A stretch of 64,000 nt of DNA from an uncultured Collinsella sp. (GCA_959601045.1 CAUGNZ010000002.1:23420-87419), one strand, 5' to 3'. Positions 1-64,000 are shown, counted from the first letter of the stretch. Notes: generated from the sequence alone by a model not told the origin. A program made the numbers and translations.

Positions 1-18
1 GGCCATAGATGAAATGAG

Positions 19-999
19 ATGGGACGGTGGCAGATGAACACCCTGATGTTCTTCTATACCCTAGCGATACTCGTGATCTGTATTGTGACGGCAGTGCTTT
101 CGCTTGCCGCCTATGCCTCGTCTCGTCGACGCTTCTTTATCTATGGCAGCGGCGTTTTTATTTGCTATGCCATCGAGATGACCGAGATCTTCTTTTTTGA
201 ATACACGTTGCAAAACCAGAGTTTTCCAGCCAGCGACTATTACTCAATTACCATGCCTGTGTTGCGGACCCTTGTGGCGACCGCTTCACAAGCTTTTATC
301 TGGCTCATTGCCATGGACTTGCTCGACAAACATTCAAAAAAGCAGTTTGTTATTCCCGTCGCAACGTTCTTCCTGAGCGAGCTGCTGATCATTGTCGCTG
401 TCCCCTACGGCCCCATACATCAATGGCTCTACTACACGATGCGTCAGGTATTCCTTGTATTTGTGGGACTGTATATCTTTTGGACGGCGCATAAAAGCAC
501 GCAGGTCGAGCTTAAGGCGCGCGTCAACAATCAACGAAAGCACCTCATTATCGGCGCCATTCTGGTCGGGTGCATCGTTGCCGAGGATTTCTACAACATC
601 CTTGTTGTTCCCATGAACCTGGCACCCTCTTGGCTGCAGCTGTACCTGTCCGAGCGCAACTTTAGCGAGAACATCTTTGCGTGCTACTTTGCGATTCTGC
701 TGATCATCTATGCCTATCACGTGCTTTCGATTCGCATGCAGGAGGCGCCCGAGGAAAAGAACGTCAGCGATCTTGATCGACACATCGAAGAGCAGATGCC
801 CTTCTATCGCAACGCCTACAAGCTCTCCAACCGCGAAACCGAAGTCATGCGTCTGGTTGTGTTGGGCAAATCGAACCAAGAGATCGCTGACGAGCTCTTC
901 CTTGCCGTGGGTACCGTCAAGACCCACATCCACAACATCCTGGTCAAAACCGAGCAGCAAAACCGTACGACCCTGATCCTCCACTTTTGGAAACGATAA
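19..999 (+). CDS. Membrane-anchored LuxR-family transcriptional regulator
   Basis: 326-aa ORF. The N-terminal ~240 aa are successive hydrophobic helices. The C-terminus is a LuxR/FixJ HTH (LSNRETEVMRLVVLGKSNQEIADELFLAVGTVKTHIHNILVK). A hairpin terminator follows. Confidence 0.85.
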   Translation: MGRWQMNTLMFFYTLAILVICIVTAVLSLAAYASSRRRFFIYGSGVFICYAIEMTEIFFFEYTLQNQSFPASDYYSITMPVLRTLVATASQAFIWLIAMDLLDKHSKKQFVIPVATFFLSELLIIVAVPYGPIHQWLYYTMRQVFLVFVGLYIFWTAHKSTQVELKARVNNQRKHLIIGAILVGCIVAEDFYNILVVPMNLAPSWLQLYLSERNFSENIFACYFAILLIIYAYHVLSIRMQEAPEEKNVSDLDRHIEEQMPFYRNAYKLSNRETEVMRLVVLGKSNQEIADELFLAVGTVKTHIHNILVKTEQQNRTTLILHFWKR

Positions 1000-1051
1000 C
1001 CTACCAAAAAGGGACAGGTTTATTTTGGCAGGTTTTATCTGGGCAAATGCC

Positions 1052-1092
1052 AAAACCGCCGCGAGGGAGTTACTTTCCCTCGCGGCGGTTTT
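1052..1092. terminator. Rho-independent-type hairpin after the LuxR gene
   Basis: AAAACCGCCGCGAGGGA / TCCCTCGCGGCGGTTTT perfect stem with A-run and T-run flanks. Confidence 0.7.
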
Positions 1093-1100
1093 CTAGCAGT

Positions 1101-1231
1101 AAAACCAAGTGAGTAGGCTTTTGGCGGGATGCCGAGCACGCCCCAAAACGCCACAGCCCTGACCTGCGGTTTTGTTGAGCGTTTGTCGCAATGTGCTCGG
1201 CAGATCCAAAAAAGTCTACTCACTTAGTTTT
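1101..1231. repeat. TIR-bounded ~130-bp intergenic element, copy A (CCTGCGGTTTTGTT-core family)
   Basis: Terminal inverted repeats AAAACCAAGTGAGTAG (1101-1116) and CTACTCACTTAGTTTT (1216-1231). Internal core GACCTGCGGTTTTGTT at 1161-1176 is shared with copies at 20267-20416 and 30635-30786. Confidence 0.6.
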
Positions 1232-1249
1232 GAGATGCATCAGGCGGGC

Positions 1250-1293
1250 AAAAAACCGCCGCGAAGGGGGCCCGGCTTCCTTCGCGGCGTTTG
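1250..1293 (-). terminator. Hairpin terminator downstream of the ABC permease gene
   Basis: CCGCCGCGAAGG ... CCTTCGCGGCG stem. A T-run follows on the minus strand. Confidence 0.65.
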
Positions 1294-1327
1294 TTCGCTG
1301 TGGTTATGCGACGGTTTTGCCCGTCTG

Positions 1328-3541
1328 TTACTCACTGTAGCGGGTGGCGATGGCAGCTTGTACCATGCCGGCGCTCATGAGGTACGTTACCAGGAAGTAG
1401 CCACCATAGGCCGCCAGGAAAATCGCGCAGGTGAGGCCCACGGTGCCGGCGATGCTCATATCTCCGAATATGCTCACCAGCTCGATGATCACCTTGAGCG
1501 CCACAAAGGAGTGCGCCAGGCCCACTGCCAGCGGGAACAGGAAGAATACCGCTTGCTGCGCCATCGCCGAATGGCGAATCTGGCGGTCGTCACAGCCAAT
1601 CTGTGCCAGCACACGATAGCTGCGGCTGCCGTCGGCCACATTGGAGAGCTGCTGGATCGACAGTATCGCCGCACATGCAACGACCAGCACAAAGCCAATG
1701 TAGATGGCTAGATAGCTAATCATGCCGTTCATCTGCGCCGCCTGCGTATACATCTCGGAACGCGTGATGAAGACTCCCCATCCCCCCGACTCCTTGCCGT
1801 CAACGAGCAGAATGTCGAGCATGGTGTATTTAATGCTCTCGTCTGCCTTGGTCACATCCATCCCCTGCTTGTAGTTAACGAGCAGATTACTGGAATACGG
1901 CTGCAGATTAAGCTGGGACAACAGCTCGTCAGCAACGACGACGGTACCCGGATTACTGCCCATCGCCGAGTTGGCGATGGCAGCCGTATCCTCGTCCGAC
2001 TTGTCGCCAGCGGGCTTGAGCGTATGCCCGCCCAAGGTAAGGGCATGGCCGCCAGCCATATACTTGGTGTACAGGTCGCCAGGCTCACCGCCCATATCAC
2101 ACGTAAGCAAGTACTGGTCCCGGCCAATGCTCACCGGCTCCTCGCCCATCATCTGGCGCAGTTTGTTGTACTGGCTCGCCGGCGTCACAAACAGACCCAT
2201 CGCATCGGCGTTGCTTCCCTCGAGCGCCTTGGGAAGCTTTTCGCCCATGGCCTTGCACATCTCACCCGCCACCACCGAGGGGCCCGAGCCGCCAAGCGGG
2301 TAACTCAGATACGAATCGATCTGCACATGCTCACCGGCAACATCGGCGATATTGACCTTCTTTCCGGTCTCGTCGTTGTTGTCCGCCGACTTGCGCTCGC
2401 CATGCCATGCAGCGTACAAATCGACCGTTGCATCGGCCAGCACCATGCGATCGGCCTCAGACGGATTGACATACTCCTTGTAGTAATCGAGCGTTTCGGG
2501 CGTGTAATAAACATACCTCTGAGACACGTCAACAGGGTTATAGCGCTCCAGGTTTTCGTTCATCACATTGGCAATCGACATACCACACGTCACCGAGGTG
2601 ATGGCCAAAAACAGGATCATCGCGATGACGCCCATCGAAAAGCACACCGTATTGACCTTGGCCGAAAGCTGACGCACGGTAAACATATTGAGGCCGCGCC
2701 AATACACGCTGCGCAGGCTCTGCAGCAGCTTGATAAGCATGCCCGAGAGTCCCCAGAACAGCGCAAAGGTACCCACGGTAACCATAGCGGTCGTAATGCC
2801 AAACTGGCTCATGGCCTCTTGCAGCTTGCTGTCCGTCGCAGTTAGCGGGAACCCATCACGTAGCAGACGGTAATAGGCCACGCCCACAAGCGCCACGCCC
2901 ACGGCAAAGATGGCAATCGCGATCCAGGGGTTGCGTGTCTTGATGCTCTCGTTACGACGCTCGGCACCCATAAGCTCGATGAGTTTGGTACGACGCACGG
3001 CGCGAAGGTTCAGCAGTAGCGTGAGCACAAACATTACGAGCATGCAAGCAAGGGTCAGGTTGAACGCATGCACCGAGAAAAAGAAGTGAAAATCGGCGAT
3101 CTGTGTCTTAAAGAGCGAGGCCGTAAAGAATGTCATGAGCTGGGAGAGTCCCACGCCCAGCACAATGCCGGCGACAAAGGCCACGACCGAAACGATCACG
3201 GTCTCGAGTGCCATGATCGTGGCGACGCGCCCGCGCCCCATGCCGAGCACCTGGTACAGGCCAAACTCCTTCTTGCGGCGTTTCATGATGAAGTTATTGG
3301 CATACACCATCAAAAAGGCCATGACACCGGCCAAAAAGTACGTCAGGTAGCCGAGCATGCTGCCCATAACCTGCGCCAAGCCCTCTTCATCGATGCCGGC
3401 AATGTCGACCTGCATCGAGACGGTGTTAAAGGCATAGAAGACGGTGACGCCCAGGGTGAGCGTCAAAAGGTAGACGAGGTAGTCGCGGCCGGCGCGGCGG
3501 ACGTTGCCCCAAGCGAGTTTACAGAGCATCGGAGCCCTCAC
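1328..3541 (-). CDS. ABC transporter permease, FtsX/BceB-like, with a large extracytoplasmic domain
   Basis: 737-aa ORF with multiple TM helices at both ends and a ~250-aa hydrophilic central domain. Its start overlaps the stop of the upstream ATPase gene by 23 nt. Confidence 0.85.
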   Translation of the reverse strand: MRAPMLCKLAWGNVRRAGRDYLVYLLTLTLGVTVFYAFNTVSMQVDIAGIDEEGLAQVMGSMLGYLTYFLAGVMAFLMVYANNFIMKRRKKEFGLYQVLGMGRGRVATIMALETVIVSVVAFVAGIVLGVGLSQLMTFFTASLFKTQIADFHFFFSVHAFNLTLACMLVMFVLTLLLNLRAVRRTKLIELMGAERRNESIKTRNPWIAIAIFAVGVALVGVAYYRLLRDGFPLTATDSKLQEAMSQFGITTAMVTVGTFALFWGLSGMLIKLLQSLRSVYWRGLNMFTVRQLSAKVNTVCFSMGVIAMILFLAITSVTCGMSIANVMNENLERYNPVDVSQRYVYYTPETLDYYKEYVNPSEADRMVLADATVDLYAAWHGERKSADNNDETGKKVNIADVAGEHVQIDSYLSYPLGGSGPSVVAGEMCKAMGEKLPKALEGSNADAMGLFVTPASQYNKLRQMMGEEPVSIGRDQYLLTCDMGGEPGDLYTKYMAGGHALTLGGHTLKPAGDKSDEDTAAIANSAMGSNPGTVVVADELLSQLNLQPYSSNLLVNYKQGMDVTKADESIKYTMLDILLVDGKESGGWGVFITRSEMYTQAAQMNGMISYLAIYIGFVLVVACAAILSIQQLSNVADGSRSYRVLAQIGCDDRQIRHSAMAQQAVFFLFPLAVGLAHSFVALKVIIELVSIFGDMSIAGTVGLTCAIFLAAYGGYFLVTYLMSAGMVQAAIATRYSE

Positions 3542-4304
3542 CGCCCATCATGGCAACGACCTCCATAATGCGGTCGAAGAACTCTCGGCGGTCGGTGTCG
3601 CCGCGGCGCAGCTCGGTGAAGATCTTGCCGTCGCGGATAAACAGCACGCGGCTCGTGTAGCTGGCGGCAAAGCTATCGTGCGTGACCATGAGCACGGTGG
3701 CGCGCAGGCGGCGGTTAAGGGCCTCCAGGCTCTCGAGCAGCAGGCGAGCGCTCTTGGAATCGAGGGCGCCGGTGGGCTCGTCGGCCATGATCATGGTGGG
3801 GTCGGTGACGAGCGCGCGAGCCGCGGCAACGCGCTGCTGCTGGCCGCCGGACATCTGGTAGGGGTACTTGTCGAGCACCTGACTGATGGACAGGCGCGCG
3901 GCCACATCCTGCACGCGGGTCGAGATCTCTGCCGAGTTTGTGCGGGCGATGGTGAGCGGCAGGGCGATGTTCTCGCGTGCCGTGAGCGTATCGAGCAGGT
4001 TAGAGTCCTGGAAGATAAAGCCGAGCTCCTCGCGGCGGAACTGCGAGAGCTTAGCCTGCTTCATGCGCGTCACGTCCTGGCCGTTGATGCGGATCGTGCC
4101 ACTTGTGGCGCTATCGATGGTCGACACGCAATTGAGCAACGTCGACTTGCCCGAGCCCGAGGCGCCCATGATGCCGACGAATTCGCCGCGGTTGACGGTA
4201 AAGCTAACGTCGTTGAGCGCGCGGGTCACATTGCCCAGCGCGCCATATACCTTTTCGAGATGCGCGACCTCCAGTACCGGGGTCGCCATGTGCGTGGTTT
4301 GCAT
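3519..4304 (-). CDS. ABC transporter ATP-binding protein (MacB/BceA-like)
   Basis: Walker [13 protein letters not shown] signature [15 protein letters not shown], Walker [21 protein letters not shown] 7 nt upstream of the ATG at 4304. Confidence 0.93.
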
Positions 4305-4452
4305 ACCGAGTCCTTTCTTGCGATTAGTCTACGGCATCTATAGTCGCAAGAAGCCGAGTCGGCTACCATCGATATGGCTTACGCTTGCCTTACCGTTGTG
4401 TAAGGTACGGGTAGCTAGCCTGCCACGCGTTGATGTTGAGAGAGGACTCCTG

Positions 4453-5442
4453 TTGAAGACTGTTCATGTTGCCGCTGGGATCATTCGCAAGGAAGGATCT
4501 GACGAGCTACTGGCCGTGCAGCGCGGCTACGGCGACATGCAGGGACTTTGGGAGTTCCCCGGTGGCAAGCTCATGCGCGGCGAGTCGCCCGAAGACGCTG
4601 TACGCCGCGAACTCATGGAAGAGCTGCAGGTAAAAGTCACCAACCTGCGCGATTTCTATACCGTTGAGTATGACTACCCCGATTTTCATCTCTCCATGGA
4701 GTGCTACTACTGTTCGCTCGCCGATGAATCCGATGAGCCCCAGAAGCATGACCGCCAACTCGATATCCGCTGGATTCCGCGCACCTCGCTTGCCACGGTG
4801 GAATGGATGCCCGCCGACAAAGGGCTCATTGATGCCCTGATTGAGCTAAAGGAAGATCGGCTTGAGGCCAACGGCATCGCTAACGACGCCCAGGCCACCA
4901 CGGCCGACGAGCCTGCTACCAAGCCTAAGTGCAAACCTAAGCGCCGCAGCAAAAAGCGTCCCAAGCCCGGTCTGCTCGACGGTATCGACACCTCGGACCT
5001 TTCCGCCGACGAACGCGAGCTCGTGCGTCGTCGCGCCGCCATCAAAAAGTCCATGAAGGGCAACAAGCGCGCCAACACCAAGCCCGAGCTGCTCGTACGA
5101 CAGCGTCTGCGCGCAGCGGGCCTTACGGGTTATCGCTTGGAATGGAAGGTTCCCGGCAAGCCCGACATCGCCTTCCCCGGCCGCAAGATCGCCATCTTCG
5201 TCAACGGCTGCTTTTGGCACCGCTGCCCCAAGTGCAATCCGAGCCAGCCCAAGCGCAACGTTGAGTTTTGGGAGGCAAAGTTCCGTCGCAACGTCGAGCG
5301 CGACCGCGCTGCCGTGGCAGCACTCACTCAAATGGGCTGGACGCCCATAACCATCTGGGAATGCGAACTCAAAAAAGACCGCATCGACGCCACGATGGAA
5401 AAGGTCATCGAGCGGGTGCGCGCCGCAGAGCCGCAGCGCTAG
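4453..5442 (+). CDS. vsr: Nudix (MutT-like) hydrolase fused to very-short-patch repair endonuclease Vsr
   Basis: N-terminal Nudix box GKLMRGESPEDAVRRELMEELQV, then a K/P-rich linker. The C-terminal Vsr signature is KPELLVRQRLRAAGLTGYRLEWKVPGKPDIAFPGRKIAIFVNGCFWHRCPKC...WECEL. The start is inferred as TTG 4453 after GAGAGAGGA; the ORF-track start at 3886 is antisense to the ABC ATPase gene and was rejected. Confidence 0.8.
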   Translation: MKTVHVAAGIIRKEGSDELLAVQRGYGDMQGLWEFPGGKLMRGESPEDAVRRELMEELQVKVTNLRDFYTVEYDYPDFHLSMECYYCSLADESDEPQKHDRQLDIRWIPRTSLATVEWMPADKGLIDALIELKEDRLEANGIANDAQATTADEPATKPKCKPKRRSKKRPKPGLLDGIDTSDLSADERELVRRRAAIKKSMKGNKRANTKPELLVRQRLRAAGLTGYRLEWKVPGKPDIAFPGRKIAIFVNGCFWHRCPKCNPSQPKRNVEFWEAKFRRNVERDRAAVAALTQMGWTPITIWECELKKDRIDATMEKVIERVRAAEPQR

Positions 5443-5463
5443 CCGCCCGTCCCAATCGTGAGC

Positions 5464-5485
5464 GTGTTTTCCCTAGGGGAATCAC
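5464..5485. repeat. 22-bp palindrome GTGTTTTCCCTAGGGGAATCAC (family shared with 32807-32869)
   Basis: Near-perfect palindrome 22 nt after the Nudix-Vsr stop. The same motif occurs twice at 32.8 kb. Confidence 0.7.
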
Positions 5486-5972
5486 GGTTGGGCGCGTTCA
5501 GATCCTTCATATACGCAACAATTGCGTCACAAACCTTAGAAAGCCCTTAAGCTCAAAACCTTTCAAGAGTGTTATTCGATAGCCTTGACCTGCGGTTTCA
5601 TTGTTATATCAAACCTGGTTAAGCCTTTCTTTAGCGCTTCCTTATCTGCGCTCGCGGCATAATGTAGCCAGCGCACGGGACCTAGCAGCAAACCCCGAGC
5701 GCATCCTTTTGGCGGATATCGAGGAGGCCGCATAAGCATGCATTCTTCCAATGACGCAGCACGGCAGCCATCCCTAAAACATGCAGACCTTTTCTCCTTC
5801 CCCCCGACACAGAGAAACGGTCTCCTCGACTCCCCAACCTCACAGCAAAAACGCTCAACCGATCAAAGCCTCAACCTGCGAGCATCGTTCGAAAAGCTCC
5901 AAACATCCCTAGACAAGGCGTTCCCCGAACAGGCAAGAGCAATCTAAGCCCATTGCGCTTTATACTGATGCC

Positions 5973-6911
5973 ATGCGAAACATGGATCACATAGAATTGC
6001 ACCGCGGAGGACGCGAGGAAGCGTTTCCCGAGACCGCCGAAGACTGGCCCTATATTGCCGAACGCGCAGAATTCGCTCGCTATCCGGGCAATTCCGTCCC
6101 CTGGCACTGGCATTCCGAAGTCGAGCTTTTCTACATGGAGCAGGGAGCGATTGACTATCGAACGCGCGCGGCTCATGAACACGTGCGCTTTGAGGAAGGG
6201 TCCGCCGGCTTTATCAACGGCGGCGTTTTGCACAGCACGCTGCAATCACCCAATTCGGCACCAGCCATTCAAATGTTGCATATCTTTCAGCCGTCGATGC
6301 TCGGCGATCCCGCGGGACGCCTTCAAAAGCGCTATATCAATCCTTTGCTGCAATGTCGAGGCGTCGATGTGCTCAAATGGTCGCCCACCAACCCCGACGA
6401 TATGCCCTTTATCGATTTGCTAAAGAGTTCCTTTAGCCACGACCTTCAACGGCCGCAGAATGAGATGGCGCTTCGAAATAACTTGTCAGAGCTCTGGATT
6501 CAGATTAACGCCAAGGCCGAACCGCTCTTTTCTTCCGACGGCGCCTCTTGGATGACCAGCCGCGACGTACAGTTCAAGGCAATCCTGGACTTTATCCGCG
6601 CAAACTATGCAGCCGCTATAGATGTGCCCCAGATGGCATCTGCAGCCGGCGTAAGCGAAAGAGAGTGCTACCGCATTATCAAAACTTGTGCAGGAACGAC
6701 CCCGGCGGCATATCTACGCGCATACCGCATAAACCGTGTTTGCGAACTTTTGGCACACACCACGCGAACGGTACAGACAGTCGCGCGCCAATGCGGATTT
6801 ATAACAGCAAGCCATCTTGGCCAGGTATTTAAAGAACAAATGGGGTGCACTCCTTCGAGCTATCGAGCAGCGAGGCAGAATCTCGATAGCACCAGGCAGA
6901 AATCCCGCTAA
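5973..6911 (+). CDS. AraC-family transcriptional regulator (cupin N-domain plus HTH)
   Basis: 312 aa. Cupin-like N-terminus (WHWHSEVELFYMEQG). C-terminal AraC double HTH (IDVPQMASAAGVSERECYRIIK ... VQTVARQCGFITASHLGQVFKEQMGCTPSSYR). Confidence 0.85.
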   Translation: MRNMDHIELHRGGREEAFPETAEDWPYIAERAEFARYPGNSVPWHWHSEVELFYMEQGAIDYRTRAAHEHVRFEEGSAGFINGGVLHSTLQSPNSAPAIQMLHIFQPSMLGDPAGRLQKRYINPLLQCRGVDVLKWSPTNPDDMPFIDLLKSSFSHDLQRPQNEMALRNNLSELWIQINAKAEPLFSSDGASWMTSRDVQFKAILDFIRANYAAAIDVPQMASAAGVSERECYRIIKTCAGTTPAAYLRAYRINRVCELLAHTTRTVQTVARQCGFITASHLGQVFKEQMGCTPSSYRAARQNLDSTRQKSR

Positions 6912-6967
6912 CCCTTCTTCTGTCACTGCATCAAACTTGCAGGCAAACAACAGAGAGGAGTAATCAT

Positions 6968-7591
6968 ATGAAGCACTTTGACCATATTGTATTTGACGTT
7001 GATGGGACATTGGCAGATACAGAAGAAAGCGTTCTGTCATCGCTTGTCCAGATTGTCCAAGAAGAGACCAGCAAAACGCTTCCCCGACACGAGCTTGACT
7101 TTGCCCTCGGCATACCCGGCAAGGATGCCCTTGAGAAACTTGGGATCTACTCGCAGGCAACGTTGGATCGCTGGTGCCAAGTTGCCGCCAGCTTTAAAAG
7201 CACCATCAGCGTGTTTCCAGGTTTGCTTGAAGTCATCGCAACACTCGCCGATAGCGGCTGCAAACTTGGCATCGTCTCCTCACGTGCGCGCGACGAATAC
7301 GCAAAAGAAATTGCACCCCTTGGTTTCGATAAGTATTTTGAGCACATCATCCTTGTCGAAGACACAACCGAACATAAACCCGCACCCGCACCCATGCTCG
7401 AATATCTCCGACGTGCGGGCGCGAATCCTGGCAACGTCGTCTACGTTGGCGACACCGTCTACGACGAACAATGCGCAACTTCAGCAGGGGTCAGTTTTGC
7501 CCGAGCAGCATGGGGATCACACCAAGATATCCCAAACGCCACCTACAACCTCAAAACCCCCAACGACCTACTAACCCTAACAACCAAATAA
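6968..7591 (+). CDS. HAD-superfamily hydrolase (phosphatase, PGP/PPase-like)
   Basis: 207 aa. HAD motif I FDVDGTLADTE, motif II IVSS, motif III/IV K...YVGDTVYD. AGAGGAG RBS. Confidence 0.85.
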   Translation: MKHFDHIVFDVDGTLADTEESVLSSLVQIVQEETSKTLPRHELDFALGIPGKDALEKLGIYSQATLDRWCQVAASFKSTISVFPGLLEVIATLADSGCKLGIVSSRARDEYAKEIAPLGFDKYFEHIILVEDTTEHKPAPAPMLEYLRRAGANPGNVVYVGDTVYDEQCATSAGVSFARAAWGSHQDIPNATYNLKTPNDLLTLTTK

Positions 7592-7612
7592 CCCACGCGC
7601 CCCACCCTTTCA

Positions 7613-7880
7613 GCCCTAACGCCACAAGGGCGATTGAACAGGACAGCTTGGGCGGGCCCCCGCACTTAGTTTCCAAAATCATTCCGCAGCGCGAAGGCTT
7701 CTTATTATTTTCCGCCCTAACGCCACAAGGGCGACGACCTCGAGTAAGTCAACCTGGGAGGGACGAGGGCTTAGTTCCCCAATCTTTCCGCAGGGGGCAA
7801 AAGCCTCGCCGCACGAAGTGCGCAGCGAGGCTTTTTGCATGCCCGAGGACGATTGGGGAACTAAGTTCTCGTCCCTTCCC
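7613..7880. repeat. Composite intergenic repeat: two ~100-bp direct units plus a long inverted repeat enclosing a terminator
   Basis: GCCCTAACGCCACAAGGGCGA occurs at 7613-7633 and 7714-7734. Arms GGGAGGGACGAGGGCTTAGTTCCCCAATC (7756-7784) and GATTGGGGAACTAAGTTCTCGTCCCTTCCC (7851-7880) are near-complementary. Confidence 0.7.
7797..7837. terminator. Bidirectional hairpin terminator between the HAD and aldolase genes
   Basis: AAAAGCCTCGC ... GCGAGGCTTTTT. Confidence 0.75.
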
Positions 7881-7912
7881 GGGATATGTAGCGAGTCGGA
7901 GTACCCTTGCTG

Positions 7913-8770
7913 TTACTCTGCTTTGCCCACAGAGTTGAGGTTGGTCATGCGGATCTTAACCAGCTCGGTGATCTCGCGCATGCCCTCCTTGGCCGGCTTT
8001 TTAGGATCGAAGCAGGCGGGGTTCTCGGCCATGTAGGCCATGAAGCCCTTGGTGTAAGCCTGACGCAGCTCGGTGGCGTAGTTAACCTTGCAGATGCCGT
8101 TCTTCACAGCCTCGGCAACCTGTTCATCGGGCACACCGGAGGTGCCGTGCAGAACCAGCGGCACGTCGACGGCGTCGCGGATGGCCTTGACCACGGACTG
8201 CTCGATGTGCGGATCGCTCGTGTACACGCCGTGGCTGGTGCCAACGCCAATAGCGAGGGAGGTGCAGCCAGTGCGCTCGACGAACTCCTTGGCCTCGGCC
8301 GGATCGGTGTAGGGGCTCTCACCCTCAACCGCGGGGCCGTCGTCCTCCTTGCCGCCAACCTTGCCAAGCTCAGCCTCGACGGGCACGCCCATAGCGCGGC
8401 CAGCGTCGGCGACGGACTTGGTCAGGGCAATGTTGTCCTCGAAGGACTCGTGCGAACCGTCGATCATGACGGAGGTGTAGCCCGTGCGGAAAGCCTGCAT
8501 GCAGCGGTCATAGCCATCGCCGTGATCGAGGTGCAGGGCAACGGGCACGGAAGCGCGCTCGGCGGCAGCCTTGACCATGCCGTAGAAGTAGTCCAGACCA
8601 GCGGTCTTGATGGTGCCCGGGGTGGTCTGCATGATGACGGGGGACTTGGTCTCCTCGGCAGCAGCCAGAACGGCCATAACAAACTCGAGGTTCTCGACGT
8701 TGAACGCGCCGACGGCGTAGTGGCCGGCCTGAGCGTCCTTGAGCATCTTTTCGGTGGTAACAAGTGCCAT
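7913..8770 (-). CDS. Class II ketose-bisphosphate aldolase (tagatose-1,6-bisphosphate/fructose-bisphosphate aldolase family, GatY/KbaY-like)
   Basis: MALVTTEKMLKDAQAGHYAVGAFNVENLE...LHLDHG...SVMIDGS...EAELG..GG.ED are class II aldolase hallmarks. The start is set at ATG 8770 after GGGAGAGGAG. Confidence 0.88.
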   Translation of the reverse strand: MALVTTEKMLKDAQAGHYAVGAFNVENLEFVMAVLAAAEETKSPVIMQTTPGTIKTAGLDYFYGMVKAAAERASVPVALHLDHGDGYDRCMQAFRTGYTSVMIDGSHESFEDNIALTKSVADAGRAMGVPVEAELGKVGGKEDDGPAVEGESPYTDPAEAKEFVERTGCTSLAIGVGTSHGVYTSDPHIEQSVVKAIRDAVDVPLVLHGTSGVPDEQVAEAVKNGICKVNYATELRQAYTKGFMAYMAENPACFDPKKPAKEGMREITELVKIRMTNLNSVGKAE

Positions 8771-9105
8771 GAGCGTTTGCTCCTCTCCCTCGCCCGCATC
8801 TGGACATCGGGCGTACGTGTCCGCAAGGCGTTTTACCTTGCGTTTTGCTGCGCTCATTGTATGAAATTCAGCGGGTATGCATGTGCGAGATATTGAGCCC
8901 ATGCAGGTCAATACAGTCGCTTTTGAAAAGTAAACGGAAGGAATTGGAGCTGAGTGGGCGTGTTCGATATTGAATTTTGGGCGTTAAACGTCTTTCTTTT
9001 ATAGAAAAAGTAAGTAATCGAAAGGCGTTTTCTTACTTAAAAAGAAAATGAACGAAAATAGACTCAACACAATTCCCGCAAATATCAGACGATGATGGAG
9101 CGGAT

Positions 9106-9909
9106 ATGGCCTATGCAACAACCCGAGCTTTCGCCGATGAGCGGCGTGCCGCCATCATGGAGATGCTCGAACATAACGCCTCGGTGCAAGTGGCAGAAAT
9201 CGCCCAGACCTTTGGCGTGTCCTCCGTTACCGCCCGTGCCGACCTAGACGCGCTCGCCGAGTCCGGCAAGCTGCGCCGCACGCATGGTGGCGCTGTGTCG
9301 CTCCAGAAGCGGCTGACCGTATCCACCCAGGATCGCCGCATCAACGTTAATGTCGCCGCCAAGCAGGCCATTGCCCAAAGCGCTATCAGGCTTGTTAACG
9401 ACGGCGACACGGTGCTTGTCGACTCCGGCACCACCGCTCTCGAGTTTGTCCGCCTGCTCGACCAGCGCGATGGCATCACCGTCATCACGGCCGACATTAC
9501 CATTGCCGATTACATCGACGAGAGCATGCCCTCAGTCGATGTCGTCATGCTGGGCGGGGCACTGCGCAAAGGCCATCGCTATCTGTACGGCCCACTTACC
9601 ATGCAGGCGCTCCAAATGGTCCACGCCGATCTTGCCGTCATGTGCCCTGGCGCTTTCGTTCCCGGCTGCGGCTTTACCACCGACTTTCCCCAGATGGCTG
9701 AGACCAAAACGGCCATGATTGGCGCCGCCCGCCAAAGCGTGGCCCTCATGGACGCCAGCAAGGTCAACGGACGGGGCATGTACCGCTTTGCCGAGCTGAC
9801 CGACGTCAACGCCATCGTGATGGACCGTGACCCCGATCACGCCGTCGCCACCTCAATCGCCGAGATCGTCGACAACGCCCGCCCAAATCTCCTCATCGCC
9901 GGCGCTTAA
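9106..9909 (+). CDS. DeoR-family transcriptional regulator
   Basis: 267 aa. N-terminal DeoR HTH (RRAAIMEMLEHNASVQVAEIAQTFGVSSVTARADLDAL) and a C-terminal sugar-phosphate sensor domain. Divergent from the aldolase gene. Confidence 0.88.
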   Translation: MAYATTRAFADERRAAIMEMLEHNASVQVAEIAQTFGVSSVTARADLDALAESGKLRRTHGGAVSLQKRLTVSTQDRRINVNVAAKQAIAQSAIRLVNDGDTVLVDSGTTALEFVRLLDQRDGITVITADITIADYIDESMPSVDVVMLGGALRKGHRYLYGPLTMQALQMVHADLAVMCPGAFVPGCGFTTDFPQMAETKTAMIGAARQSVALMDASKVNGRGMYRFAELTDVNAIVMDRDPDHAVATSIAEIVDNARPNLLIAGA

Positions 9910-9913
9910 ACAA

Positions 9914-9953
9914 AAACCACCACAAAGGTTCACCGTCCCCTTTGTGGTGGTTT
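9914..9953. terminator. Bidirectional hairpin terminator
   Basis: AAACCACCACAAAGG ... CCTTTGTGGTGGTTT. Confidence 0.75.
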
Positions 9954-9976
9954 GAGCGTTAAACGTGAACGTATCG

Positions 9977-11137
9977 CTACTTGGAGAGCTCGTCAGCGAG
10001 GGCCTCGATCTGAGCGCGCGAGGCGTCGTTGAGCGAACCCAGGACGGTTACCTTGTTCTGCGTCAGGGTGATGTCCTTCATACCCTCGAGCTCCTTGGTC
10101 ATAATCTTGGCAGCTGCGGGCGCCCAGGAGCCGCCCTCGACGAGCGCCACCGTACGGTTCTGGTAGGCATGCTCGGCAAGCGTATGGATAAAGGTGCTCA
10201 TGAATGGGAAGATCTCGCCCTGATAGGTAATGGAAGCGAGTACCAGACGGTCATAGCGGAACGCGTCCTCAACGGCCTCGGCCATGTCGTCGCGAGCCAA
10301 GTCAAAGACGGAAACCTTCTGGCCGCGAGCCTCGAGCGCAGATGCAAGCTCCTCAACGGCAGCCTTCAGATGGCCGTAGACGCTCGCGTAGGCAATGGTG
10401 ATGCCCTCGTCCTCGGGCTGATAGCTCGACCAGGTGTTGTAGGTGTCGAGGTAGTAGCCCAGGTTCTCGGTCAGCACGGGGCCATGGAGCGGGCAGATGA
10501 TCTGGATGTCCAAATCGGCGGCCTTCTTGAGCACGGCCTGCACAAACTTGCCGAACTTGCCCACGATGCCAAAGTAGTAACGGCGCGCCTCGCAGGCCCA
10601 CCCTTCCGGATCCTCGATGTCGTTGGCGCCAAACTTGCCAAAGCCGTCGGCACTAAAGAGCACCTTGTCGGTAGCCTCGTAGGAGAAGAGTACCTCGGGC
10701 CAGTGAACGTTGGGGGCGCCGACAAAGGTCAGGCTGTGGCCACCTAGATCAAGCACGTCGCCCTCTTTGACAACCATCTTGCGCTCGGGGAAGTCGGTGC
10801 CAAAGTAGTTGACCATCATGCGGAAGGCGCCCATGCTTGCCACAATCTGCGCCTGGGGATAGCGCTCCATAAAGGCGGCGATACCGGCGGAGTGATCGGG
10901 CTCCATGTGATGGATGACCAGGTAGTCGGGCGTGCGGCCGTCGAGTACGGTCTCGAGGTTGCCGAGCCACTCGTCGACAAATCCGCCATCGACCGAATCG
11001 GCGACAGCGATCTTCTCGCCCAAGATAACGTAGCTGTTGTATGCCATACCGTTCTCGGACACGTCGTACTGGCCCTCGAACAGGTCGATGTCATGATCGT
11101 CAACGCCAATGTAGCGGATATCCTTGGTGATCTCCAT
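9977..11137 (-). CDS. Flavodiiron protein (FprA-type: metallo-beta-lactamase fold plus flavodoxin domain)
   Basis: HHMEPDHSG di-iron motif and a C-terminal flavodoxin-like domain. The start is at ATG 11137 after AGGAGG. Confidence 0.85.
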   Translation of the reverse strand: MEITKDIRYIGVDDHDIDLFEGQYDVSENGMAYNSYVILGEKIAVADSVDGGFVDEWLGNLETVLDGRTPDYLVIHHMEPDHSAGIAAFMERYPQAQIVASMGAFRMMVNYFGTDFPERKMVVKEGDVLDLGGHSLTFVGAPNVHWPEVLFSYEATDKVLFSADGFGKFGANDIEDPEGWACEARRYYFGIVGKFGKFVQAVLKKAADLDIQIICPLHGPVLTENLGYYLDTYNTWSSYQPEDEGITIAYASVYGHLKAAVEELASALEARGQKVSVFDLARDDMAEAVEDAFRYDRLVLASITYQGEIFPFMSTFIHTLAEHAYQNRTVALVEGGSWAPAAAKIMTKELEGMKDITLTQNKVTVLGSLNDASRAQIEALADELSK

Positions 11138-11266
11138 CAGGCAAAGCCTCCTAGATAGACAAATGAACCCGTCTATCATAGCACTCGCCTTCATAGTCAC
11201 GGCTATCTGCCGGCATCCTTACCGATTGTTATTGATATGCAACGCCGAGCCGTTGACCTGCGAAAA

Positions 11267-12298
11267 CTATGCGCGCGGCGCTGCCGTGGTGTGTCGAACG
11301 ATGAGCTGACCGGGAATACGAATGGCGACGGTTTTGTCCGATGCCCCCGCCTTGGGAACTGCGCGCTCGAACACCTCGCGCCCGCGCTGATGCAGATCGA
11401 ATCGAACGGTCGTGAGCTCGTTATGTGCGACAAAGTCGTCGAGCGAGTCATCGACGCCCACCACGCTCACGTCCTCGGGCACGCGCAAGCCGCTATCGCG
11501 CAGCGCGGCAATGGCGCCGTTTGCCATCTGGTCGTTTGCCGCGTAAATCGCCGTCATGGTGCGGTCGTGCTCAGCCAAGTACCGAGCGGCCTCGTAGCCG
11601 CTGTTGGCAGACCAGTCGCCCTCGAGTGGCGCCTGCGGCTTAATGTGCTTGCGCTCGAGTGCGTCCTGCCAGCCGGCGCGACGAAACTGTTCGTCAACCG
11701 AAAAGGACGGGCCACCGATAAAGCGAATCTGCTCGTGTCCCAGCTCAAACAGATGATCCATGAGCAGCAGCGAGCAACCGTAATGATCGGAGTCGACCGT
11801 AGTCACCCGCGGGTGCGCGTACATGGTAACGATAACCGTTCCAATGCCCGGCAACGGATCGAACGTCTCAAAATCGGGCGCTATGCGACTCATGCCGATG
11901 ATGATACCGTCCACGGGCAGCGCGGCCATACGACGCGTGGCCTCGGCAAGCGAAAACTCCTCGGTCTTGGACATCTCGACCAGCGTGATGGCGCAGCCGT
12001 GCTCGCGGGCCGCGCTGGCAATGCCGTCGATCATCGTCAGGTTGCCAAACTTGGTGACATCGTTGACGCACAGGCCGACCGAATGGTAACGACCATCGCG
12101 CAGCGAACGACCGGCATAACTCGGACGGAAGCCGAGCTCTTGCATCGCGGCCTGCACGCGCTGGCGCGTCTGCTCGTTAACGTTGGGCAAGCCGTTGGCG
12201 ACGCGCGAAACCGTCTGCTGCGAAACGCCAGCAGCGCGGGCGACGTCGGCCATGGAGACCGGACGCGTACCTGTATCGTTGGACGGGCGCCTTGCCAC
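11267..12298 (-). CDS. LacI-family transcriptional regulator
   Basis: HTH MADVARAAGVSQQTVSRVANG plus a periplasmic-binding-fold sugar domain. The start is uncertain (GTG 12298 or ATG 12253). Confidence 0.85.
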   Translation of the reverse strand: MARRPSNDTGTRPVSMADVARAAGVSQQTVSRVANGLPNVNEQTRQRVQAAMQELGFRPSYAGRSLRDGRYHSVGLCVNDVTKFGNLTMIDGIASAAREHGCAITLVEMSKTEEFSLAEATRRMAALPVDGIIIGMSRIAPDFETFDPLPGIGTVIVTMYAHPRVTTVDSDHYGCSLLLMDHLFELGHEQIRFIGGPSFSVDEQFRRAGWQDALERKHIKPQAPLEGDWSANSGYEAARYLAEHDRTMTAIYAANDQMANGAIAALRDSGLRVPEDVSVVGVDDSLDDFVAHNELTTVRFDLHQRGREVFERAVPKAGASDKTVAIRIPGQLIVRHTTAAPRA

Positions 12299-12390
12299 AG
12301 GATCACCTTCACCCTTGCGAGATCTGAATAGCGTGCATGCCGGCCCGGGCAGAAACACACCCCGCGCCGAAGCCCGCTATCGTCGGACGC

Positions 12391-12591
12391 ATGTTAACGT
12401 ACTCTACTTTTTCAATCCGCAACTCTTCTGCTCTATAAGTCCATACGGCAATACCGTTCACGGCTGAATTTCTACCGATTACCAGATTCTCAAAAAGTGA
12501 TAAGTGTTGTGCTATGAGTACGTTAACATAGCCCGTAACGTGCGGCATCGTAGATGCTGAGTTCACGCCGCTTCAGATTGTTAACGTACTC
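12391..12591. promoter_or_regulatory. Three copies of the 14-bp box (A/T)TGTTAACGTACTC in the lacI-galK divergent region (candidate LacI-type operators)
   Basis: ATGTTAACGTACTC at 12391-12404, its reverse complement at 12516-12529, and TTGTTAACGTACTC at 12578-12591. TACCGTTCACGG also occurs at 12452-12463. Confidence 0.5.
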
Positions 12592-12636
12592 ACTACGACG
12601 GAAAACTCGTCAGTATGCGCCAAGGAAAGGACCCTC

Positions 12637-13842
12637 ATGACCACCCCCGACGAAAAGACATTCGCCGCCCTCACCAAGCTGTTTGAGGAGGAGTTTGGCC
12701 CCATCGGCGATCGCCAGGTGCTCTATGTGCACGCGCCTGGCCGCTCCGAGATCAGCGGCAACCATACCGACCACGAGGGTGGCCACGTTATCGCCGGCTC
12801 GCTCGATGTCGCCGTTGACGGCATTGCCGTGGCGACCGACACCAACAAGATTCGCGTCGCCGACGAGGGCTATCCTACGTTTGAGATTACGCTCGACACG
12901 CTAGACGTTCAGGAGTCCGAGAAGGGCACGTCCGCAAGCCTCGTGCGCGGTATGGCCCACGAGGTCGCAGCGCTTGGTGTTGAGCCCCAGGGCTTCGACT
13001 TCGCCTTCACCTGCTCCGTCCCCTCGGGTGGCGGCCTTTCCAGCTCTGCCGCCGTCGAGGCCGCGTACGGTCGTGCCATGGAGACACTCTGGGGCGCGCC
13101 CGCCATTGAACCCGTCACGCTCGCTCAGATGAGCCAGCGCACCGAGAACAACTATTACGGCAAGCCCTGCGGTCTTATGGATCAGGCGGCTGTGTGCCTG
13201 GGCGGCCTCGCCTACATGGACTTTGAGGATCAGGCTCAGCCTAAGACCCAGAAGCTCGAGCTCAACTTTGAGGATCACGGCTATGCGCTCGTACTCGTTA
13301 AGGTCGGCGCCGACCACGTGGCCGCCACCGACGATTACGCTGCCGTTCCGCGCGAAATGCAAGACGTCGCCGCCGAGTTTGGCAAGGCACGCCTGTGCGA
13401 GGTCGACGTTGCCGACTTTGACGCCAAACTCCCCGAGCTGCGCGCCAAGCTGGGCGACCGCGCCTGCCTGCGCGCCGTTCACTACTGGTACGAGAACGGC
13501 CTGGTCGACAAGCGCTGGGCAGCGCTCAACGCCGGCGATATCGATCAGTTCCTGATCCTGACGCGCGAGTCCGGCGCCAGCTCCGCCATGTACCTGCAGA
13601 ATGTTGTTGCCAAGCTGGGATCTGAGCAGCCTTCCATGTATGCCCTGGCGCTGGCCGAGCACGTGCTCGACGGCCGCGGCGCCGTTCGCATTCACGGTGG
13701 CGGCTTTGGTGGCACCATCCAGGCCTTCGTGCCGCTCGACCTGGTCGACACCTTCATTGCCAAGATGAACGGCTGGCTGGGCGAGGCCTCTGCCCGCCAC
13801 TACGCCATCTCTGACAAGGGGGCTTACGCGGCATGGCTGTAA
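12637..13842 (+). CDS. galK: Galactokinase
   Basis: 401 aa. Galactokinase signature GRSEISGNHTDHEGG and GHMP motif PSGGGLSSSAA. AAGGAAAGGA RBS. Confidence 0.92.
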   Translation: MTTPDEKTFAALTKLFEEEFGPIGDRQVLYVHAPGRSEISGNHTDHEGGHVIAGSLDVAVDGIAVATDTNKIRVADEGYPTFEITLDTLDVQESEKGTSASLVRGMAHEVAALGVEPQGFDFAFTCSVPSGGGLSSSAAVEAAYGRAMETLWGAPAIEPVTLAQMSQRTENNYYGKPCGLMDQAAVCLGGLAYMDFEDQAQPKTQKLELNFEDHGYALVLVKVGADHVAATDDYAAVPREMQDVAAEFGKARLCEVDVADFDAKLPELRAKLGDRACLRAVHYWYENGLVDKRWAALNAGDIDQFLILTRESGASSAMYLQNVVAKLGSEQPSMYALALAEHVLDGRGAVRIHGGGFGGTIQAFVPLDLVDTFIAKMNGWLGEASARHYAISDKGAYAAWL

Positions 13843-15461
13843 TGACCGACGTGCGCGAGGCCGCGCAGAACCTGATCGAGTACGCTATCCATCGATCGAT
13901 GATCGGACAGGACGATCGCATCTGGGCCTACAACACCATTTTGGAGTGCATCGGTGCTACGGGCCCGGCGCTCGATATGGCCTGGGCGCTCCAGGTTGAG
14001 AAACTCTCGCTCTTGCACCCCGATACCCTGCCCGACTTTGACCTTGAAGGCACGCTTGCCGCGCTTGCCGAGACTGCCGTTGCCAACGGTGCTGCCGAGG
14101 ACACGGCGTCGGGCCGCGATCGCATCGCCATGCGCATCATGGGCGCGCTCATGCCGAGGCCTTCGGTTGTAAACGAGGAATTCAATGGGCGTATGGGCGT
14201 CAACGAGCCCCGTGCCGCGACCGACTGGTTCTACGGCCTGTGCTGCGACGCCGGCTACGTGCGCCGTGCCGCCATCGCGCGCAACATCAAATGGAGCACC
14301 CCCACCAACTGGGGCGATCTTGAGATCACCATCAACCTGTCCAAGCCCGAGAAGGACCCGCGCGATATCGCCGCGGCAGGTGCAGCTAAGAACACGGACG
14401 AGAAGTATCCCGCCTGCCAGCTCTGCATCGAAAACGAGGGCTATCCCGGACGCTCCGCCGCAGCCGACGGCGGAGCTCACCCCGCCCGCCAGAATCTGCG
14501 CGTTATCCCCATCCAGCTCGACGGCGAGCGCTGGGGCTTCCAGTACAGCCCGTACGCGTACTTTAACGAGCACTGCATTGCCATGAGCTCCGAGCATCGC
14601 CCGATGCACGTCGACCGTAAGGGACTGACCTGCCTGCTCGATTTTGTGGACCTGTTCCCGCACTACTTTATTGGCTCCAACGCCGACCTGCCCATCGTGG
14701 GCGGCTCGATTCTTTCGCACGACCACTTCCAGGGCGGCGCGCACGAGTTCCCCATGATGCATGCCGCCGAGGTCTCGCAGTTTCGCGTGCCCGGCTTTGA
14801 CCAGGTCAGCGGCACCGTGCTGCAGTGGCCGCTTTCGGTGCTGCGCCTGCGCTCGCATGACCGCGCTCAGCTGCTCGATGCCGCCGAGAAGATTATCCTC
14901 GCCTGGCGCGAGTGGAGCGATGAGTCGGCTGGCGTCATCGCGCACACAGCCGATGGCGTGGCGCACAACACCGTGACGCCCGTCATCCGCCGCGTCGACT
15001 CCCGCGGCAATGCCGGAGGCGAGATCTACGAGGCCTACTTGGCGCTTCGCTGCAACATCACGACCGACGAGCATCCGCTGGGTGTGTTCCACCCGCATGC
15101 CGAGTACCACCATATTAAAAAGGAGAACATCGGCTTGATCGAGGTCATGGGCCTGGCCATTCTGCCGCCGCGCTTGGTTCCCGAGCTCGGCGCTGTCCGC
15201 GAGCACCTGCTGGCGGCCAAGGCCGATGTCAGCTACGATCTCGCCGGCTCGCTCGAGGGCGATGATCTTTGCCGCAGCCACGCCGCATGGGCCGAGGACG
15301 TTTTTGTCCGCCGCGCCGACGAGCTTACGGCCGACAACGCCATCGATATCCTGCACGAGGAGGTCGGCGTGGTGTTTGGCCACGTGCTCGACAACGCCGG
15401 CGTCTTTAAGTGGGACGAAGCCGGCCGCGCCGCCCAACAGCGCTTTATCGACTCACTGTAG
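13833..15461 (+). CDS. galT: UDP-glucose--hexose-1-phosphate uridylyltransferase (long Gram-positive-type GalT)
   Basis: 542 aa. Overlaps the galK stop by 10 nt. Carries the ...SHDHFQGG... motif typical of type 2 GalT. Confidence 0.88.
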   Translation: MAVMTDVREAAQNLIEYAIHRSMIGQDDRIWAYNTILECIGATGPALDMAWALQVEKLSLLHPDTLPDFDLEGTLAALAETAVANGAAEDTASGRDRIAMRIMGALMPRPSVVNEEFNGRMGVNEPRAATDWFYGLCCDAGYVRRAAIARNIKWSTPTNWGDLEITINLSKPEKDPRDIAAAGAAKNTDEKYPACQLCIENEGYPGRSAAADGGAHPARQNLRVIPIQLDGERWGFQYSPYAYFNEHCIAMSSEHRPMHVDRKGLTCLLDFVDLFPHYFIGSNADLPIVGGSILSHDHFQGGAHEFPMMHAAEVSQFRVPGFDQVSGTVLQWPLSVLRLRSHDRAQLLDAAEKIILAWREWSDESAGVIAHTADGVAHNTVTPVIRRVDSRGNAGGEIYEAYLALRCNITTDEHPLGVFHPHAEYHHIKKENIGLIEVMGLAILPPRLVPELGAVREHLLAAKADVSYDLAGSLEGDDLCRSHAAWAEDVFVRRADELTADNAIDILHEEVGVVFGHVLDNAGVFKWDEAGRAAQQRFIDSL

Positions 15462-15522
15462 CATACGAGTTCGAGCCTCATCAGCGGCCACGACATAACC
15501 GCCCACACGACAACGGCGCCCG

Positions 15523-15551
15523 CCGGCAACATCGCCGTCGGGCGCCGTTTT
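15523..15551 (+). terminator. Hairpin terminator after galT
   Basis: ACGGCGCCCG ... CGGGCGCCGTTTT. Confidence 0.75.
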
Positions 15552-15573
15552 CGAGTGTTCGGTGCCGCTACTC

Positions 15574-16509
15574 CTAGAGGTCAGTCACGAAAACGTTGTT
15601 GAAGATTTCATCCCAGCGGTCCATGACCAGATGGCCGGTCTTGGGATCCATGGCGTTGAGCTTACCGCAGGTATTGGCGGTCTTGAGCACCGTGACGTCG
15701 TCGGCACCAGCAGCAATGGCATGCGCAAAACCGGCGATGGTCGAGTCGCCGGAACCCGTTGCGTTCACAGCCGCAATCGCGGGCGTCTTGGCGCGGAACG
15801 CGCGACCCTCATGGAAGCCCACCGAACCGGCAGCGCCCATCGAAACGACAACCCAGGGAATACCGGCAAAGCGGCCATCGGCGGCAAGCGCCTCGCGCAG
15901 GGCATCGACATCATCGGTCGTAAAGGACGTACCCAGTAGGCCGTTAATCTCGGTCAGGTTGGGCTTTACGAGCTCGGGCTTGGCATCGGACTCCAGCGCT
16001 GCCTCCAGCGATTCACCCGAGGTGTCGAGCAGCACCTTGGCGCCCGCCTCCTCGGCGATCTTGACGAGCTCGGCATAGTAGCCGGCATCGACGCCACGCG
16101 GCAGCGAGCCCGAAAGCGTCACGACGTCCGCCTTCGCTGCAAGCTCGGCGAACTTGGCCGTAAAGGCCTCGAGCTCGGCCGGGGCGATTTGCGGGCCGCT
16201 CTCCAGCAGCTCGGTCTGATTACCCTCGTGCAGAATATTCAGGCAAATGCGCGTCTCACCGGCGATGGGCACAAAGTCGTTCTTGACGCCGTCGGCATCC
16301 ATAAGCTCGGCCATATAGGCACCCATGTGGCCGCCAAGCAGACCAGTCGCGAGCACGTCGTCTCCCAGTTGCAGCAGCACGCGGCTCACGTTGAGGCCCT
16401 TGCCGCCAGCGGTCTTTTCGGGCGTCACACGGTTAACGTCGTCAATGACCAGCTTGTCGAGCTGATAGCGCGTATCAATCGACGGGTTCATGGTAACGGT
16501 CAGAATCAT
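15574..16509 (-). CDS. lacC: Tagatose-6-phosphate kinase / 1-phosphofructokinase family (PfkB)
   Basis: MILTVTMNPSIDTRY... N-terminus and the GSGDSTIAGF ATP-site motif. ATG 16509 follows GGAG. Confidence 0.88.
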   Translation of the reverse strand: MILTVTMNPSIDTRYQLDKLVIDDVNRVTPEKTAGGKGLNVSRVLLQLGDDVLATGLLGGHMGAYMAELMDADGVKNDFVPIAGETRICLNILHEGNQTELLESGPQIAPAELEAFTAKFAELAAKADVVTLSGSLPRGVDAGYYAELVKIAEEAGAKVLLDTSGESLEAALESDAKPELVKPNLTEINGLLGTSFTTDDVDALREALAADGRFAGIPWVVVSMGAAGSVGFHEGRAFRAKTPAIAAVNATGSGDSTIAGFAHAIAAGADDVTVLKTANTCGKLNAMDPKTGHLVMDRWDEIFNNVFVTDL

Positions 16510-16562
16510 ATTGAACTCCTGTTCCGGGGCGGCATGACCCACCCCAAACATACGATAGCTCG

Positions 16563-17444
16563 TTAAAGGATCTCGATCTCAAAACCGCGAATGACGGTCT
16601 CCCCCGGCTTGGCAACCAGGCAGCCACGCTTGTGCTCCAGAATATCGTCCTCATCGGAGCAGGTAGACAGGCCGCCCCACGGTTCCACGGCCACAAAGTC
16701 GCCCTCGGGCTTGCTCCACACAATCAGGTATGGCATATCAGGGAACGTCAGGCGCACGCCCTTGTCCTCGGTTTTCTTGGTCAGCGTAACCACGCGGCTC
16801 TCGAGCACGTCAAAGATGGTCTCCGCGAAGTCGAAGAGTTCGTGGGTAAGCGGCAGGTTCTGGTCGATCATGGGGTTCTTACTGCGATGCTCAACATCAA
16901 TCAGGCCCGTCGAGGGAACGGCAGTACAGAGCTCGGCGGCCTCACGCTGATCAAAACGAAGCTCATAGTCGTCATAGGACTCGCCCTCGTCGAGCGGGCA
17001 CTTAAAGCCGGGGTGGCCACCCACAAAAAACGGCATGTCCTCGGTGCCCTCATTGGTCACCTCGTACGACACGGCCACCTTTTCCGAATCGACCTTGTAG
17101 CGAGCAACGATCTTAAACGGATACGGGTACTGCTCGAGCAACTCGGCATGGTCGGCAGAGCTTAGGCTCAACGCAGCCATGTTGTCGCTCTGCTCCTCGA
17201 GCTTCCACTCCTGCTTGCGGGCAAAGCCGTGGCGGGCAAGCTTGACCTCGCGGCCACCCATGGTCATTGCGTGACCGTCACGAAGGCCGCCGCAAATCGG
17301 AAAGCAAATGGGTGCCTGGCCCGACCAGACCGAAGGATCGCCCTGCCACAGGTACTCGCGACCGTTGGCTTTAATCGAAGTGAACGATCCGCCAGCCGTG
17401 CTCAGTGCCACACGAATAGAACCGTTATCAAGAACAAACTCCAT
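16563..17444 (-). CDS. lacX: Aldose 1-epimerase-family protein (LacX-like)
   Basis: 293 aa with a mutarotase-fold pattern (ICFPICGG, GGHPGF). It sits between lacB and lacC, as LacX does in lactococcal lac operons. Confidence 0.8.
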   Translation of the reverse strand: MEFVLDNGSIRVALSTAGGSFTSIKANGREYLWQGDPSVWSGQAPICFPICGGLRDGHAMTMGGREVKLARHGFARKQEWKLEEQSDNMAALSLSSADHAELLEQYPYPFKIVARYKVDSEKVAVSYEVTNEGTEDMPFFVGGHPGFKCPLDEGESYDDYELRFDQREAAELCTAVPSTGLIDVEHRSKNPMIDQNLPLTHELFDFAETIFDVLESRVVTLTKKTEDKGVRLTFPDMPYLIVWSKPEGDFVAVEPWGGLSTCSDEDDILEHKRGCLVAKPGETVIRGFEIEIL

Positions 17445-17821
17445 AGGAGCCTTCCCTTTCGTACGCCAGCCCGCCAAGTCAATAGGGCTGATAGAAAACC
17501 GGCCCGCGCCCCCTCACAGAAACGCGAGCCGTCAATTGAAAAGCTGCAGAATGCCGGGGACCGCCAAGAGCGAAGCACTCAAGCCAAGCAAGCAAACGTG
17601 TTATCGGAGCAGCTAGCTGTACCAGAAAGCTTCGCAACAACAAGGGCAACCCCACAGGCACCCTCAGCGTCAGCGAGCGGCGCTCAGGTGCCCCAGGTCG
17701 CCGCGAAAGAGGAGCGACGCGTACTTCATGTACGCGAGCGACGGTTTGAGCGGCGAGATGGGGTGCCTGGGGGCCGCGCAGCGTCGACCGATCCGGCGTT
17801 TGTTAAAACGCCGGAACCCCC

Positions 17822-18346
17822 TTAGTCGTGATACTCGCCGCGGTCCCACTTCTCGAGGAACTCGTCAAAGAAGTGCGGGTCAGCCTGAGCCTCGGCGTCG
17901 GCCTTATTGCAAGCGTCAATCTTGGCGATCAGGGCGTCGTGCTCGGGAGTCTTCTCGTAGGGCTCCTCCAGGAAGGCAAGCATAATGTCGGCCATCAGGA
18001 ACTCACCGGTGATCTTACCGCCAAAGCCCACGATGTTGGCGTTGAGCTCGCGACGGGCATACAGGGCAGAGGTCATGTCGCGAACCAGGGCGCAGCGAGC
18101 GCCGGGAACCTTGTTGACGGCGTTGGTGATGCCGATGCCGGTGCCGCACAGGGCCACGCCAAAGTCGGCCTTGCCGCTGGCAACAGCCTCGCCCACGGCC
18201 TTACCATAGATGGGATAGTGCGTACGGGTGTGGCTGTAGGTGCCGCAGTCGAGCACCTTGTAGCCAGCCTGCTCCAGGCGGTCGGCCAGATAGATCTTCT
18301 CGTCCGTAACGATATGGTCGCAACCGATTGCGATGGTCTTCTTCAT
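17822..18346 (-). CDS. lacB: Galactose-6-phosphate isomerase subunit LacB (RpiB/LacA/LacB family)
   Basis: 174 aa, [17 protein letters not shown]...CGTGIGI. Confidence 0.9.
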
Positions 18347-18409
18347 CAGAACGTCCTTTCGTCTGAATTCACAAGTTGAGGTAGAAGTTCGAGTTCTCGG
18401 TGGCTCTCG

Positions 18410-18838
18410 TTAGGCCATCTTGTTGAGCATGTCGACACGGATCTGGTGACGGCCGCCGGCGTACTGAGCGCGCAGGAACTCGCGGGCGATCTTCTTGGCG
18501 ACCTCGGTGCCCACAACGCCCGGGCCCATGGTGACCATGCGTGAGCCGTTGTGCTCGCGGGTCATGTAGGCGGAACGCTCGTCGGAAATGTTGGCGACGA
18601 CCATGCCCTTGATCTTGACGGCGGCCATATAGGAGCCGACGCCGTACTTATCGAATGCGAAGCCCTGGGAATCCTTGTGCTCCAGCAGGTCCTTGGCAAC
18701 GGCGGTCGCGGAATCGACAAAGTCCGCAGCAGGGGTCTCGGAATAGTCGACGACCTCGTGACCGTCGGCGATGAGCATCTCCTTGATGGACTCCTTCATC
18801 GACATACCGTCGGCATCGGAAGCGATTACAACCCTCAT
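18410..18838 (-). CDS. lacA: Galactose-6-phosphate isomerase subunit LacA
   Basis: 142 aa from the RpiB/LacA family, immediately upstream of lacB. Confidence 0.9.
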   Translation of the reverse strand: MRVVIASDADGMSMKESIKEMLIADGHEVVDYSETPAADFVDSATAVAKDLLEHKDSQGFAFDKYGVGSYMAAVKIKGMVVANISDERSAYMTREHNGSRMVTMGPGVVGTEVAKKIAREFLRAQYAGGRHQIRVDMLNKMA

Positions 18839-18947
18839 GACATCCTCCTTGAGAGATACGCAGGTGCGTAGTTTCTGTTTGGAAGTGTTGAATCGCGCTC
18901 AGGTCCGGGCATCTGAATGTGCGGTTCTTCACTGTTCATGTTTATTT

Positions 18948-19020
18948 GAACACATTCGAACATCGGGTGCAACCATTATTTGTTTATCTTTGTTCTTTTT
19001 TGAACAAATACCGTTCACGG
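18948..19020. promoter_or_regulatory. Candidate operator cluster upstream of lacA: GAACA direct repeat plus a TACCGTTCACGG box
   Basis: GAACACATTCGAACAT at 18948-18963 (two GAACA boxes, 10-bp phase). TACCGTTCACGG at 19009-19020. Confidence 0.45.
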
Positions 19021-19076
19021 TTGATTGCCGACCGTTTGAGCCCGGCGCAGACGTAGCGACCATGTGTTCAACAGAC

Positions 19077-19114
19077 AAAAGGGCGGCCGAGAACGTGTCT
19101 CGGCCGCCCTTCTT
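19077..19114 (-). terminator. Hairpin terminator after the membrane-protein gene
   Basis: GGGCGGCCGAG ... CTCGGCCGCCC with a T-run on the minus strand. Confidence 0.75.
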
Positions 19115-19145
19115 ACGGTTGATCTTCCAAAGATCGCTTTGCCGC

Positions 19146-20159
19146 CTACTCAGACTGCCCACTCTTCTTGGCATGTTTGGACGGAGCGCTCAAGAAACGA
19201 CCCGTCAGATAGTTCGCGGGACCGGAGACATCAATCCCCAGCAGCACGTGTCCTAGCCATAGGAACGCCACGAGCACCAGTAGAGGAATCACGCACGAGG
19301 TCACGATCATCACGATGACGCCTTCGATGAGGTCGGTCACCTGCTGCACGATCTTGTCGGTCATCTGCTTGGCACCGCTGGTCACCGACGTGACCAGGCT
19401 CGAGGCCCCGTCAGTCAACTGCTCGAGCACGTTTTTGGACTCCGTGGTCTCGGACTTTTTCTTGCTTGCTTTGGAGCTGTCGCTATCTGCCGCACTCGCA
19501 GCGTCGGCCGCCTTTTGCTCGGCTGCCTCGATGCTCACTCGATACGTTTCGTCGACCTTTTGCGACACCCATACGCTTGCAGGCACCAACGCCATGCCGA
19601 TCATGGCAAGCACCAGCACGCGAGTCGCCACGCGGCGCAGGACGGCGCTCGTGCTCCAGCGCCCGTGAATGCCGAACGACACCGCAAAGAGCACCAACGC
19701 AAGCGGGATTAAGATGCCCAAGCCAACTGACCACAAAATCGTGAGCAAATATTTCTCTAGGTATAGCACGGCAAGCACGATACCAAGGTTGCCTGAAAGC
19801 TGCGCGAGCTGCTCGGCGACCGGCGTTCCCGTATCGCCCGGCAGCGCCGTGATGCCCGCAGACAGCGCCACGCACGAGGTCGTGAGTGCCAAAACGTTGC
19901 CCTTCTTTTGATCGATGACCTCGATGGTGGAGTCCCAAGTCTTGGTATCGGCAAAATGCGGACGAGCTACAAAGCCCGACAGCAGCGCCAGCACCACGAG
20001 CGCAACGATAAAGCCAATCTGGAGCTTTTTGTTTGCGCACACGACATCGGACAGGCTGGGCTGCAGCTCGGTTACCGTCGTATGCTCGGTTATCTGGACA
20101 GGACGCCCATGAGCCATCTCATACGCGTCTCTTTTTTGAATTGATCCGTTGTCCGGCAT
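19146..20159 (-). CDS. Multi-pass membrane protein of unknown function
   Basis: 337 aa with at least 6 hydrophobic helices and a central A/S/D/K low-complexity segment. Strong GAGGAGG RBS. Confidence 0.75.
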   Translation of the reverse strand: MPDNGSIQKRDAYEMAHGRPVQITEHTTVTELQPSLSDVVCANKKLQIGFIVALVVLALLSGFVARPHFADTKTWDSTIEVIDQKKGNVLALTTSCVALSAGITALPGDTGTPVAEQLAQLSGNLGIVLAVLYLEKYLLTILWSVGLGILIPLALVLFAVSFGIHGRWSTSAVLRRVATRVLVLAMIGMALVPASVWVSQKVDETYRVSIEAAEQKAADAASAADSDSSKASKKKSETTESKNVLEQLTDGASSLVTSVTSGAKQMTDKIVQQVTDLIEGVIVMIVTSCVIPLLVLVAFLWLGHVLLGIDVSGPANYLTGRFLSAPSKHAKKSGQSE

Positions 20160-20266
20160 TTGGATACCTCCTCATTCCGGCCTGTATTGCGGTGGAAAGT
20201 ATACCCACCCATCGAAAAACCGAACGGCAGGAGGCGCAACAAGCTGCTGCATGATCCGCCCGCCAT

Positions 20267-20416
20267 GAAATGGGCCCATCTACTACGTTTAACCGCCCAT
20301 CCCCGACCATGCCACAAAGCGAAAAAACAAAACCGCAGGTAGAAGTCCTGCGATTTTTCATGAAACGCGGGTGTGTTCGAGGGTATCGGGTTAAACGTAG
20401 TAGATGAGCCAGTTTC
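20267..20416. repeat. TIR-bounded ~150-bp intergenic element, copy B (reverse orientation)
   Basis: 28-bp TIRs GAAATGGGCCCATCTACTACGTTTAACC / GGTTAAACGTAGTAGATGAGCCAGTTTC. Core AACAAAACCGCAGGTA at 20326-20341. Confidence 0.7.
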
Positions 20417-20512
20417 GTGGCGAGCGCTGCCAACCGATCCTCCGGGGACGGGAAAAGCGGGTCATTTGGGGCTGTCGGCCCCTATTTCGCCGCAACCTAG
20501 ATAGATGGAATA

Positions 20513-20548
20513 CAAAAAACCCTGCCGCGGATAGCGGCAGGGTTTTTG
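20513..20548 (-). terminator. Hairpin terminator after lacF
   Basis: ACCCTGCCGC ... GCGGCAGGGT flanked by A-run and T-run. Confidence 0.8.
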
Positions 20549-20574
20549 GAAGGGGACGAGGTTGTGAGGGTTCG

Positions 20575-20913
20575 TTAGGCGAGCTTGGCCTCGAGCTCAG
20601 CGATGCGCTTGTAGGCATCGATGGTAAAGCGGGTCTGCTTCTCCAAGATCATGGTGGTCATGAGGGTGTCCTGAGCGTGGGCCATGATGAAGGTCATCTC
20701 CATCTCGCCGCCGCCGGCCTCCTGCGAAAGCAGCTTGGTCTGCGTGTCGTGGGCGCCAATGAGTGCATCGCTCGCATCCTTGTGCAGCTGTTCGGCCTTC
20801 TCAAAATCACCCTCGCGAGCAGCATCGAGCGCTGCAAGCAGATCAGTCTGGGCGTCACCCGCGTATGCGACGATCTCGAATCCAACCATCGAGATTTCTT
20901 CTTTGGTTGCCAT
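20575..20913 (-). CDS. lacF: PTS lactose/cellobiose-family EIIA
   Basis: 112 aa with an EIIA-Lac pattern (FEIVAYAGDA...AHDTQT..L...H.QD.LM). Confidence 0.9.
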   Translation of the reverse strand: MATKEEISMVGFEIVAYAGDAQTDLLAALDAAREGDFEKAEQLHKDASDALIGAHDTQTKLLSQEAGGGEMEMTFIMAHAQDTLMTTMILEKQTRFTIDAYKRIAELEAKLA

Positions 20914-21056
20914 ATTGCGTTCCTTTCACATATGAACCAATGGAGAGCATCGCGTCCGGGCATACGCGCTGCGTTGTGTATGACAGAAACATTAACATTC
21001 AAACAAAACAGAACAATGCAAAACGCAATTTCGAGCTATGAACGGTCGATTTTCGC

Positions 21057-21097
21057 CCGTGAACGGTTTTTAAACCAATGCGAACAATATCGAACAC
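21057..21097. promoter_or_regulatory. Candidate operator cluster upstream of lacF
   Basis: CCGTGAACGGTT at 21057-21068 (reverse complement AACCGTTCACGG). GAACAATATCGAACAC at 21082-21097, with the same 10-bp-phased GAACA pair seen upstream of lacA. Confidence 0.45.
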
Positions 21098-21127
21098 AAT
21101 TAGTGGCAACCCAAACAGGTCCACACC

Positions 21128-22132
21128 CTAGCGTACATCGCGCACCGTATCACCCTCTACGAGCATGCCGGGGATCAGCATGTGCTCCACGCCAGACGCA
21201 CCCCCCTCGGCGCCGGCAATCTTGTCGACAGCCCACATGCCGACGCGCTTGTTGTCAAAGCGCACCGTGGTCAGGCGACGGTCGGGCACGATGTCGCCCA
21301 GACTATCGTCAACACCCACTACGCTCACGTCCTGGGGCACGCGCTTCCCGCGCGACTCGAGCCCGCGAATGCAGCCGTAGGCCATGGCATCGTTGGAAGC
21401 ATAGATGGCGGTACAGGTCGGATCGTCCGCTAGAGCCTGACCGGCAGCATATCCGCTCTGTGCCGTCCAATCGCCACGGACGAGTCGCGGCGGCTCAATA
21501 CCATGTGCGCGCAGTGTCTCACGCCAGCCTTCCTCGCGCTGCATGCCCGAAAGCGAGCGCTCGGGGCATGAGATAAAGTGCACGGTCTTGTGCCCCTGCA
21601 CCAGCAAGTACTCGACCACCTGGCGCGAGCAATCGAACTGGTCGTTATCGACCGTTGAACAGAGCGGGTGCTCCAGCATGGTAACGAGCACCGTCTGCAT
21701 ACCGGGCAGCGGCTCGAAGGTGCCAAAGTCCGCCGGCATGCGATTCATGATCACAACCATGCCATCCACCGGAAGTGCGCTCATGCGCGACGATGCACTC
21801 TCGAGGGTATACGGATGCCCGTCTACTTTAGTTAGGGTGATGGCATAGCCGTGTTTGTCGGCCGCAGCGGTAAAGCCCTCCATACGGTCGAGGTTGCCGG
21901 TGCCGGTAATGTTGAACATGGCGACACCGACGGTCTTAAACTTGCCGCGGCGCAGCGATCGACCGGCAAAATTGGGACGATACCCCAGCTCGCGCATGGC
22001 GGCACGCACGCGCTCCTTGGTCTCGGGGCGCACGCTGGGCGAATCGTGCACGGTGCGCGAGACCGTCTGCTCCGAGACGCCCGCGAGACGCGCCACGTCC
22101 TTAACGGAAACCGATTTTTTAACAGCGGCCAT
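21128..22132 (-). CDS. LacI-family transcriptional regulator
   Basis: 334 aa. HTH VSVKDVARLAGVSEQTVSRTVH. Divergent from lacE. Confidence 0.9.
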   Translation of the reverse strand: MAAVKKSVSVKDVARLAGVSEQTVSRTVHDSPSVRPETKERVRAAMRELGYRPNFAGRSLRRGKFKTVGVAMFNITGTGNLDRMEGFTAAADKHGYAITLTKVDGHPYTLESASSRMSALPVDGMVVIMNRMPADFGTFEPLPGMQTVLVTMLEHPLCSTVDNDQFDCSRQVVEYLLVQGHKTVHFISCPERSLSGMQREEGWRETLRAHGIEPPRLVRGDWTAQSGYAAGQALADDPTCTAIYASNDAMAYGCIRGLESRGKRVPQDVSVVGVDDSLGDIVPDRRLTTVRFDNKRVGMWAVDKIAGAEGGASGVEHMLIPGMLVEGDTVRDVR

Positions 22133-22242
22133 AGGTCGATCTTTCTATGTCAACGATGCCATTGGCGGCACCCTACGCAGTCAAATGAACGCCTTCAAGT
22201 ATATCCAACACCTCCCCCACAATACGTTTACCACCTAAAACC

Positions 22243-22428
22243 TACCGTTCACCGACAATCTTGCTTCCCCGAACGGCTTTTGTCGCCCAAATGTTAACGT
22301 TGCCATTGCGCAAATACAGAGCCACCGGGCGGCTCAAACGTTTACGCGTAAGGAATCGATGGTTCGCAGGCATAGGAACCACTGGTTCGCGTCTTTTTTT
22401 GTGTCGCAAAATGGCAACGTCAACATTT
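22243..22428. promoter_or_regulatory. lacE control region: TACCGTTCACCG box plus two inverted 19-bp boxes AAATGTT(A/G)ACGTTGCCATT
   Basis: TACCGTTCACCG at 22243-22254. AAATGTTAACGTTGCCATT at 22289-22307. Its reverse complement with 1 mismatch at 22408-22428, about 120 bp away. Confidence 0.5.
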
Positions 22429-22488
22429 TGGCAACCGAACGCCAAAAGCTACCATCGTTGCTAACCCACCGACTCTTAGGAGCATTGC

Positions 22489-24264
22489 ATGGAGCAACTC
22501 ATCGCCATCATCGAAAAGGGCCAGCCCTTTTTCAACGCGATCGCCCGCAACAAGTACCTCAAGGCGATCCGCGACGGCTTTATCTCCGTCATCCCCATCA
22601 TCATCTTCTCGTCCATCTTCTGCCTGGTAGCCTCGGTCCCCAACATCTGGGGTTTCTACTGGCCCGATGACATCAACAACGCCCTGTGGAAGTGCTACAA
22701 CTACTCCATGGGCATCCTGGCCATCGCCTGCGCCGCCACCACGGCCAAGCACTTCGCCGACGCTCAGAACCGCGATCTGCCCAAGAACAATCAGATCAAC
22801 TTTATCTCGTGCATGTGCGCGGCCATCATCGGCTTCTTGCTCCTTTCGAGCGACACCATCGCCACGGACGCCGCCAGCGGCTTCAACACCACCTATCTTG
22901 GTTCCAAGGGCCTGCTGACTGCCTTCATCGCTGCGTTTGTGACCGGCATCATCTACAAGTTCTTTATCAAGCGCAACATCACCGTCAAGATGCCCGAGCA
23001 GGTTCCGCCCAACATCTCGCAGACCTTTAAGGACATCATCCCCTTCTCCGTCTGCATCACCCTCTTTTGGGTCTTTGACATCGCCTTCCGCGCTGCCTTT
23101 GGCTTCTGCTTTGCCCAGGGCGTCATCCAGGTGTTCCAGCCCCTGTTCACCGCCGCCGACGGCTATATCGGCCTCGCTGTGATCTACGGCGCTATGAGCC
23201 TCTTCTGGTTCGTCGGCGTCCACGGCCCCTCGATCGTCGAGCCCGCCATCGCCGCCGCTCTCGTTGCCAACATGACCGACAACCTGGCTGCGTTCCAAGC
23301 TGGCCAGCACGCTTCCGCTGTCCTGACCCAGGGTGCCCAGTACTTCGTCGTCTGCATGGGCGGCACCGGCGCCACGCTCGTCCTGGTCTTTATGTTCTGC
23401 TTCCTGGCCAAGTCTCAGGAGATGCGCGCCGTCGGTAAGGCAGCCATCGTCCCCGTGTGCTTTGCCGTCAACGAGCCGCTGCTGTTCGCCGCGCCTATCG
23501 TGCTCAACCCCGTCTTCTTTGTCCCGTTTGTTTTTGCCCCGATCGCCAACATCTGGATCCTCAAGATCTTTATCGACTTCTTGGGCATGAACGGCTTTAT
23601 GTACACCCTGCCCTGGACCGTCCCCGGCCCCATCGGCACCATCATGGGCTTGGGCTTCCAGCCGCTCGCCTTTGTGATGCTCGCCCTCATCCTGGTCGTC
23701 GACTTTGTCCTGTACTACCCGTTCTTCCGTGCCTATGACGCCCAGAAGTGCGCCGAGGAGGCCGAGATCTCCCAGGAGGAGCTCGCCGCCAAGAACGCCG
23801 AGAAGGCCGCCAAGCTCAACGATGCCTTCCAGGGCAAGGCTGACGCCAAGAGCGTTGCCGCCGGCGCTGCTGCCGAGGCCGTGAAGGTCGACTCCCCTGC
23901 CGCTTCTGCAGCACCCGCTGCCGAGGCAACGACCGCCAGCGACCTCAACGGCAAGCGCGTGCTCGTGCTCTGCCAGGGCGGCGGAACCTCGGGTCTGCTC
24001 GCCAACGCGCTGGCCAAGGCTGCCAAGGAGCGCGGCATCAATCTTGAGACCGCTGCCGAGGCATATGGCAACCACGTGGACATGCTCCCCGACTTTGACC
24101 TGGTCGTCCTGGCCCCGCAGGCCGCAAGCTACCTGGCCGACTTGCAGAAAGACTGCGAGCGCGTGGGCAACAAATGCGTCGCCTGCCGCGGTAAGCAGTA
24201 CATTGAGCTCTCCCAGAACGGCGACAAGTCTCTCGCCTTCGTCTCCGAGCAGCTTTCGAAGTAA
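22489..24264 (+). CDS. lacE: PTS lactose-specific EIICB
   Basis: 591 aa. A polytopic EIIC-Lac/Cel domain, an A/E-rich linker and a C-terminal EIIB domain (VLVLCQGGGTSGLLA). Confidence 0.9.
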   Translation: MEQLIAIIEKGQPFFNAIARNKYLKAIRDGFISVIPIIIFSSIFCLVASVPNIWGFYWPDDINNALWKCYNYSMGILAIACAATTAKHFADAQNRDLPKNNQINFISCMCAAIIGFLLLSSDTIATDAASGFNTTYLGSKGLLTAFIAAFVTGIIYKFFIKRNITVKMPEQVPPNISQTFKDIIPFSVCITLFWVFDIAFRAAFGFCFAQGVIQVFQPLFTAADGYIGLAVIYGAMSLFWFVGVHGPSIVEPAIAAALVANMTDNLAAFQAGQHASAVLTQGAQYFVVCMGGTGATLVLVFMFCFLAKSQEMRAVGKAAIVPVCFAVNEPLLFAAPIVLNPVFFVPFVFAPIANIWILKIFIDFLGMNGFMYTLPWTVPGPIGTIMGLGFQPLAFVMLALILVVDFVLYYPFFRAYDAQKCAEEAEISQEELAAKNAEKAAKLNDAFQGKADAKSVAAGAAAEAVKVDSPAASAAPAAEATTASDLNGKRVLVLCQGGGTSGLLANALAKAAKERGINLETAAEAYGNHVDMLPDFDLVVLAPQAASYLADLQKDCERVGNKCVACRGKQYIELSQNGDKSLAFVSEQLSK

Positions 24265-24273
24265 GTAACGCTC

Positions 24274-24307
24274 AGGGCCAGCCGACCATCCAAGACCGGC
24301 TGGCCCT
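24274..24307 (+). other. Intercistronic hairpin between lacE and lacG
   Basis: AGGGCCAGCCG ... CGGCTGGCCCT. The T-tract is weak, so it may be an attenuator or processing structure rather than a full terminator. Confidence 0.4.
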
Positions 24308-24330
24308 TCGATTTAGACGATTGGATCATC

Positions 24331-25770
24331 ATGTCCGTTAATCCTGCTAGCGTCACCAATCCGCCTGCGCAGTTTCCCGAGGACTTTGTCTTTGGCGGCG
24401 CCACTGCTGCCTACCAGGTAGAGGGCGAGACCCGCACTCACGGTAAGGGCAAGGTTGCCTGGGACGACTTTCTGGAAGCCCAAGGCCGTTTCTCCCCCGA
24501 TCCCGCTTCGGACTTCTACAACCAGTACCCCGTCGATCTGGAGCTGTGCGAGGAGTTTGGCATCAACGGCATTCGCCTCTCCATTGCCTGGAGCCGCATC
24601 TTCCCCAACGGCACCGGCGAAATCAACCCCGAGGGCGTCCAGTTCTACCACGATCTCTTCGCCGAGTGCCATAAGCACCATGTTGAGCCGTTCGTCACGC
24701 TGCATCACTTTGACACGCCGCTTCCCCTCTTTGAGAAGGGCGACTTCCTCAACCGCGAGACCATCGATGCCTTTGTGGACTTTGCCACCTTCTGCTTTAA
24801 GGAGTACGCCGACCAGGTGACCTACTGGTTCACCTTTAACGAGATCTGGGCCGACGCCTCCAACACCTACATCGAGGGCACCTTCCCCGGCGGCGTCAAA
24901 GCTCATCTGGCCGAGGCCTTCCAGTGCGAGCACAACATGATGCTCGCCCACGCCAAGGCCGTGCTGGCCTTCCACAACGGCGGTTTTAAGGGCAAGATCG
25001 GCGTCATTCAATCGCTGGAGTTTAAGTATCCGCTCAACGAGAACGACCCCGCCGACATCAAGGCCGCCAACAACGAGCACGTGCTGCAGAACCAGTTTTT
25101 GCTCGACGCCACCTTCCGCGGCGACTATGCCCCCGACACCCTCGAGTGCGCCAACCGCCTGGCCGCCATCTCGGGCGGCACCATCGAGATCATGGACAAG
25201 GACCTCGAGATTATGCGCGAGGCCGCGCTCTACAACGACTACCTGGGTGTCAACAACTACCAGTGCCGTTTCCTCAAGGCTTACGACGGCGAGAACGACC
25301 TGCACCACAACGGTACGGGCGAGAAGGGCACCGGCCGCTGGCGCGTTAAGGGTATTGGTGAGCATGTGAACAAGCCCGGCATCCCCACCACCGACTGGGA
25401 CTGGATCATCTATCCCGAGGGTCTGTTCGATCTGCTCGTCTACATTAAGCAGCGCTACCCCAACTACAAGCAGATTTTCATTACCGAAAACGGTATGGGC
25501 TACAAGGACCCCTACAAGAACGGCTTTGTGGACGACCAGCCGCGCATCGACTACATCGAGCAGCACCTGCGCTGGCTGCTTAAGGCCATGGAGGTGGGCG
25601 TCAACGTGGGCGGCTACTTCCTGTGGAGCCTGCAGGATCAGTTCTCCTGGACCAATGGCTACAACAAGCGCTACGGCTTCTTCTACGTAGACTTTGAAAC
25701 CCAGAAGCGCACGCCCAAGGCAAGCGCCTACTGGTACAAGCACGTGGCGCAGACCCGTCGTCTGGACTAG
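24331..25770 (+). CDS. lacG: 6-phospho-beta-galactosidase (GH1)
   Basis: 479 aa. GH1 motifs FVFGGATAAYQVEG, TFNEI (acid/base) and ITENG (nucleophile). Confidence 0.92.
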   Translation: MSVNPASVTNPPAQFPEDFVFGGATAAYQVEGETRTHGKGKVAWDDFLEAQGRFSPDPASDFYNQYPVDLELCEEFGINGIRLSIAWSRIFPNGTGEINPEGVQFYHDLFAECHKHHVEPFVTLHHFDTPLPLFEKGDFLNRETIDAFVDFATFCFKEYADQVTYWFTFNEIWADASNTYIEGTFPGGVKAHLAEAFQCEHNMMLAHAKAVLAFHNGGFKGKIGVIQSLEFKYPLNENDPADIKAANNEHVLQNQFLLDATFRGDYAPDTLECANRLAAISGGTIEIMDKDLEIMREAALYNDYLGVNNYQCRFLKAYDGENDLHHNGTGEKGTGRWRVKGIGEHVNKPGIPTTDWDWIIYPEGLFDLLVYIKQRYPNYKQIFITENGMGYKDPYKNGFVDDQPRIDYIEQHLRWLLKAMEVGVNVGGYFLWSLQDQFSWTNGYNKRYGFFYVDFETQKRTPKASAYWYKHVAQTRRLD

Positions 25771-25824
25771 TGGCTTGCAGTTGGCGTAATTGCCCTGCTC
25801 ACATAACTTGTCCCCATTTCTCAG

Positions 25825-25871
25825 CCGGGGGCGGCACGTCACACGGCGCGCCGCCCCCGGCCTTTGTGTTT
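25825..25871 (+). terminator. Hairpin terminator after lacG
   Basis: CCGGGGGCGGC ... GCCGCCCCCGG followed by a T-rich tract. Confidence 0.7.
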
Positions 25872-25887
25872 GGGCGGACCGGGAGCC

Positions 25888-26112
25888 GTTTGTCTCGATC
25901 TGTAATATTTAGCCGAGTTTTTCGGTCCCACCTGTTACAGATTGAGACAAACGTGGAGGCCAGGCCGAAATATCTAAATCTGTAACACTTAACCCGGTTT
26001 TGGACGTCTAGTTGTTACAGATTTAGATAAACGTGCGAGCCAATCCCTTCAATCTAAATCTGTAACAACTAGCTTGTGTTTTCGCCCCTAGCTGTTACAG
26101 ATCGAGACAAAT
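25888..26112. repeat. Tandem array of three ~60-bp hairpin units (arms GTTTGTCTCGATCTGTAACA / TGTTACAGATCGAGACAAAC)
   Basis: Hairpins at 25888-25952, 25972-26028 and 26052-26112, with ~24-nt loops and related ~20-nt spacers (unit ~80 bp). Confidence 0.85.
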
Positions 26113-26171
26113 AAAATAGACCGGGCTGACAATCTCAGCCGCATGCCCCCTTTTTGGCCGCATTCCACCGA

Positions 26172-27542
26172 TCAGATAAAGATCGTCATATACAGAGGTA
26201 GATATATCCTATGCCCTTCAGCCCTGAGCTGTTTTGGGTGAAGAACTATCTCTTCTCCGACTCGTCGTTCGAATCGTCTGCCGAAATCGTCAAGCGAGAT
26301 TGTTGAATACGATTTGGAAGATTTAACTTCAACAGGAGTGACCCGCGGTTTTCCAGCCGCGTCTTCAAAGCCGCGCGAAACAAGAAAATCAATTTCACGC
26401 GTTCTGGGCCGACTCCCCTCTGTTTTGGAAGGCTCCTGCCAGCTGTAATAAAAAAGCGAATGCCCCAGACTCTTAAGCTGCTGCGCCACGATGTTCTCGA
26501 TTAGCATTCCTTTATTAATTGAAATTCTTCCAAATTGAATGTCTCTATGAACATCCATAAGGTCCGGACCATCATCAAACGCCAAGCTCACGAGCAATCC
26601 CGTGTCCGCCATATAGCATTTAAGCGAAGACGCGTCCTCGTGCAGGCGGTAACCCACGCTCGGATCACTGCATAAATAGCAACGGTTAATCAGTCGCGCA
26701 TCCTCAAGCCAGATTAACGCCGACTCATATGTCTCAAAACGGGACCCCTTCTCCAAGCTGTCAAATTTGAACCGTTTATTTGCCGCAGATAATTGACCCG
26801 GAATATCGTCATAAACCGCCCGCGCACGTCTAGCGTCCGAACCTCCAAACTTGGCAATGTCCTCCCTGTACAGTGCGATAATCTGCCGTTTAACCCTGTC
26901 GCATCCTCTAAAATCATTCTCTGCCACAAAGGAGTCGACCGACTGAGGCATACCACCGACAAGCATATACTCATCAAATAATCTCATGCACGTCGCATGA
27001 ACGCCGTCCGGAAGCGCGGTCCGAGATTCGCGCGCTTTACGGATCTCTTCTGCATAAAGATCTTTTCCGGTCGCCCAAAGATACTCCTCAAAATCGAGGG
27101 GCTCGAGAGGGATTCTTTCTTCCTCTGACGGTATGACAATGCTATCGACATTCTTTTTGATGGAGACAAGAGAGCCTGTCTCGATGTAATCAAATCTGCC
27201 GTCTTCTACAAGATGCTTTATGTATTCGCGCGCGATGGGAAACCGCTGCACTTCATCAAAAATGACCAGCGACTCTCTCGGTTCGAGGGCCTTACCATAC
27301 TGCAGCTGAAGCATGCGTAAAAAAAGATCGACATCTTCACGATGGTTCAGAAATATATCGAGCGTGGCTTTGCTAGCAGCCGAAAAGTCAATGTACAGAT
27401 AATCCTTGTATTCATTTTGCGCGAAGCACTTGACGAGCGTCGTTTTGCCAACGCGTCTTGCACCCTCAATAAGCACCGCAGTGCGCCCTTGCGAGCGTTC
27501 TTTCCACTCCTGCAGACGATCATATGCCTTCCGTTTAAACAT
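26172..27542 (-). CDS. AAA+ ATPase (AAA_14/DUF4143-type) with a C-terminal PD-(D/E)xK-like motif
   Basis: 456 aa. Walker A GARRVGKTT, Walker B LVIFDEVQ, C-terminal EIDFLV...PVEVKSSKS. Visibly AT-richer than its neighbours. Confidence 0.85.
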   Translation of the reverse strand: MFKRKAYDRLQEWKERSQGRTAVLIEGARRVGKTTLVKCFAQNEYKDYLYIDFSAASKATLDIFLNHREDVDLFLRMLQLQYGKALEPRESLVIFDEVQRFPIAREYIKHLVEDGRFDYIETGSLVSIKKNVDSIVIPSEEERIPLEPLDFEEYLWATGKDLYAEEIRKARESRTALPDGVHATCMRLFDEYMLVGGMPQSVDSFVAENDFRGCDRVKRQIIALYREDIAKFGGSDARRARAVYDDIPGQLSAANKRFKFDSLEKGSRFETYESALIWLEDARLINRCYLCSDPSVGYRLHEDASSLKCYMADTGLLVSLAFDDGPDLMDVHRDIQFGRISINKGMLIENIVAQQLKSLGHSLFYYSWQEPSKTEGSRPRTREIDFLVSRGFEDAAGKPRVTPVEVKSSKSYSTISLDDFGRRFERRVGEEIVLHPKQLRAEGHRIYLPLYMTIFI

Positions 27543-27574
27543 AATCTCACCTCAGCATAATTTACGTGCTAGTT

Positions 27575-27692
27575 TACAAAAATACCGACCTTCAGATATA
27601 TCTAATAATACAAAAATACCGAGCTTTAAATGAGCTTATAGCTACAAAAATACCGACCATTGCAATGGTTGAGACATACAGTAATACCGAGC
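27575..27692. repeat. Four phased direct repeats TACAAAAATACCGA(C/G)C upstream of the ATPase gene
   Basis: Copies start at 27575, 27609 and 27643 (exact 34-bp phase), with a degenerate fourth (CAGTAATACCGAGC) at 27679. Confidence 0.8.
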
Positions 27693-27720
27693 TTTACGCA
27701 TAACGGATGCTATGCCGAGC

Positions 27721-27781
27721 CGTCTCGATCTGTAACACTAAACCCGGTTTTGGGCGTCTATCTGTTACAGATCAAGACAAT
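27721..27781. repeat. Fourth copy of the hairpin unit seen at 25888-26112
   Basis: GTCTCGATCTGTAACA-loop-TGTTACAGATCAAGAC. The loop CTAAACCCGGTTTTGGGCGTCTAT is nearly identical to the loop of unit 2. Confidence 0.85.
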
Positions 27782-27844
27782 TCAACGATGCCGACTATTC
27801 GATACGGCGTGGTACAATTATGTCCCAATGCGAAGGAGATACTT

Positions 27845-28111
27845 ATGCCCATCTGTGTGCCCGTCCGAGACATGAAGGACACTGCCACATTCACCGCGCT
27901 TGTTGAGTCCGAGCGCGACGTCACCGTAACCAAGAACGGCTACGAGGCCATGCACTGCATCAGCAGCGACCAGTATCGCCTCATGCAAGACGAAATCGCC
28001 AAAGCCAAGCTTCTGTCTCGTATGATGCTGGCAGAAGACGAGATATCGCAAGGCGACTATAGCGACTACGACTCCTTCGCGACCGCGACACGAGACAAAT
28101 ATGACCTATAA
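27845..28111 (+). CDS. Type II antitoxin (Phd/YefM-RelB-like)
   Basis: 88 aa. AAGGAG RBS. Overlaps the toxin start by 11 nt. N-terminal pattern ...DVTVTKNGYEAMHCISSDQY. Confidence 0.75.
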   Translation: MPICVPVRDMKDTATFTALVESERDVTVTKNGYEAMHCISSDQYRLMQDEIAKAKLLSRMMLAEDEISQGDYSDYDSFATATRDKYDL

Positions 28112-28406
28112 CGTCGTAATACTCAAAAGCGCGCGATATGAGTACGAGAGTATCGTCGGATACCTTGCCCAAATCCTCAAGAATCCGCGCGCAGCGGGCA
28201 ATTTTGTCGCTGAGTTTGAATATCAGCTTGACCTGCTTCGCGAGCAGCCGCTTTTACGTCCCCTCTCGCACATGCAAGAGCTGGCGGCACGTAATTACCG
28301 ATCGTTTCCCGTCAACAACTACGTGTGTCTATACAAGTTTGAGCACGAAACAATCTATATCGCCCATATCTTTCATCAGTCACAGGACTACGCCCGCTTG
28401 GTCTAG
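28101..28406 (+). CDS. Type II toxin, RelE/ParE family
   Basis: 101 aa. C-terminal YRSFPVNNYVCLYKFEHETIYIAHIFHQSQDY is typical of ParE/RelE. Confidence 0.8.
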   Translation: MTYNVVILKSARYEYESIVGYLAQILKNPRAAGNFVAEFEYQLDLLREQPLLRPLSHMQELAARNYRSFPVNNYVCLYKFEHETIYIAHIFHQSQDYARLV

Positions 28407-28505
28407 CCCACAAGCTGAATACTTGGCCCGAGCGCATTTGCGTGTCATTGTGAAGCGGTAATCCCCGCGCCGGCTGGGAGACAGAAGTATCGCCTGTATC
28501 GCTAG

Positions 28506-29270
28506 CTAGCAGATGACCTGCGTGTGCTCCTCGATGGCGGCTCGATCTCCATCAGCAATACCCGGTTCGCACACCACGGCGTCTAAATTGTCCAGGCGGC
28601 AGAAGGTGTAGAAGTCGCGCTTGCCGATCTTGCTGGAGTCGGCGATCAGATAGCGCGAGTCTGCCTTGCTAAAGGCAAGCTGCTGGATACGGCCCTCGTC
28701 CATGTTGGACGTAGACACGTCACCGTCCAAGATGCCGTTGGCGCCGATAAACGCCGCATCGATGCCCAGCGCACGTAGGGCATCCTCGGCCGTCGGCCCC
28801 ACAAAAACGGCAGTGCGGCGGCGGTACATACCGCCCACGAGGCACAGCTCGCAGTCCTCACGCTCCTCGAGCAGGTTGAACACCGAAAGCGAATTGGTCA
28901 CGATACGCAGGCGAAACGTCGGCAGCATCGAGGCCATTTGCTCAACCGTGGTGCCCGTACCCAAAAAGATGGTCGAGCCTTCCTCGATAAGCTCCACAGC
29001 GCGGCGTGCGATCTGCAGCTTTTCCTCGGCATGCTTGGTGCGCTTTTCACTGTGCGAATACTCATGGCGCAACATAGCGTGGGGACGGCCCTGCGCGCTG
29101 CGGGCTCCGCCGTGCACGCGCTCGATCTCGCCCAGACTCGCAAGCTCCTCAAGGTCGCGACGGATCGTCATGTCCGAAACGCCCAGCGCATCCGAGATCT
29201 CCTTGACCGAGACCGTGCCCTGCTCCTCGAGCAGCTGACGAACCTTATCCTGTCGCTCTGCCTTAATCAC
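28506..29270 (-). CDS. DeoR-family transcriptional regulator (LacR-like)
   Basis: HTH VSVKEISDALGVSDMTIRRDLEEL. The start is set at GTG 29270 after GAGGA, giving 254 aa. Confidence 0.85.
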   Translation of the reverse strand: MIKAERQDKVRQLLEEQGTVSVKEISDALGVSDMTIRRDLEELASLGEIERVHGGARSAQGRPHAMLRHEYSHSEKRTKHAEEKLQIARRAVELIEEGSTIFLGTGTTVEQMASMLPTFRLRIVTNSLSVFNLLEEREDCELCLVGGMYRRRTAVFVGPTAEDALRALGIDAAFIGANGILDGDVSTSNMDEGRIQQLAFSKADSRYLIADSSKIGKRDFYTFCRLDNLDAVVCEPGIADGDRAAIEEHTQVIC

Positions 29271-29476
29271 GATGAGTCCTCGCTGTTCTATGCGCGCATA
29301 TCGTTCAAACAATAACGAACAAATTGTATCAGACTCGCGCGTGTTAGAAATGGGCGCCGACGCAGCCCCAATCATCACTTTTTTGAGAAAAATACCCCAT
29401 GCTTTAGTAGGGTGTAGTGATAATCTCCCCTGTTCGCGCTACAGTTTGTCGGAAATACCTCGATGTTAGGAACCAA

Positions 29477-30529
29477 ATGATCACTTCCGAGCTTTTCGGC
29501 ACCGCGCCGTGCGGTACCCCCGTTCATCGTTACACCCTCGACGGGCCCGAGATCTGCGTTCGCATTATGGACTATGGCGCCACGGTGCTTGGTATCGATG
29601 TGCCCGACATTCCCGGCAACGTGCGCGATGTGGTGCTGGGCTTCGATAAGCTCGAGGATTACTTTGACAACCCCGCCTGCTTTGGCGCGACCATCGGCCC
29701 TGTGGCAAACCGCACCGCTGGCGCCACGATCGCCATCGACGGCACGGACTGGCATATGCCCGCCAACGAGGGCGCCAACAACCTGCACAGCGACCTTGAG
29801 CACGGCCTGCACAAACGTGTGTGGGATGTTGAGCTCGACGAGGTCCATAACGCCGTGCGCATGACCACCTCGCTTAAGGACGGCGAGCTGGGCCTGCCCG
29901 GCAACCGAACCTTTACGGCCGTGTTTACCGTTACGCGCACCGGCGTCTTCCGCATCGATTATGGCTGCGAGAGCGACCGCGCCACCTACGTGTCCATGAC
30001 CAACCACACGTACTTTAACCTTGCAGGCCATAACGCCGGCATGGACTGCGAACATTTCTTTGTCGCCAACGCCGCCCACTACCTGCCCATTAACGAGCAG
30101 AACATCCCCACCGGCGAGATTGCTCCGGTCGAGGGAACACCGTTTGACTTTCGCGAGCTTCGCCCCGTCGCACCCGGCATGGAGGCCGACGACCCGCAGA
30201 TCAAGCAGGCCCGTGGCTACGATCACTGCCTGTGCATCGATGGCTATCAGTACGGCCGCAACCTGCGCCGCGCGATGCACGTCGAGGAGATGTGGACCGG
30301 TCGTGAGATGGACTACTACACCACTGCCCCGGGCGTGCAGCTCTACACCGGCAACTGGCTGGGTGACGAGCACGCCAAGGACGACGCCAACTATGGTTGG
30401 GGCGCCGGCTTTGCCCTCGAGGCCGAGATGTACCCCGACACGCCGCACCGCCCGCTGTTCCCCCAGGGCATCGTGGGGCCGGGTCATCCCTATAGCAATG
30501 TGATCGAATATCACTTTATGAGGCACTAA
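29477..30529 (+). CDS. galM: Aldose 1-epimerase (galactose mutarotase)
   Basis: 350 aa with a mutarotase pattern (GPVANR, NNLHS, TNHTYFNL, GFALE). Confidence 0.88.
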   Translation: MITSELFGTAPCGTPVHRYTLDGPEICVRIMDYGATVLGIDVPDIPGNVRDVVLGFDKLEDYFDNPACFGATIGPVANRTAGATIAIDGTDWHMPANEGANNLHSDLEHGLHKRVWDVELDEVHNAVRMTTSLKDGELGLPGNRTFTAVFTVTRTGVFRIDYGCESDRATYVSMTNHTYFNLAGHNAGMDCEHFFVANAAHYLPINEQNIPTGEIAPVEGTPFDFRELRPVAPGMEADDPQIKQARGYDHCLCIDGYQYGRNLRRAMHVEEMWTGREMDYYTTAPGVQLYTGNWLGDEHAKDDANYGWGAGFALEAEMYPDTPHRPLFPQGIVGPGHPYSNVIEYHFMRH

Positions 30530-30556
30530 GCCCACAACGCGACATATCGCACAGCA

Positions 30557-30591
30557 ACGCCCGCCGGCACCACCGCCGACGGGCGTTTTTC
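30557..30591 (+). terminator. Hairpin terminator after galM
   Basis: ACGCCCG ... CGGGCGTTTTT. Confidence 0.75.
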
Positions 30592-30634
30592 ATCTTTTGG
30601 CTCATTTTCGCTGTGACTGTATGAGTGACATATC

Positions 30635-30786
30635 AAAACTATGCCCATTTACTACGTTTAGCCCGGGGTGCTCGACCATGCACCGGTTTTTGTTAAATTC
30701 GCAAGCCGTCTACCTGCGGTTTTGTTTTTCTCAAATTCGACATGCTCGGCGATAGCCGACCAAACGTAGTAAATGGGCATAGTTTT
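30635..30786. repeat. TIR-bounded ~150-bp intergenic element, copy C
   Basis: TIRs AAAACTATGCCCATTTACTACGTTT / AAACGTAGTAAATGGGCATAGTTTT. Core TACCTGCGGTTTTGTT at 30711-30726. Confidence 0.75.
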
Positions 30787-30853
30787 TGACAGGCGGCATC
30801 GCGCGCATCCCTCGCAAGGGCAAAATGATCCGTTTTCCTCCGTCCCCAAGGGA

Positions 30854-31336
30854 TCAGTTGAACAGATTGCCAATGGGGTCGGGGGCGGAACTGGGGAGAT
30901 AACGGATTTCTAGCTCTATGCCGAGCTTTTGCAACTCTTTGAAGGCGGCGATGTCCGTATCGTCTACGGCAATGGCAGGCGTTGCAGAGCGCTTGCCCTC
31001 CCTCGCCCGCATATGGCCGATGCTGATCTTGGTTATTGGCACACCGCCCTTAACCAGCGCGAGTGCATCCGTGGGCGACGCCACCATGATGAGAATCCAT
31101 TGGCGCGGCGTTGCGGTATAAATGATGTCGATGGTCCTTTGCACCGAGAAAAACCGCGTCCAAACGCCTTCTGGCGCCGCCACCCTCATGGGTGCCCATT
31201 GGCACGAATCCGCCGCGATCTCATCGTTGACGATTAAGACAAGATTGGAACCCACGGCTTCGTTCCACAGCTCAACGTCTTGCCCGTAAATGAAACGGTC
31301 ATCGATACGCGTGAGAAGGATCTTGGGTTGAGCCAT
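30854..31336 (-). CDS. Orphan mannose-family PTS EIIB paralog lacking the phospho-acceptor histidine
   Basis: 160 aa. Aligns along its full length with the EIIB at 41714-42196, but RIDNRLVHGQV is replaced by RIDDRFIYGQD. Confidence 0.75.
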   Translation of the reverse strand: MAQPKILLTRIDDRFIYGQDVELWNEAVGSNLVLIVNDEIAADSCQWAPMRVAAPEGVWTRFFSVQRTIDIIYTATPRQWILIMVASPTDALALVKGGVPITKISIGHMRAREGKRSATPAIAVDDTDIAAFKELQKLGIELEIRYLPSSAPDPIGNLFN

Positions 31337-31543
31337 GGCTGCCCCATTCTGTTTGAGACCCATACGAGCGGGACGTCGGCCACCAACTCAACAGCAGGTC
31401 AAGTACCAAATGGGCACTGCAGACATCACGCCTCTAATATTAGTGCATTTAAAGTGAGAAAAGCCGTCAGAACACTTGCGCGGATGTGCGATGTCCCGTA
31501 TCATAGACAGCCGTTGACGCCTCAGTTGCGTCATCACATGGCC

Positions 31544-31619
31544 GCCAGCGTAGCTCAGTTGGTAGAGCACCGCTCTCGTAAAGCGGGGGTCACCGGTTCG
31601 AGCCCGGTCGCTGGCTCCA
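31544..31619 (+). tRNA. tRNA-Thr (anticodon CGU), CCA encoded
   Basis: Manual cloverleaf: acceptor GCCAGCG/CGCTGGC, D-arm GCTC/GAGC, anticodon stem CCGCT/AGCGG with loop CTCGTAA, T-arm ACCGG-TTCGAGC-CCGGT, 3' TCCA. Confidence 0.93.
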
Positions 31620-31630
31620 TTACACAAGAT

Positions 31631-31654
31631 AGCCGCCTTCGGGCGGCTTTTTTG
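31631..31654 (+). terminator. Hairpin terminator after tRNA-Thr
   Basis: AGCCGCC-TTCG-GGCGGCTTTTTT. Confidence 0.85.
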
Positions 31655-31876
31655 TTGCCGAATTTGAGTGCGTGCGCGCCAATCCAAACATCGCCACGTC
31701 AACGGCGGCCCACTCGGTGGACTTCGGGTTTAATGCTTAGGGGCGGGGATTTACCAAAGTGAAATCTTAATGAAAAGAAACCCAGCTGCAACAATTGCCA
31801 TGGTGAGGGCTCAAATTGGCCATATAGATCTAAAATAGTCACAATATACAAATGTCGAGAGATATTGGCGATATAG

Positions 31877-32302
31877 ATGAAAAGAACTAAGGGTTTTCTT
31901 TTGCTGGTATTGATGCTGCTCGGACTGTTCTGCCTGAGTGGCCCTTCTTGGGCCAAGGCTGCCTGTCCTGAAGGTGAGCCTTAGCAGTCTTATACGGGCA
32001 GCCTGCTGATAACTGCTAAGGAGGGCGATGCCGACTCTCAGTCTGGGGTAAATCCCCTTGCCACTTTTGAGGGGGACGGCGGAACGGTCAAGCTTGACCA
32101 TATTGGTAGCGTGATTTTGAGGTGGCAAGTTCTTCCGGACAAAATTGCGAACGATCCCTTCTCTTTTGCTGGAACGATTTATCTATACAAGGTTGTGAGC
32201 GGAAAACAAAAATACGTCGATTGCTATCCGACAAACGGGTCTGGAATTGCATTCACCGGCATTTCGGGGCAGATTGATACACATGTACGAAAGGGAACCT
32301 AA
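31877..32302 (+). pseudogene. Small secreted-protein gene interrupted by an in-frame TAG at codon 36
   Basis: ATG 31877 encodes the signal peptide MKRTKGFLLLVLMLLGLFCLSGPSWA. TAG lies at 31982-31984. The same frame stays open for 105 more codons, to TAA at 32302. Confidence 0.5.
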
Positions 32303-32400
32303 GTGGTGCGTTGGGTTGGAGCTGCTGCAGGTCCGATATGGATTGCGGTCTTGCGCCCCGATGTCCAAATAGGTTTCTCTCTCTAGACGGGAAGTTGCTC

Positions 32401-32766
32401 ATGGACGCCATATATGACGGAGATGACTGGGTCGATCATTATACTTGGCGCCTGGTCGGCTCGAACGACAATGGGGATGTGGTGTTTGATGGACTATGTC
32501 CAAAGCATCTCCATCCTTTTGTCTCGTCGTTAATTGAGAGTTCCGCTCGTGTTGCCCCCTACAGCTCGGCGTTGCTTCATGATACGGACGTTTTGAAGAC
32601 CATAAAGGAATCAATTGACGAGGGCACGATGAGTAGCTTGCTGTTTTCTCGGCTTGTGGGGCTAGATGAGATTGGCTCGAAACGACTGCTTGCGGGCGAA
32701 AAAGTGGAACTCACTTATCGGTCGATGATTTCAATCCTGCGGCTAGCCGATGTTCTTCGCAAATAA
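32401..32766 (+). CDS. Hypothetical protein (possible C-terminal HTH-like segment)
   Basis: 121-aa ORF in the AT-rich region next to the tRNA. Weak GGGAAG RBS. No recognisable family. Confidence 0.4.
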   Translation: MDAIYDGDDWVDHYTWRLVGSNDNGDVVFDGLCPKHLHPFVSSLIESSARVAPYSSALLHDTDVLKTIKESIDEGTMSSLLFSRLVGLDEIGSKRLLAGEKVELTYRSMISILRLADVLRK

Positions 32767-32794
32767 ATGAGGCTTCCCTATTCAAAAACCGAAA

Positions 32795-32869
32795 ACCCCG
32801 CCAAACGTGATTTCCCTAGGGAAAACCCGTTTGGCGGGGTCCTAGCGTGATTTCCCTAGGGGAATCACG
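32795..32869. repeat. Two copies of the palindrome GTGATTTCCCTAGGG(G/A)AA(T/A)CAC, the first nested in a GC hairpin
   Basis: CCCCGCCAAACG[GTGATTTCCCTAGGGAAAAC]CCGTTTGGCGGGG at 32795-32839. CGTGATTTCCCTAGGGGAATCACG at 32846-32869. Same motif as 5464-5485. Confidence 0.8.
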
Positions 32870-32901
32870 CCATCAGACGAACAGCTCAGCCGAGCAGCTC
32901 G

Positions 32902-33375
32902 CTACTCCTCCCAGTAGGCGTCGGCAAGCAACTTAAAGCAGATCTTCTTGACCGGCTGTGCGCCATCGCCCGGGAACTCGAGCGTGGGCATGTGGGGCTC
33001 GCCGGCAACGAACAGCGCGAATTTGTCGTCGGCAAGATCGCCGGCGATCGAGGCGTCGGAATCGACCAGATCATAGTCGTCCTTCTCGTCAAACTCCTGG
33101 ACCAGCGTCAGGCTGCCCGTAGCGACCTTGAAGGCCTCGCGACCCTCGACGTCGATCTGCAGGTCGTGATAGCGCTGATGCGTCTCATAGTGAGCCTCAG
33201 CCTCGGGACGCGTCGTGGGAGACATGACGTTCGCAAAGACCTTCTCACCCAAAATCGGATGGCTGCCGACCTCGAGCTGTGCCGGGTCGTTCTCCTCGAG
33301 CCAGTCGATCAGCACGTCGAGGCCCTTGAGCATTCCGCGGTATTCCTCGATATCGCCCAATGCACCGTAAATCAT
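32902..33375 (-). CDS. YhcH/YjgK/YiaL-family protein (EbgC/NanQ-like beta-sandwich)
   Basis: 157 aa, MIYGALGDIEEY...HYETHQRYHDLQIDVEG... Confidence 0.8.
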   Translation of the reverse strand: MIYGALGDIEEYRGMLKGLDVLIDWLEENDPAQLEVGSHPILGEKVFANVMSPTTRPEAEAHYETHQRYHDLQIDVEGREAFKVATGSLTLVQEFDEKDDYDLVDSDASIAGDLADDKFALFVAGEPHMPTLEFPGDGAQPVKKICFKLLADAYWEE

Positions 33376-33407
33376 CTAAATCCCCTCTCGGATCGTTTAT
33401 TTGGCAG

Positions 33408-33540
33408 CTACTCGGTAAATGCATTACCGACGCTGTTGCCACCCACATACGTCTCGACCAGGGTAAGGTCGGGATTGAACACGACAAACTCGGCGTCGCG
33501 CCCCAGCATAATGCTACCGCACTTGTCGTCGACATGAGCT
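33408..33540 (-). pseudogene. Relic of the 3' end of nagA (last ~43 codons only)
   Basis: Translates to AHVDDKCGSIMLGRDAEFVVFNPDLTLVETYVGGNSVGNAFTE*. The intact nagA at 36266 ends AHIEDKCGGIMPGRDADFVVFDHELTLVETYVGGQSVGNAFTE*. There is no upstream homology or start codon. Confidence 0.8.
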
Positions 33541-33572
33541 AGCAAGCAATGCCGGGGCCGACGCCCAGGCTT

Positions 33573-34508
33573 TTACAGCTCGGTCACGACAACGCCGTTG
33601 TAGACCTCGTCCCAACGGTCCATGACCAGATGGCCGGTCATGGGATCCATGGCATTGAGCTTGCCGCAGGTGTTGGCGGTACGCAGCACCGTCTCGTCAT
33701 CCGCGCCAGCAGCAATCGCATGCGCGAAGCCGGCAATGGTCGAATCGCCAGAGCCCGTAGCGTTAACGGCGGGGATATCGGGGGTCTTGGCGCGGAATGC
33801 ACGGCCATTATGGAAGCCCACGGAGCCGGCAGCGCCCATGGACACGACGACCCAGGGGATATCGGAGAAGCGGGCATCAGAGGCGAGCGCGGCGCGGAGC
33901 TCGTCCACATCGTCGGTGGTAAAGCTCGTGCCCAGAAGGCCGTTAATCTCGGTCAGGTTAGGCTTGACCAGCTCGGGCTTAATTTCGGACTTAAGGGCGG
34001 CCTCGAGCGAAGCACCCGAGGTATCGAGCAGCACCTTGGCGCCGGCGTTCTCGGCAATACCCGTGATCTTGGCGTAGTAGCCCGCCTCGACACCACGGGG
34101 CAGCGAACCCGAGATGGTAACGACAGCGGCCTTGCTCGCAAGCTCGGCGAACTTGGCGGTAAAGGCATCGAGCTCCTCGGGGGCAATCGTCGGGCCGCTC
34201 TCGAGTAGCTCGGTCTGGTTGCCGGCGTGGAGGATGTTAAGGCAAATGCGAGTCTCGCCCTTGATGGGTACAAAATCATTCTTAATGCCGTTGGCATCCA
34301 TGAGCTCGGCCATGTAGGCGCCCATGTGGCCGCCGAGTAGACCGGTTGCCACAACGTCGTCGCCCAGCTGACCCAGTACACGGGCCACGTTGAGACCCTT
34401 GCCGCCGGCGGTCTTTTCGGGCGTCACACGGTTAACGTCGTCGATAATGAGCTCATCGAGCTGATAGCGTGTATCGACGGACGGGTTCATCGTAACGGTG
34501 AGGATCAT
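33573..34508 (-). CDS. lacC: Tagatose-6-phosphate kinase (PfkB family), second paralog
   Basis: 311 aa. Highly similar along its whole length to 15574-16509. TAAGGAG RBS. Confidence 0.88.
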   Translation of the reverse strand: MILTVTMNPSVDTRYQLDELIIDDVNRVTPEKTAGGKGLNVARVLGQLGDDVVATGLLGGHMGAYMAELMDANGIKNDFVPIKGETRICLNILHAGNQTELLESGPTIAPEELDAFTAKFAELASKAAVVTISGSLPRGVEAGYYAKITGIAENAGAKVLLDTSGASLEAALKSEIKPELVKPNLTEINGLLGTSFTTDDVDELRAALASDARFSDIPWVVVSMGAAGSVGFHNGRAFRAKTPDIPAVNATGSGDSTIAGFAHAIAAGADDETVLRTANTCGKLNAMDPMTGHLVMDRWDEVYNGVVVTEL

Positions 34509-34567
34509 TTTTAGCTCCTTATCTCGCAGGCTCCTTGTGCCTCGCGATACGAGTCGACAAAACGGAA

Positions 34568-35449
34568 TTACAGAATCTCAATCGTGAACGAGCGAACGAC
34601 GGTCTCCTTGGGCTTGGCGACAAGGCAGCCACGCTTATGCTCAAGCACGTCGTCCTCATCGGAGCAGGTCGAAAGGCCGCCCCAAGGCTCAACTGCCACA
34701 AAATCACCCTCGGGCTTGCTCCACACAATGAGATATGGGAAGCCCTCAAAGCTCAGGCGAACGCCCTTGTCCTCGCCCTTTTTGGAAAGCGTGACCTGGC
34801 GGCTCTCGAGCACGTCAAAGATGGTCTCCGCAAAATCGAAGAGCTCGTGCGACAGGGGCAGCGTCTTTCCCACCATGGGGTTCTTGGAGCGCTTGTCCAC
34901 GTCAATCAAGCCAGTCGAAGGGACAGCGGTGCAAAGCTCTGCAGCCTCTTCTTTCTCAAAGCGCAACTCGTAGTCCGTATAGGCCTCGCCCTCATCGAGC
35001 GGGCACCTAAAGCCGGGATGCCCACCGATAAAGAACGGCATGTCCTCGGTGCCCTCGTTGGTAACCTCATAGGAGACACGCACGGCGGCGTCCTCGAGCG
35101 TATAGCGGGCGACGAGCCTAAACGGATACGGATAATCGCTCAGCAACGCAGCGTTATCCTCGGACGCCAGACACACAGCCAACTCGTTCTCGCCTTGGCT
35201 CAGCAGCTTCCACTCCTGCTTGCGCGCAAAGCCGTGGCGAGCGAGCTTTACATGATGCCCGGCAAACGTCATGGCACTACCATCGCGCAGGCCTCCGCAA
35301 ATCGGAAAGCAGACCGGCGCCTGGCCGGACCACACGGCGGGGTCACCCTGCCACAAGTACTCGCGACCTCCGGCCTCAATCGAGGTAAACGAACCACCAG
35401 CCGTGGACACCTTAATAGAAATCGAATCGTTGGAGAGAGCGTATTCCAT
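34568..35449 (-). CDS. lacX: Aldose 1-epimerase-family protein (LacX-like), second paralog
   Basis: 293 aa. Collinear with 16563-17444. ATG at 35449. Confidence 0.8.
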   Translation of the reverse strand: MEYALSNDSISIKVSTAGGSFTSIEAGGREYLWQGDPAVWSGQAPVCFPICGGLRDGSAMTFAGHHVKLARHGFARKQEWKLLSQGENELAVCLASEDNAALLSDYPYPFRLVARYTLEDAAVRVSYEVTNEGTEDMPFFIGGHPGFRCPLDEGEAYTDYELRFEKEEAAELCTAVPSTGLIDVDKRSKNPMVGKTLPLSHELFDFAETIFDVLESRQVTLSKKGEDKGVRLSFEGFPYLIVWSKPEGDFVAVEPWGGLSTCSDEDDVLEHKRGCLVAKPKETVVRSFTIEIL

Positions 35450-35605
35450 TGCCCATCCTTTCGAACAACTGCTTTTTGCTCGCAAGTACCCGTCTCGGCT
35501 CTGACCAATGGACAAACCCGCACGCTCATCGATGCGTCCGGTATCCCGGCCATGTAACGGGGTACCATACAGACATTGATGCAATTACAGCTGAAAGGCC
35601 TTCTT

Positions 35606-36190
35606 ATGCGAACCATCATTCTTTATGCCTCACGCCACCACGGCAATACGAAAAAGCTCGTGGACGCCATCGTCGAGGCGCACCCCGAAATCGATACCCT
35701 CGACGTGAAAACACTCGGCAAAAACGAGTATCCCAACCTGCACGAATACCATCTGATTGGTGTCGCCACGGGCATCTATTACTCCGAGATCGACAAGGAC
35801 ATGGCACGCGTGCTCACTAACGTGTTGCAGCCGCAGGACAAGGTGTTTGGCCTTATGACCTACGGTGGCAAAAACAAGTGGTACGGCAAGGATATCGATG
35901 GCATCTGCCGCATGAGGCAGGCCATCTTTATGGGTGTCTACGGCTGCCCCGGCTTTGATACGTGGGGGCCGTTCAAACTCACCGGCGGTGTCCAAAAGGG
36001 GCACCCGACCGCTGAGGAAATTAAGGGTGCCGTCGACTTCTTCGACAAGATCGAAGACGAGTATGGAGACATCATCGTCGAAGAGTACGCCAAGCGCGAG
36101 AAGCGCCTAGCATACGAGAAGGAGCATCCTGCAGGAGGCCTGGTGGCCGGCGTTAAGCGTACGGCAAAGAAAATCGCTAGCAAGCTGTAA
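35606..36190 (+). CDS. Flavodoxin-family protein
   Basis: MRTIILYASRHHGNTKKLVDAI is a flavodoxin-like FMN-binding N-terminus. 194 aa. Opposite strand to its neighbours. Confidence 0.7.
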   Translation: MRTIILYASRHHGNTKKLVDAIVEAHPEIDTLDVKTLGKNEYPNLHEYHLIGVATGIYYSEIDKDMARVLTNVLQPQDKVFGLMTYGGKNKWYGKDIDGICRMRQAIFMGVYGCPGFDTWGPFKLTGGVQKGHPTAEEIKGAVDFFDKIEDEYGDIIVEEYAKREKRLAYEKEHPAGGLVAGVKRTAKKIASKL

Positions 36191-36221
36191 CTGTAAAGGT
36201 GCTTTTGAGCGTTTAACCCGT

Positions 36222-36260
36222 ACGGCGGGTCCGAGCAGATTCGGGCCCGCCGTCTTTTTC
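36222..36260. terminator. Bidirectional hairpin terminator
   Basis: ACGGCGGGTCCGA ... TCGGGCCCGCCGTCTTTTTC. Confidence 0.75.
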
Positions 36261-36265
36261 TTTCG

Positions 36266-37435
36266 TTACTCGGTAAAGGCGTTGCCGACGCTCTGGCCGC
36301 CAACATACGTCTCGACGAGGGTGAGCTCATGGTCGAACACGACAAAGTCGGCGTCGCGACCCGGCATGATGCCGCCGCACTTATCCTCGATGTGCGCGGA
36401 GCGTGCCGGCACCTCGGTTGCCATGCGAATGGCGATATCGGCGCTGGCGATGCCCCAGTCGACGATGTTCTTGACGCCCTGGGCAAGCGTGAGCACCGAA
36501 CCGGCAATGCTCTTGCCATCGGCGAGCCAGCACAGGTTGTCCTTCATGATGACGTCCATGCCGCCGCTGGTGTAGCTGCCCTCGGGCATGCCGCCGCAGC
36601 CCAGGCAGTCGGTGATGAGTACCGTGTGCTGCCAGCCCTTGGCCTGCAGCAGCGCCTTGATGGCGGCAGGGTTTACGTGCTTGCCGTCACAGATGATCTC
36701 GGCGTAGGTCTCGGACGTGGACATAGCAGCACCCACGACACCGGGCTCACGGTGATGCAGCCCGCGCTGGCCGTTATAGGTATGCGTAAAGCAGCTGGCA
36801 CCGGCGTTGATGGCAGCGATGCACTCATCGTAGGTGGCGTCGGAGTGACCGATGCTGGTCACCACACCCTTGGCGTTCAGAGCAGCCGCATAAGCAGCGG
36901 CACCGTCGCGCTCGGCCGCCATGGCGCTCTTAACGATGCGACCGCCCGCAGCCTCCTGCCACTGATCGAAGACCTCCTCGGAGGGGTCGATCAGATAAGC
37001 GGGGTTCTGCGCGCCCACGTGCTTCATGGTAAAGAAAGGGCCTTCCAGGTAGATGCCCTGAATGCGAGCACCGCAGAAGTCGGGGCCGCGACCCTCGTCC
37101 GCCTGGGCGATGGCGGCGCAGGCGTCCTTAATCTGCTCGACGCCATCGGTGAACGTCGTGGGCAGCCAGCTGGTGGTGCCGCGACGGGCGAGCTCGGTCG
37201 AGCTGATATCGATGCCCTCGGGATCGTTATCGGTAGTCGAGTGGTTATAGAAGCCATGGATGTGGGTGTCGACCATACCCGGTGCGATCCACGATCCCGT
37301 GTAATCCTTAATCTCGCAAGAGGGCTCGTCGGCCTGCCAGGCGCCAAAGACGCCATCCTCGACCATAAGATAGCCGCCCAGTTGCGGGCCTGCCGGCAAG
37401 AAGAACTTGTCAGCCTTAATTGCGTACGTGCTCAT
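36266..37435 (-). CDS. nagA: N-acetylglucosamine/galactosamine-6-phosphate deacetylase
   Basis: 389 aa amidohydrolase. HIHG metal motif, EGPF, GHSDA. ATG 37435 lies 5 nt after AAGGAG. Confidence 0.9.
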   Translation of the reverse strand: MSTYAIKADKFFLPAGPQLGGYLMVEDGVFGAWQADEPSCEIKDYTGSWIAPGMVDTHIHGFYNHSTTDNDPEGIDISSTELARRGTTSWLPTTFTDGVEQIKDACAAIAQADEGRGPDFCGARIQGIYLEGPFFTMKHVGAQNPAYLIDPSEEVFDQWQEAAGGRIVKSAMAAERDGAAAYAAALNAKGVVTSIGHSDATYDECIAAINAGASCFTHTYNGQRGLHHREPGVVGAAMSTSETYAEIICDGKHVNPAAIKALLQAKGWQHTVLITDCLGCGGMPEGSYTSGGMDVIMKDNLCWLADGKSIAGSVLTLAQGVKNIVDWGIASADIAIRMATEVPARSAHIEDKCGGIMPGRDADFVVFDHELTLVETYVGGQSVGNAFTE

Positions 37436-37496
37436 ATGCACTCCTTGCTTCTAAAGCAGTTGACTGTGGTGATGCTTATACCCAGCTCACGTAAAA

Positions 37497-37536
37497 CAAA
37501 AAGCGCCCGCCCGCCGTTATGAGCGGACGGGCGCCC
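37497..37536 (-). terminator. Hairpin with T-run between agaS and nagA
   Basis: GCGCCCGCCCGC ... GCGGACGGGCGC. On the minus strand it is followed by TTTTTGTTTT. Confidence 0.65.
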
Positions 37537-37552
37537 TTACAGGGGGACGCGA

Positions 37553-38719
37553 TTAAGCGGTGAAGGGGTGAATCGTCACGCCCTTGACCACGCGGTTGAC
37601 CGTGCCGGTGGGGCTCGGCGTATCGGGCGTGTTGCCCACGCGCACGGAGTTGAGCAGGCTGATTGCCTGGGCAAACATCACGAACGGCAGAGCAAGGTAA
37701 CCCTCGGGGAGTGCCTCATAGCCCTTAAAGGTGAAGGACTCACCCTCGTAGACAGTAGCGCCATCCTGCTGAACGGCAACGGTGCGCTGAGCAATATCGT
37801 CGCCACCGATCTCGTTGAGGATGTCGATGTCGTACTGACGGGTGTAGGCGTCGTTGTTGACGAATACGAAGACGAGCGTCTTATCGTCAACGAAGGACTT
37901 AGGTCCGTGACGATAGCCCATGGAGGTGTCGTAGGAAGTGGCAACCAGGCCATGAGCAAGCTCGAGGATCTTGAGCTGGCTCTCCTGAGCAAGGCCGCCA
38001 AAGGAGCCGGAGCCAAGGTAGGTCACGCGGTTGAAGTCGCCAGCGAGGTAGTCGGCAACCTCAGACTCGCGAGCGATGACCTCCTCGCCCATCTTGGCGA
38101 TGGTCTCGACCCACTCGGCCTTCTGCTCGTCGGAAGCCTCGTCAAAGATGAGAGTAGAGAGCAGGGTCATGCAGGTGTAGGAGCCGGTCATGGCGAAGCC
38201 CTTGTCGTTGGCGCGCGGGATGAGCAGCGTCAGCGCATTGGGATCATCGGCGGACTCGACGGCGAGCTTGCCCTCGGGCGCGCAGGTGATGTTGAGGAAC
38301 TTGACGTTGTGGACGAGCTCCTTGGCAACGGCAACGGCGGCAAGGCTCTCGGGGCTGTTGCCAGAGCGGGCAAAGGAAACCACGAGCGTGGGATCCTCAG
38401 CGCGCAGGAAGTCGCGCGGGGCGCTCACGATGTCGGTCGTGGCGATGGGCTTAAAGTCGTAGAGATCAGTGTTGCCGGCGTGACGCAGATACGGGGCGCA
38501 GGTATCGCCAACATAGTCGGACGTACCGGCACCGGTGAAGACAACGGACAGACGGCCCTCGCCCATAGCGCGAGCCTCGGCCAGAAAGGCCTCGATGGCC
38601 TCCTTGTTCTCGCGATAGATGTTGAGCGTATCACGCCAAAGCTCGGGCTGCTGAGCAATCTCGGCCGTGGTGATCTGGGCGCCGAGCTCGGTGAGCTCCT
38701 CGACACTCTTCTCGAACAT
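37553..38719 (-). CDS. agaS: SIS-domain sugar isomerase/deaminase (AgaS-type galactosamine-6-phosphate isomerase)
   Basis: 388 aa with two SIS domains. The N-terminus TAEIAQQPELW is typical of AgaS. Confidence 0.85.
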   Translation of the reverse strand: MFEKSVEELTELGAQITTAEIAQQPELWRDTLNIYRENKEAIEAFLAEARAMGEGRLSVVFTGAGTSDYVGDTCAPYLRHAGNTDLYDFKPIATTDIVSAPRDFLRAEDPTLVVSFARSGNSPESLAAVAVAKELVHNVKFLNITCAPEGKLAVESADDPNALTLLIPRANDKGFAMTGSYTCMTLLSTLIFDEASDEQKAEWVETIAKMGEEVIARESEVADYLAGDFNRVTYLGSGSFGGLAQESQLKILELAHGLVATSYDTSMGYRHGPKSFVDDKTLVFVFVNNDAYTRQYDIDILNEIGGDDIAQRTVAVQQDGATVYEGESFTFKGYEALPEGYLALPFVMFAQAISLLNSVRVGNTPDTPSPTGTVNRVVKGVTIHPFTA

Positions 38720-38833
38720 TTCTAATACCTCTCTCTAGAAGTAATCCTCTGACGTGCAATTATACACTTCGGTTGGTTATCTGGTAGTAACCAGTTAAAT
38801 ACAAAGAATCATCATATGGAAACGATGCCAACA

Positions 38834-39565
38834 CTAGTCGCTACGCTGGTGGTAAACCTTGTATTTAAACTGATCGGCACGAGCAACCGAGAGCGTATAC
38901 TCCACAACCTCGTTTGACTCGTTATACGTAGTCCTAACCAAATCGAGCACAGGCGAGCCCTCGACAATTTCCAAAAGGTGGGCATCGGTGGGACGGGCTA
39001 TGCTCGCATAGAACTCCTCTTCGGCCACACGTATTTTTTGCTGAAAGTCTTGCTCAATCACATCGTAAAGCGGCTTACGCTCCAGCAGCGGTCGCTTTAG
39101 GGACAGAAATTGACGAACCGGTAGATAGCTGCGTTCGACCATCATGGGCATGTTGTCGGCAGAACGAAGGCGCTTGAGCTTAAAAATGCGATCACCGATA
39201 CGCAATCCCATATGCTCGGCCAGATTCTTATCGGCCTCCATCTCGCAAAACTCGAGAATCGTGGTCTCGGGGTCACGACCCATCGCGCGCATCTGCTCGG
39301 TAAAGCTGTAGGACTGCATAAGATTGGTTGCCTTTGCCGAACGGTCGGTCACAAAGGTACCGCGACCGTGCTGCCGAACCACCAGTCCTAAACGCTCCAG
39401 TTCCTGCAGAGCCAGGCGTACCGTAGTGCGCGAGAGACCATAGCGCTCCGAAAGTTCGCGCTCGGAAGGAATCATGTCACCGGCGCGATATTCATGGTCA
39501 ATCTTTTCGGTCAGAATATCGACCAGCTGATCGTACAGCGGTTGCTTACGCGCTCCGATCGCCAT
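38834..39565 (-). CDS. GntR-family transcriptional regulator (HutC/UTRA subfamily)
   Basis: 243 aa. wHTH IPSERELSERYGLSRTTVRLALQELE plus a UTRA effector domain. Confidence 0.88.
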   Translation of the reverse strand: MAIGARKQPLYDQLVDILTEKIDHEYRAGDMIPSERELSERYGLSRTTVRLALQELERLGLVVRQHGRGTFVTDRSAKATNLMQSYSFTEQMRAMGRDPETTILEFCEMEADKNLAEHMGLRIGDRIFKLKRLRSADNMPMMVERSYLPVRQFLSLKRPLLERKPLYDVIEQDFQQKIRVAEEEFYASIARPTDAHLLEIVEGSPVLDLVRTTYNESNEVVEYTLSVARADQFKYKVYHQRSD

Positions 39566-39650
39566 CCTATCCTCCCTTTTGCTCGAATTCGGCTAACTAC
39601 CTAGGGTGTTAAGCATTATCTGTCTGCCACACCCGAATCATCAAGAAAAC

Positions 39651-39684
39651 AAAAGCCGCGCGCTCTTTCGAGCACGCGGCTTTT
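39651..39684. terminator. Hairpin terminator after the PTS operon
   Basis: AAAAGCCGCGCGCTC-TTTC-GAGCACGCGGCTTTT. Confidence 0.75.
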
Positions 39685-39750
39685 AACATACACATGGCTT
39701 AAGGGGTCGGGGTGTGAGCCGCGTAGGGACACACCCCTCAAGCTAGAGCC

Positions 39751-40833
39751 TTACCAGATGCTCGGCCAGAGACCAAGCGGGCCAGCGCCCAGGATGCCAA
39801 GGACGAAGAGCAGGAGAATGCCCTTGGTCGGGGTCCAGCTGTGCTTAGCGAACATGTAGTAAAGCAGCAGCGTAAGCATAAGCGGGACGAGCTTGGGGAC
39901 GATGGTGTTGAGGGTGTCGGCAACAGAGAAGTTGACCGGATCCTCGGTGACGGTACCGTAGGTAACGGACTCCATGCCGTTGCCCAGATCGGTGACGCCG
40001 CACTCGACAGCGTTGCCGTCGGCATCGGAAGCGGTAAGGGCGTTGCCGTCCTTATCGGTCATGGCGATAGTACCGGCCTCAGCGGTCTCGGTATCGATGC
40101 CCTCCATACCGGTGAAGTTCTCGGCCTCCTTCTCGGAGACGATCACGGTAGTAGCGGAGAGGCCACGGGTGGTGCCATTGGGGATCTGGAGGTTGATCTG
40201 GGTGCCACCCATGGTGACGACCAGGCAACCGACGACGAAGACGCCCATGATGGAAGCGGCACGCGTGAAGGCCTGCATGTTGGCGGTCAGAGCGTCAATA
40301 GCGCTGGTGCCAAGCTTGTAGGACCAGTTCATGAGCCAGAAGCGCAGAGCGAACTGGACGACGTTGAAGATCACCAGGAAGATGATCGGCGCAGCGGCAT
40401 TGCCGTTGATGGCCATGTTGGAGGTGATGCCGGCCGTGATAGGCACAAGCGTCAGCCAGAACAGGGCGTCACCGATACCACCGAGCGGGCCCATTGCGGC
40501 GACGCGGACGGCGCGGATCGTGGGGATGTCAACCTTGTTCTGCTCGAGCGAAAGCACGATGCCCATAACAAAGGTGACAAGGAACGGATGGGTGTTGAAG
40601 AACTCCAGGTTGTGGCTCATGGAAGCCGCGAGGTCGTTCTTGTTGGTGTGAATCTTCTCCAGACCGGGGATGATGGAGTAGAGCCAACCGGCGGCCTGCA
40701 TACGCTCGTAGTTGAACGAGGCCTGCAGGAAGCAGGAGCGCCAGGCCATCTTGTTGAGGGTCTTCTGGTCGAGCTGCGGAGCAGGAGTGAGATCCTCGTA
40801 GTGCTCCGGGATCACATACTCATTAGATGCCAT
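39751..40833 (-). CDS. Mannose-family PTS EIID with an enlarged extracytoplasmic loop
   Basis: 360 aa. N-terminal EIID pattern (MAWRSCFLQASFNYERMQAAGW). ~80-aa acidic/Thr/Gly-rich loop (residues ~218-300). ATG 40833 follows GGAGGTGA and overlaps the EIIC stop. Confidence 0.88.
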   Translation of the reverse strand: MASNEYVIPEHYEDLTPAPQLDQKTLNKMAWRSCFLQASFNYERMQAAGWLYSIIPGLEKIHTNKNDLAASMSHNLEFFNTHPFLVTFVMGIVLSLEQNKVDIPTIRAVRVAAMGPLGGIGDALFWLTLVPITAGITSNMAINGNAAAPIIFLVIFNVVQFALRFWLMNWSYKLGTSAIDALTANMQAFTRAASIMGVFVVGCLVVTMGGTQINLQIPNGTTRGLSATTVIVSEKEAENFTGMEGIDTETAEAGTIAMTDKDGNALTASDADGNAVECGVTDLGNGMESVTYGTVTEDPVNFSVADTLNTIVPKLVPLMLTLLLYYMFAKHSWTPTKGILLLFVLGILGAGPLGLWPSIW

Positions 40834-41623
40834 CTTCGAAGTCACCTCCGTCAGAAACAGCTGCACCCTTCAGCTCGGTCTGCTGCTGGAAGTCCCAGAA
40901 AGCGATGCCGAAGCCGATGAGAGCGAGGATGAGCAGAGCAGGGGTTGCCAGAGAATCGTTGGCAACGGTGATGAGCGCGAGGCCAAAGCCCATGAGGAAG
41001 AAGCCCCACATATCGCGGTTCATCATAACCTTGAGCAGGACGGCGAAGCCGACGAAGCGCATCATGCCGCCTGCAGCGGAGAGACCGGTCTGCAGCCAAG
41101 TCGGGATGGCGGAAGCGATGGTCTGACCGATGGTGGCGCCAGCGATGAAGAACAGGGTGACGACGACGGCGAAGATCAGGCCGAGCAGAGCCATGGCGAA
41201 GTAGTTCAGACGCTCGATACCCTTGGTGTCAGCGTTGTGAGCCATGTTGTCCGCAGAGGACATGAGCGGCGACATAAGCGTGAAGACCAGGGTAACGCCG
41301 AGCTGACCAAGCAGAGCGAACGGAATGGCAAGGCCGACTGCCGCGTTGGGCTCGAGGCCCGTAGCGATAGCGAGAATGGCTGCCATGATGCCGCCGATGA
41401 CGGCGTTAGGCGGCTGAGCGCCTCCGATCGGCATGTTGCCGATCGTCATGAGCTGATAGGTACCACCCACGAGAAGACCGGTGTTGAGGTCGCCAAGGAT
41501 AAGACCGATGACGGCGCCGGTGACGATGGGCTGATAGAGAGACTCGAGGAAGTTGAACTGGTCGATTGCCGCGACGAACGTGACGATGAAGACCAGAGCG
41601 ACCTGGATGATCGAGTATTCCAT
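40823..41623 (-). CDS. Mannose-family PTS EIIC
   Basis: 266 aa polytopic protein, MEYSIIQVALVFIVTFVAAIDQF... Confidence 0.88.
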   Translation of the reverse strand: MEYSIIQVALVFIVTFVAAIDQFNFLESLYQPIVTGAVIGLILGDLNTGLLVGGTYQLMTIGNMPIGGAQPPNAVIGGIMAAILAIATGLEPNAAVGLAIPFALLGQLGVTLVFTLMSPLMSSADNMAHNADTKGIERLNYFAMALLGLIFAVVVTLFFIAGATIGQTIASAIPTWLQTGLSAAGGMMRFVGFAVLLKVMMNRDMWGFFLMGFGLALITVANDSLATPALLILALIGFGIAFWDFQQQTELKGAAVSDGGDFEDGI

Positions 41624-41713
41624 CTTGCTCCTCCTTTCAAAATGTATGTACGCACTTTGGATTTCACGTACAGAATGTCAGGGTTTCATTCCTGACAACG
41701 TGGATCATGAGGA

Positions 41714-42196
41714 TTACGAGAAGAGCTTGCTCGTGTCCTCAACAGGCGTGCTCGGAACGCGCCTGATCTCCAACTCCACCCCCAATTCCTGCAGCTCTTT
41801 AAACGCAGCGACATCCTCGTCGTTAACTGCGACGGAGGTGGCGACTTGGCGCTTTCCTTCCGACATGTGCATGTTGCCGATGTTTACCTTCTTTATAGGC
41901 ACACCGCCCTTGACGAGCGTAAGCACGTCTTCCGGTGTTTCGGCCACGATGAAGATCTTCTGGCGCGGGCTCGCCTTGCCAATGACGTCGATGGTCTTCT
42001 GCAGAGAGAAGAAACGAGTAGCGACGCCGGCGGGAGCGGCCATCTTCATGAGGTTCTGGCGCATGGTGTTAGTCGACACATCGTCGTTGGCGACGAGAAT
42101 GAGGTTGGAGCCCAAGGTGGAGTTCCACTGAGTAGCGACCTGACCATGGACCAGTCGGTTATCGATGCGGGTAAGAAGAATGTTGGGTTCTGCCAT
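41714..42196 (-). CDS. Mannose-family PTS EIIB
   Basis: 160 aa. Carries the phospho-acceptor motif LLTRIDNRLVHGQVATQW. Confidence 0.9.
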   Translation of the reverse strand: MAEPNILLTRIDNRLVHGQVATQWNSTLGSNLILVANDDVSTNTMRQNLMKMAAPAGVATRFFSLQKTIDVIGKASPRQKIFIVAETPEDVLTLVKGGVPIKKVNIGNMHMSEGKRQVATSVAVNDEDVAAFKELQELGVELEIRRVPSTPVEDTSKLFS

Positions 42197-42232
42197 GTTG
42201 ATCAGCTTCCTTTCGTTATTTGCTGACGACAG

Positions 42233-42514
42233 TTACTTGATCTCCTGAATCGCGTAACGCGAAACATCTACAACGGCGCCGGATCGGACTTTGATCTGGA
42301 CCTTCTCGCCTTCGATGCCTTTGACGGTTCCGTAGATACCGCCGGCGAAAAGAACCTCCTGACCCGGCTTGAGCTCGGTGTGTAGCTCCTTGAAGTACTT
42401 CTGCTTCTTCTTCATGTTGATTTGCGACCAGATGGTATAAATCAAGCCCATGACGACAAGCAGGCCTAAAAGAGCGACCGAGGAGCTCAGGACGCTGGCT
42501 CCGAAATCGGCCAT
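42233..42514 (-). CDS. yajC: YajC-family small membrane protein
   Basis: 93 aa with a single TM helix followed by KPGQEVLFAGGIYGTVKGIEGEKVQIKV. Its start overlaps the EIIA stop (TAATG). Confidence 0.8.
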   Translation of the reverse strand: MADFGASVLSSSVALLGLLVVMGLIYTIWSQINMKKKQKYFKELHTELKPGQEVLFAGGIYGTVKGIEGEKVQIKVRSGAVVDVSRYAIQEIK

Positions 42515-42957
42515 TAGATGCCGTCCTCGTCACCGAAGATATCCTCTTCCTCGGCACCAGCGACGGAGGCAACCGTCTGGGCGGTGATGCCCGTCTGGCC
42601 AACGGTCACGGCCTGCTCGCCAAGCTCGGCGAGCGTAGCGTTGCCGCGGAGGAACAGAAGCTCAATAACCATGGGAAGGTTCGTGCCAGTCAGAATCTCG
42701 ACGTTGTCGACATCCTGGGCAATCATCATTGCCTGGTTGAACGGGGTACCACCAAGCAGGTCGGTAAAGACGAGCACGCCATCGCACTCCTCGCGCATGG
42801 CGGTGATAGCGGCGCGGAGATCCTCACCGTAGGAAGCAGCCTGGTCGCCCTCGAAAGGAACGACGGTAAAAGCGGGCTGATCACCGGCGACCATAGCGAT
42901 AGCGCTTGCGAGGCCGGGTGCGAACTGTCCATGACCGGTAAGAATAAAGCCAACCAT
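42514..42957 (-). CDS. Mannose-family PTS EIIA
   Basis: 147 aa. MVGFILTGHGQFA contains the phospho-His. Confidence 0.88.
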   Translation of the reverse strand: MVGFILTGHGQFAPGLASAIAMVAGDQPAFTVVPFEGDQAASYGEDLRAAITAMREECDGVLVFTDLLGGTPFNQAMMIAQDVDNVEILTGTNLPMVIELLFLRGNATLAELGEQAVTVGQTGITAQTVASVAGAEEEDIFGDEDGI

Positions 42958-43377
42958 TCAAATTTCCCTTCCGAAGGTGTGTACGATCTGAGTCCGATGT
43001 TTTCGGAAGCCAGCGGGCGGACGCCCTTAAAGCTTCTTGGAAAGCGTTCTTTGAAGACCAGTGGTCTCTCAACTGGTAGTAACCACGTGAAGTGTTGTTG
43101 TCACTATATCATCACAGAAGAGGTCGCTTTCGCTGATTCACGCAGTAAACGTTTTTGCACCGCTCACGGCGATAAATCGACCGTTTACCGCTCGTTAACA
43201 CTTCTACCTGCGGTTTTGAAATCGTTTCGAAATACTTTGACGAAAGATCGGAACCTTTTCTGTGTCTAAACAACGCAGGGTGGCCAAAAAAGCATGTAGA
43301 AAAAATGCAGGTCATTGTGAAGATTTGTGAATTGGTCTTTTTGACTTAATACCAGTTAGAACCAGTTTAGAAATTAT

Positions 43378-43389
43378 CGGTGAACGGTA
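43378..43389. promoter_or_regulatory. CGGTGAACGGTA box upstream of the aga-type PTS operon
   Basis: Exact reverse complement of the TACCGTTCACCG box at 22243-22254. Confidence 0.4.
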
Positions 43390-43656
43390 GTTTTCGACCG
43401 CTCAGCGGTTATTTCCAATCGTTTGCAGCTCCTTTTCCATATGAATTAGGGAGACCCGATGAAGCACTTGCGCGGTTGCGGGAAATTTCGATACTCGTCC
43501 ATCCCCCACGTGCCAAACTCTCACTCCCTAAATATGCCATAAGCTCTCGCTATTCGTCTTACAAACATAACTTACTCTAATCTGTAATTGTTTATCGTTT
43601 ATCATTAAGTATGTTATAAGATTTAAATATCATCCTAGACATTGGTTGGAGGAGCT

Positions 43657-44295
43657 ATGATCCGCTGGAACGTATCCAAATCGAATGAACCCATCAACCG
43701 CGAACAGGCAATAGCCGATCTGAGGAAGCTCGCTCACATCTGCAAATGGGCCACAATCTGCACCGCCGTAGCGCTCGCTCTGGGACTCCTCGCAGTCATT
43801 GCAATCGAGCTTCTACTCATATTGCCTAGCCTCTCCCAAGGGTTCTGCCTCCAATCCGTAGAGCTTAATGCCGGCGAAGGGCCATCTCTCGCTCTCGTCG
43901 GCGCCAATGAACAGACCCCTCTTATGCTTGTCGCGCACGACGGTCATACTGCCATAGGGAGCGCCATGATGACATGCCTTGCGCTTGCCATTGTGCTAAG
44001 CGCATACAGGTTTTTCTCCGCCATTGAAAAGGCGGGCAGGCCCTTTGACCTCGAATGCATCCGCATACTACGTCAAGTAGGACATTTGTTCCTTATTGGC
44101 GGCGTTGCTGTGAAGCTTCTTGGTGCCATAGTCACGGGGCTGATACTCTCAGGATTTGGCGGCAACTTTACGGATGCGCTTGGCGGCCAGCACCTCGACC
44201 TCTCTATGGTCTTTGCAGGCCTGATTATTAGCCTGATTGCCAGCGTCTTCCAGTACGGGTGTATCCTGCAAATACAAGATGACGAGTTGCTCTAG
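43657..44295 (+). CDS. DUF2975-like multi-pass membrane protein
   Basis: 212 aa with 4-5 TM helices. Immediately followed by a YozG-type HTH gene, which is the usual pairing. The start is ATG 43657, or TTG 43642. Confidence 0.7.
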   Translation: MIRWNVSKSNEPINREQAIADLRKLAHICKWATICTAVALALGLLAVIAIELLLILPSLSQGFCLQSVELNAGEGPSLALVGANEQTPLMLVAHDGHTAIGSAMMTCLALAIVLSAYRFFSAIEKAGRPFDLECIRILRQVGHLFLIGGVAVKLLGAIVTGLILSGFGGNFTDALGGQHLDLSMVFAGLIISLIASVFQYGCILQIQDDELL

Positions 44296-44304
44296 GGGGA
44301 ATCC

Positions 44305-44541
44305 ATGATTATTCTGCGGCTCGACCGCATGCTCGCCGAACGCAAGATCTCATCCAAAGAGCTTGCGGAACGCGTGGGCATCTCCCAGGTCAATATGTCG
44401 CGCATCAAGACGGGCAAGGTTTCTGCCGTGCGCTTTTCAACTCTTGACGCGATATGCCGGGCACTCGACTGCCAACCGGGCGATGTACTGGAATATATGC
44501 CTGACGATGAAGCCGATAACCTCTTTGGACTTAAAGATTAA
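44305..44541 (+). CDS. XRE/YozG-type helix-turn-helix transcriptional regulator
   Basis: 78 aa, LDRMLAERKISSKELAERVGISQVNMSRIKTGKVSAVRFSTLDAICRALDCQPGDVLEY. Confidence 0.85.
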   Translation: MIILRLDRMLAERKISSKELAERVGISQVNMSRIKTGKVSAVRFSTLDAICRALDCQPGDVLEYMPDDEADNLFGLKD

Positions 44542-44575
44542 TTGAGATTATTTAACTACCGGTACCTCCGACGTA

Positions 44576-44615
44576 ATAAGCCCGCTAGAACGGATATCGT
44601 TCTAGCGGGCTTATT
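44576..44615. terminator. Bidirectional hairpin terminator
   Basis: AAGCCCGCTAGAACG ... CGTTCTAGCGGGCTT. Confidence 0.75.
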
Positions 44616-44655
44616 CAGATAGTTCGGCTACGCGATCGGTAAGCTCAGGCAGATC

Positions 44656-45741
44656 TTACGCAAACAGGCCGTAAATGCTGATGTTGGCCTTGGCGTACAG
44701 GCTGTTGGCGTACTCGGTCCACTTGGAGCTGGCGCTCGAAGCCTGCGAAGAATACTGCTGGTAAGCGGTGTAATAGGCGGTCATGGCCTGCTTATAGGTG
44801 GCGCTATCGGCGGTAAAGGCATCGTCGGCGAAGGCCTTAGCGTAGGTGCTGTCGGCGTCCTTCCAGGTGCCCTTCGAGCTATCCCACTCGTCGCCGGCAA
44901 GTTTGATGATGTAGTCGGCGTAGTCCTTGCTCGCAGTCTCCTCGTTGCCGTCAGAAGGCTCGGTCGGAGCGGTCGGCATGCTCGCGGAAGCATCGCCCAC
45001 CTTCTTCTTGTAGAGCTTCTGCAGCGTCGCGGACTGACGGACGATCTGCTTGGCCTGATCCTTGGACACGCCGTACTGTTTTGCCATGGTCTTGTAGTCG
45101 GAGGTGCCGATGGAATCCTCGGCGTACTTCTTCATCTCCTTAGAAGAGACGGTAATGCCCTCGTCCTCGGCAGCATCGAGCAGAATCTTGTTGCGCACGT
45201 AGGACAGGATGACATCGGCAGAAGGAGCGGTGTAGTTGCCATCGCTATCCTTGACGGTATCGAGGCTGTACTGGCTCTCGATGGCCTCGCGCGCGGTGAT
45301 GTCGCTCTTCTTGCCGTTATAACTATAGCTTGCCACGGTCGAATCGAGCTGGTCCTCGGTCAGGGTCGACGAACCGACACCCTTGCCGCCAAAGCCGCCA
45401 TTGCCAATAAAGAAGCCGACCACCGCAGCGATCACGACTGCAACCACGAAGGCGGCGATCATCGTCTTCTTGTGCTTGGATGCATGGTCGTCCGCGTCGG
45501 AGTCGTCGTCCTCGTCCTGTTCCTCGGGCATGAGGTTCTCGTCGGCGGCGTCCGCGGCGACCTTTGCCTCCAGGCGAGCGTCCTCTTCCTCGGCGGTCGT
45601 GCCGGCAGCAATGTGCTCGGCAGACGTACCGGCGACCAGGTCGATCTTCTCGTCCTCATCACCGTCGGGGCCTTCGCCGCGCTCGATGATCTGGATGCCG
45701 TCGATCTCGTCCTTCTCGTCCTTCTTTTGAATCAGACCCAT
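44656..45741 (-). CDS. Membrane-anchored protein with an acidic N-terminal tail and a SurA-N/PrsA-like chaperone-type domain (function uncertain)
   Basis: 361 aa. D/E-rich first ~90 aa, one TM helix (MIAAFVVAVVIAAVVGFFIG), then a soluble helical domain. Confidence 0.7.
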   Translation of the reverse strand: MGLIQKKDEKDEIDGIQIIERGEGPDGDEDEKIDLVAGTSAEHIAAGTTAEEEDARLEAKVAADAADENLMPEEQDEDDDSDADDHASKHKKTMIAAFVVAVVIAAVVGFFIGNGGFGGKGVGSSTLTEDQLDSTVASYSYNGKKSDITAREAIESQYSLDTVKDSDGNYTAPSADVILSYVRNKILLDAAEDEGITVSSKEMKKYAEDSIGTSDYKTMAKQYGVSKDQAKQIVRQSATLQKLYKKKVGDASASMPTAPTEPSDGNEETASKDYADYIIKLAGDEWDSSKGTWKDADSTYAKAFADDAFTADSATYKQAMTAYYTAYQQYSSQASSASSKWTEYANSLYAKANISIYGLFA

Positions 45742-45867
45742 ATCAGTTACTCCTTGTTAGGAAACATAGTCTTCAATAGAATACGCCCGACGAGGCGCCG
45801 GGCGTATTGATTCTTAGGTTATACGCAAACACTTAAGTACTATTTAGGCGTTTGCAGTCTGCATGCC

Positions 45868-46953
45868 TTAGGCCAGGTGCGCGATAACGGCATCGGCAAA
45901 GGCCTGCGTGCCCACAGCGCCCTCAACGGAGCCGGTCTGGGCACGACGCACGTCACCGGTAACCTGCTCGCCCTCGTCGAGCGTGGCAGATACGGCGGCA
46001 CGAATGCGATTGGCAGCATCGTTCTCGCCCAAGTGGTCGAGCATCATCGCAGCAGAAAGGATCTCGGCCGTGGGGTTGGCGATATCCTGGCCCGCGATAT
46101 CGGGCGCGGAGCCGTGCGTTGCCTCGAAGATGGCGCAGTCGGCACCGATGTTGGAGCCGGGGGCCATGCCCAGACCACCCACCAGGCCGGCGCACAGGTC
46201 GCTCACGATGTCGCCGTACAGGTTGGGCAGCACCAGAACATCGAAGTCGTTGGGGTTCTGGACCAGGCCCATGCAGGTGGCGTCGACGATCTTGTCGTTG
46301 AACTCGATATCGGGATAGTTGGCGGCCACCTCGCGCGCAACGCGCAGGAACAGGCCATCGGTCGCCTTCATAATGTTGGCCTTGTGCACGGCCGTCACCT
46401 TTTTGCGGCCGCAGCGGCGGGCATACTCAAAGGCATACTCCACAATGCGGCGGCTCTTGGCGATAGAGATCGGCTTGATCGAGATCGCGGAATCGGCGGC
46501 GAAGGTCTTTTGGCCCGAACGCTCGACGAGCTGCGAGAGCTCCTCGACCTCGGCAGCGCCCTCATCGAACTCGATACCGGCGTAGAGGTCCTCGGTGTTC
46601 TCGCGCACGATGACCAGGTCGACGTCGCGGAAACGCGAGCCGTCGCCCGGCTGCGACAGGCAGGGGCGCACGCAGGCGTACAGGTCAAAGTGCTTGCGCA
46701 GGGCCACGTTAACGCTGCGGAAACCCGTGCCGACCGGCGTGGTGATGGGGCCCTTGATGGCAACCTTGGTCTCGGCGACCGCATCGAGCACGTGCTGGGG
46801 CAGCGGCGTACCAAACTCGTCCATGACACCGGCACCGGCCTCCTGGACGTTCCAATTGATCTGGACACCGGCAGCCTCGACCACGCGGCGCATGGCCTGC
46901 GTAATCTCGGGACCGATACCGTCACCGGGAATCAGGACTACATCGTGCGCCAT
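45868..46953 (-). CDS. Isocitrate/isopropylmalate dehydrogenase-family enzyme (NAD-IDH-like)
   Basis: 361 aa. [34 protein letters not shown]. Confidence 0.85.
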
Positions 46954-46959
46954 AATCTG

Positions 46960-47658
46960 TTACTCCTCGTCTTCGGCGGCCTCAGATTTTTTAACGCTAG
47001 CACGCTTCTTCTTTTTGGAGAGATCCAGGCCAAAACGTTTAACAAGCATTTCGCAAATCTCGCTCGAACGGGCCTTGAGATAGCTGCCCTTACCGTTCTC
47101 GGCATCGAACTTAAGGCGCAGCGCAAGCTTCTCGGCAACCTCGGCGTCGATCTCGCCCTGGCAAAACTCGTACAGGCAACCGAGCATGTCGCGATACTCA
47201 AGGTCGCCGTGGTAGCACTGGATGGCCTCGTCCAGGATGGGCCAAGCCTCGCGCGAACGCTCGACGCTCGTGGCACCCCACACGCACAGCAGGCGGAAGG
47301 CGGCATAGCGCAGCGTGGAGGAGATCTCGTCGAACAGTGCAGTCTCGGCGCCCTCAAAGGCATCGCCCAGCTGCTCGGGGCAGGTGGTGGCGAGCGCCGC
47401 CAGGGCATCGAGGGCCTCCCAGCGGGTCTGAGCCTCGGGGCGGTCGAGCGCCTCGATCAGCGCAGGCACGCAGGGCACAACGCGCTGCGGATCGCGCTCG
47501 GCCAGCAGATGCAGCACGCGGGCGGCAAACTGGCGGATGCGGCGCGTGGGGCAGCCGAGCTCCTTGACCAGACGGTCGACGGCGTTCTCGTTCTCCTCTG
47601 CCAGCTGAAGCTGTGCCAGTTCCTCGTCGGTGAGCTGTTCGTCTTTGTTTTCTGCCAT
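46960..47658 (-). CDS. Hypothetical alpha-helical (HEAT/ARM-like) protein with a Lys-rich tail
   Basis: 232-aa ORF, tightly spaced (6 nt) before the dehydrogenase gene. No recognised family. Confidence 0.65.
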   Translation of the reverse strand: MAENKDEQLTDEELAQLQLAEENENAVDRLVKELGCPTRRIRQFAARVLHLLAERDPQRVVPCVPALIEALDRPEAQTRWEALDALAALATTCPEQLGDAFEGAETALFDEISSTLRYAAFRLLCVWGATSVERSREAWPILDEAIQCYHGDLEYRDMLGCLYEFCQGEIDAEVAEKLALRLKFDAENGKGSYLKARSSEICEMLVKRFGLDLSKKKKRASVKKSEAAEDEE

Positions 47659-47673
47659 AGTTACCTCTTCTTA

Positions 47674-48102
47674 CTATTTCTTAGCGTGCTTGCCAGCACC
47701 CTTGCTGTCATCGGTGACCGAGATGAGCTGTCGGTCGGCCGCGCCATTGCGACGCGCACGGCGGCGTTCCTCAGCGTCGCCCGCGTCGGCGGCGGCGCGA
47801 TGAGCCTTGTTGACGTTAAAGACCTCGTCGTGCTTGCGCCACGGCCCGACGGACTCGCCAAAGCTCATCTTAAGACCGGCGATAAAGCCGCCGAGCCAGC
47901 CGATCGGCGCAAACTGCACCAGCGGGAACAGCGAGAACACCCAGGTCAGCAGGACGACTGCCGCCGCGCCTGCAAAGTTGGCAATCCAGTAGTCGCGCTT
48001 GGTGATCACGCGCTTTTCGCAGGCCCACTGGCCGCACAAAAAGCCAATGTAGATCGCAAAGAGAAAGAGCACCAGCGCGAGCACCACGAACGTCCAGCTC
48101 AT
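47674..48102 (-). CDS. Small membrane protein (3 predicted TM helices, basic C-terminal tail)
   Basis: ATG 48102 follows GAGGAG, 5 nt after the upstream gene's stop. 142 aa. Confidence 0.65.
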   Translation of the reverse strand: MSWTFVVLALVLFLFAIYIGFLCGQWACEKRVITKRDYWIANFAGAAAVVLLTWVFSLFPLVQFAPIGWLGGFIAGLKMSFGESVGPWRKHDEVFNVNKAHRAAADAGDAEERRRARRNGAADRQLISVTDDSKGAGKHAKK

Positions 48103-48107
48103 GGGCG

Positions 48108-49187
48108 CTACTCCTCGTGATGATGGCCGCAGCAGCACTCGTGGCCGTCGTCATGGCCGTGGCCGCCGCAGCACTCGTGGTCCTCGCCGTGATGGTGACC
48201 GCAACCGCACTCGTGGTCGTCGCCATGCTCGCCGCAACCGCAGCCGTCCTCGTGGGAACCGTGCTCCTCGGGACGATACTGCGACCAGTCCAGACCGGCG
48301 GCGATGGCATCGGCCTCCTCCTTGTAGAGGACCGTGATGGCCTGGGTGCCCAGCTTGGCGCCACCGATGGCGTCGAGCATGTCGTAGAGCGTAAAGGCCA
48401 CGTCGGCGCCGGGCAGCGCAAGCTCGCGATCGTCGGCATAGGCAAGCGCCAAGCGCAGGTCCTTGATGAAGTGCTCGACCATAAAGCCGGGCTTGTAGTC
48501 GCCGTCGAGTGCCTTGGGCGCCAGGCTCTCCATGGCGCCGGACTTGCCGGTACCGCCCAGGATCATCTGGCGGGTCTTCTCCAGGTCAAGGCCGCTCAGC
48601 TCGGCAAATGCCATGGCGTCTGCCATGCCGACCATGCAGGCGCCCAGCGACACCTGGTTGGCGAGCTTGGCAGCCTGGCCCTTGCCGGCGCCGTCGAAGC
48701 AGCAGATGTTGGCCGCGAAGGTGGCAAGGATATCGCGGACCGGCGCGATGTCGTTCTCGGTGGCGCCCACGATAGCCGTGAGCGTACCGGCGATAGCACC
48801 AGACTCGCCGCCGGTGACGGGGCAGTCAAACGCCATGCGGCCCGTGACCTGGGCGGCCTCGGCAATATCGCGCGCGAGCTCGGGCGAGCTCGTGGTGAGG
48901 TCAATCAGAACCGCGCCGGGCTTGGTGCATGCAAGCAGGCCGTCGCCCGCCAGGTAGAGCTCTTCGACCTCGGAGGGATAGCCCACCATGGTAAAGACAA
49001 CGTCGGCGTTCGCCACGGCATCGGCCGGCGTATCGGCCCAGGCGGCACCGCGCTCAACGAGCGCTGCAGCCTTGGACTTGGTGCGGTTGTTGACCGTGAC
49101 GGGATAGCCGGCGTCCAGGATGTGGCCGGCGATGGGGGCACCCATGATTCCGGTGCCGATAAATGCGACAGAGAGCTTGTTTGCCAT
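48108..49187 (-). CDS. NAD(P)-dependent beta-hydroxyacid dehydrogenase (HIBADH/GarR family) with a 53-aa His/Cys/Gly/Asp/Glu-rich C-terminal tail
   Basis: Rossmann N-terminus VAFIGTGIMGAPIAGH, a typical ~305-aa core, and the tail EEHGSHEDGCGCGEHGDDHECGCGHHHGEDHECCGGHGHDDGHECCCGHHHEE. Confidence 0.88.
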   Translation of the reverse strand: MANKLSVAFIGTGIMGAPIAGHILDAGYPVTVNNRTKSKAAALVERGAAWADTPADAVANADVVFTMVGYPSEVEELYLAGDGLLACTKPGAVLIDLTTSSPELARDIAEAAQVTGRMAFDCPVTGGESGAIAGTLTAIVGATENDIAPVRDILATFAANICCFDGAGKGQAAKLANQVSLGACMVGMADAMAFAELSGLDLEKTRQMILGGTGKSGAMESLAPKALDGDYKPGFMVEHFIKDLRLALAYADDRELALPGADVAFTLYDMLDAIGGAKLGTQAITVLYKEEADAIAAGLDWSQYRPEEHGSHEDGCGCGEHGDDHECGCGHHHGEDHECCGGHGHDDGHECCCGHHHEE

Positions 49188-49285
49188 GAAACCTTTCCTT
49201 TTGGGTTGGGTGTTATTACCAGGTTGAATACTCGGTGCCAGCGTTTGGGCTGTGAGTTGGGGGCGAATACGGACGCGCTACTTGC

Positions 49286-50242
49286 CTACTGACCGCGCAC
49301 GCGGCGGGCGATGCGGTCGGAAAGCGACGCCTTGTCGGCGCGGTTCTTACCCCAAAACGCGCAGGCCACCATGCCGGGGCCCACGTGCGAGCCGATGGTG
49401 GGGCCCACAGAGCTGCGGATGATCGTGACGTCGGCGCAGCCTTCCTCTTTGCGGATGGCAGCCTCGAGCCAGTCGCCGTCTTTCTCGGCATCGGCCGTCA
49501 TGATGGCGATGGGCATGGTGCGGTCTGGCACGTAGTTCTCACGGAACGACTTGAGGATGGACTTGAGCGCCTTCTTGCGGCCGCGGTTGACGCCGATCAG
49601 CGACAGCGAGCCGGCCAAGTCGTAGGAGAGCTCGGGCTTGACGTCGAGCTTTGCCGTGAGCTGTGCCGCAGCGGGCGGAATGCGGCCGCCGGCAGCCAGC
49701 GCATCGAAGCTCTCGAGCGTAAAGTAGCCGTGCACGTAGGTCTTTGCCTCGTTTGCCCAATCGACCAGCTGCTTGGCGGTCAGTCCCGCCGAACGCTGGC
49801 GCACGGCCTCGAGCGCCAAGAGCGCGCCGGTCGCGCAGGGCAGAGCGTTGTCGACCACGTACAGCTCAAAATCGGGATACTCGGCACGCACGGCGTCCGC
49901 CGCCTGGCACGCGGAGTTGTAGCTCGACGACAGCGCCGAGGTAAAGCACAGGTAGACCGTGGGCGTGCCCTCTTTGGCGCACTCGGTAAAGAACTCGATA
50001 TAGCGACCGAGCGACACAGCCGAGGTGGACACGCGGGCACCGGCGCGCATGCGGTCGTAGAACTCCTTGGGTGTGATGCTCGACCAGATGTCGTCCGTGC
50101 GCTCTTCGCCATCGATAATGAAGGGAAAACCCAGGATATCGACATCGAGGTTCGCGGCGACCTCAGGGCTAAAGTCGCAGCAGGTATCGACGACGATGCG
50201 GCAACGGTCCGAATGACCGGCGGATGCGGCCTTGTCCATCAA
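49286..50242 (-). CDS. DegV-family fatty-acid-binding protein
   Basis: 318 aa with a DegV pattern (IVVDTCCDFSPE...STSAVS...). Confidence 0.85.
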   Translation of the reverse strand: MMDKAASAGHSDRCRIVVDTCCDFSPEVAANLDVDILGFPFIIDGEERTDDIWSSITPKEFYDRMRAGARVSTSAVSLGRYIEFFTECAKEGTPTVYLCFTSALSSSYNSACQAADAVRAEYPDFELYVVDNALPCATGALLALEAVRQRSAGLTAKQLVDWANEAKTYVHGYFTLESFDALAAGGRIPPAAAQLTAKLDVKPELSYDLAGSLSLIGVNRGRKKALKSILKSFRENYVPDRTMPIAIMTADAEKDGDWLEAAIRKEEGCADVTIIRSSVGPTIGSHVGPGMVACAFWGKNRADKASLSDRIARRVRGQ

Positions 50243-50257
50243 AGCGACTCCTTACGT

Positions 50258-50292
50258 AAAAAGGCGGCCACCCGCATGGGATGGCCGCCAAC
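50258..50292 (-). terminator. Hairpin terminator after hpf
   Basis: GGCGGCCATCC ... GGGTGGCCGCC followed by TTTTT on the minus strand. Confidence 0.7.
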
Positions 50293-50318
50293 CGTTAACT
50301 CATGCAAGTTAACGTATT

Positions 50319-50903
50319 TTACTCGTCAAGTGTTTCGATACGGGGCTTGATGATGCCATATCCACCATTCTTACGGTGATACACCACATTGATGAGGCCA
50401 GTCGTCGCGTTCTCGAACACGTAGAAGTCGTGACCGAGCAGATCGGTCTGCACCAGCGCCTGCTCCTCAGTCATCGGGGTGACATCGATGACCTTCTCGC
50501 GGACGAGCAGGTCGTCCTCCTCCTCGGGCAGCAGCAGGTCGGCCAGATCCTCGACGCGCTCGACCGGCGCGACATCCGCTGCGCTGGCACCGCCCTGGCG
50601 GTTGTCCACGACCTTGGTCTTGAACTTGCGCAGCTGGCGGGTGACCTTATCGGCGGAGAGGTCGATGGCGGCATACATATCTGCGCCGTGCTCGGCAACG
50701 CGAATCACAGAGCCGCGGGCACGAACCGTGACCTCGACGATTGCCGGGTTGGGGTTCGAGGGGTTCTTCTCATAACGAAGCACGACGTCGACTGTCATGG
50801 GCTCGATATCGAAAACCTTGAGCGCCTCGCCGATCTTCTCATCCACATGCGCACGCAGAGCATCGGTTACCGTCGTCTTGCGTCCAGAAACCTTGATATC
50901 CAT
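50319..50903 (-). CDS. hpf: Ribosome hibernation-promoting factor (long HPF)
   Basis: MDIKVSGRKTTVTDALRAHVDEKI... forms the S30AE N-domain, followed by a C-terminal dimerisation domain. ATG at 50903. Confidence 0.9.
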   Translation of the reverse strand: MDIKVSGRKTTVTDALRAHVDEKIGEALKVFDIEPMTVDVVLRYEKNPSNPNPAIVEVTVRARGSVIRVAEHGADMYAAIDLSADKVTRQLRKFKTKVVDNRQGGASAADVAPVERVEDLADLLLPEEEDDLLVREKVIDVTPMTEEQALVQTDLLGHDFYVFENATTGLINVVYHRKNGGYGIIKPRIETLDE

Positions 50904-51219
50904 ACGTGGCTCCAATCTGCCTCGGGGACTTACTGTACTGGCTATGTACCCATTGCCGTGCATTTAATCACGCGGATTCCTAAAGACCCGAATAACGATT
51001 GCTTGATACCGCATACCGAAGTCTCGCACTTTTCCGTGGCAAAGTGCGCTATAGGAGGGAGCCGACGGTTTTGTATTTGGTCCGAAAATTGGCTTTGACC
51101 TGCTGGTTTTATGGGAACGAAAAAGCCGGGCTCCCCTGTTGAGAGAGCCCAGCGATGCGTGTTGAAACCGTGAAGAGGCGTCCCTCCTAGCGCATAGGAG
51201 ATGCCACCCCTAGCAATAA

Positions 51220-52230
51220 CTAGCTATTGAGCTTGTTAATGTCGGCGTCGGTGATAGTGCCCTCCTGGCTGGACGATTTATCCTCGGAAGATGCACCCTC
51301 GCTGCTCGAATCGGAGGATGCGGACTCGCTGGATCCGGTGTCGGTCGACTGCACGTCGGCGCCCGAGACCGTCTTGTTGGTGGGGTCATAGGGCATCGTG
51401 CCGTACCAAACGGAGTGGACCGCCTCGAGCGTGCCATCGACCGTGATACCGTCGAGGGCATCGCTCACGGCACGGCATAGCTCGTCGTTGGCCGCGAGGC
51501 CCGCGACGCCGATCGTCGAGGGCGTCTCGAGCGTGCCGACGTAAGAGACCTGGCTCATCAGGCGCGCAAGGTAGCCGCCGGCCGTGGAGTCGCAGATCAC
51601 GTAGTCGACCTCGCCGGACTCGAGTGCCTCAAAGCACTCGTTGATGTTGGAGAAGGTCTTTTGGTTGGCCGTGATGCTCTGCTTGGCGAGCGCTTCCTGC
51701 GAGGCCGAGGAGGTCTGAACGCCCAGGGTAGCGGTGTTAAGCGTTTCGGTGGAAACGCTCAGAGACTCGCCGTCGCTCGTCTTTCCGAACACTGCCGCAG
51801 CGTCGTACAGGCAAGTACCAAGCGCGCTGATGTCACCATCCGTGGAATTGATGTCGCCAATGAAGACGTCGGCCTTTTTGTCGCCAAGCGCGGAATCGGC
51901 AGAAGACGCATCGACGAAGGCAACCTTAAGGCCCATACGGCTTGCAAGGGCACGAGCGGCATCGACCGCATAGCCCGTGAGGTTACCATCGGCGCCCTGC
52001 ATGGCCTGCGGAGCATCGGAGGTATCGAGAGCAACCGTCAGGGTACCGGGAGTGACCAGGGCATCGTCCGACACCGTAGGGGTAACGGTCTCGCGCTCGA
52101 TCTGGTCAATCGTGGGTGTCGTGAACGTGGACAGTGGGTTGAACGCGCATCCGCTCAGACCCAAAACGGCAATGACCGCCGCGGTCCCAGCACCTAACCG
52201 AGCCGCGTGCACCAAGCTGCCCCTCACCAT
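51220..52230 (-). CDS. Amino-acid ABC transporter substrate-binding lipoprotein (SBP_bac_3-like) with a Ser-rich C-terminal tail
   Basis: Lipobox AVLGLSGC. The start is set at ATG 52230; the 166 upstream codons of the ORF-track call have no coding character. Confidence 0.75.
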   Translation of the reverse strand: MVRGSLVHAARLGAGTAAVIAVLGLSGCAFNPLSTFTTPTIDQIERETVTPTVSDDALVTPGTLTVALDTSDAPQAMQGADGNLTGYAVDAARALASRMGLKVAFVDASSADSALGDKKADVFIGDINSTDGDISALGTCLYDAAAVFGKTSDGESLSVSTETLNTATLGVQTSSASQEALAKQSITANQKTFSNINECFEALESGEVDYVICDSTAGGYLARLMSQVSYVGTLETPSTIGVAGLAANDELCRAVSDALDGITVDGTLEAVHSVWYGTMPYDPTNKTVSGADVQSTDTGSSESASSDSSSEGASSEDKSSSQEGTITDADINKLNS

Positions 52231-52561
52231 GTCCACTACCCTGCCTTCTGTGTCGTATACAATCCGTGCGTTGCGCGGAATAACTGGTTGTTCCCACCAG
52301 CTGACCTGGTATTTGACCCCACACTTGCGCACCGGGGTGTTTGCTCGGGAGGCCGCAGCCACCTTCACGACTGACCCGCTCGCCCGCGAGGCGGTATTGC
52401 CCCAAAGAAAGTAGAACGGACGGTGCGGCTTACATCTAGGACGCGCCATGATCGCGCCGCGCGCACGCGGTCGCTTACGTGGATCCCTTTGACCGCGTCT
52501 GTCTTGGACTAGGACGGGCATTTCGTCCGTCCGCAACCACAGCCTGGTAGGAACGAAGCGC

Positions 52562-52590
52562 ATTATAGCTAAGTTCAAGCTAAAGTTTAA
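52562..52590 (-). promoter_or_regulatory. Sigma-70-like promoter on the minus strand (TTAAAC-17 bp-TATAAT)
   Basis: -35 at 52590-52585 and -10 at 52567-52562, read on the minus strand. Lies ~325 nt upstream of the SBP start codon. Confidence 0.5.
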
Positions 52591-52711
52591 GGTTAGGGGC
52601 GTCATTCGCATCGCGAGTACAGATTTCGCAGGTCGGAGTGGGCTATTCGTGCCCCTATGAAGCCCGGAGCTCCCCTGTGGGGAGCTCCGGGGTACCCTTC
52701 TTAGGGTGCCG

Positions 52712-52928
52712 TGGCCAAAAAATGGCAAATATGAGTACTGTCACCAATTTAGTAACAGGTAATTTTGGCCTCTCGGACAGGTTTTGCGCTCAGTGCCGCC
52801 AACTTGATGCTTAGTTATTCTACATTTGTTTATTATCTTCTGACTTTACGCCACCTCCGAGTCTTAAATTCCCTGATTTTGCTGTTACTGATTTAGTGAC
52901 AGTACTCATATTTGTCATTTTTTGGCCA
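52712..52928. mobile_element. MITE (217 bp, ~47-bp terminal inverted repeats, AT-rich, non-coding)
   Basis: TGGCCAAAAAATGGCAAATATGAGTACTGTCACCAATTTAGTAACAG ... CTGTTACTGATTTAGTGACAGTACTCATATTTGTCATTTTTTGGCCA. Confidence 0.8.
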
Positions 52929-52962
52929 GGGTATATGATTAACCCCCTATTTTCGTCGCGAA

Positions 52963-54090
52963 TTAGACCGGCTTAAGCCCAAAACACGCCCGCAGCGTGT
53001 TAAGCAACGCCTCTTGCTTCTTCCTGCGGGCATCGACACGATTCCGGTACCGCTTTCGCATACGCTGGTGCATGCGCCATGCGAGCGCTTCCATCGCTTC
53101 CATATCGCAGAGCATTTCGTTGTTGACCGTCGCGACCTCGATTCCCATAGCAATCAAGCCCGTGTTGCGTTTTTCATCATGGATACGTCCCTTCCGGGAG
53201 GAATGGCCCAGCTCACCGTTGTATTCAAGGTCAAACCGGGCTGTTTCCTGATACGCATCGCAAATTGCATGCGGCATCCTTGAGATTGCCTGCGCGCGGT
53301 CATCGAACTCGATCTTGTAGTCGGTCTTAAAAGGACCGCAGGCAAACCCACCATAGGAAAACGGAAGCGAAAACAGAGCGAGCATGATGCACTCCATGGG
53401 CGAGCGCAGGTTTTCTGACAGGTAGGGGCACAGGCGCAGCAGCTGTTTAGCGGCACTCCCCTTGCATGCGGCAAGGTAATCTGCCAGGCGATCGGGCGTC
53501 AGCACCGGCTCGACTTCAAAGTAGCCCACATCTGGCGGTTGATCCTTATCCTTTGCAAGCCTGTTCACGGTGGGTGAGCTGTAGGGAGGCAGATACTTCC
53601 CGCGATCGCTCAGTGAAATCTTGGAACACAGTTCCTGGGCCAGGGCAAACGCCTGGATACAGCCGACCTCGCGGGCGACGGCAACACAAAGGGCCTCGGG
53701 AGATAGGCTGTACACCCCCGGTTCTACCTCTAGAATCGAGCCGGCAGGCAACCCGGAACACACGGACCAGCCCACGCCAGGCATGCGGCGGCGCTGCGCC
53801 GCAGATCCCACCAGCAAGCACAGATCTTCTTGCACCTCGCCGCTTTTGGCTCCAATTCGCACCAGGTCGGGAAGATAGATATCCTCGGTCGAAGGCGATG
53901 ACGTACACAGCACGCGGCGCTCCTCATCGGGCTCAAGGTCCTTCCAGCCGATGTAGCCCATCTGCCGGCGCTCGGCTCGAATCATACGCAACGCCGAGGC
54001 GCCCGTCAGGATCACGGAAGCCGCTAGCTGCTCTTTTGTCGGCTTGTTGCATTGCCTGATTGTTACCGCCACATGAATCACCCCTACCAA
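52963..54090 (-). CDS. Hypothetical protein with a C-terminal DUF559/Vsr-fold-like (PD-(D/E)xK) endonuclease-type motif
   Basis: 375 aa. The C-terminal ICDAYQETARFDLEYNGELGH...DEKRNTGLIAMGIEVATV resembles D...E.DG..H...D..R. The start overlaps the comF stop by 7 nt. Confidence 0.6.
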   Translation of the reverse strand: MVGVIHVAVTIRQCNKPTKEQLAASVILTGASALRMIRAERRQMGYIGWKDLEPDEERRVLCTSSPSTEDIYLPDLVRIGAKSGEVQEDLCLLVGSAAQRRRMPGVGWSVCSGLPAGSILEVEPGVYSLSPEALCVAVAREVGCIQAFALAQELCSKISLSDRGKYLPPYSSPTVNRLAKDKDQPPDVGYFEVEPVLTPDRLADYLAACKGSAAKQLLRLCPYLSENLRSPMECIMLALFSLPFSYGGFACGPFKTDYKIEFDDRAQAISRMPHAICDAYQETARFDLEYNGELGHSSRKGRIHDEKRNTGLIAMGIEVATVNNEMLCDMEAMEALAWRMHQRMRKRYRNRVDARRKKQEALLNTLRACFGLKPV

Positions 54091-54890
54091 ACGCGTGCGA
54101 GAGCGAGGCCATCAACGGCCGCGGCACCGGCGCGCTTGAGTTCCGCCGAAGCTGCCGCCATCGTCGCACCCGTGGTGATAACGTCGTCGATAAGCAGCAG
54201 GCGGCGGCCCCGCACGTCCTCAACGGTCTCGTACATGCCTCGGGCGTGTTCACGGCGTTCTTCACGGCCGAGTTCACGCTGGTCGCCATGGCCGTACTTA
54301 ACGAGGGCATCGAGCAACGGAACACCCGCCAGCTCGCAAAATGGGCGCGCGATGGCCTCCATATGATCGAAGCCGCGTCGCCGAAACGCCGCCGCCGTCG
54401 CGGGCACAAACACCACTGCATCGGCGCCGGACAACACGCCGCCGTAGCGTTCGGGCGCCGCGACCTGGGCATGTAAGGCGGTGTCGTATAGCAGCTCTGC
54501 CAGATACGGCGCCAGGCGTCGCTCGCCCGCGTCTTTGTACGCTTTAATGATCCGCGGCAGCGGATGCGTGTAAACGGCACATGCGAGGCACCGGTCGAGC
54601 GCTTCGGCCATCGCCGAAGACGTACCCTCGACCGAGCACTCGGTGCACAGCAAGTCTCCAAACGGGGCGCCGCATCGAGTGCAGCTATGCCGCGGGTCGA
54701 TGAGTGCAAGCGCCGCCAAGCAGTCTTGGCAAATTAGCGCGCCGGAGCGCTCGCAGCCGGCGCATCGCGTAGGCGACAACGCCTCAAGCGCCTCGTGCGC
54801 CGCCAGGTCGGCAAACGGTAGCAATTCGTCCGCAAACGGCAGGATGCCGGCACCTTGCAGGCATCCCAACACATTCAAATGTCTCTTCAC
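54084..54890 (-). CDS. comFC: ComF-family phosphoribosyltransferase-domain protein
   Basis: N-terminal double CxxC zinc finger (CAGCE...CQDC, CTRCG...CTEC) and PRTase motif LLLIDDVITTGAT. Confidence 0.88.
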   Translation of the reverse strand: MKRHLNVLGCLQGAGILPFADELLPFADLAAHEALEALSPTRCAGCERSGALICQDCLAALALIDPRHSCTRCGAPFGDLLCTECSVEGTSSAMAEALDRCLACAVYTHPLPRIIKAYKDAGERRLAPYLAELLYDTALHAQVAAPERYGGVLSGADAVVFVPATAAAFRRRGFDHMEAIARPFCELAGVPLLDALVKYGHGDQRELGREERREHARGMYETVEDVRGRRLLLIDDVITTGATMAAASAELKRAGAAAVDGLALARVW

Positions 54891-54992
54891 GACACAACCC
54901 TCTCTACGTTCGGTCGCAGGGAGGGTTGTTGATTCAGCGCTATGGTACCCCGACGCATTTGGGGTCAGGCAGGTTAAATCCGCTCGCGGGCG

Positions 54993-56693
54993 TTATTCAC
55001 CGGTAGGCGGTTGCGGCGCAGACGAAGACGGGGTCGAGCCCTCGCCACCATCCTGGCGCGGCTTACGGGAACGACGACGGCGACGGCGCTTTTGGCCCTG
55101 GTCGGCCGAACCCTCGCCACCACGGTCCTCACGCGAATCGCGCTCGTCGCGAGCGGCGCCGCGCGAAGCCTTGGCAGCAGCTCCCCCGCCGTCTCCAGGA
55201 CGACGGCGCGTGACCTTGACCTCGCCATCCGAGACCTGATCGGCCACGGAGGGCACTGAGGGCTTCTGTTGCGCGCCCGAGGAATGGCGACGGCGCGGAC
55301 GCGGCGCGCGCTCCTCCTCGCCACGTGACTTGCCGCCCTTGTCGGCAGACGCATCGGAGGCCGAGGGGCCCTTGGAAGCGGCACCAGCCTCGCGAGCAGC
55401 TGCGGCGCGGAAGGCGTCCTCGCGCTCCTCGCTCGACAGATGACGGCGGCGACGACGCGTGGGGTTCATGCCACCGCCGCGATTCTGCTGCTGGGGCTGC
55501 TGAACCTCGCGCTCGCGAGAGGCGTTCTTGCCCGCGGCTGCAGCCTCGGTAGCATCGCCCGAGCCCGCGCGCTTGCGACGACGACGGGCACCGGCGGCCT
55601 CCTCGGCCTCGGGTGCCTCGGCCTTACCACGGCCCTTTCCGCGGCCACGGCCCTCGCCCTGGCCCTGACCGGCGCGAGCATCGGATTCAGCATCGCGACG
55701 ACGGCGCTTGGGCATCGAAGTGCCGGCCAGACGGTCGGCGCTCGACAGGCCATCGCCCACGTCGACGCCGTTCTCGCGATCGAGCTCCATGAGCGCCAGG
55801 CGCATCTCGGGCGACTCGATGCGCTCGAGCACGTCGCGCGTCACGCAGTCGGGGCGGCAGTTGCAGCCCTGTTCGGCGGCCTTCTTTTTGCAGCCCTCCG
55901 AGCAGGTCATATCGGCCAGGTTGACCTTAAAGACCTTGCCGTTCTCCAGGCGCAGCACCAGCTGCTCACGCGGCGTGTCATATTCCTGAATACGCGCCTT
56001 GCCGAGCGGCGTATCGATGAGCGTCTTCTTTTTGGGCGCACGGCTCTTAAAGTCCTTGTACGCTTCGAACTCATAGCGCAGGCAGCACATCAGGCGGCCG
56101 CACACGCCGCTGATCTTGGACGAGTTGAGCGGCAGGTCCTGCTCTTTTGCCATGCGGATCGAGACGGGCTCAAACTGTCCGCCAAAGCGCGTACAGCAGA
56201 GCTCCTGTCCGCACTGGGCATAGCCGCCCACCAGGCGGGTCTCGTCGCGCACGCCGATCTGGCGCATGTCGACGCGGATGTGCAGCGTCGAGGACAGATC
56301 CTTGACGAGCTGGCGAAAATCGACGCGCTCCTCGGCCGCAAAGTAGAACACGGCCTTCTCGCCGCCAAACAGGTACTCGACGCCCACCGGCTTCATCTCG
56401 AGGTCGAGCTCTTTGACCAGACGGCGGAAATCGACCATCGCCTCGTCGCCCTGGATGGCCAAGTCGTCGGCAAGCTGCAGGTCGATGTCGCTCGCAACGC
56501 GCAGCACGGGCTTGAGCGGCTGGCCGATCTCGTCCTGCGGCACCTCAAAGGGATCGGCCGTGACCAGGCCGATCTCGGTTCCGCGCTCGGTGGAGCAAAT
56601 GGCATAATCGGCCTCGAGGATATCCAGGTCCTGCGGATCGAACCACAGGTCGCGCGAGGCATAGGTAAACTTAACGGGTACGACTAACGGCAT
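54993..56693 (-). CDS. ricT: PSP1-domain protein (RicT/YaaT-like) with a long Arg/Gly/Glu/Ala-rich C-terminal extension
   Basis: The first ~300 aa are YaaT-like (Cys cluster CGRLMCCLRYE). The remaining ~255 aa are low complexity. Confidence 0.85.
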   Translation of the reverse strand: MPLVVPVKFTYASRDLWFDPQDLDILEADYAICSTERGTEIGLVTADPFEVPQDEIGQPLKPVLRVASDIDLQLADDLAIQGDEAMVDFRRLVKELDLEMKPVGVEYLFGGEKAVFYFAAEERVDFRQLVKDLSSTLHIRVDMRQIGVRDETRLVGGYAQCGQELCCTRFGGQFEPVSIRMAKEQDLPLNSSKISGVCGRLMCCLRYEFEAYKDFKSRAPKKKTLIDTPLGKARIQEYDTPREQLVLRLENGKVFKVNLADMTCSEGCKKKAAEQGCNCRPDCVTRDVLERIESPEMRLALMELDRENGVDVGDGLSSADRLAGTSMPKRRRRDAESDARAGQGQGEGRGRGKGRGKAEAPEAEEAAGARRRRKRAGSGDATEAAAAGKNASREREVQQPQQQNRGGGMNPTRRRRRHLSSEEREDAFRAAAAREAGAASKGPSASDASADKGGKSRGEEERAPRPRRRHSSGAQQKPSVPSVADQVSDGEVKVTRRRPGDGGGAAAKASRGAARDERDSREDRGGEGSADQGQKRRRRRRSRKPRQDGGEGSTPSSSAPQPPTGE

Positions 56694-57811
56694 TTCAGTG
56701 CCTTCCTGATATCGAACAGCATGACCTCGATGGCCAGCTGGGGAGTAACGTTTCTGGCGATGTTGCGCTCGGCGGTTGCGACCGCCTCGAGCGCCCGCGT
56801 GGCACCCGCAACATTCGTCGCGGCGGCAAGCCGCCCGATCGTGTCGCGCACGTCTTCGTTCACCACGTCGGCCGCCTCGTCCTGAAGCGTCAGCAGCACG
56901 TCGCGCATAAGCGTCCGCGCGCTCGCCAGCGCTTCCATGATACCCGAACGCTCGCGCGCGTTGAGTTCGCGCTTGTTGCGGTCCTCAAGCTGCTTCAATG
57001 CTCCACGCGACAGGTAGTCGGCGTTTTGCTCGAGCACCTTTTCCTGCGTGGACTTGACCTCGGCGAGCGGCGCCTTAACGGCGACGATGAGTGACTTGGC
57101 GCGACTGAGCACGTCGGCCTCGTCGGCGGCGATGAGCGAATCGATGGCACGGACCATCTGGCGGCGAGCATCCTGGCGCTCGGCGCTCTTGAGGAACTCG
57201 ATGCCACGCGTGGGGCTTCCCGCTACGGCAACGGCCATGCGACAACGCGCAGGGTCCTGACCGGTGGCGCGACTCACGGCACGCGCGGCCACGGCGGGCG
57301 ACACCAGCCGAAACGGCACGCACTGGCAGCGGCTCACGATGGTGGGCAACATCACGTCTGCCGAGGTGCCCAGCAAGATAAACATAACGCCCTCGGGCGG
57401 CTCCTCGAGCGTTTTGAGCAGTGCGTTGGCGGTGTTGGCACGCAGTTGCTCGGCACGGTCGATGATGTAGACCTTGGCCTTGGCGCGGATGGGCGCCAGC
57501 GGCACGTCGTCGAGCAGCTCGCGGGTCTGGGCAATGAGGTAGCCCGTGGCGCTCTCGGGCGTGTAATAGTGAACGTCGGGATGCGTATGGCGAGCAACGC
57601 GCACGCAGCTGTCGCATGCGCCGCAGCCGTCCTGCTCGCACAGGAAGGCTTGGGCGAGCGCCCACGCGGCGTCGAGCTTGCCCGCGCCGGGCGCGCCCAA
57701 AAACAGGTAGGCGTGCGATGCGCGACCGCTAGCGACGGCATTGGTCAAAAAGTCGCGCACGCGCTCTTGGGTGTCGAGCTTTGCCAGCAGGCTTGCCTGA
57801 GCGGGGGCCAT
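56684..57811 (-). CDS. holB: DNA polymerase III subunit delta-prime
   Basis: HAYLFLGAPGAGK, zinc module CGACDSC, SRCQ sensor motif. Overlaps the ricT start by 10 nt. Confidence 0.9.
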   Translation of the reverse strand: MAPAQASLLAKLDTQERVRDFLTNAVASGRASHAYLFLGAPGAGKLDAAWALAQAFLCEQDGCGACDSCVRVARHTHPDVHYYTPESATGYLIAQTRELLDDVPLAPIRAKAKVYIIDRAEQLRANTANALLKTLEEPPEGVMFILLGTSADVMLPTIVSRCQCVPFRLVSPAVAARAVSRATGQDPARCRMAVAVAGSPTRGIEFLKSAERQDARRQMVRAIDSLIAADEADVLSRAKSLIVAVKAPLAEVKSTQEKVLEQNADYLSRGALKQLEDRNKRELNARERSGIMEALASARTLMRDVLLTLQDEAADVVNEDVRDTIGRLAAATNVAGATRALEAVATAERNIARNVTPQLAIEVMLFDIRKALKCR

Positions 57812-57812
57812 G

Positions 57813-58496
57813 TTACTCGGCCTCCTTGGTAAGCGCGGCGGCGACGGCTTCCCGCGGAATGTCGAGACCGTACGCGCGAACCTGCTCGACCGTCTTCTCG
57901 AAGACTTCCTCGATGGGCGCGGTGGCGTCGATGAGCTTTACGCGGTTTGGCTCCTCGGCGGCAATGGCGCAAAATCCCTGGTAGACACGCTCTTGGAAGG
58001 CCATGCCCTTAGCCTCCATGCGATCTGCCGCGCCACGGGCTGCCATGCGTAGCGCCGCCTGCTCGGGCGTGATGTGATAGACGAGCGTGAGCGCCGGATG
58101 CGTCCCCGCAACGGCCAGGTTGTTGGCATCGCGCACTATCTGGCGGTCAAGGCCGTCGGCAAATGCCTGATAGCAGGTTGTGGAATCGTAGAAGCGGTCG
58201 CACAGGACCACCTTGCCGACAGCAAGGGCGGGCGCGATGACCTCGTGCACCAACTGAGCGCGTGCCGCCTCGTAGAGCAACAACTCGCAGGTGTCGCCCA
58301 TCGCTGTATTGGCGGGGTCGAGCAGCAGAGCACGGATCTTTTCGCTGATGGCGGTACCGCCCGGCTCGCGCAGGCTCACAACCTGGTAGCCAGCGAGTTC
58401 GAGCGCGCGGGCAAGCAGGCGCGCCTGCGTGGACTTGCCGGCGCCATCGACGCCCTCGAGCGTGATAAAGCTATGTTGAGCGGGCTCAAAAGCCAT
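57813..58496 (-). CDS. tmk: dTMP kinase
   Basis: P-loop FITLEGVDGAGKSTQ. DRF/Y motif CDRFYDST. Confidence 0.92.
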   Translation of the reverse strand: MAFEPAQHSFITLEGVDGAGKSTQARLLARALELAGYQVVSLREPGGTAISEKIRALLLDPANTAMGDTCELLLYEAARAQLVHEVIAPALAVGKVVLCDRFYDSTTCYQAFADGLDRQIVRDANNLAVAGTHPALTLVYHITPEQAALRMAARGAADRMEAKGMAFQERVYQGFCAIAAEEPNRVKLIDATAPIEEVFEKTVEQVRAYGLDIPREAVAAALTKEAE

Positions 58497-58605
58497 GGGC
58501 GCGGCCCCTTCCTACAAGGCGCGTAAATGCGAGTTATAGCAACCAAGCCATGATACCCCAGTGCTCGGCGCGTCCCAAATCCCACCTAGCCAATGGCTAC
58601 TCAGG

Positions 58606-58662
58606 CGGCAGTTAGGGACGTTCCTAAACTGCCGGCCGAAAAGGAATGTCCCCAACTGCCGG
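58606..58662. repeat. 57-bp palindromic repeat, copy 1 (GGCAGTTAGGGACGTTCC ... GGAA(T/C)GTCCC(C/T)AACTGCC)
   Basis: Matches 59724-59782 almost base for base. Confidence 0.85.
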
Positions 58663-58722
58663 CTTTTTGGGGTGCTGGGTATAATCGTCGTATTGCATTG
58701 AAATGTGGCGAAAGGAGTGGCA

Positions 58723-59706
58723 ATGTCTCGGTATTGCGCCTCGTGCGGCAAACTTCTTGCAGATGATGCCAAGTTCTGCACCTCGTGCGGTGCACCCGTT
58801 GAGCAAACAACCGCGAGCGATAGCCAGCCTGCTTTTGAGCAGACCGGTTCCCTCGATACGTCGCAAGCCAAGGCGGACGACCCCCTCGCCTATCGCCCCG
58901 ACCCCGCCGCAGGCCCCGCGGCCGTCGAGACCACGCAGCGCATACCCGTCGCGAGTGGCTCGCCCCAACAGCAGCCAGCTCCCGCATACGCGCTCGCTTC
59001 ACCACAGACCCCCGCTCCCAAAAAGAGCGGCACCGGGCCGCTTATCGCCGTTATCGTTGTGCTGGTGACGATCATCATCGCCCTGGTCGTTTTCTTTGTG
59101 ATCAAGCCTTTCGACAACGCCGCCACGCAGACGACTGCCGAGGTAGCTAAGCTGCACCATGACGTCGACGACGATGACCTAAAGCCTCTCGGCGATCCCA
59201 ACAGCCTGTACGACGATGATGACGATGACGACGAGGATGGCAGCGAAGCAACGCTCTCCGAGCAGAACCTCTACCGCCGACTGAGCGAATACTACGACCT
59301 GCTCGAAGACCTCGACAACTACGTCCGTGGCTGCGCACAGAACTTCAACGGCAGCTATCTGGAAGAAGATCGCACCACCCGTCAAAATCTCGCCGACGTC
59401 GCCGAGCGCACGGAAGACACCATCGAGCAGTACTACGATATCGTCGAGGACCTGGACGTCCCGACGAGCTCCAAGAACTACAGCTCTTGGAAGGACATCG
59501 TTGCCCTGTACGACGACCTAGATCACCGCATCGACGCAATCTGTGATGCCTGGGAGATCAGCCTGAAATACGCCAATCCTGCGGACCACAAGAATGAGAT
59601 CGTGGCGCCGCTGTCGCGCGACAACATGGCGGGCACCAATGACAATAAGTACCGCCTAGACTTTGAGGAGCGCTATCCCGGCGCCAAACCTGTCGAGGTG
59701 AACTAG
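58723..59706 (+). CDS. Zinc-ribbon membrane protein of unknown function
   Basis: MSRYCASCGKLLADDAKFCTSCGAP zinc ribbon, a P/A/Q-rich linker, one TM helix (LIAVIVVLVTIIIALVVFFVI) and an acidic extracytoplasmic domain. AAGGAG RBS. Confidence 0.8.
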   Translation: MSRYCASCGKLLADDAKFCTSCGAPVEQTTASDSQPAFEQTGSLDTSQAKADDPLAYRPDPAAGPAAVETTQRIPVASGSPQQQPAPAYALASPQTPAPKKSGTGPLIAVIVVLVTIIIALVVFFVIKPFDNAATQTTAEVAKLHHDVDDDDLKPLGDPNSLYDDDDDDDEDGSEATLSEQNLYRRLSEYYDLLEDLDNYVRGCAQNFNGSYLEEDRTTRQNLADVAERTEDTIEQYYDIVEDLDVPTSSKNYSSWKDIVALYDDLDHRIDAICDAWEISLKYANPADHKNEIVAPLSRDNMAGTNDNKYRLDFEERYPGAKPVEVN

Positions 59707-59723
59707 CACTTTGTCGTTCCCGA

Positions 59724-59782
59724 GCCGGCAGTTAGGGACGTTCCTAAACTGCCGGCAGAAAAGGAACGTCCCTAACTGCCGG
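59724..59782. repeat. 57-bp palindromic repeat, copy 2
   Basis: CCGGCAGTTAGGGACGTTCC-TAAACTGCCGGCAGAAAA-GGAACGTCCCTAACTGCCGG. Confidence 0.85.
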
Positions 59783-59783
59783 T

Positions 59784-59829
59784 CAAAAAAATGAGCGAGG
59801 ATCGCGGGGTCCTCGCTCATTTTTGTTTT
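59784..59829. terminator. Bidirectional hairpin terminator (zinc-ribbon gene / topA)
   Basis: AAAAAAA-ATGAGCGAGGA ... TCCTCGCTCAT-TTTTGTTTT. Confidence 0.85.
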
Positions 59830-59851
59830 GGTCAATGTTTCGGCTGCGCTG

Positions 59852-62428
59852 TTACTTGTCGGCGGCTGCTTTCTTGGCAGTCGACTTCTTCGCGGTCGTC
59901 TTCTTGGCGGCAGTGGCTTTCTTAGCCGTCGTCTTCTTGGCCGTGCTCGCCTTGGTCGTGGTCTTGCGGCCGCGGGCGGGCTTCTTCTCCTTGGTCGGGC
60001 AGTCCATGTTCACGCAGATGCGCCACGGGCCGCGCGCCGTGTTGACCACCACGATGGGGGCACCGCACTCGGGGCAGGTCTCACCCGTCGCCTCGAGCTT
60101 ACCGCGCGCCGGCAGAGGATAGCTCACGCCGCAGTCATCGTAGTTGGTGCAGCGGATAAAGCGCTTGCCGCTCTTCTCGCTCTTGTGCGCGATCAGGTCG
60201 CCATGGCGTCCGGCCTCGGCGCACACCTTGCACTCGCCCACCTTAAGGTCGGGCTCGTAGTTGGTGGGGCACGTTGGGTTCACGCAGATCTCGAAGGCCT
60301 TTTGACGGAACGGCTGGCATTTAATGCGCGGCGCGCCGCACTCGGGGCACACGGCCGCCTCGCCCTCGAGCGGGCTTACCTTGACGCCGCTCGGCACCGG
60401 ATAGGTCACGTCGCAGTCGGGCCAGCCCATGCAGCCGATAAAGCTGCCACGGGTCTTGGCGCTCGTCTTCATAACCAGATCCTTGCCGCACTTGGGGCAG
60501 GCACCCACACGCGCATCGGCCGTGACGGCGTCGCTGATAGCGTCGCCCAGCTCCTGCGTGTGCTTGAGCAGCTCGTCGAGCACGCCAGCCAGCAGCGCGC
60601 GCGAGTGCGTCACGACATGCTCTTCGGTATCCTCGCCGCGCTCGACGCGAGTCATATCGCCATCAAGCTCGCTGGTCATATCGGGGCTCGTGATGCGCGG
60701 GGCAAATTGCGTCAGCGCGTCGATGATGGCGATGCCCAGCTGGCTCGGCTCAACGGGATCATTTTTGAGATAGCGCACGGCATACAGGCGCTCGATGATG
60801 CTCGCGCGCGTGGACTTGGTGCCCAGGCCGCGCTTTTCCATCTCCTGCACGAGCTTGCCCTGGCTGTAGCGCGCGGGCGGCTCGGTCTGTTTGGCCTCGA
60901 GCTTAATGTCGAACACATCGACCGTATCGCCCTGCTCCAGCGGCGGCATCTGCTCGTCGCGCTTAAGACCGTACGGATAGGCCTCGCGGAAGCCCGGAGT
61001 CACGAGCACGTCGCCCGAAGCCACAAACGGCTCGCCGTTGACGTCGAGCTCGAGCTTAGTGTTTTCGATGGTCGCGGGACCCATAAGCGTCGCCAGGAAG
61101 CGACGGGCGATCAGGTCATAGAGCTTGCGCTGGCCGCCGTCGAGCGTGGACGGATCGCCCTCGCCCGTGGGGTAGATAGGCGGGTGGTCGGTGGTCTCGA
61201 CTTTCCCGCGCGTGGGCTTCATGGGACCAGCGAGTACCTTTTTGCACACGGGCGCCAGCGCCGGGTTGATCTTTGCCAGGTCACTCACCACGGCGCCCAA
61301 ATCGAGCGTCGCGGGATACACGGTGTTGTCGACACGCGGGTAGCTGATAAGGCCCGCCATGTAGAGGGACTCGGCGATGCGCATCGTACGCGCAGGCGAG
61401 ATGCCCTCGGCCGCAGCGGCAGCCTGCAGCGAGGTCGTCGCAAACGGCGTGGGCGGCTGCTGCTTGCGGGAGCGCTTGGTCACCGCGGCAACGGTCGCCG
61501 TCTTGGCGCCGTCGACGTGACCATACGCCGTCTCGGCAGCATCTTTGTCGGTAAAGCGTGCCGTCTTGTGCGCGATCTTAAAGCGATCGTCCTCGGCAGC
61601 GCCCTGCGCGGCACCCATACCGCGAATCTGCCAATAGTCCTCGGGCACAAACGCCATGCGCTCGCGCTCGCGCTCGACCACCAGGGCGAGTGTCGGCGTC
61701 TGCACGCGGCCGGCGGAGCGCACGTTACCAAAGCCGCCAAACTTGGCGAGCGTCAAGTAGCGCGTGAGCACCGCACCCCAAATGAGGTCGATGTGCTGAC
61801 GGCTCTCGCCGGCGTCAGCCAGGTTCTGGTCGAGCGAGACAAGGTTATCGAAGGCCTGCGTGATCTCGGCCTTGGTAAACGAAGAATACTGGGCGCGGGC
61901 GACCGGCAAGTCGGGCGCAACCTCGCGCACCTTGTTGAGGGCGTCCGAACCGATCAGCTCGCCCTCGCGATCGAAGTCCGTGGCGATGATGACGCTGTCG
62001 GACTTTTTAGCGAGGTTCTTAAGCGAGCGGATGAGCTCCTTCTCGGCCGGCAGCTTAATGACGGGTGCCCAGGTGAGGTAAGGCAGGCTCTCGAGCTTCC
62101 AGCCCTTGATGGAGATGCCGTCGGCAAGGAACGGCTTGCGCTTGGTGTCGTAGGGCGGACGAGCCAGGCCATCGGGCATGTCGGCCGGCAACATCTCGCC
62201 GTCCTCGGTGACCGAATACCAGCCCAGCTTTTTATCGAACAGCACGCTGTCGCAAAAATCGGGCGCAAGGATGTGACCGGCAAGGCCGATCGTCACGCAC
62301 TCCTCGCCCTTCCACTCAAAACGGTAGATGGCGGTGTTGTACACCTTGTCCTTTTTGGGTTTGCCCGTGGACAGACGCTCGGCGATCTGACGCGCGGCGT
62401 CGTTTTTCTCGGCGATGATGAGCTTCAA
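59852..62428 (-). CDS. topA: DNA topoisomerase I
   Basis: 858 aa. Toprim N-terminus MKLIIAEK, the type IA core, four C-terminal CxxC...CxxC zinc ribbons and a Lys/Ala/Thr-rich tail. Confidence 0.93.
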   Translation of the reverse strand: MKLIIAEKNDAARQIAERLSTGKPKKDKVYNTAIYRFEWKGEECVTIGLAGHILAPDFCDSVLFDKKLGWYSVTEDGEMLPADMPDGLARPPYDTKRKPFLADGISIKGWKLESLPYLTWAPVIKLPAEKELIRSLKNLAKKSDSVIIATDFDREGELIGSDALNKVREVAPDLPVARAQYSSFTKAEITQAFDNLVSLDQNLADAGESRQHIDLIWGAVLTRYLTLAKFGGFGNVRSAGRVQTPTLALVVERERERMAFVPEDYWQIRGMGAAQGAAEDDRFKIAHKTARFTDKDAAETAYGHVDGAKTATVAAVTKRSRKQQPPTPFATTSLQAAAAAEGISPARTMRIAESLYMAGLISYPRVDNTVYPATLDLGAVVSDLAKINPALAPVCKKVLAGPMKPTRGKVETTDHPPIYPTGEGDPSTLDGGQRKLYDLIARRFLATLMGPATIENTKLELDVNGEPFVASGDVLVTPGFREAYPYGLKRDEQMPPLEQGDTVDVFDIKLEAKQTEPPARYSQGKLVQEMEKRGLGTKSTRASIIERLYAVRYLKNDPVEPSQLGIAIIDALTQFAPRITSPDMTSELDGDMTRVERGEDTEEHVVTHSRALLAGVLDELLKHTQELGDAISDAVTADARVGACPKCGKDLVMKTSAKTRGSFIGCMGWPDCDVTYPVPSGVKVSPLEGEAAVCPECGAPRIKCQPFRQKAFEICVNPTCPTNYEPDLKVGECKVCAEAGRHGDLIAHKSEKSGKRFIRCTNYDDCGVSYPLPARGKLEATGETCPECGAPIVVVNTARGPWRICVNMDCPTKEKKPARGRKTTTKASTAKKTTAKKATAAKKTTAKKSTAKKAAADK

Positions 62429-62482
62429 AAGAGGCTCCTATCTCGTGTCTCTGCGGCTACGCCCGCCCGTATGGCGGCCGAC

Positions 62483-63166
62483 TTACGCCCTTGCTTGCTC
62501 AATCTGCCCGATGAGCCAATCGCACCAGGCATCCATGCCCTCGCCCTTGCGCGCGCTCACGGCAAACCGCGGCGCCTGCGGATTGAGGTCATCGAGTGTC
62601 TTAGTATACCTATCCATGTCAAAATCGAAAGCCGGGGCCACGTCGACCTTGTTGAGCAGCTGCGCGCCGGCGTGCTGGAAGATGCCCGGGTACTTGATGG
62701 GCTTGTCGTCGCCCTCGGGCACCGAGAGAATCATGATGGACAGGTTCTCGCCCAGGTCAAAGTCGACCGGGCAGACCAGGTTGCCCACGTTTTCGATAAA
62801 GATGACGTCGATGTTCTCCAGACCGACGGCCTGGTCGAACGCGTCAACGGCCTCCATGATCATGTTGCCCTCGAGGTGGCACAGGCCGCCCGTGTTGATC
62901 TGAATGGCGGGCATGCCGGCTTCCTTCATGGTGATGGCGTCGACGTCCGAGGCGATATCGCCCTCGATGACAGCACAGCGCAGGCCGGCTTTGTCACGCA
63001 GGCGCTCGTTGGTGCCCAGAATCGTGGTGGTCTTGCCCGAGCCGGGGCTCGACAGCACATTGATCACGTAGGTGTTTGTCTCATTAAATCGCTGACGCAG
63101 CTGATCTGCCAGGCGCTCGTTGCGCGACAGAATCGGCGATGCAATATCAATCGTTTTCTCGGCCAT
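62483..63166 (-). CDS. hypB: Hydrogenase nickel-incorporation GTPase HypB
   Basis: 227 aa. P-loop SSPGSGKTT, CH motif GGLCHLE, ENVGNLVCP. Confidence 0.9.
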   Translation of the reverse strand: MAEKTIDIASPILSRNERLADQLRQRFNETNTYVINVLSSPGSGKTTTILGTNERLRDKAGLRCAVIEGDIASDVDAITMKEAGMPAIQINTGGLCHLEGNMIMEAVDAFDQAVGLENIDVIFIENVGNLVCPVDFDLGENLSIMILSVPEGDDKPIKYPGIFQHAGAQLLNKVDVAPAFDFDMDRYTKTLDDLNPQAPRFAVSARKGEGMDAWCDWLIGQIEQARA

Positions 63167-63221
63167 ACTTAGCGCTCCTTACTTTGGCCCCTTTATACCC
63201 CATCACCAGATGGCTAGCGGG

Positions 63222-63578
63222 CTAATCGTCGGGGGTTTCGATTTCGATACTTGCGATATCGAGCTCGCGGCCGTGCAGTAGGCGCACGTTGGCACCACCA
63301 CACTGAGGACAGCGACAGTGGAAGCGATCGTGGTCGAAAACCTCGCCGCAGTCTAGACACTCGCTTTGTGGATGGACCTCCTCCACGGCAAGCTCGCAGC
63401 CGCGCGTGAGCGGGTCCTCGTCGCGAAACGTCTCCCACGCAAAGTCGAGCGCCTCGCGCACAACTTCGGTCATATCCCCGATACGCAGCGTTACCAAAAC
63501 GGCGCGCGAGGCCCCCGCCCCACGCGCCGCGCGAATCACTGTATCGAGTATGCCGTTGACAATGCCAACCTCGTGCAT
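63222..63578 (-). CDS. hypA: Hydrogenase maturation nickel metallochaperone HypA
   Basis: 118 aa. MHEVGI N-terminus and zinc site CLDCG...CPQCG. Confidence 0.9.
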   Translation of the reverse strand: MHEVGIVNGILDTVIRAARGAGASRAVLVTLRIGDMTEVVREALDFAWETFRDEDPLTRGCELAVEEVHPQSECLDCGEVFDHDRFHCRCPQCGGANVRLLHGRELDIASIEIETPDD

Positions 63579-63584
63579 ACCGAT

Positions 63585-64000
63585 TTACTCCTCGTCGTCC
63601 TCGTCGTCCGAGAACAGGTCCAGACGGCTCACGAACAGGCCCTCCTTGCCCTCGCGCGCGGTAATGACCACGCGAGCGATGGCGAGCGAAATCTCGTAGA
63701 GCGAGAGCAGGGCGCCATACATGAGACCCAGCGTAACGGGCGAGCCGTCGGGCGTAATCACAGCCGAACCCACGAGCAGGCCTACGTACACGTAGCGCCA
63801 GGCGCTGCGGAAGGCCGCATAGGACACGATGTGGAAAACGGACAGGTAGAAGATGATGAGCGGCAGCTCAAACGCCACACCAAAGCCGATCATAAAGAGC
63901 AGCTCCATGTTGACGTAGTTCTCCAGATCGGGCAACGCCGTAGCGACAGCCGAGGTCTCGCCGATGAGCCACTCAAAGCCCGCCGGGATGATGATGAAGT
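63585..64000 (-). CDS. tatC: Twin-arginine translocase subunit TatC (C-terminal part; the gene continues beyond the window)
   Basis: The frame stays open to the window edge. FELPLIIFYL...ITPDGSPVT is a TatC pattern, with an acidic tail DDEDDEE. Confidence 0.8.
   Translation of the reverse strand, partial: FIIIPAGFEWLIGETSAVATALPDLENYVNMELLFMIGFGVAFELPLIIFYLSVFHIVSYAAFRSAWRYVYVGLLVGSAVITPDGSPVTLGLMYGALLSLYEISLAIARVVITAREGKEGLFVSRLDLFSDDEDDEE

Follow-up and report, generated by a model that had tools for sequence, protein, structure and literature searches.

A large clade of the PDC-S01 family of ATPases carries a cognate array of direct repeats, phased at 32-34 bp, upstream of its genes. This feature is new here; none of the papers on DUF4143 and PDC-S01 that we read mentions a phased array 5' of these genes. 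One such array lies in an islet of low GC content between lacG and a DeoR gene of an uncultured Collinsella sp., within the 64,000-nucleotide stretch of DNA that was analysed as a whole (hereafter called the window). Far from being a local accident, the phased sites characterize the family across bacterial phyla; the original prediction had under-rated them as a local curiosity, and they turned out to be the most informative feature of the islet, conserved throughout the family. On balance, we favour the reading that the islet would be a junction of three separately inherited elements and that the phased sites would constitute an autoregulatory operator bound by the ATPase itself.

The islet differs in composition from its surroundings, as had been noticed at the outset, with GC contents of 0.43-0.50 between positions ~25800 and 28400 versus 0.58-0.67 in the flanks. 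On its left side, lacG codes for a GH1 protein (Pfam, 1.6e-150) and ends at position 25770; the inverted repeat of its terminator (I16) has arms of 15 nt with 93% complementarity. On the right side, the stop codon of the DeoR gene is found at position 28506. The hairpins, ATPase gene, phased repeats and toxin-antitoxin (TA) pair of the original prediction were all recovered in place. The features are as follows.

25824-25871, plus strand: intrinsic terminator of lacG, with a GC-rich hairpin at 25824-25861 and then a T-rich tail; it delimits the islet on the left
25887-26111, no strand assigned: three-unit hairpin array, with near-palindromic units at 25887-25953, 25967-26033 and 26048-26111 and an exact 80-bp period
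26111-27722, minus strand: ATPase module (indel) of ~1.6 kb, comprising a terminator, the ORF, the phased sites and sequence equivalent to one hairpin unit; missing in the collinear locus L031
26124-26140, minus strand: terminator-like hairpin just 3' of the ATPase stop codon, GGCTGAGATTGTCAGCC then CGGTCTATTT; a pattern match from a consensus scan only
26172-27542, minus strand: ATPase-nuclease ORF of 456 aa, of the PADLOC PDC-S01 type (Pfam, PADLOC and AlphaFold2 model)
27543-27574, minus strand: Shine-Dalgarno sequence GAGGTG and probable weak -10 element TAAATT, located 3' of the proximal repeat and 5' of the ATG, as read from the sequence
27575-27699, minus strand: four direct repeats with a phase of exactly 34 bp, each consisting of a core of 16 nt (gene strand, GSTCGGTATTTTTGTA) and a variable linker of ~18 nt
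27575-27590, 27609-27624, 27643-27658 and 27677-27692, minus strand: cores of the phased repeats
27718-27782, no strand assigned: hairpin unit 4, in the register shared with units 1-3; right breakpoint of the ATPase indel and left edge of the TA segment
27845-28111, plus strand: putative antitoxin of 88 aa, with a sub-threshold Phd/YefM match (E = 0.0054, 16.9 bits versus a cut-off of 29.8)
28101-28406, plus strand: toxin of the ParE/RelE superfamily, 101 aa (Pfam ParE_toxin, 1e-10, 42.5 bits versus a cut-off of 23)

To characterize the phased repeats across the family, we collected 61 non-redundant homolog loci of 27-100% identity from several phyla, in most of which arrays of 2-5 repeats at 32-34 bp are found directly 5' of the start codon. 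At least two phased units are present in 56 of the 61 upstream regions (92%) and at least three in 39 of them, as compared with 2.8% with two units and none with three for shuffled sequences, and with 4/61 and none, respectively, for coding-region controls. The homologs of 67-73% identity from unrelated gene neighbourhoods all have 2-3 repeats at 34 bp, and 32-33-bp arrays are also associated with homologs of only 27-42% identity in Bacteroidota, Clostridia, Vibrio, Acinetobacter and Fusobacterium. In 75 loci (70 metagenome loci of 44-65% identity and 5 loci of 67-100% identity), the spacings of repeat pairs accumulate at 33 bp in 44 loci, at 34 bp in 29 loci and otherwise only at 66-68 bp. 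The very distant AAA_14+DUF4143 paralog of locus L004 is devoid of phased repeats, indicating that they are a feature of a large clade rather than of all DUF4143 proteins.

Units of the same locus share an identity of 0.84 over the 16-nt core versus 0.42 over the linker, which argues for selection acting on the site rather than for a simple tandem duplicate. The core motif is private to each locus; a Collinsella aerofaciens record, for instance, contains a paralog of 32% identity whose motif differs from that of the window (ACGGAAAAGTGTCGAAAT vs GGTCGGTATTTTTGTA). Additional copies of the motif elsewhere in its own locus were detected in only 2 of 39 loci, and in the exception that was examined, L213, the extra copy looks like a second promoter. 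Judging from these comparisons, the phased sites are private, cis-acting elements. Many cores nevertheless share TTTCGTG or CGTG, and CGTG occurs in every unit of 25 of 56 loci. The arrays are positioned close to promoter elements: in L177, L215, L208, L178, L181 and L187 the proximal unit provides a TTGCAT or TTGCTT hexamer 17-18 nt before TATAAT, TATATT or TAAACT, and in L141 and L189 the last unit is located between the -10 element and the Shine-Dalgarno sequence.

In the window, the repeat TACAAAAATACCGASC starts at positions 27575, 27609, 27643 and 27677, i.e. four matches versus 0.44 expected, a number that none of the shuffled sequences reached. As the array region displays no RNA folding signal (z = +0.67), it probably acts as DNA rather than as RNA. 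A strict scan found no sigma-70 promoter at this array, and its overlap with a promoter, together with the assignment of the -10 element, is therefore proposed by analogy with the homolog loci. Strain variants of the array show point changes or the loss of one unit. We also considered a CRISPR array and rejected that identity, with cores of 16 nt, linkers of 18 nt, merely 2-5 units per locus, no new spacers and no cas genes among the neighbours. CRISPR repeats measure about 23-47 nt, alternate with unique spacers subject to turnover and have cas genes in their vicinity.

The ATPase itself is a member of the PDC-S01 family (AAA_14 + DUF4143; COG1373, 'predicted AAA+ ATPase'), with no differences at the protein level. 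As anticipated, both Pfam domains score above their cut-offs (AAA_14, 4e-22, 79 bits; DUF4143, 5.7e-21, 75.4 bits), and the motifs GARRVGKTT, LVIFDEVQ, EIDFLV and PVEVKSSKS are present as quoted in the original prediction, which had also called for a search against defence profiles. In PADLOC, the protein matches the phage-defence candidate PDC-S01 (PDLC04786, 1.1e-102 over residues 1-454; PDLC04792, 4e-101). The AlphaFold2 model (pLDDT 86.9, pTM 0.87) predicts an AAA+ core (residues ~1-160, with Walker A G27-T35 and Walker B D96-E97), a helical lid (~161-245), a winged helix (~262-312) and a PD-(D/E)xK domain (~346-456), and none of 36 homologs deviates at the Walker residues G27, K33, T34, T35, D96 and E97. 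In this model, an ORC/Cdc6-like AAA+ domain precedes the winged helix, and the PD-(D/E)xK domain comes last. The best Foldseek matches in the PDB are Cdc6, ORC subunits and the Aeropyrum Orc1-DNA complex (2v1u), at E ~5e-5 and with low TM-scores (0.22-0.36 for ORC/Cdc6), generic AAA+ proteins (RFC, RuvB, STAND) scoring almost equally; TnsC (7mbw, 8fcu) is also among the matches.

The proposal of a nuclease-like tail held at the level of the signature residues: E383, D385, E405 and K407 are invariant in the 36 homologs. A model of the 117 C-terminal residues (pLDDT 71) displays an alpha-beta-beta-beta-alpha-beta topology and places these residues on strand 2 (41-51, in the numbering of that model) and strand 3 (61-67). 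The fold matches themselves are weak, with McrC and MspJI on top and Bax1, NotI, AspBHI and Cas4 among the best, and they lack significance (best E = 0.03, TM-score ~0.4); a sequence-profile search of the PDB gave no match. DUF4143 has been placed within the PD-(D/E)xK superfamily (PMC3424549), and PDC-S01 has been described as the fusion of an ATPase with a PD-(D/E)xK domain (PMC12988326).

A rank regression over 54 loci showed that the similarity of motifs between loci is predicted only by the identity of residues 262-312, corresponding to the winged helix (beta 0.39, reached by none of 1000 label permutations), with beta values of at most 0.09 for the AAA+, lid, middle and nuclease segments. 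The correlation disappears among pairs with less than 45% overall identity, and it could alternatively result from the winged helix and the motif both being fast clocks. Most likely, as deduced from these sequence data, the phased sites are the recognition sites of the ATPase protein itself. Each 16-nt core would be contacted by the winged helix of one protomer, and adjacent protomers, ~3 helical turns apart, would touch through their AAA+ domains, in an assembly akin to that of ORC or DnaA on repeated origin boxes. The array would overlap the -35 element, the spacer or the +1 position of the ATPase promoter, so that its occupancy would repress transcription. Such repression may limit the amount of an ATP-dependent nuclease that is potentially toxic, and the binding or hydrolysis of ATP may govern assembly and release.

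In archaeal orc1-adjacent origins and in plasmid rep-iteron layouts, direct repeats are found next to the initiator gene, and Rep and Orc1 proteins bind repeats close to their own promoters. With archaeal Orc1/Cdc6 and their ORB sites, the PDC-S01 model has in common the order of the AAA+, lid and winged-helix domains, Orc1-DNA (2v1u) and Cdc6 being top fold matches, and with both types of systems it shares repeated, phased sites beside the gene of the presumed binder. In contrast with them, PDC-S01 genes code for a predicted C-terminal PD-(D/E)xK domain and are found singly on the chromosomes of thousands of genomes; their sites, all of them direct repeats spaced by 32-34 bp, lie immediately beside the promoter and the Shine-Dalgarno sequence. 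One might take the phased repeats for iterons of a cryptic origin, with the ATPase as the initiator and the module as a vestige or a reduced version of an integrated replicon, or else as an origin-like element. The best structural matches and the strictly phased direct repeats beside an initiator-like gene, in an AT-rich stretch, speak for such an origin, but we regard it as quite improbable: the family comprises thousands of lone chromosomal genes whose contexts are unrelated (7,716 clusters at 50% identity), is rare on plasmids (59/72,556 records, several of which far exceed 100 kb) and has arrays that abut or overlap its own promoter and Shine-Dalgarno sequence in an operator-like manner, a C-terminal nuclease domain is foreign to initiators, and no separate unwinding element is evident. 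Approximately 39,000 instances of the family were reportedly detected in one survey (PMC12988326).

The repeats might also be read by another protein, such as a host transcription factor or a phage or plasmid protein, or represent mere duplicated promoter elements, and the ATPase would then not be the reader. In favour of this view, the shared TTTCGTG or CGTG could suggest a common reader, and the repeated TTGCnT resembles a -35 element. This alternative is nevertheless doubtful. Motifs differ among loci, including the paralog from another Collinsella aerofaciens record, whereas a host factor would enforce a single motif in any one host. Furthermore, the ATPase gene is the only one that travels with the array, and motif similarity follows the winged-helix segment specifically. 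As for duplicated promoters, drift would erase them, yet the cores remain far more similar than the linkers, and the spacing between the -35-like hexamer and the next unit, as read from the sequence, is wrong for serial promoters. Recognition of the sites by the ATPase thus remains our preferred reading.

The hairpin units are a Collinsella-wide, palindromic intergenic repeat of the REP/BIME-like type. In the 64-kb window, the pattern ATCTGTAACA-N25-TGTTACAGAT has four matches versus 0 expected, and the units fold stably, with z-scores of -4.7 to -8.8. At least 120 contigs, almost all of them named Collinsella, contain the unit, mostly in tandem at 80-81 bp; the 349 units collected lie in arrays of 1-8 units, and the tandem arrays of 2-8 units are ORF-less. 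The unit has no match in Rfam, and its covariation does not exceed column composition and thus gives no support for selection on a folded hairpin. Like REP/BIME elements, the units are short and imperfect palindromes, occur between genes in many copies within one genus, form tandem clusters and are found at junctions of synteny blocks; they differ by their greater length (~65 nt, with a stem of ~21 bp) and their rigid period of 80-81 bp. An identity with integron attC sites was rejected. The R''/R' core consensus of attC sites is RYYYAAC/GTTRRRY; the hairpin core, TGTAACA/TGTTACA, misfits it, as judged by eye, and the units form ORF-less 80-bp tandem arrays, whereas attC sites occur once per cassette and go with an integron integrase.

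Alignment of the lacG-lacR junctions, which had been suggested as a check, revealed that the presence of the ATPase is polymorphic, with breakpoints inside the hairpin units. Positions 24369-26108 of the window align with 2577-4294 of L031, and positions 27723-30589 with 4239-7103. The gene order in L031 is lacG, two hairpin units, TA pair and DeoR, with the ATPase gene absent, and a single L031 unit is chimaeric, corresponding to unit 3 on its left side and to unit 4 on its right. This crossover inside host repeats is consistent with homologous recombination, and neither target-site duplications nor a second end were found at the window or L031 junctions. In L002, L003, L007 and L008, conversely, the repeats and the ATPase gene abut a 3' fragment of the DeoR gene, without the TA pair and without unit 4. 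The TA pair and the ATPase are mutually independent, as each occurs without the other in relatives. We propose that the ATPase module is self-contained, was acquired horizontally and sits within a hairpin array which, 3' of lacG, would serve as a recombination junction; the module may have been gained, or lost in relatives, through recombination inside the hairpin units.

The islet is therefore not a single cassette: the hairpin repeat, the ATPase module and the TA pair are inherited independently. What survives of the mobile or defence-type cassette initially envisaged is the ATPase gene, which is polymorphic, of low GC content and, as expected for an accessory gene, patchily distributed; the hairpins and the TA pair are not parts of it. 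In its full form, such a cassette would combine hairpins as bracketing recombination sites (attC- or MITE-like), the ATPase as the effector and the ParE pair as an addiction module. The location of the ATPase indel breakpoints in hairpin units and the low GC content fit this scheme, as do ~20 other Collinsella loci in which paired hairpin arrays 1.1-3.5 kb apart surround single genes, and a 70% identical Xiamenia homolog with a ParE pair directly upstream. We nevertheless deem it unlikely, since none of the at least 120 contigs with hairpins harbours an ATPase homolog, homologs in other genomes lack Collinsella-type hairpins and occur in unrelated contexts with no conserved neighbour genes, the TA pair and the ATPase are found apart, ORF-less hairpin arrays at a rigid period also flank ordinary or housekeeping genes, such as that of an NRAMP transporter, the hairpin cores do not fit attC sites, and no integrase was found among the genes called beside the islet. 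More improbable than any of the preceding alternatives is that the phased array represents the end of a mobile element, with the AAA+/PD-(D/E)xK fusion as a TnsC/TnsA-like or homing-type mobility enzyme that spreads the 1.6-kb module. The ends of Tn7 and Mu likewise hold several directly repeated binding sites, TnsC is among the fold matches, and the module is found in unrelated loci without a recombinase. However, the sites are one-sided, with no inverted or direct downstream copy in 37 of 39 loci, the exception examined resembles a second promoter, the window and L031 junctions lack the hallmarks of transposition mentioned above, and the Collinsella crossover took place in host repeats.

A defence role for the ATPase is an unproven, guilt-by-association label. 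PDC systems were made available as candidates that had yet to be tested (bioRxiv 10.1101/2024.01.29.577857), and in the only published test, one PDC-S01 gene in E. coli B gave no protection against T4, T5 or T7 (PMC12881386). Some homologs adjoin genes for GmrSD_N-domain proteins, AbiE or ParE. The biological role of the module is probably in genetic conflict, i.e. defence or addiction, which is unproven. With McrBC and related restriction enzymes, PDC-S01 shares the combination of an AAA+ motor and a predicted PD-(D/E)xK nuclease, and its C-terminal domain has its top, though weak, fold matches in McrC and MspJI; at Foldseek E values of 0.03 or worse, this fold link is not established. PDC-S01 differs from them in being a single polypeptide with an ORC/Cdc6-like AAA+ domain, whereas McrB is GTP-specific, and in having a winged helix in place of the modification-reading domain of McrBC-type enzymes.

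The TA pair is an ordinary ParE-type type II module and an independent neighbour of the ATPase. As predicted, the putative antitoxin and toxin ORFs overlap, by 11 nt, and the toxin scores above the Pfam cut-off; this overlap and the length of 88 aa suit an antitoxin. The antitoxin, with its Phd/YefM match below threshold and no match in NCBIfam or PADLOC, differs in this respect from ParDE and Phd-Doc type II systems, with which the pair shares a small antitoxin ORF overlapping a ParE_toxin ORF (42.5 bits).

The GC content from the lacG terminator to the DeoR stop codon is 0.43-0.50, versus 0.58-0.67 in the flanks. The four parts that the original prediction described in this islet, namely hairpins, an ATPase gene, phased repeats and a toxin-antitoxin pair, were all found where it had placed them.

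Features of the islet (window positions)
25887-26111: hairpin units 1-3 (25887-25953, 25967-26033 and 26048-26111), with an exact 80-bp period
26172-27542, minus strand: ATPase ORF, 456 aa, with the Walker and nuclease-like motifs of the original prediction
27575-27692: phased repeats, four copies of TACAAAAATACCGASC exactly 34 bp apart
27718-27782: hairpin unit 4
Between unit 4 and the DeoR gene: toxin-antitoxin pair, an 88-aa ORF overlapping a 101-aa ParE_toxin ORF

Phased repeats proved to be a hallmark of the ATPase family, which is our main new result: the sites are family-wide, private and promoter-proximal. Homologs at 67-73% identity, whose neighbouring genes are unrelated and whose named genomes are Xiamenia and Adlercreutzia/Enterorhabdus, all have two to three direct repeats just before the ATG, spaced by exactly 34 bp and with related yet distinct core motifs (TCGGTATTTTTGTAT, ACGTATTCTTGTA, TAATATCGCGAATTTTG and AAGGTCGGTATTTGCGTAG). 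A metagenome scan yielded 80 homolog loci at 44-65% identity, of which we kept the 70 with at least 200 nt of upstream sequence; five earlier loci at 67-100% identity complete a 75-locus set. The spacing of 12-mer repeat pairs in this set peaks only at 33 bp (44 loci), 34 bp (29 loci) and their doubles, and coding-region controls have no comparable peaks. Arrays with a 32-33-bp period were also found in homologs at 27-42% identity, in Segatella, a Collinsella paralog, Vescimonas, Vibrio, Acinetobacter and Fusobacterium.

Phased units in upstream regions and controls
61 non-redundant upstream regions: at least two units in 56 (92%), at least three in 39 (64%)
1,220 shuffles: at least two units in 2.8%, at least three in 0
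61 coding-region controls: at least two units in 4, at least three in 0

Within a locus, the identity between units is 0.84 for the 16-nt core and 0.42 for the other ~17 nt of the period, which argues for selection on the site and not for recent tandem duplication. Different loci have different core motifs; in a paralog of 32% identity, taken from a Collinsella aerofaciens record, it is ACGGAAAAGTGTCGAAAT. Further copies of a locus's own motif occur elsewhere in that locus in 2 of 39 cases only. A TTGCAT or TTGCTT hexamer contributed by the proximal unit stands 17-18 nt before TATAAT, TATATT or TAAACT in several loci, and in others the -10 and the Shine-Dalgarno sequence flank the last phased unit, indicating that the arrays overlap promoters. 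One of the two loci with further motif copies (L213, 4258-4340) has a second phased array with the core of the ATPase array, in three units at 33-34 bp. It is found ~400 nt downstream of the gene for the ATPase, where it immediately precedes a divergent 113-aa ORF and adjoins a convergent 454-aa P-loop protein, possibly as a further promoter subject to the same control. Short perfect palindromes are present in several linkers (AGATATATCT and CCATTGCAATGG in the window, at 27592-27608 and 27660-27671, and GCATATGC in locus L141), and a long inverted repeat spans two phased units upstream of the homolog in L187; linker palindromes are not universal among the loci.

Several other identities were considered for the array and rejected. 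A CRISPR-like mini-array does not agree with 16-nt cores in 2-5 units, without spacer turnover or cas genes. As a structured RNA leader, the window array gave no folding signal (z = +0.67) and no Rfam match even at E-values up to 1. A strict scan of the window array for serial sigma-70 promoters found none, and the geometry of the units puts a spacer of ~23 bp between the -35-like hexamer of one and the -10-like hexamer of the next.

The ATPase matches Pfam AAA_14 and DUF4143 and, over its full length, the PADLOC phage-defence candidate PDC-S01 (1.1e-102), which has been described as a fusion of an ATPase with a PD-(D/E)xK domain (PMC12988326); DUF4143 was assigned to the PD-(D/E)xK superfamily in 2012 (PMC3424549). 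The Walker A and B residues as well as E383, D385, E405 and K407 are invariant across 36 homologs (60-100% identity). AlphaFold2 gives a confident model (pLDDT 86.9, pTM 0.87), in which an AAA+ core and a helical lid are followed by a segment at ~262-312, whose helix plus beta-hairpin is predicted to form a winged helix, and by an alpha/beta domain at the C-terminus. The top Foldseek matches of the model in the PDB are human and yeast Cdc6, ORC subunits and DNA-bound Aeropyrum Orc1 (E-values ~5e-5), with low TM-scores and other AAA+ proteins close behind. Modelled alone, the C-terminal 117 residues (pLDDT 71) adopt an alpha-beta-beta-beta-alpha-beta topology, and their best matches include McrC, MspJI, Bax1, NotI, AspBHI and Cas4, none of them significant; the nuclease fold is therefore backed by motif, topology and Pfam clan and not by structure search. 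A sequence-profile search of the PDB with the 36 homologs returned no match, and NCBIfam gave nothing informative for the ATPase, the antitoxin or the toxin.

The family comprises 7,716 clusters at 50% identity (E-values up to 1e-3). Plasmids rarely carry it (59 of 72,556 records have a match). Above 35% query coverage, the phage collection gave matches only in unannotated, fragmentary fecal-virome contigs, and a Mycoplasma prophage record gave one partial match (35%). One survey ranks PDC-S01 fourth among 'defence' calls in prokaryotes and describes validation as pending (PMC12988326); in rumen genomes it is reportedly the single locus type met with most often (PMC13356809). The PDC systems were published as candidates without functional testing, and the only PDC-S01 gene assayed, in E. 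coli B, protected against none of the phages T4, T5 and T7 (PMC12881386); for COG1373, we found nothing functional in the literature. The ATPase gene of the window is a further member of a known, functionally uncharacterised candidate family, and we regard antiphage defence as a rather improbable biological role for it. As far as we found, the phased array is unreported in the literature on DUF4143 and PDC-S01. Some homologs are located beside a DUF6290/ParE toxin-antitoxin pair (Xiamenia, L133 2183-2674), two genes with GmrSD_N domains (L131 4555-7371) or an AbiEi/AbiEii pair (Collinsella aerofaciens, L220 1-451), and such conflict-gene neighbours are consistent with residence in defence islands.

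The ATPase gene is the only one that always travels with the phased array. Using all pairs of 54 loci, which are phylogenetically dependent, we performed a rank regression of core-motif similarity on the sequence identity of each protein segment. Residues 262-312 are the only predictor of motif similarity (beta 0.39, reached in none of 1,000 label permutations), the AAA+, lid, middle and nuclease segments having beta values of at most 0.09. The correlation vanishes for pairs below 45% overall identity, and if the segment and the motif both evolve fast, one could follow the other without physical contact. We lean slightly towards a self-binding operator model, in which the ATPase would bind its own upstream array with one protomer per core. 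The 32-34-bp period, at 10.5 bp per turn, would place adjacent protomers some three helical turns from each other, and they might make contact through their AAA+ domains, by analogy with ORC or DnaA at repeated boxes. Occupancy of the array would repress the ATPase promoter, assembly would be governed by the nucleotide state, and the nuclease domain would serve some genetic-conflict role.

That another protein reads the array, or that the repeats are mere duplications of a promoter, is a less probable reading and hard to square with the private motifs, the conservation of core over linker and the correlation with the predicted winged helix. A cryptic replication origin with iterons is structurally attractive, but it fits poorly with the thousands of chromosomal singletons, the promoter overlap of the arrays and the nuclease domain of the ATPase. 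We rejected the proposal that the array is a transposon end, as 37 of 39 loci lack a second copy of the motif downstream and no second end was found.

The self-binding operator model can be extended to a bolder proposal, which we put forward only tentatively and consider less probable than the model itself. A large clade of PDC-S01 would consist of two-part protein-DNA modules instead of stand-alone enzymes, each ORC-like ATPase-nuclease using its winged helix to assemble on 2-5 private sites that precede its own gene at intervals of about three helical turns. At rest, the functional state would be this nucleoprotein complex, which would be autorepressed and serve as a sensor anchored to the chromosome; its release or remodelling would activate the nuclease. 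If true, a very large gene family would follow an organising principle not recognised before, and the proposal could account for the inactivity of the heterologously expressed PDC-S01 representative. An array conserved in a large cross-phylum clade and co-varying with a predicted winged helix gives the family its first concrete molecular handle, through which to ask which factor binds the array, what is under its control and whether function requires the native upstream region.

The ATPase module (26111-27722, minus strand) is independent of the hairpins and of the toxin-antitoxin pair. In another Collinsella species (L031), the order is lacG, two hairpin units, antitoxin, ParE and DeoR, without the ATPase. 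Window segments 24369-26108 and 27723-30589 align to neighbouring segments of that locus, which overlap inside one hairpin unit whose left half resembles unit 3 and whose right half resembles unit 4. The alignments and this chimeric unit indicate that 26111-27722 is an indel with its crossover within the hairpin repeat, which arose either by insertion into the hairpin array or by deletion between units. The identical ATPase is encoded in ten contexts, four of which (L002, L003, L007 and L008) differ at the junction. In these four, a DeoR 3' fragment and HPr directly adjoin the repeat array, neither unit 4 nor the toxin-antitoxin pair is present, and homology to the window type starts right at the edge of unit 4. 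The DeoR-family fragment is an 88-aa ORF beside the array (~5435-5701) that ends in ...AIEEHTQVIC, as does the DeoR protein of the window, and this shared end points to a rearrangement at this junction. In other species, a LacI-family regulator and a further lactose PTS gene come after lacG (99% identical) and its hairpin array. The number of hairpin units differs between strains, from 3 to 5. The single hairpin-bracketed mobile cassette of the original prediction, including the toxin-antitoxin pair, is contradicted by these mosaics, in which ATPase and toxin pair are separable, and by the 120 hairpin loci listed, none of which gave a tblastn match to the ATPase. Neither the hairpins nor the toxin-antitoxin pair is out of the ordinary, and in annotation the hairpin 'brackets' and the pair should be treated as coincidental neighbours outside the ATPase system.

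The hairpin unit is a near-perfect palindrome, GTCTCnATCTGTAACA-N25-TGTTACAGATnGAGAC. Its core pattern has 4 matches in the 64-kb window versus 0 in shuffles, and the window units fold strongly (z -4.7 to -8.8). In a one-genome-per-species collection, the pattern occurs in at least 120 contigs, a lower bound, nearly all of them named Collinsella; among the matches listed, the units are mostly in tandem at 80-81 bp. Across 80 aligned units, 79% of cells pair versus 80.6% in column shuffles, and covariation does not exceed that of the shuffles. The unit is a conserved palindromic site, and the pairing therefore gives no support for selection on a folded RNA or DNA. The unit has no Rfam match. 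Integron attC sites were rejected, since the units form tandem arrays at 80 bp that lack ORFs, their cores depart from the attC consensus RYYYAAC/GTTRRRY, and the genes called next to the islet include no integrase. The nearest analogy is with REP/BIME-type extragenic palindromes. Genes between two hairpin arrays are diverse, and the arrays may be general hotspots for the exchange of single genes. They include an NRAMP transporter (L025), a Ser/Thr kinase-DUF6273 protein (L055), an AAA_16/BrxC-like ATPase beside a GH1 gene (L045, L053) and a Pfam-less 364-aa protein. The latter recurs as a single gene between arrays 1.12-1.2 kb apart in at least eight Collinsella species-level genomes (L023 4790-6240; also L051, L064, L066, L082, L086, L098 and L113).

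A second, very distant AAA_14 and DUF4143 ATPase of 425 aa is present in some Collinsella strains (L004 1621-2898), between a sorbose-type PTS IIB gene and an aldose epimerase gene. Its upstream region has no 33-bp phased repeats, and the counterpart of this site in the window is a 325-bp gap only (30529-30854). Elsewhere in the window, we identified a tRNA-Thr(CGT) gene on the plus strand (31544-31619) and a raiA RNA motif (Rfam RF03072) on the minus strand (52292-52552; 149.5 bits versus a gathering score of 101.3).
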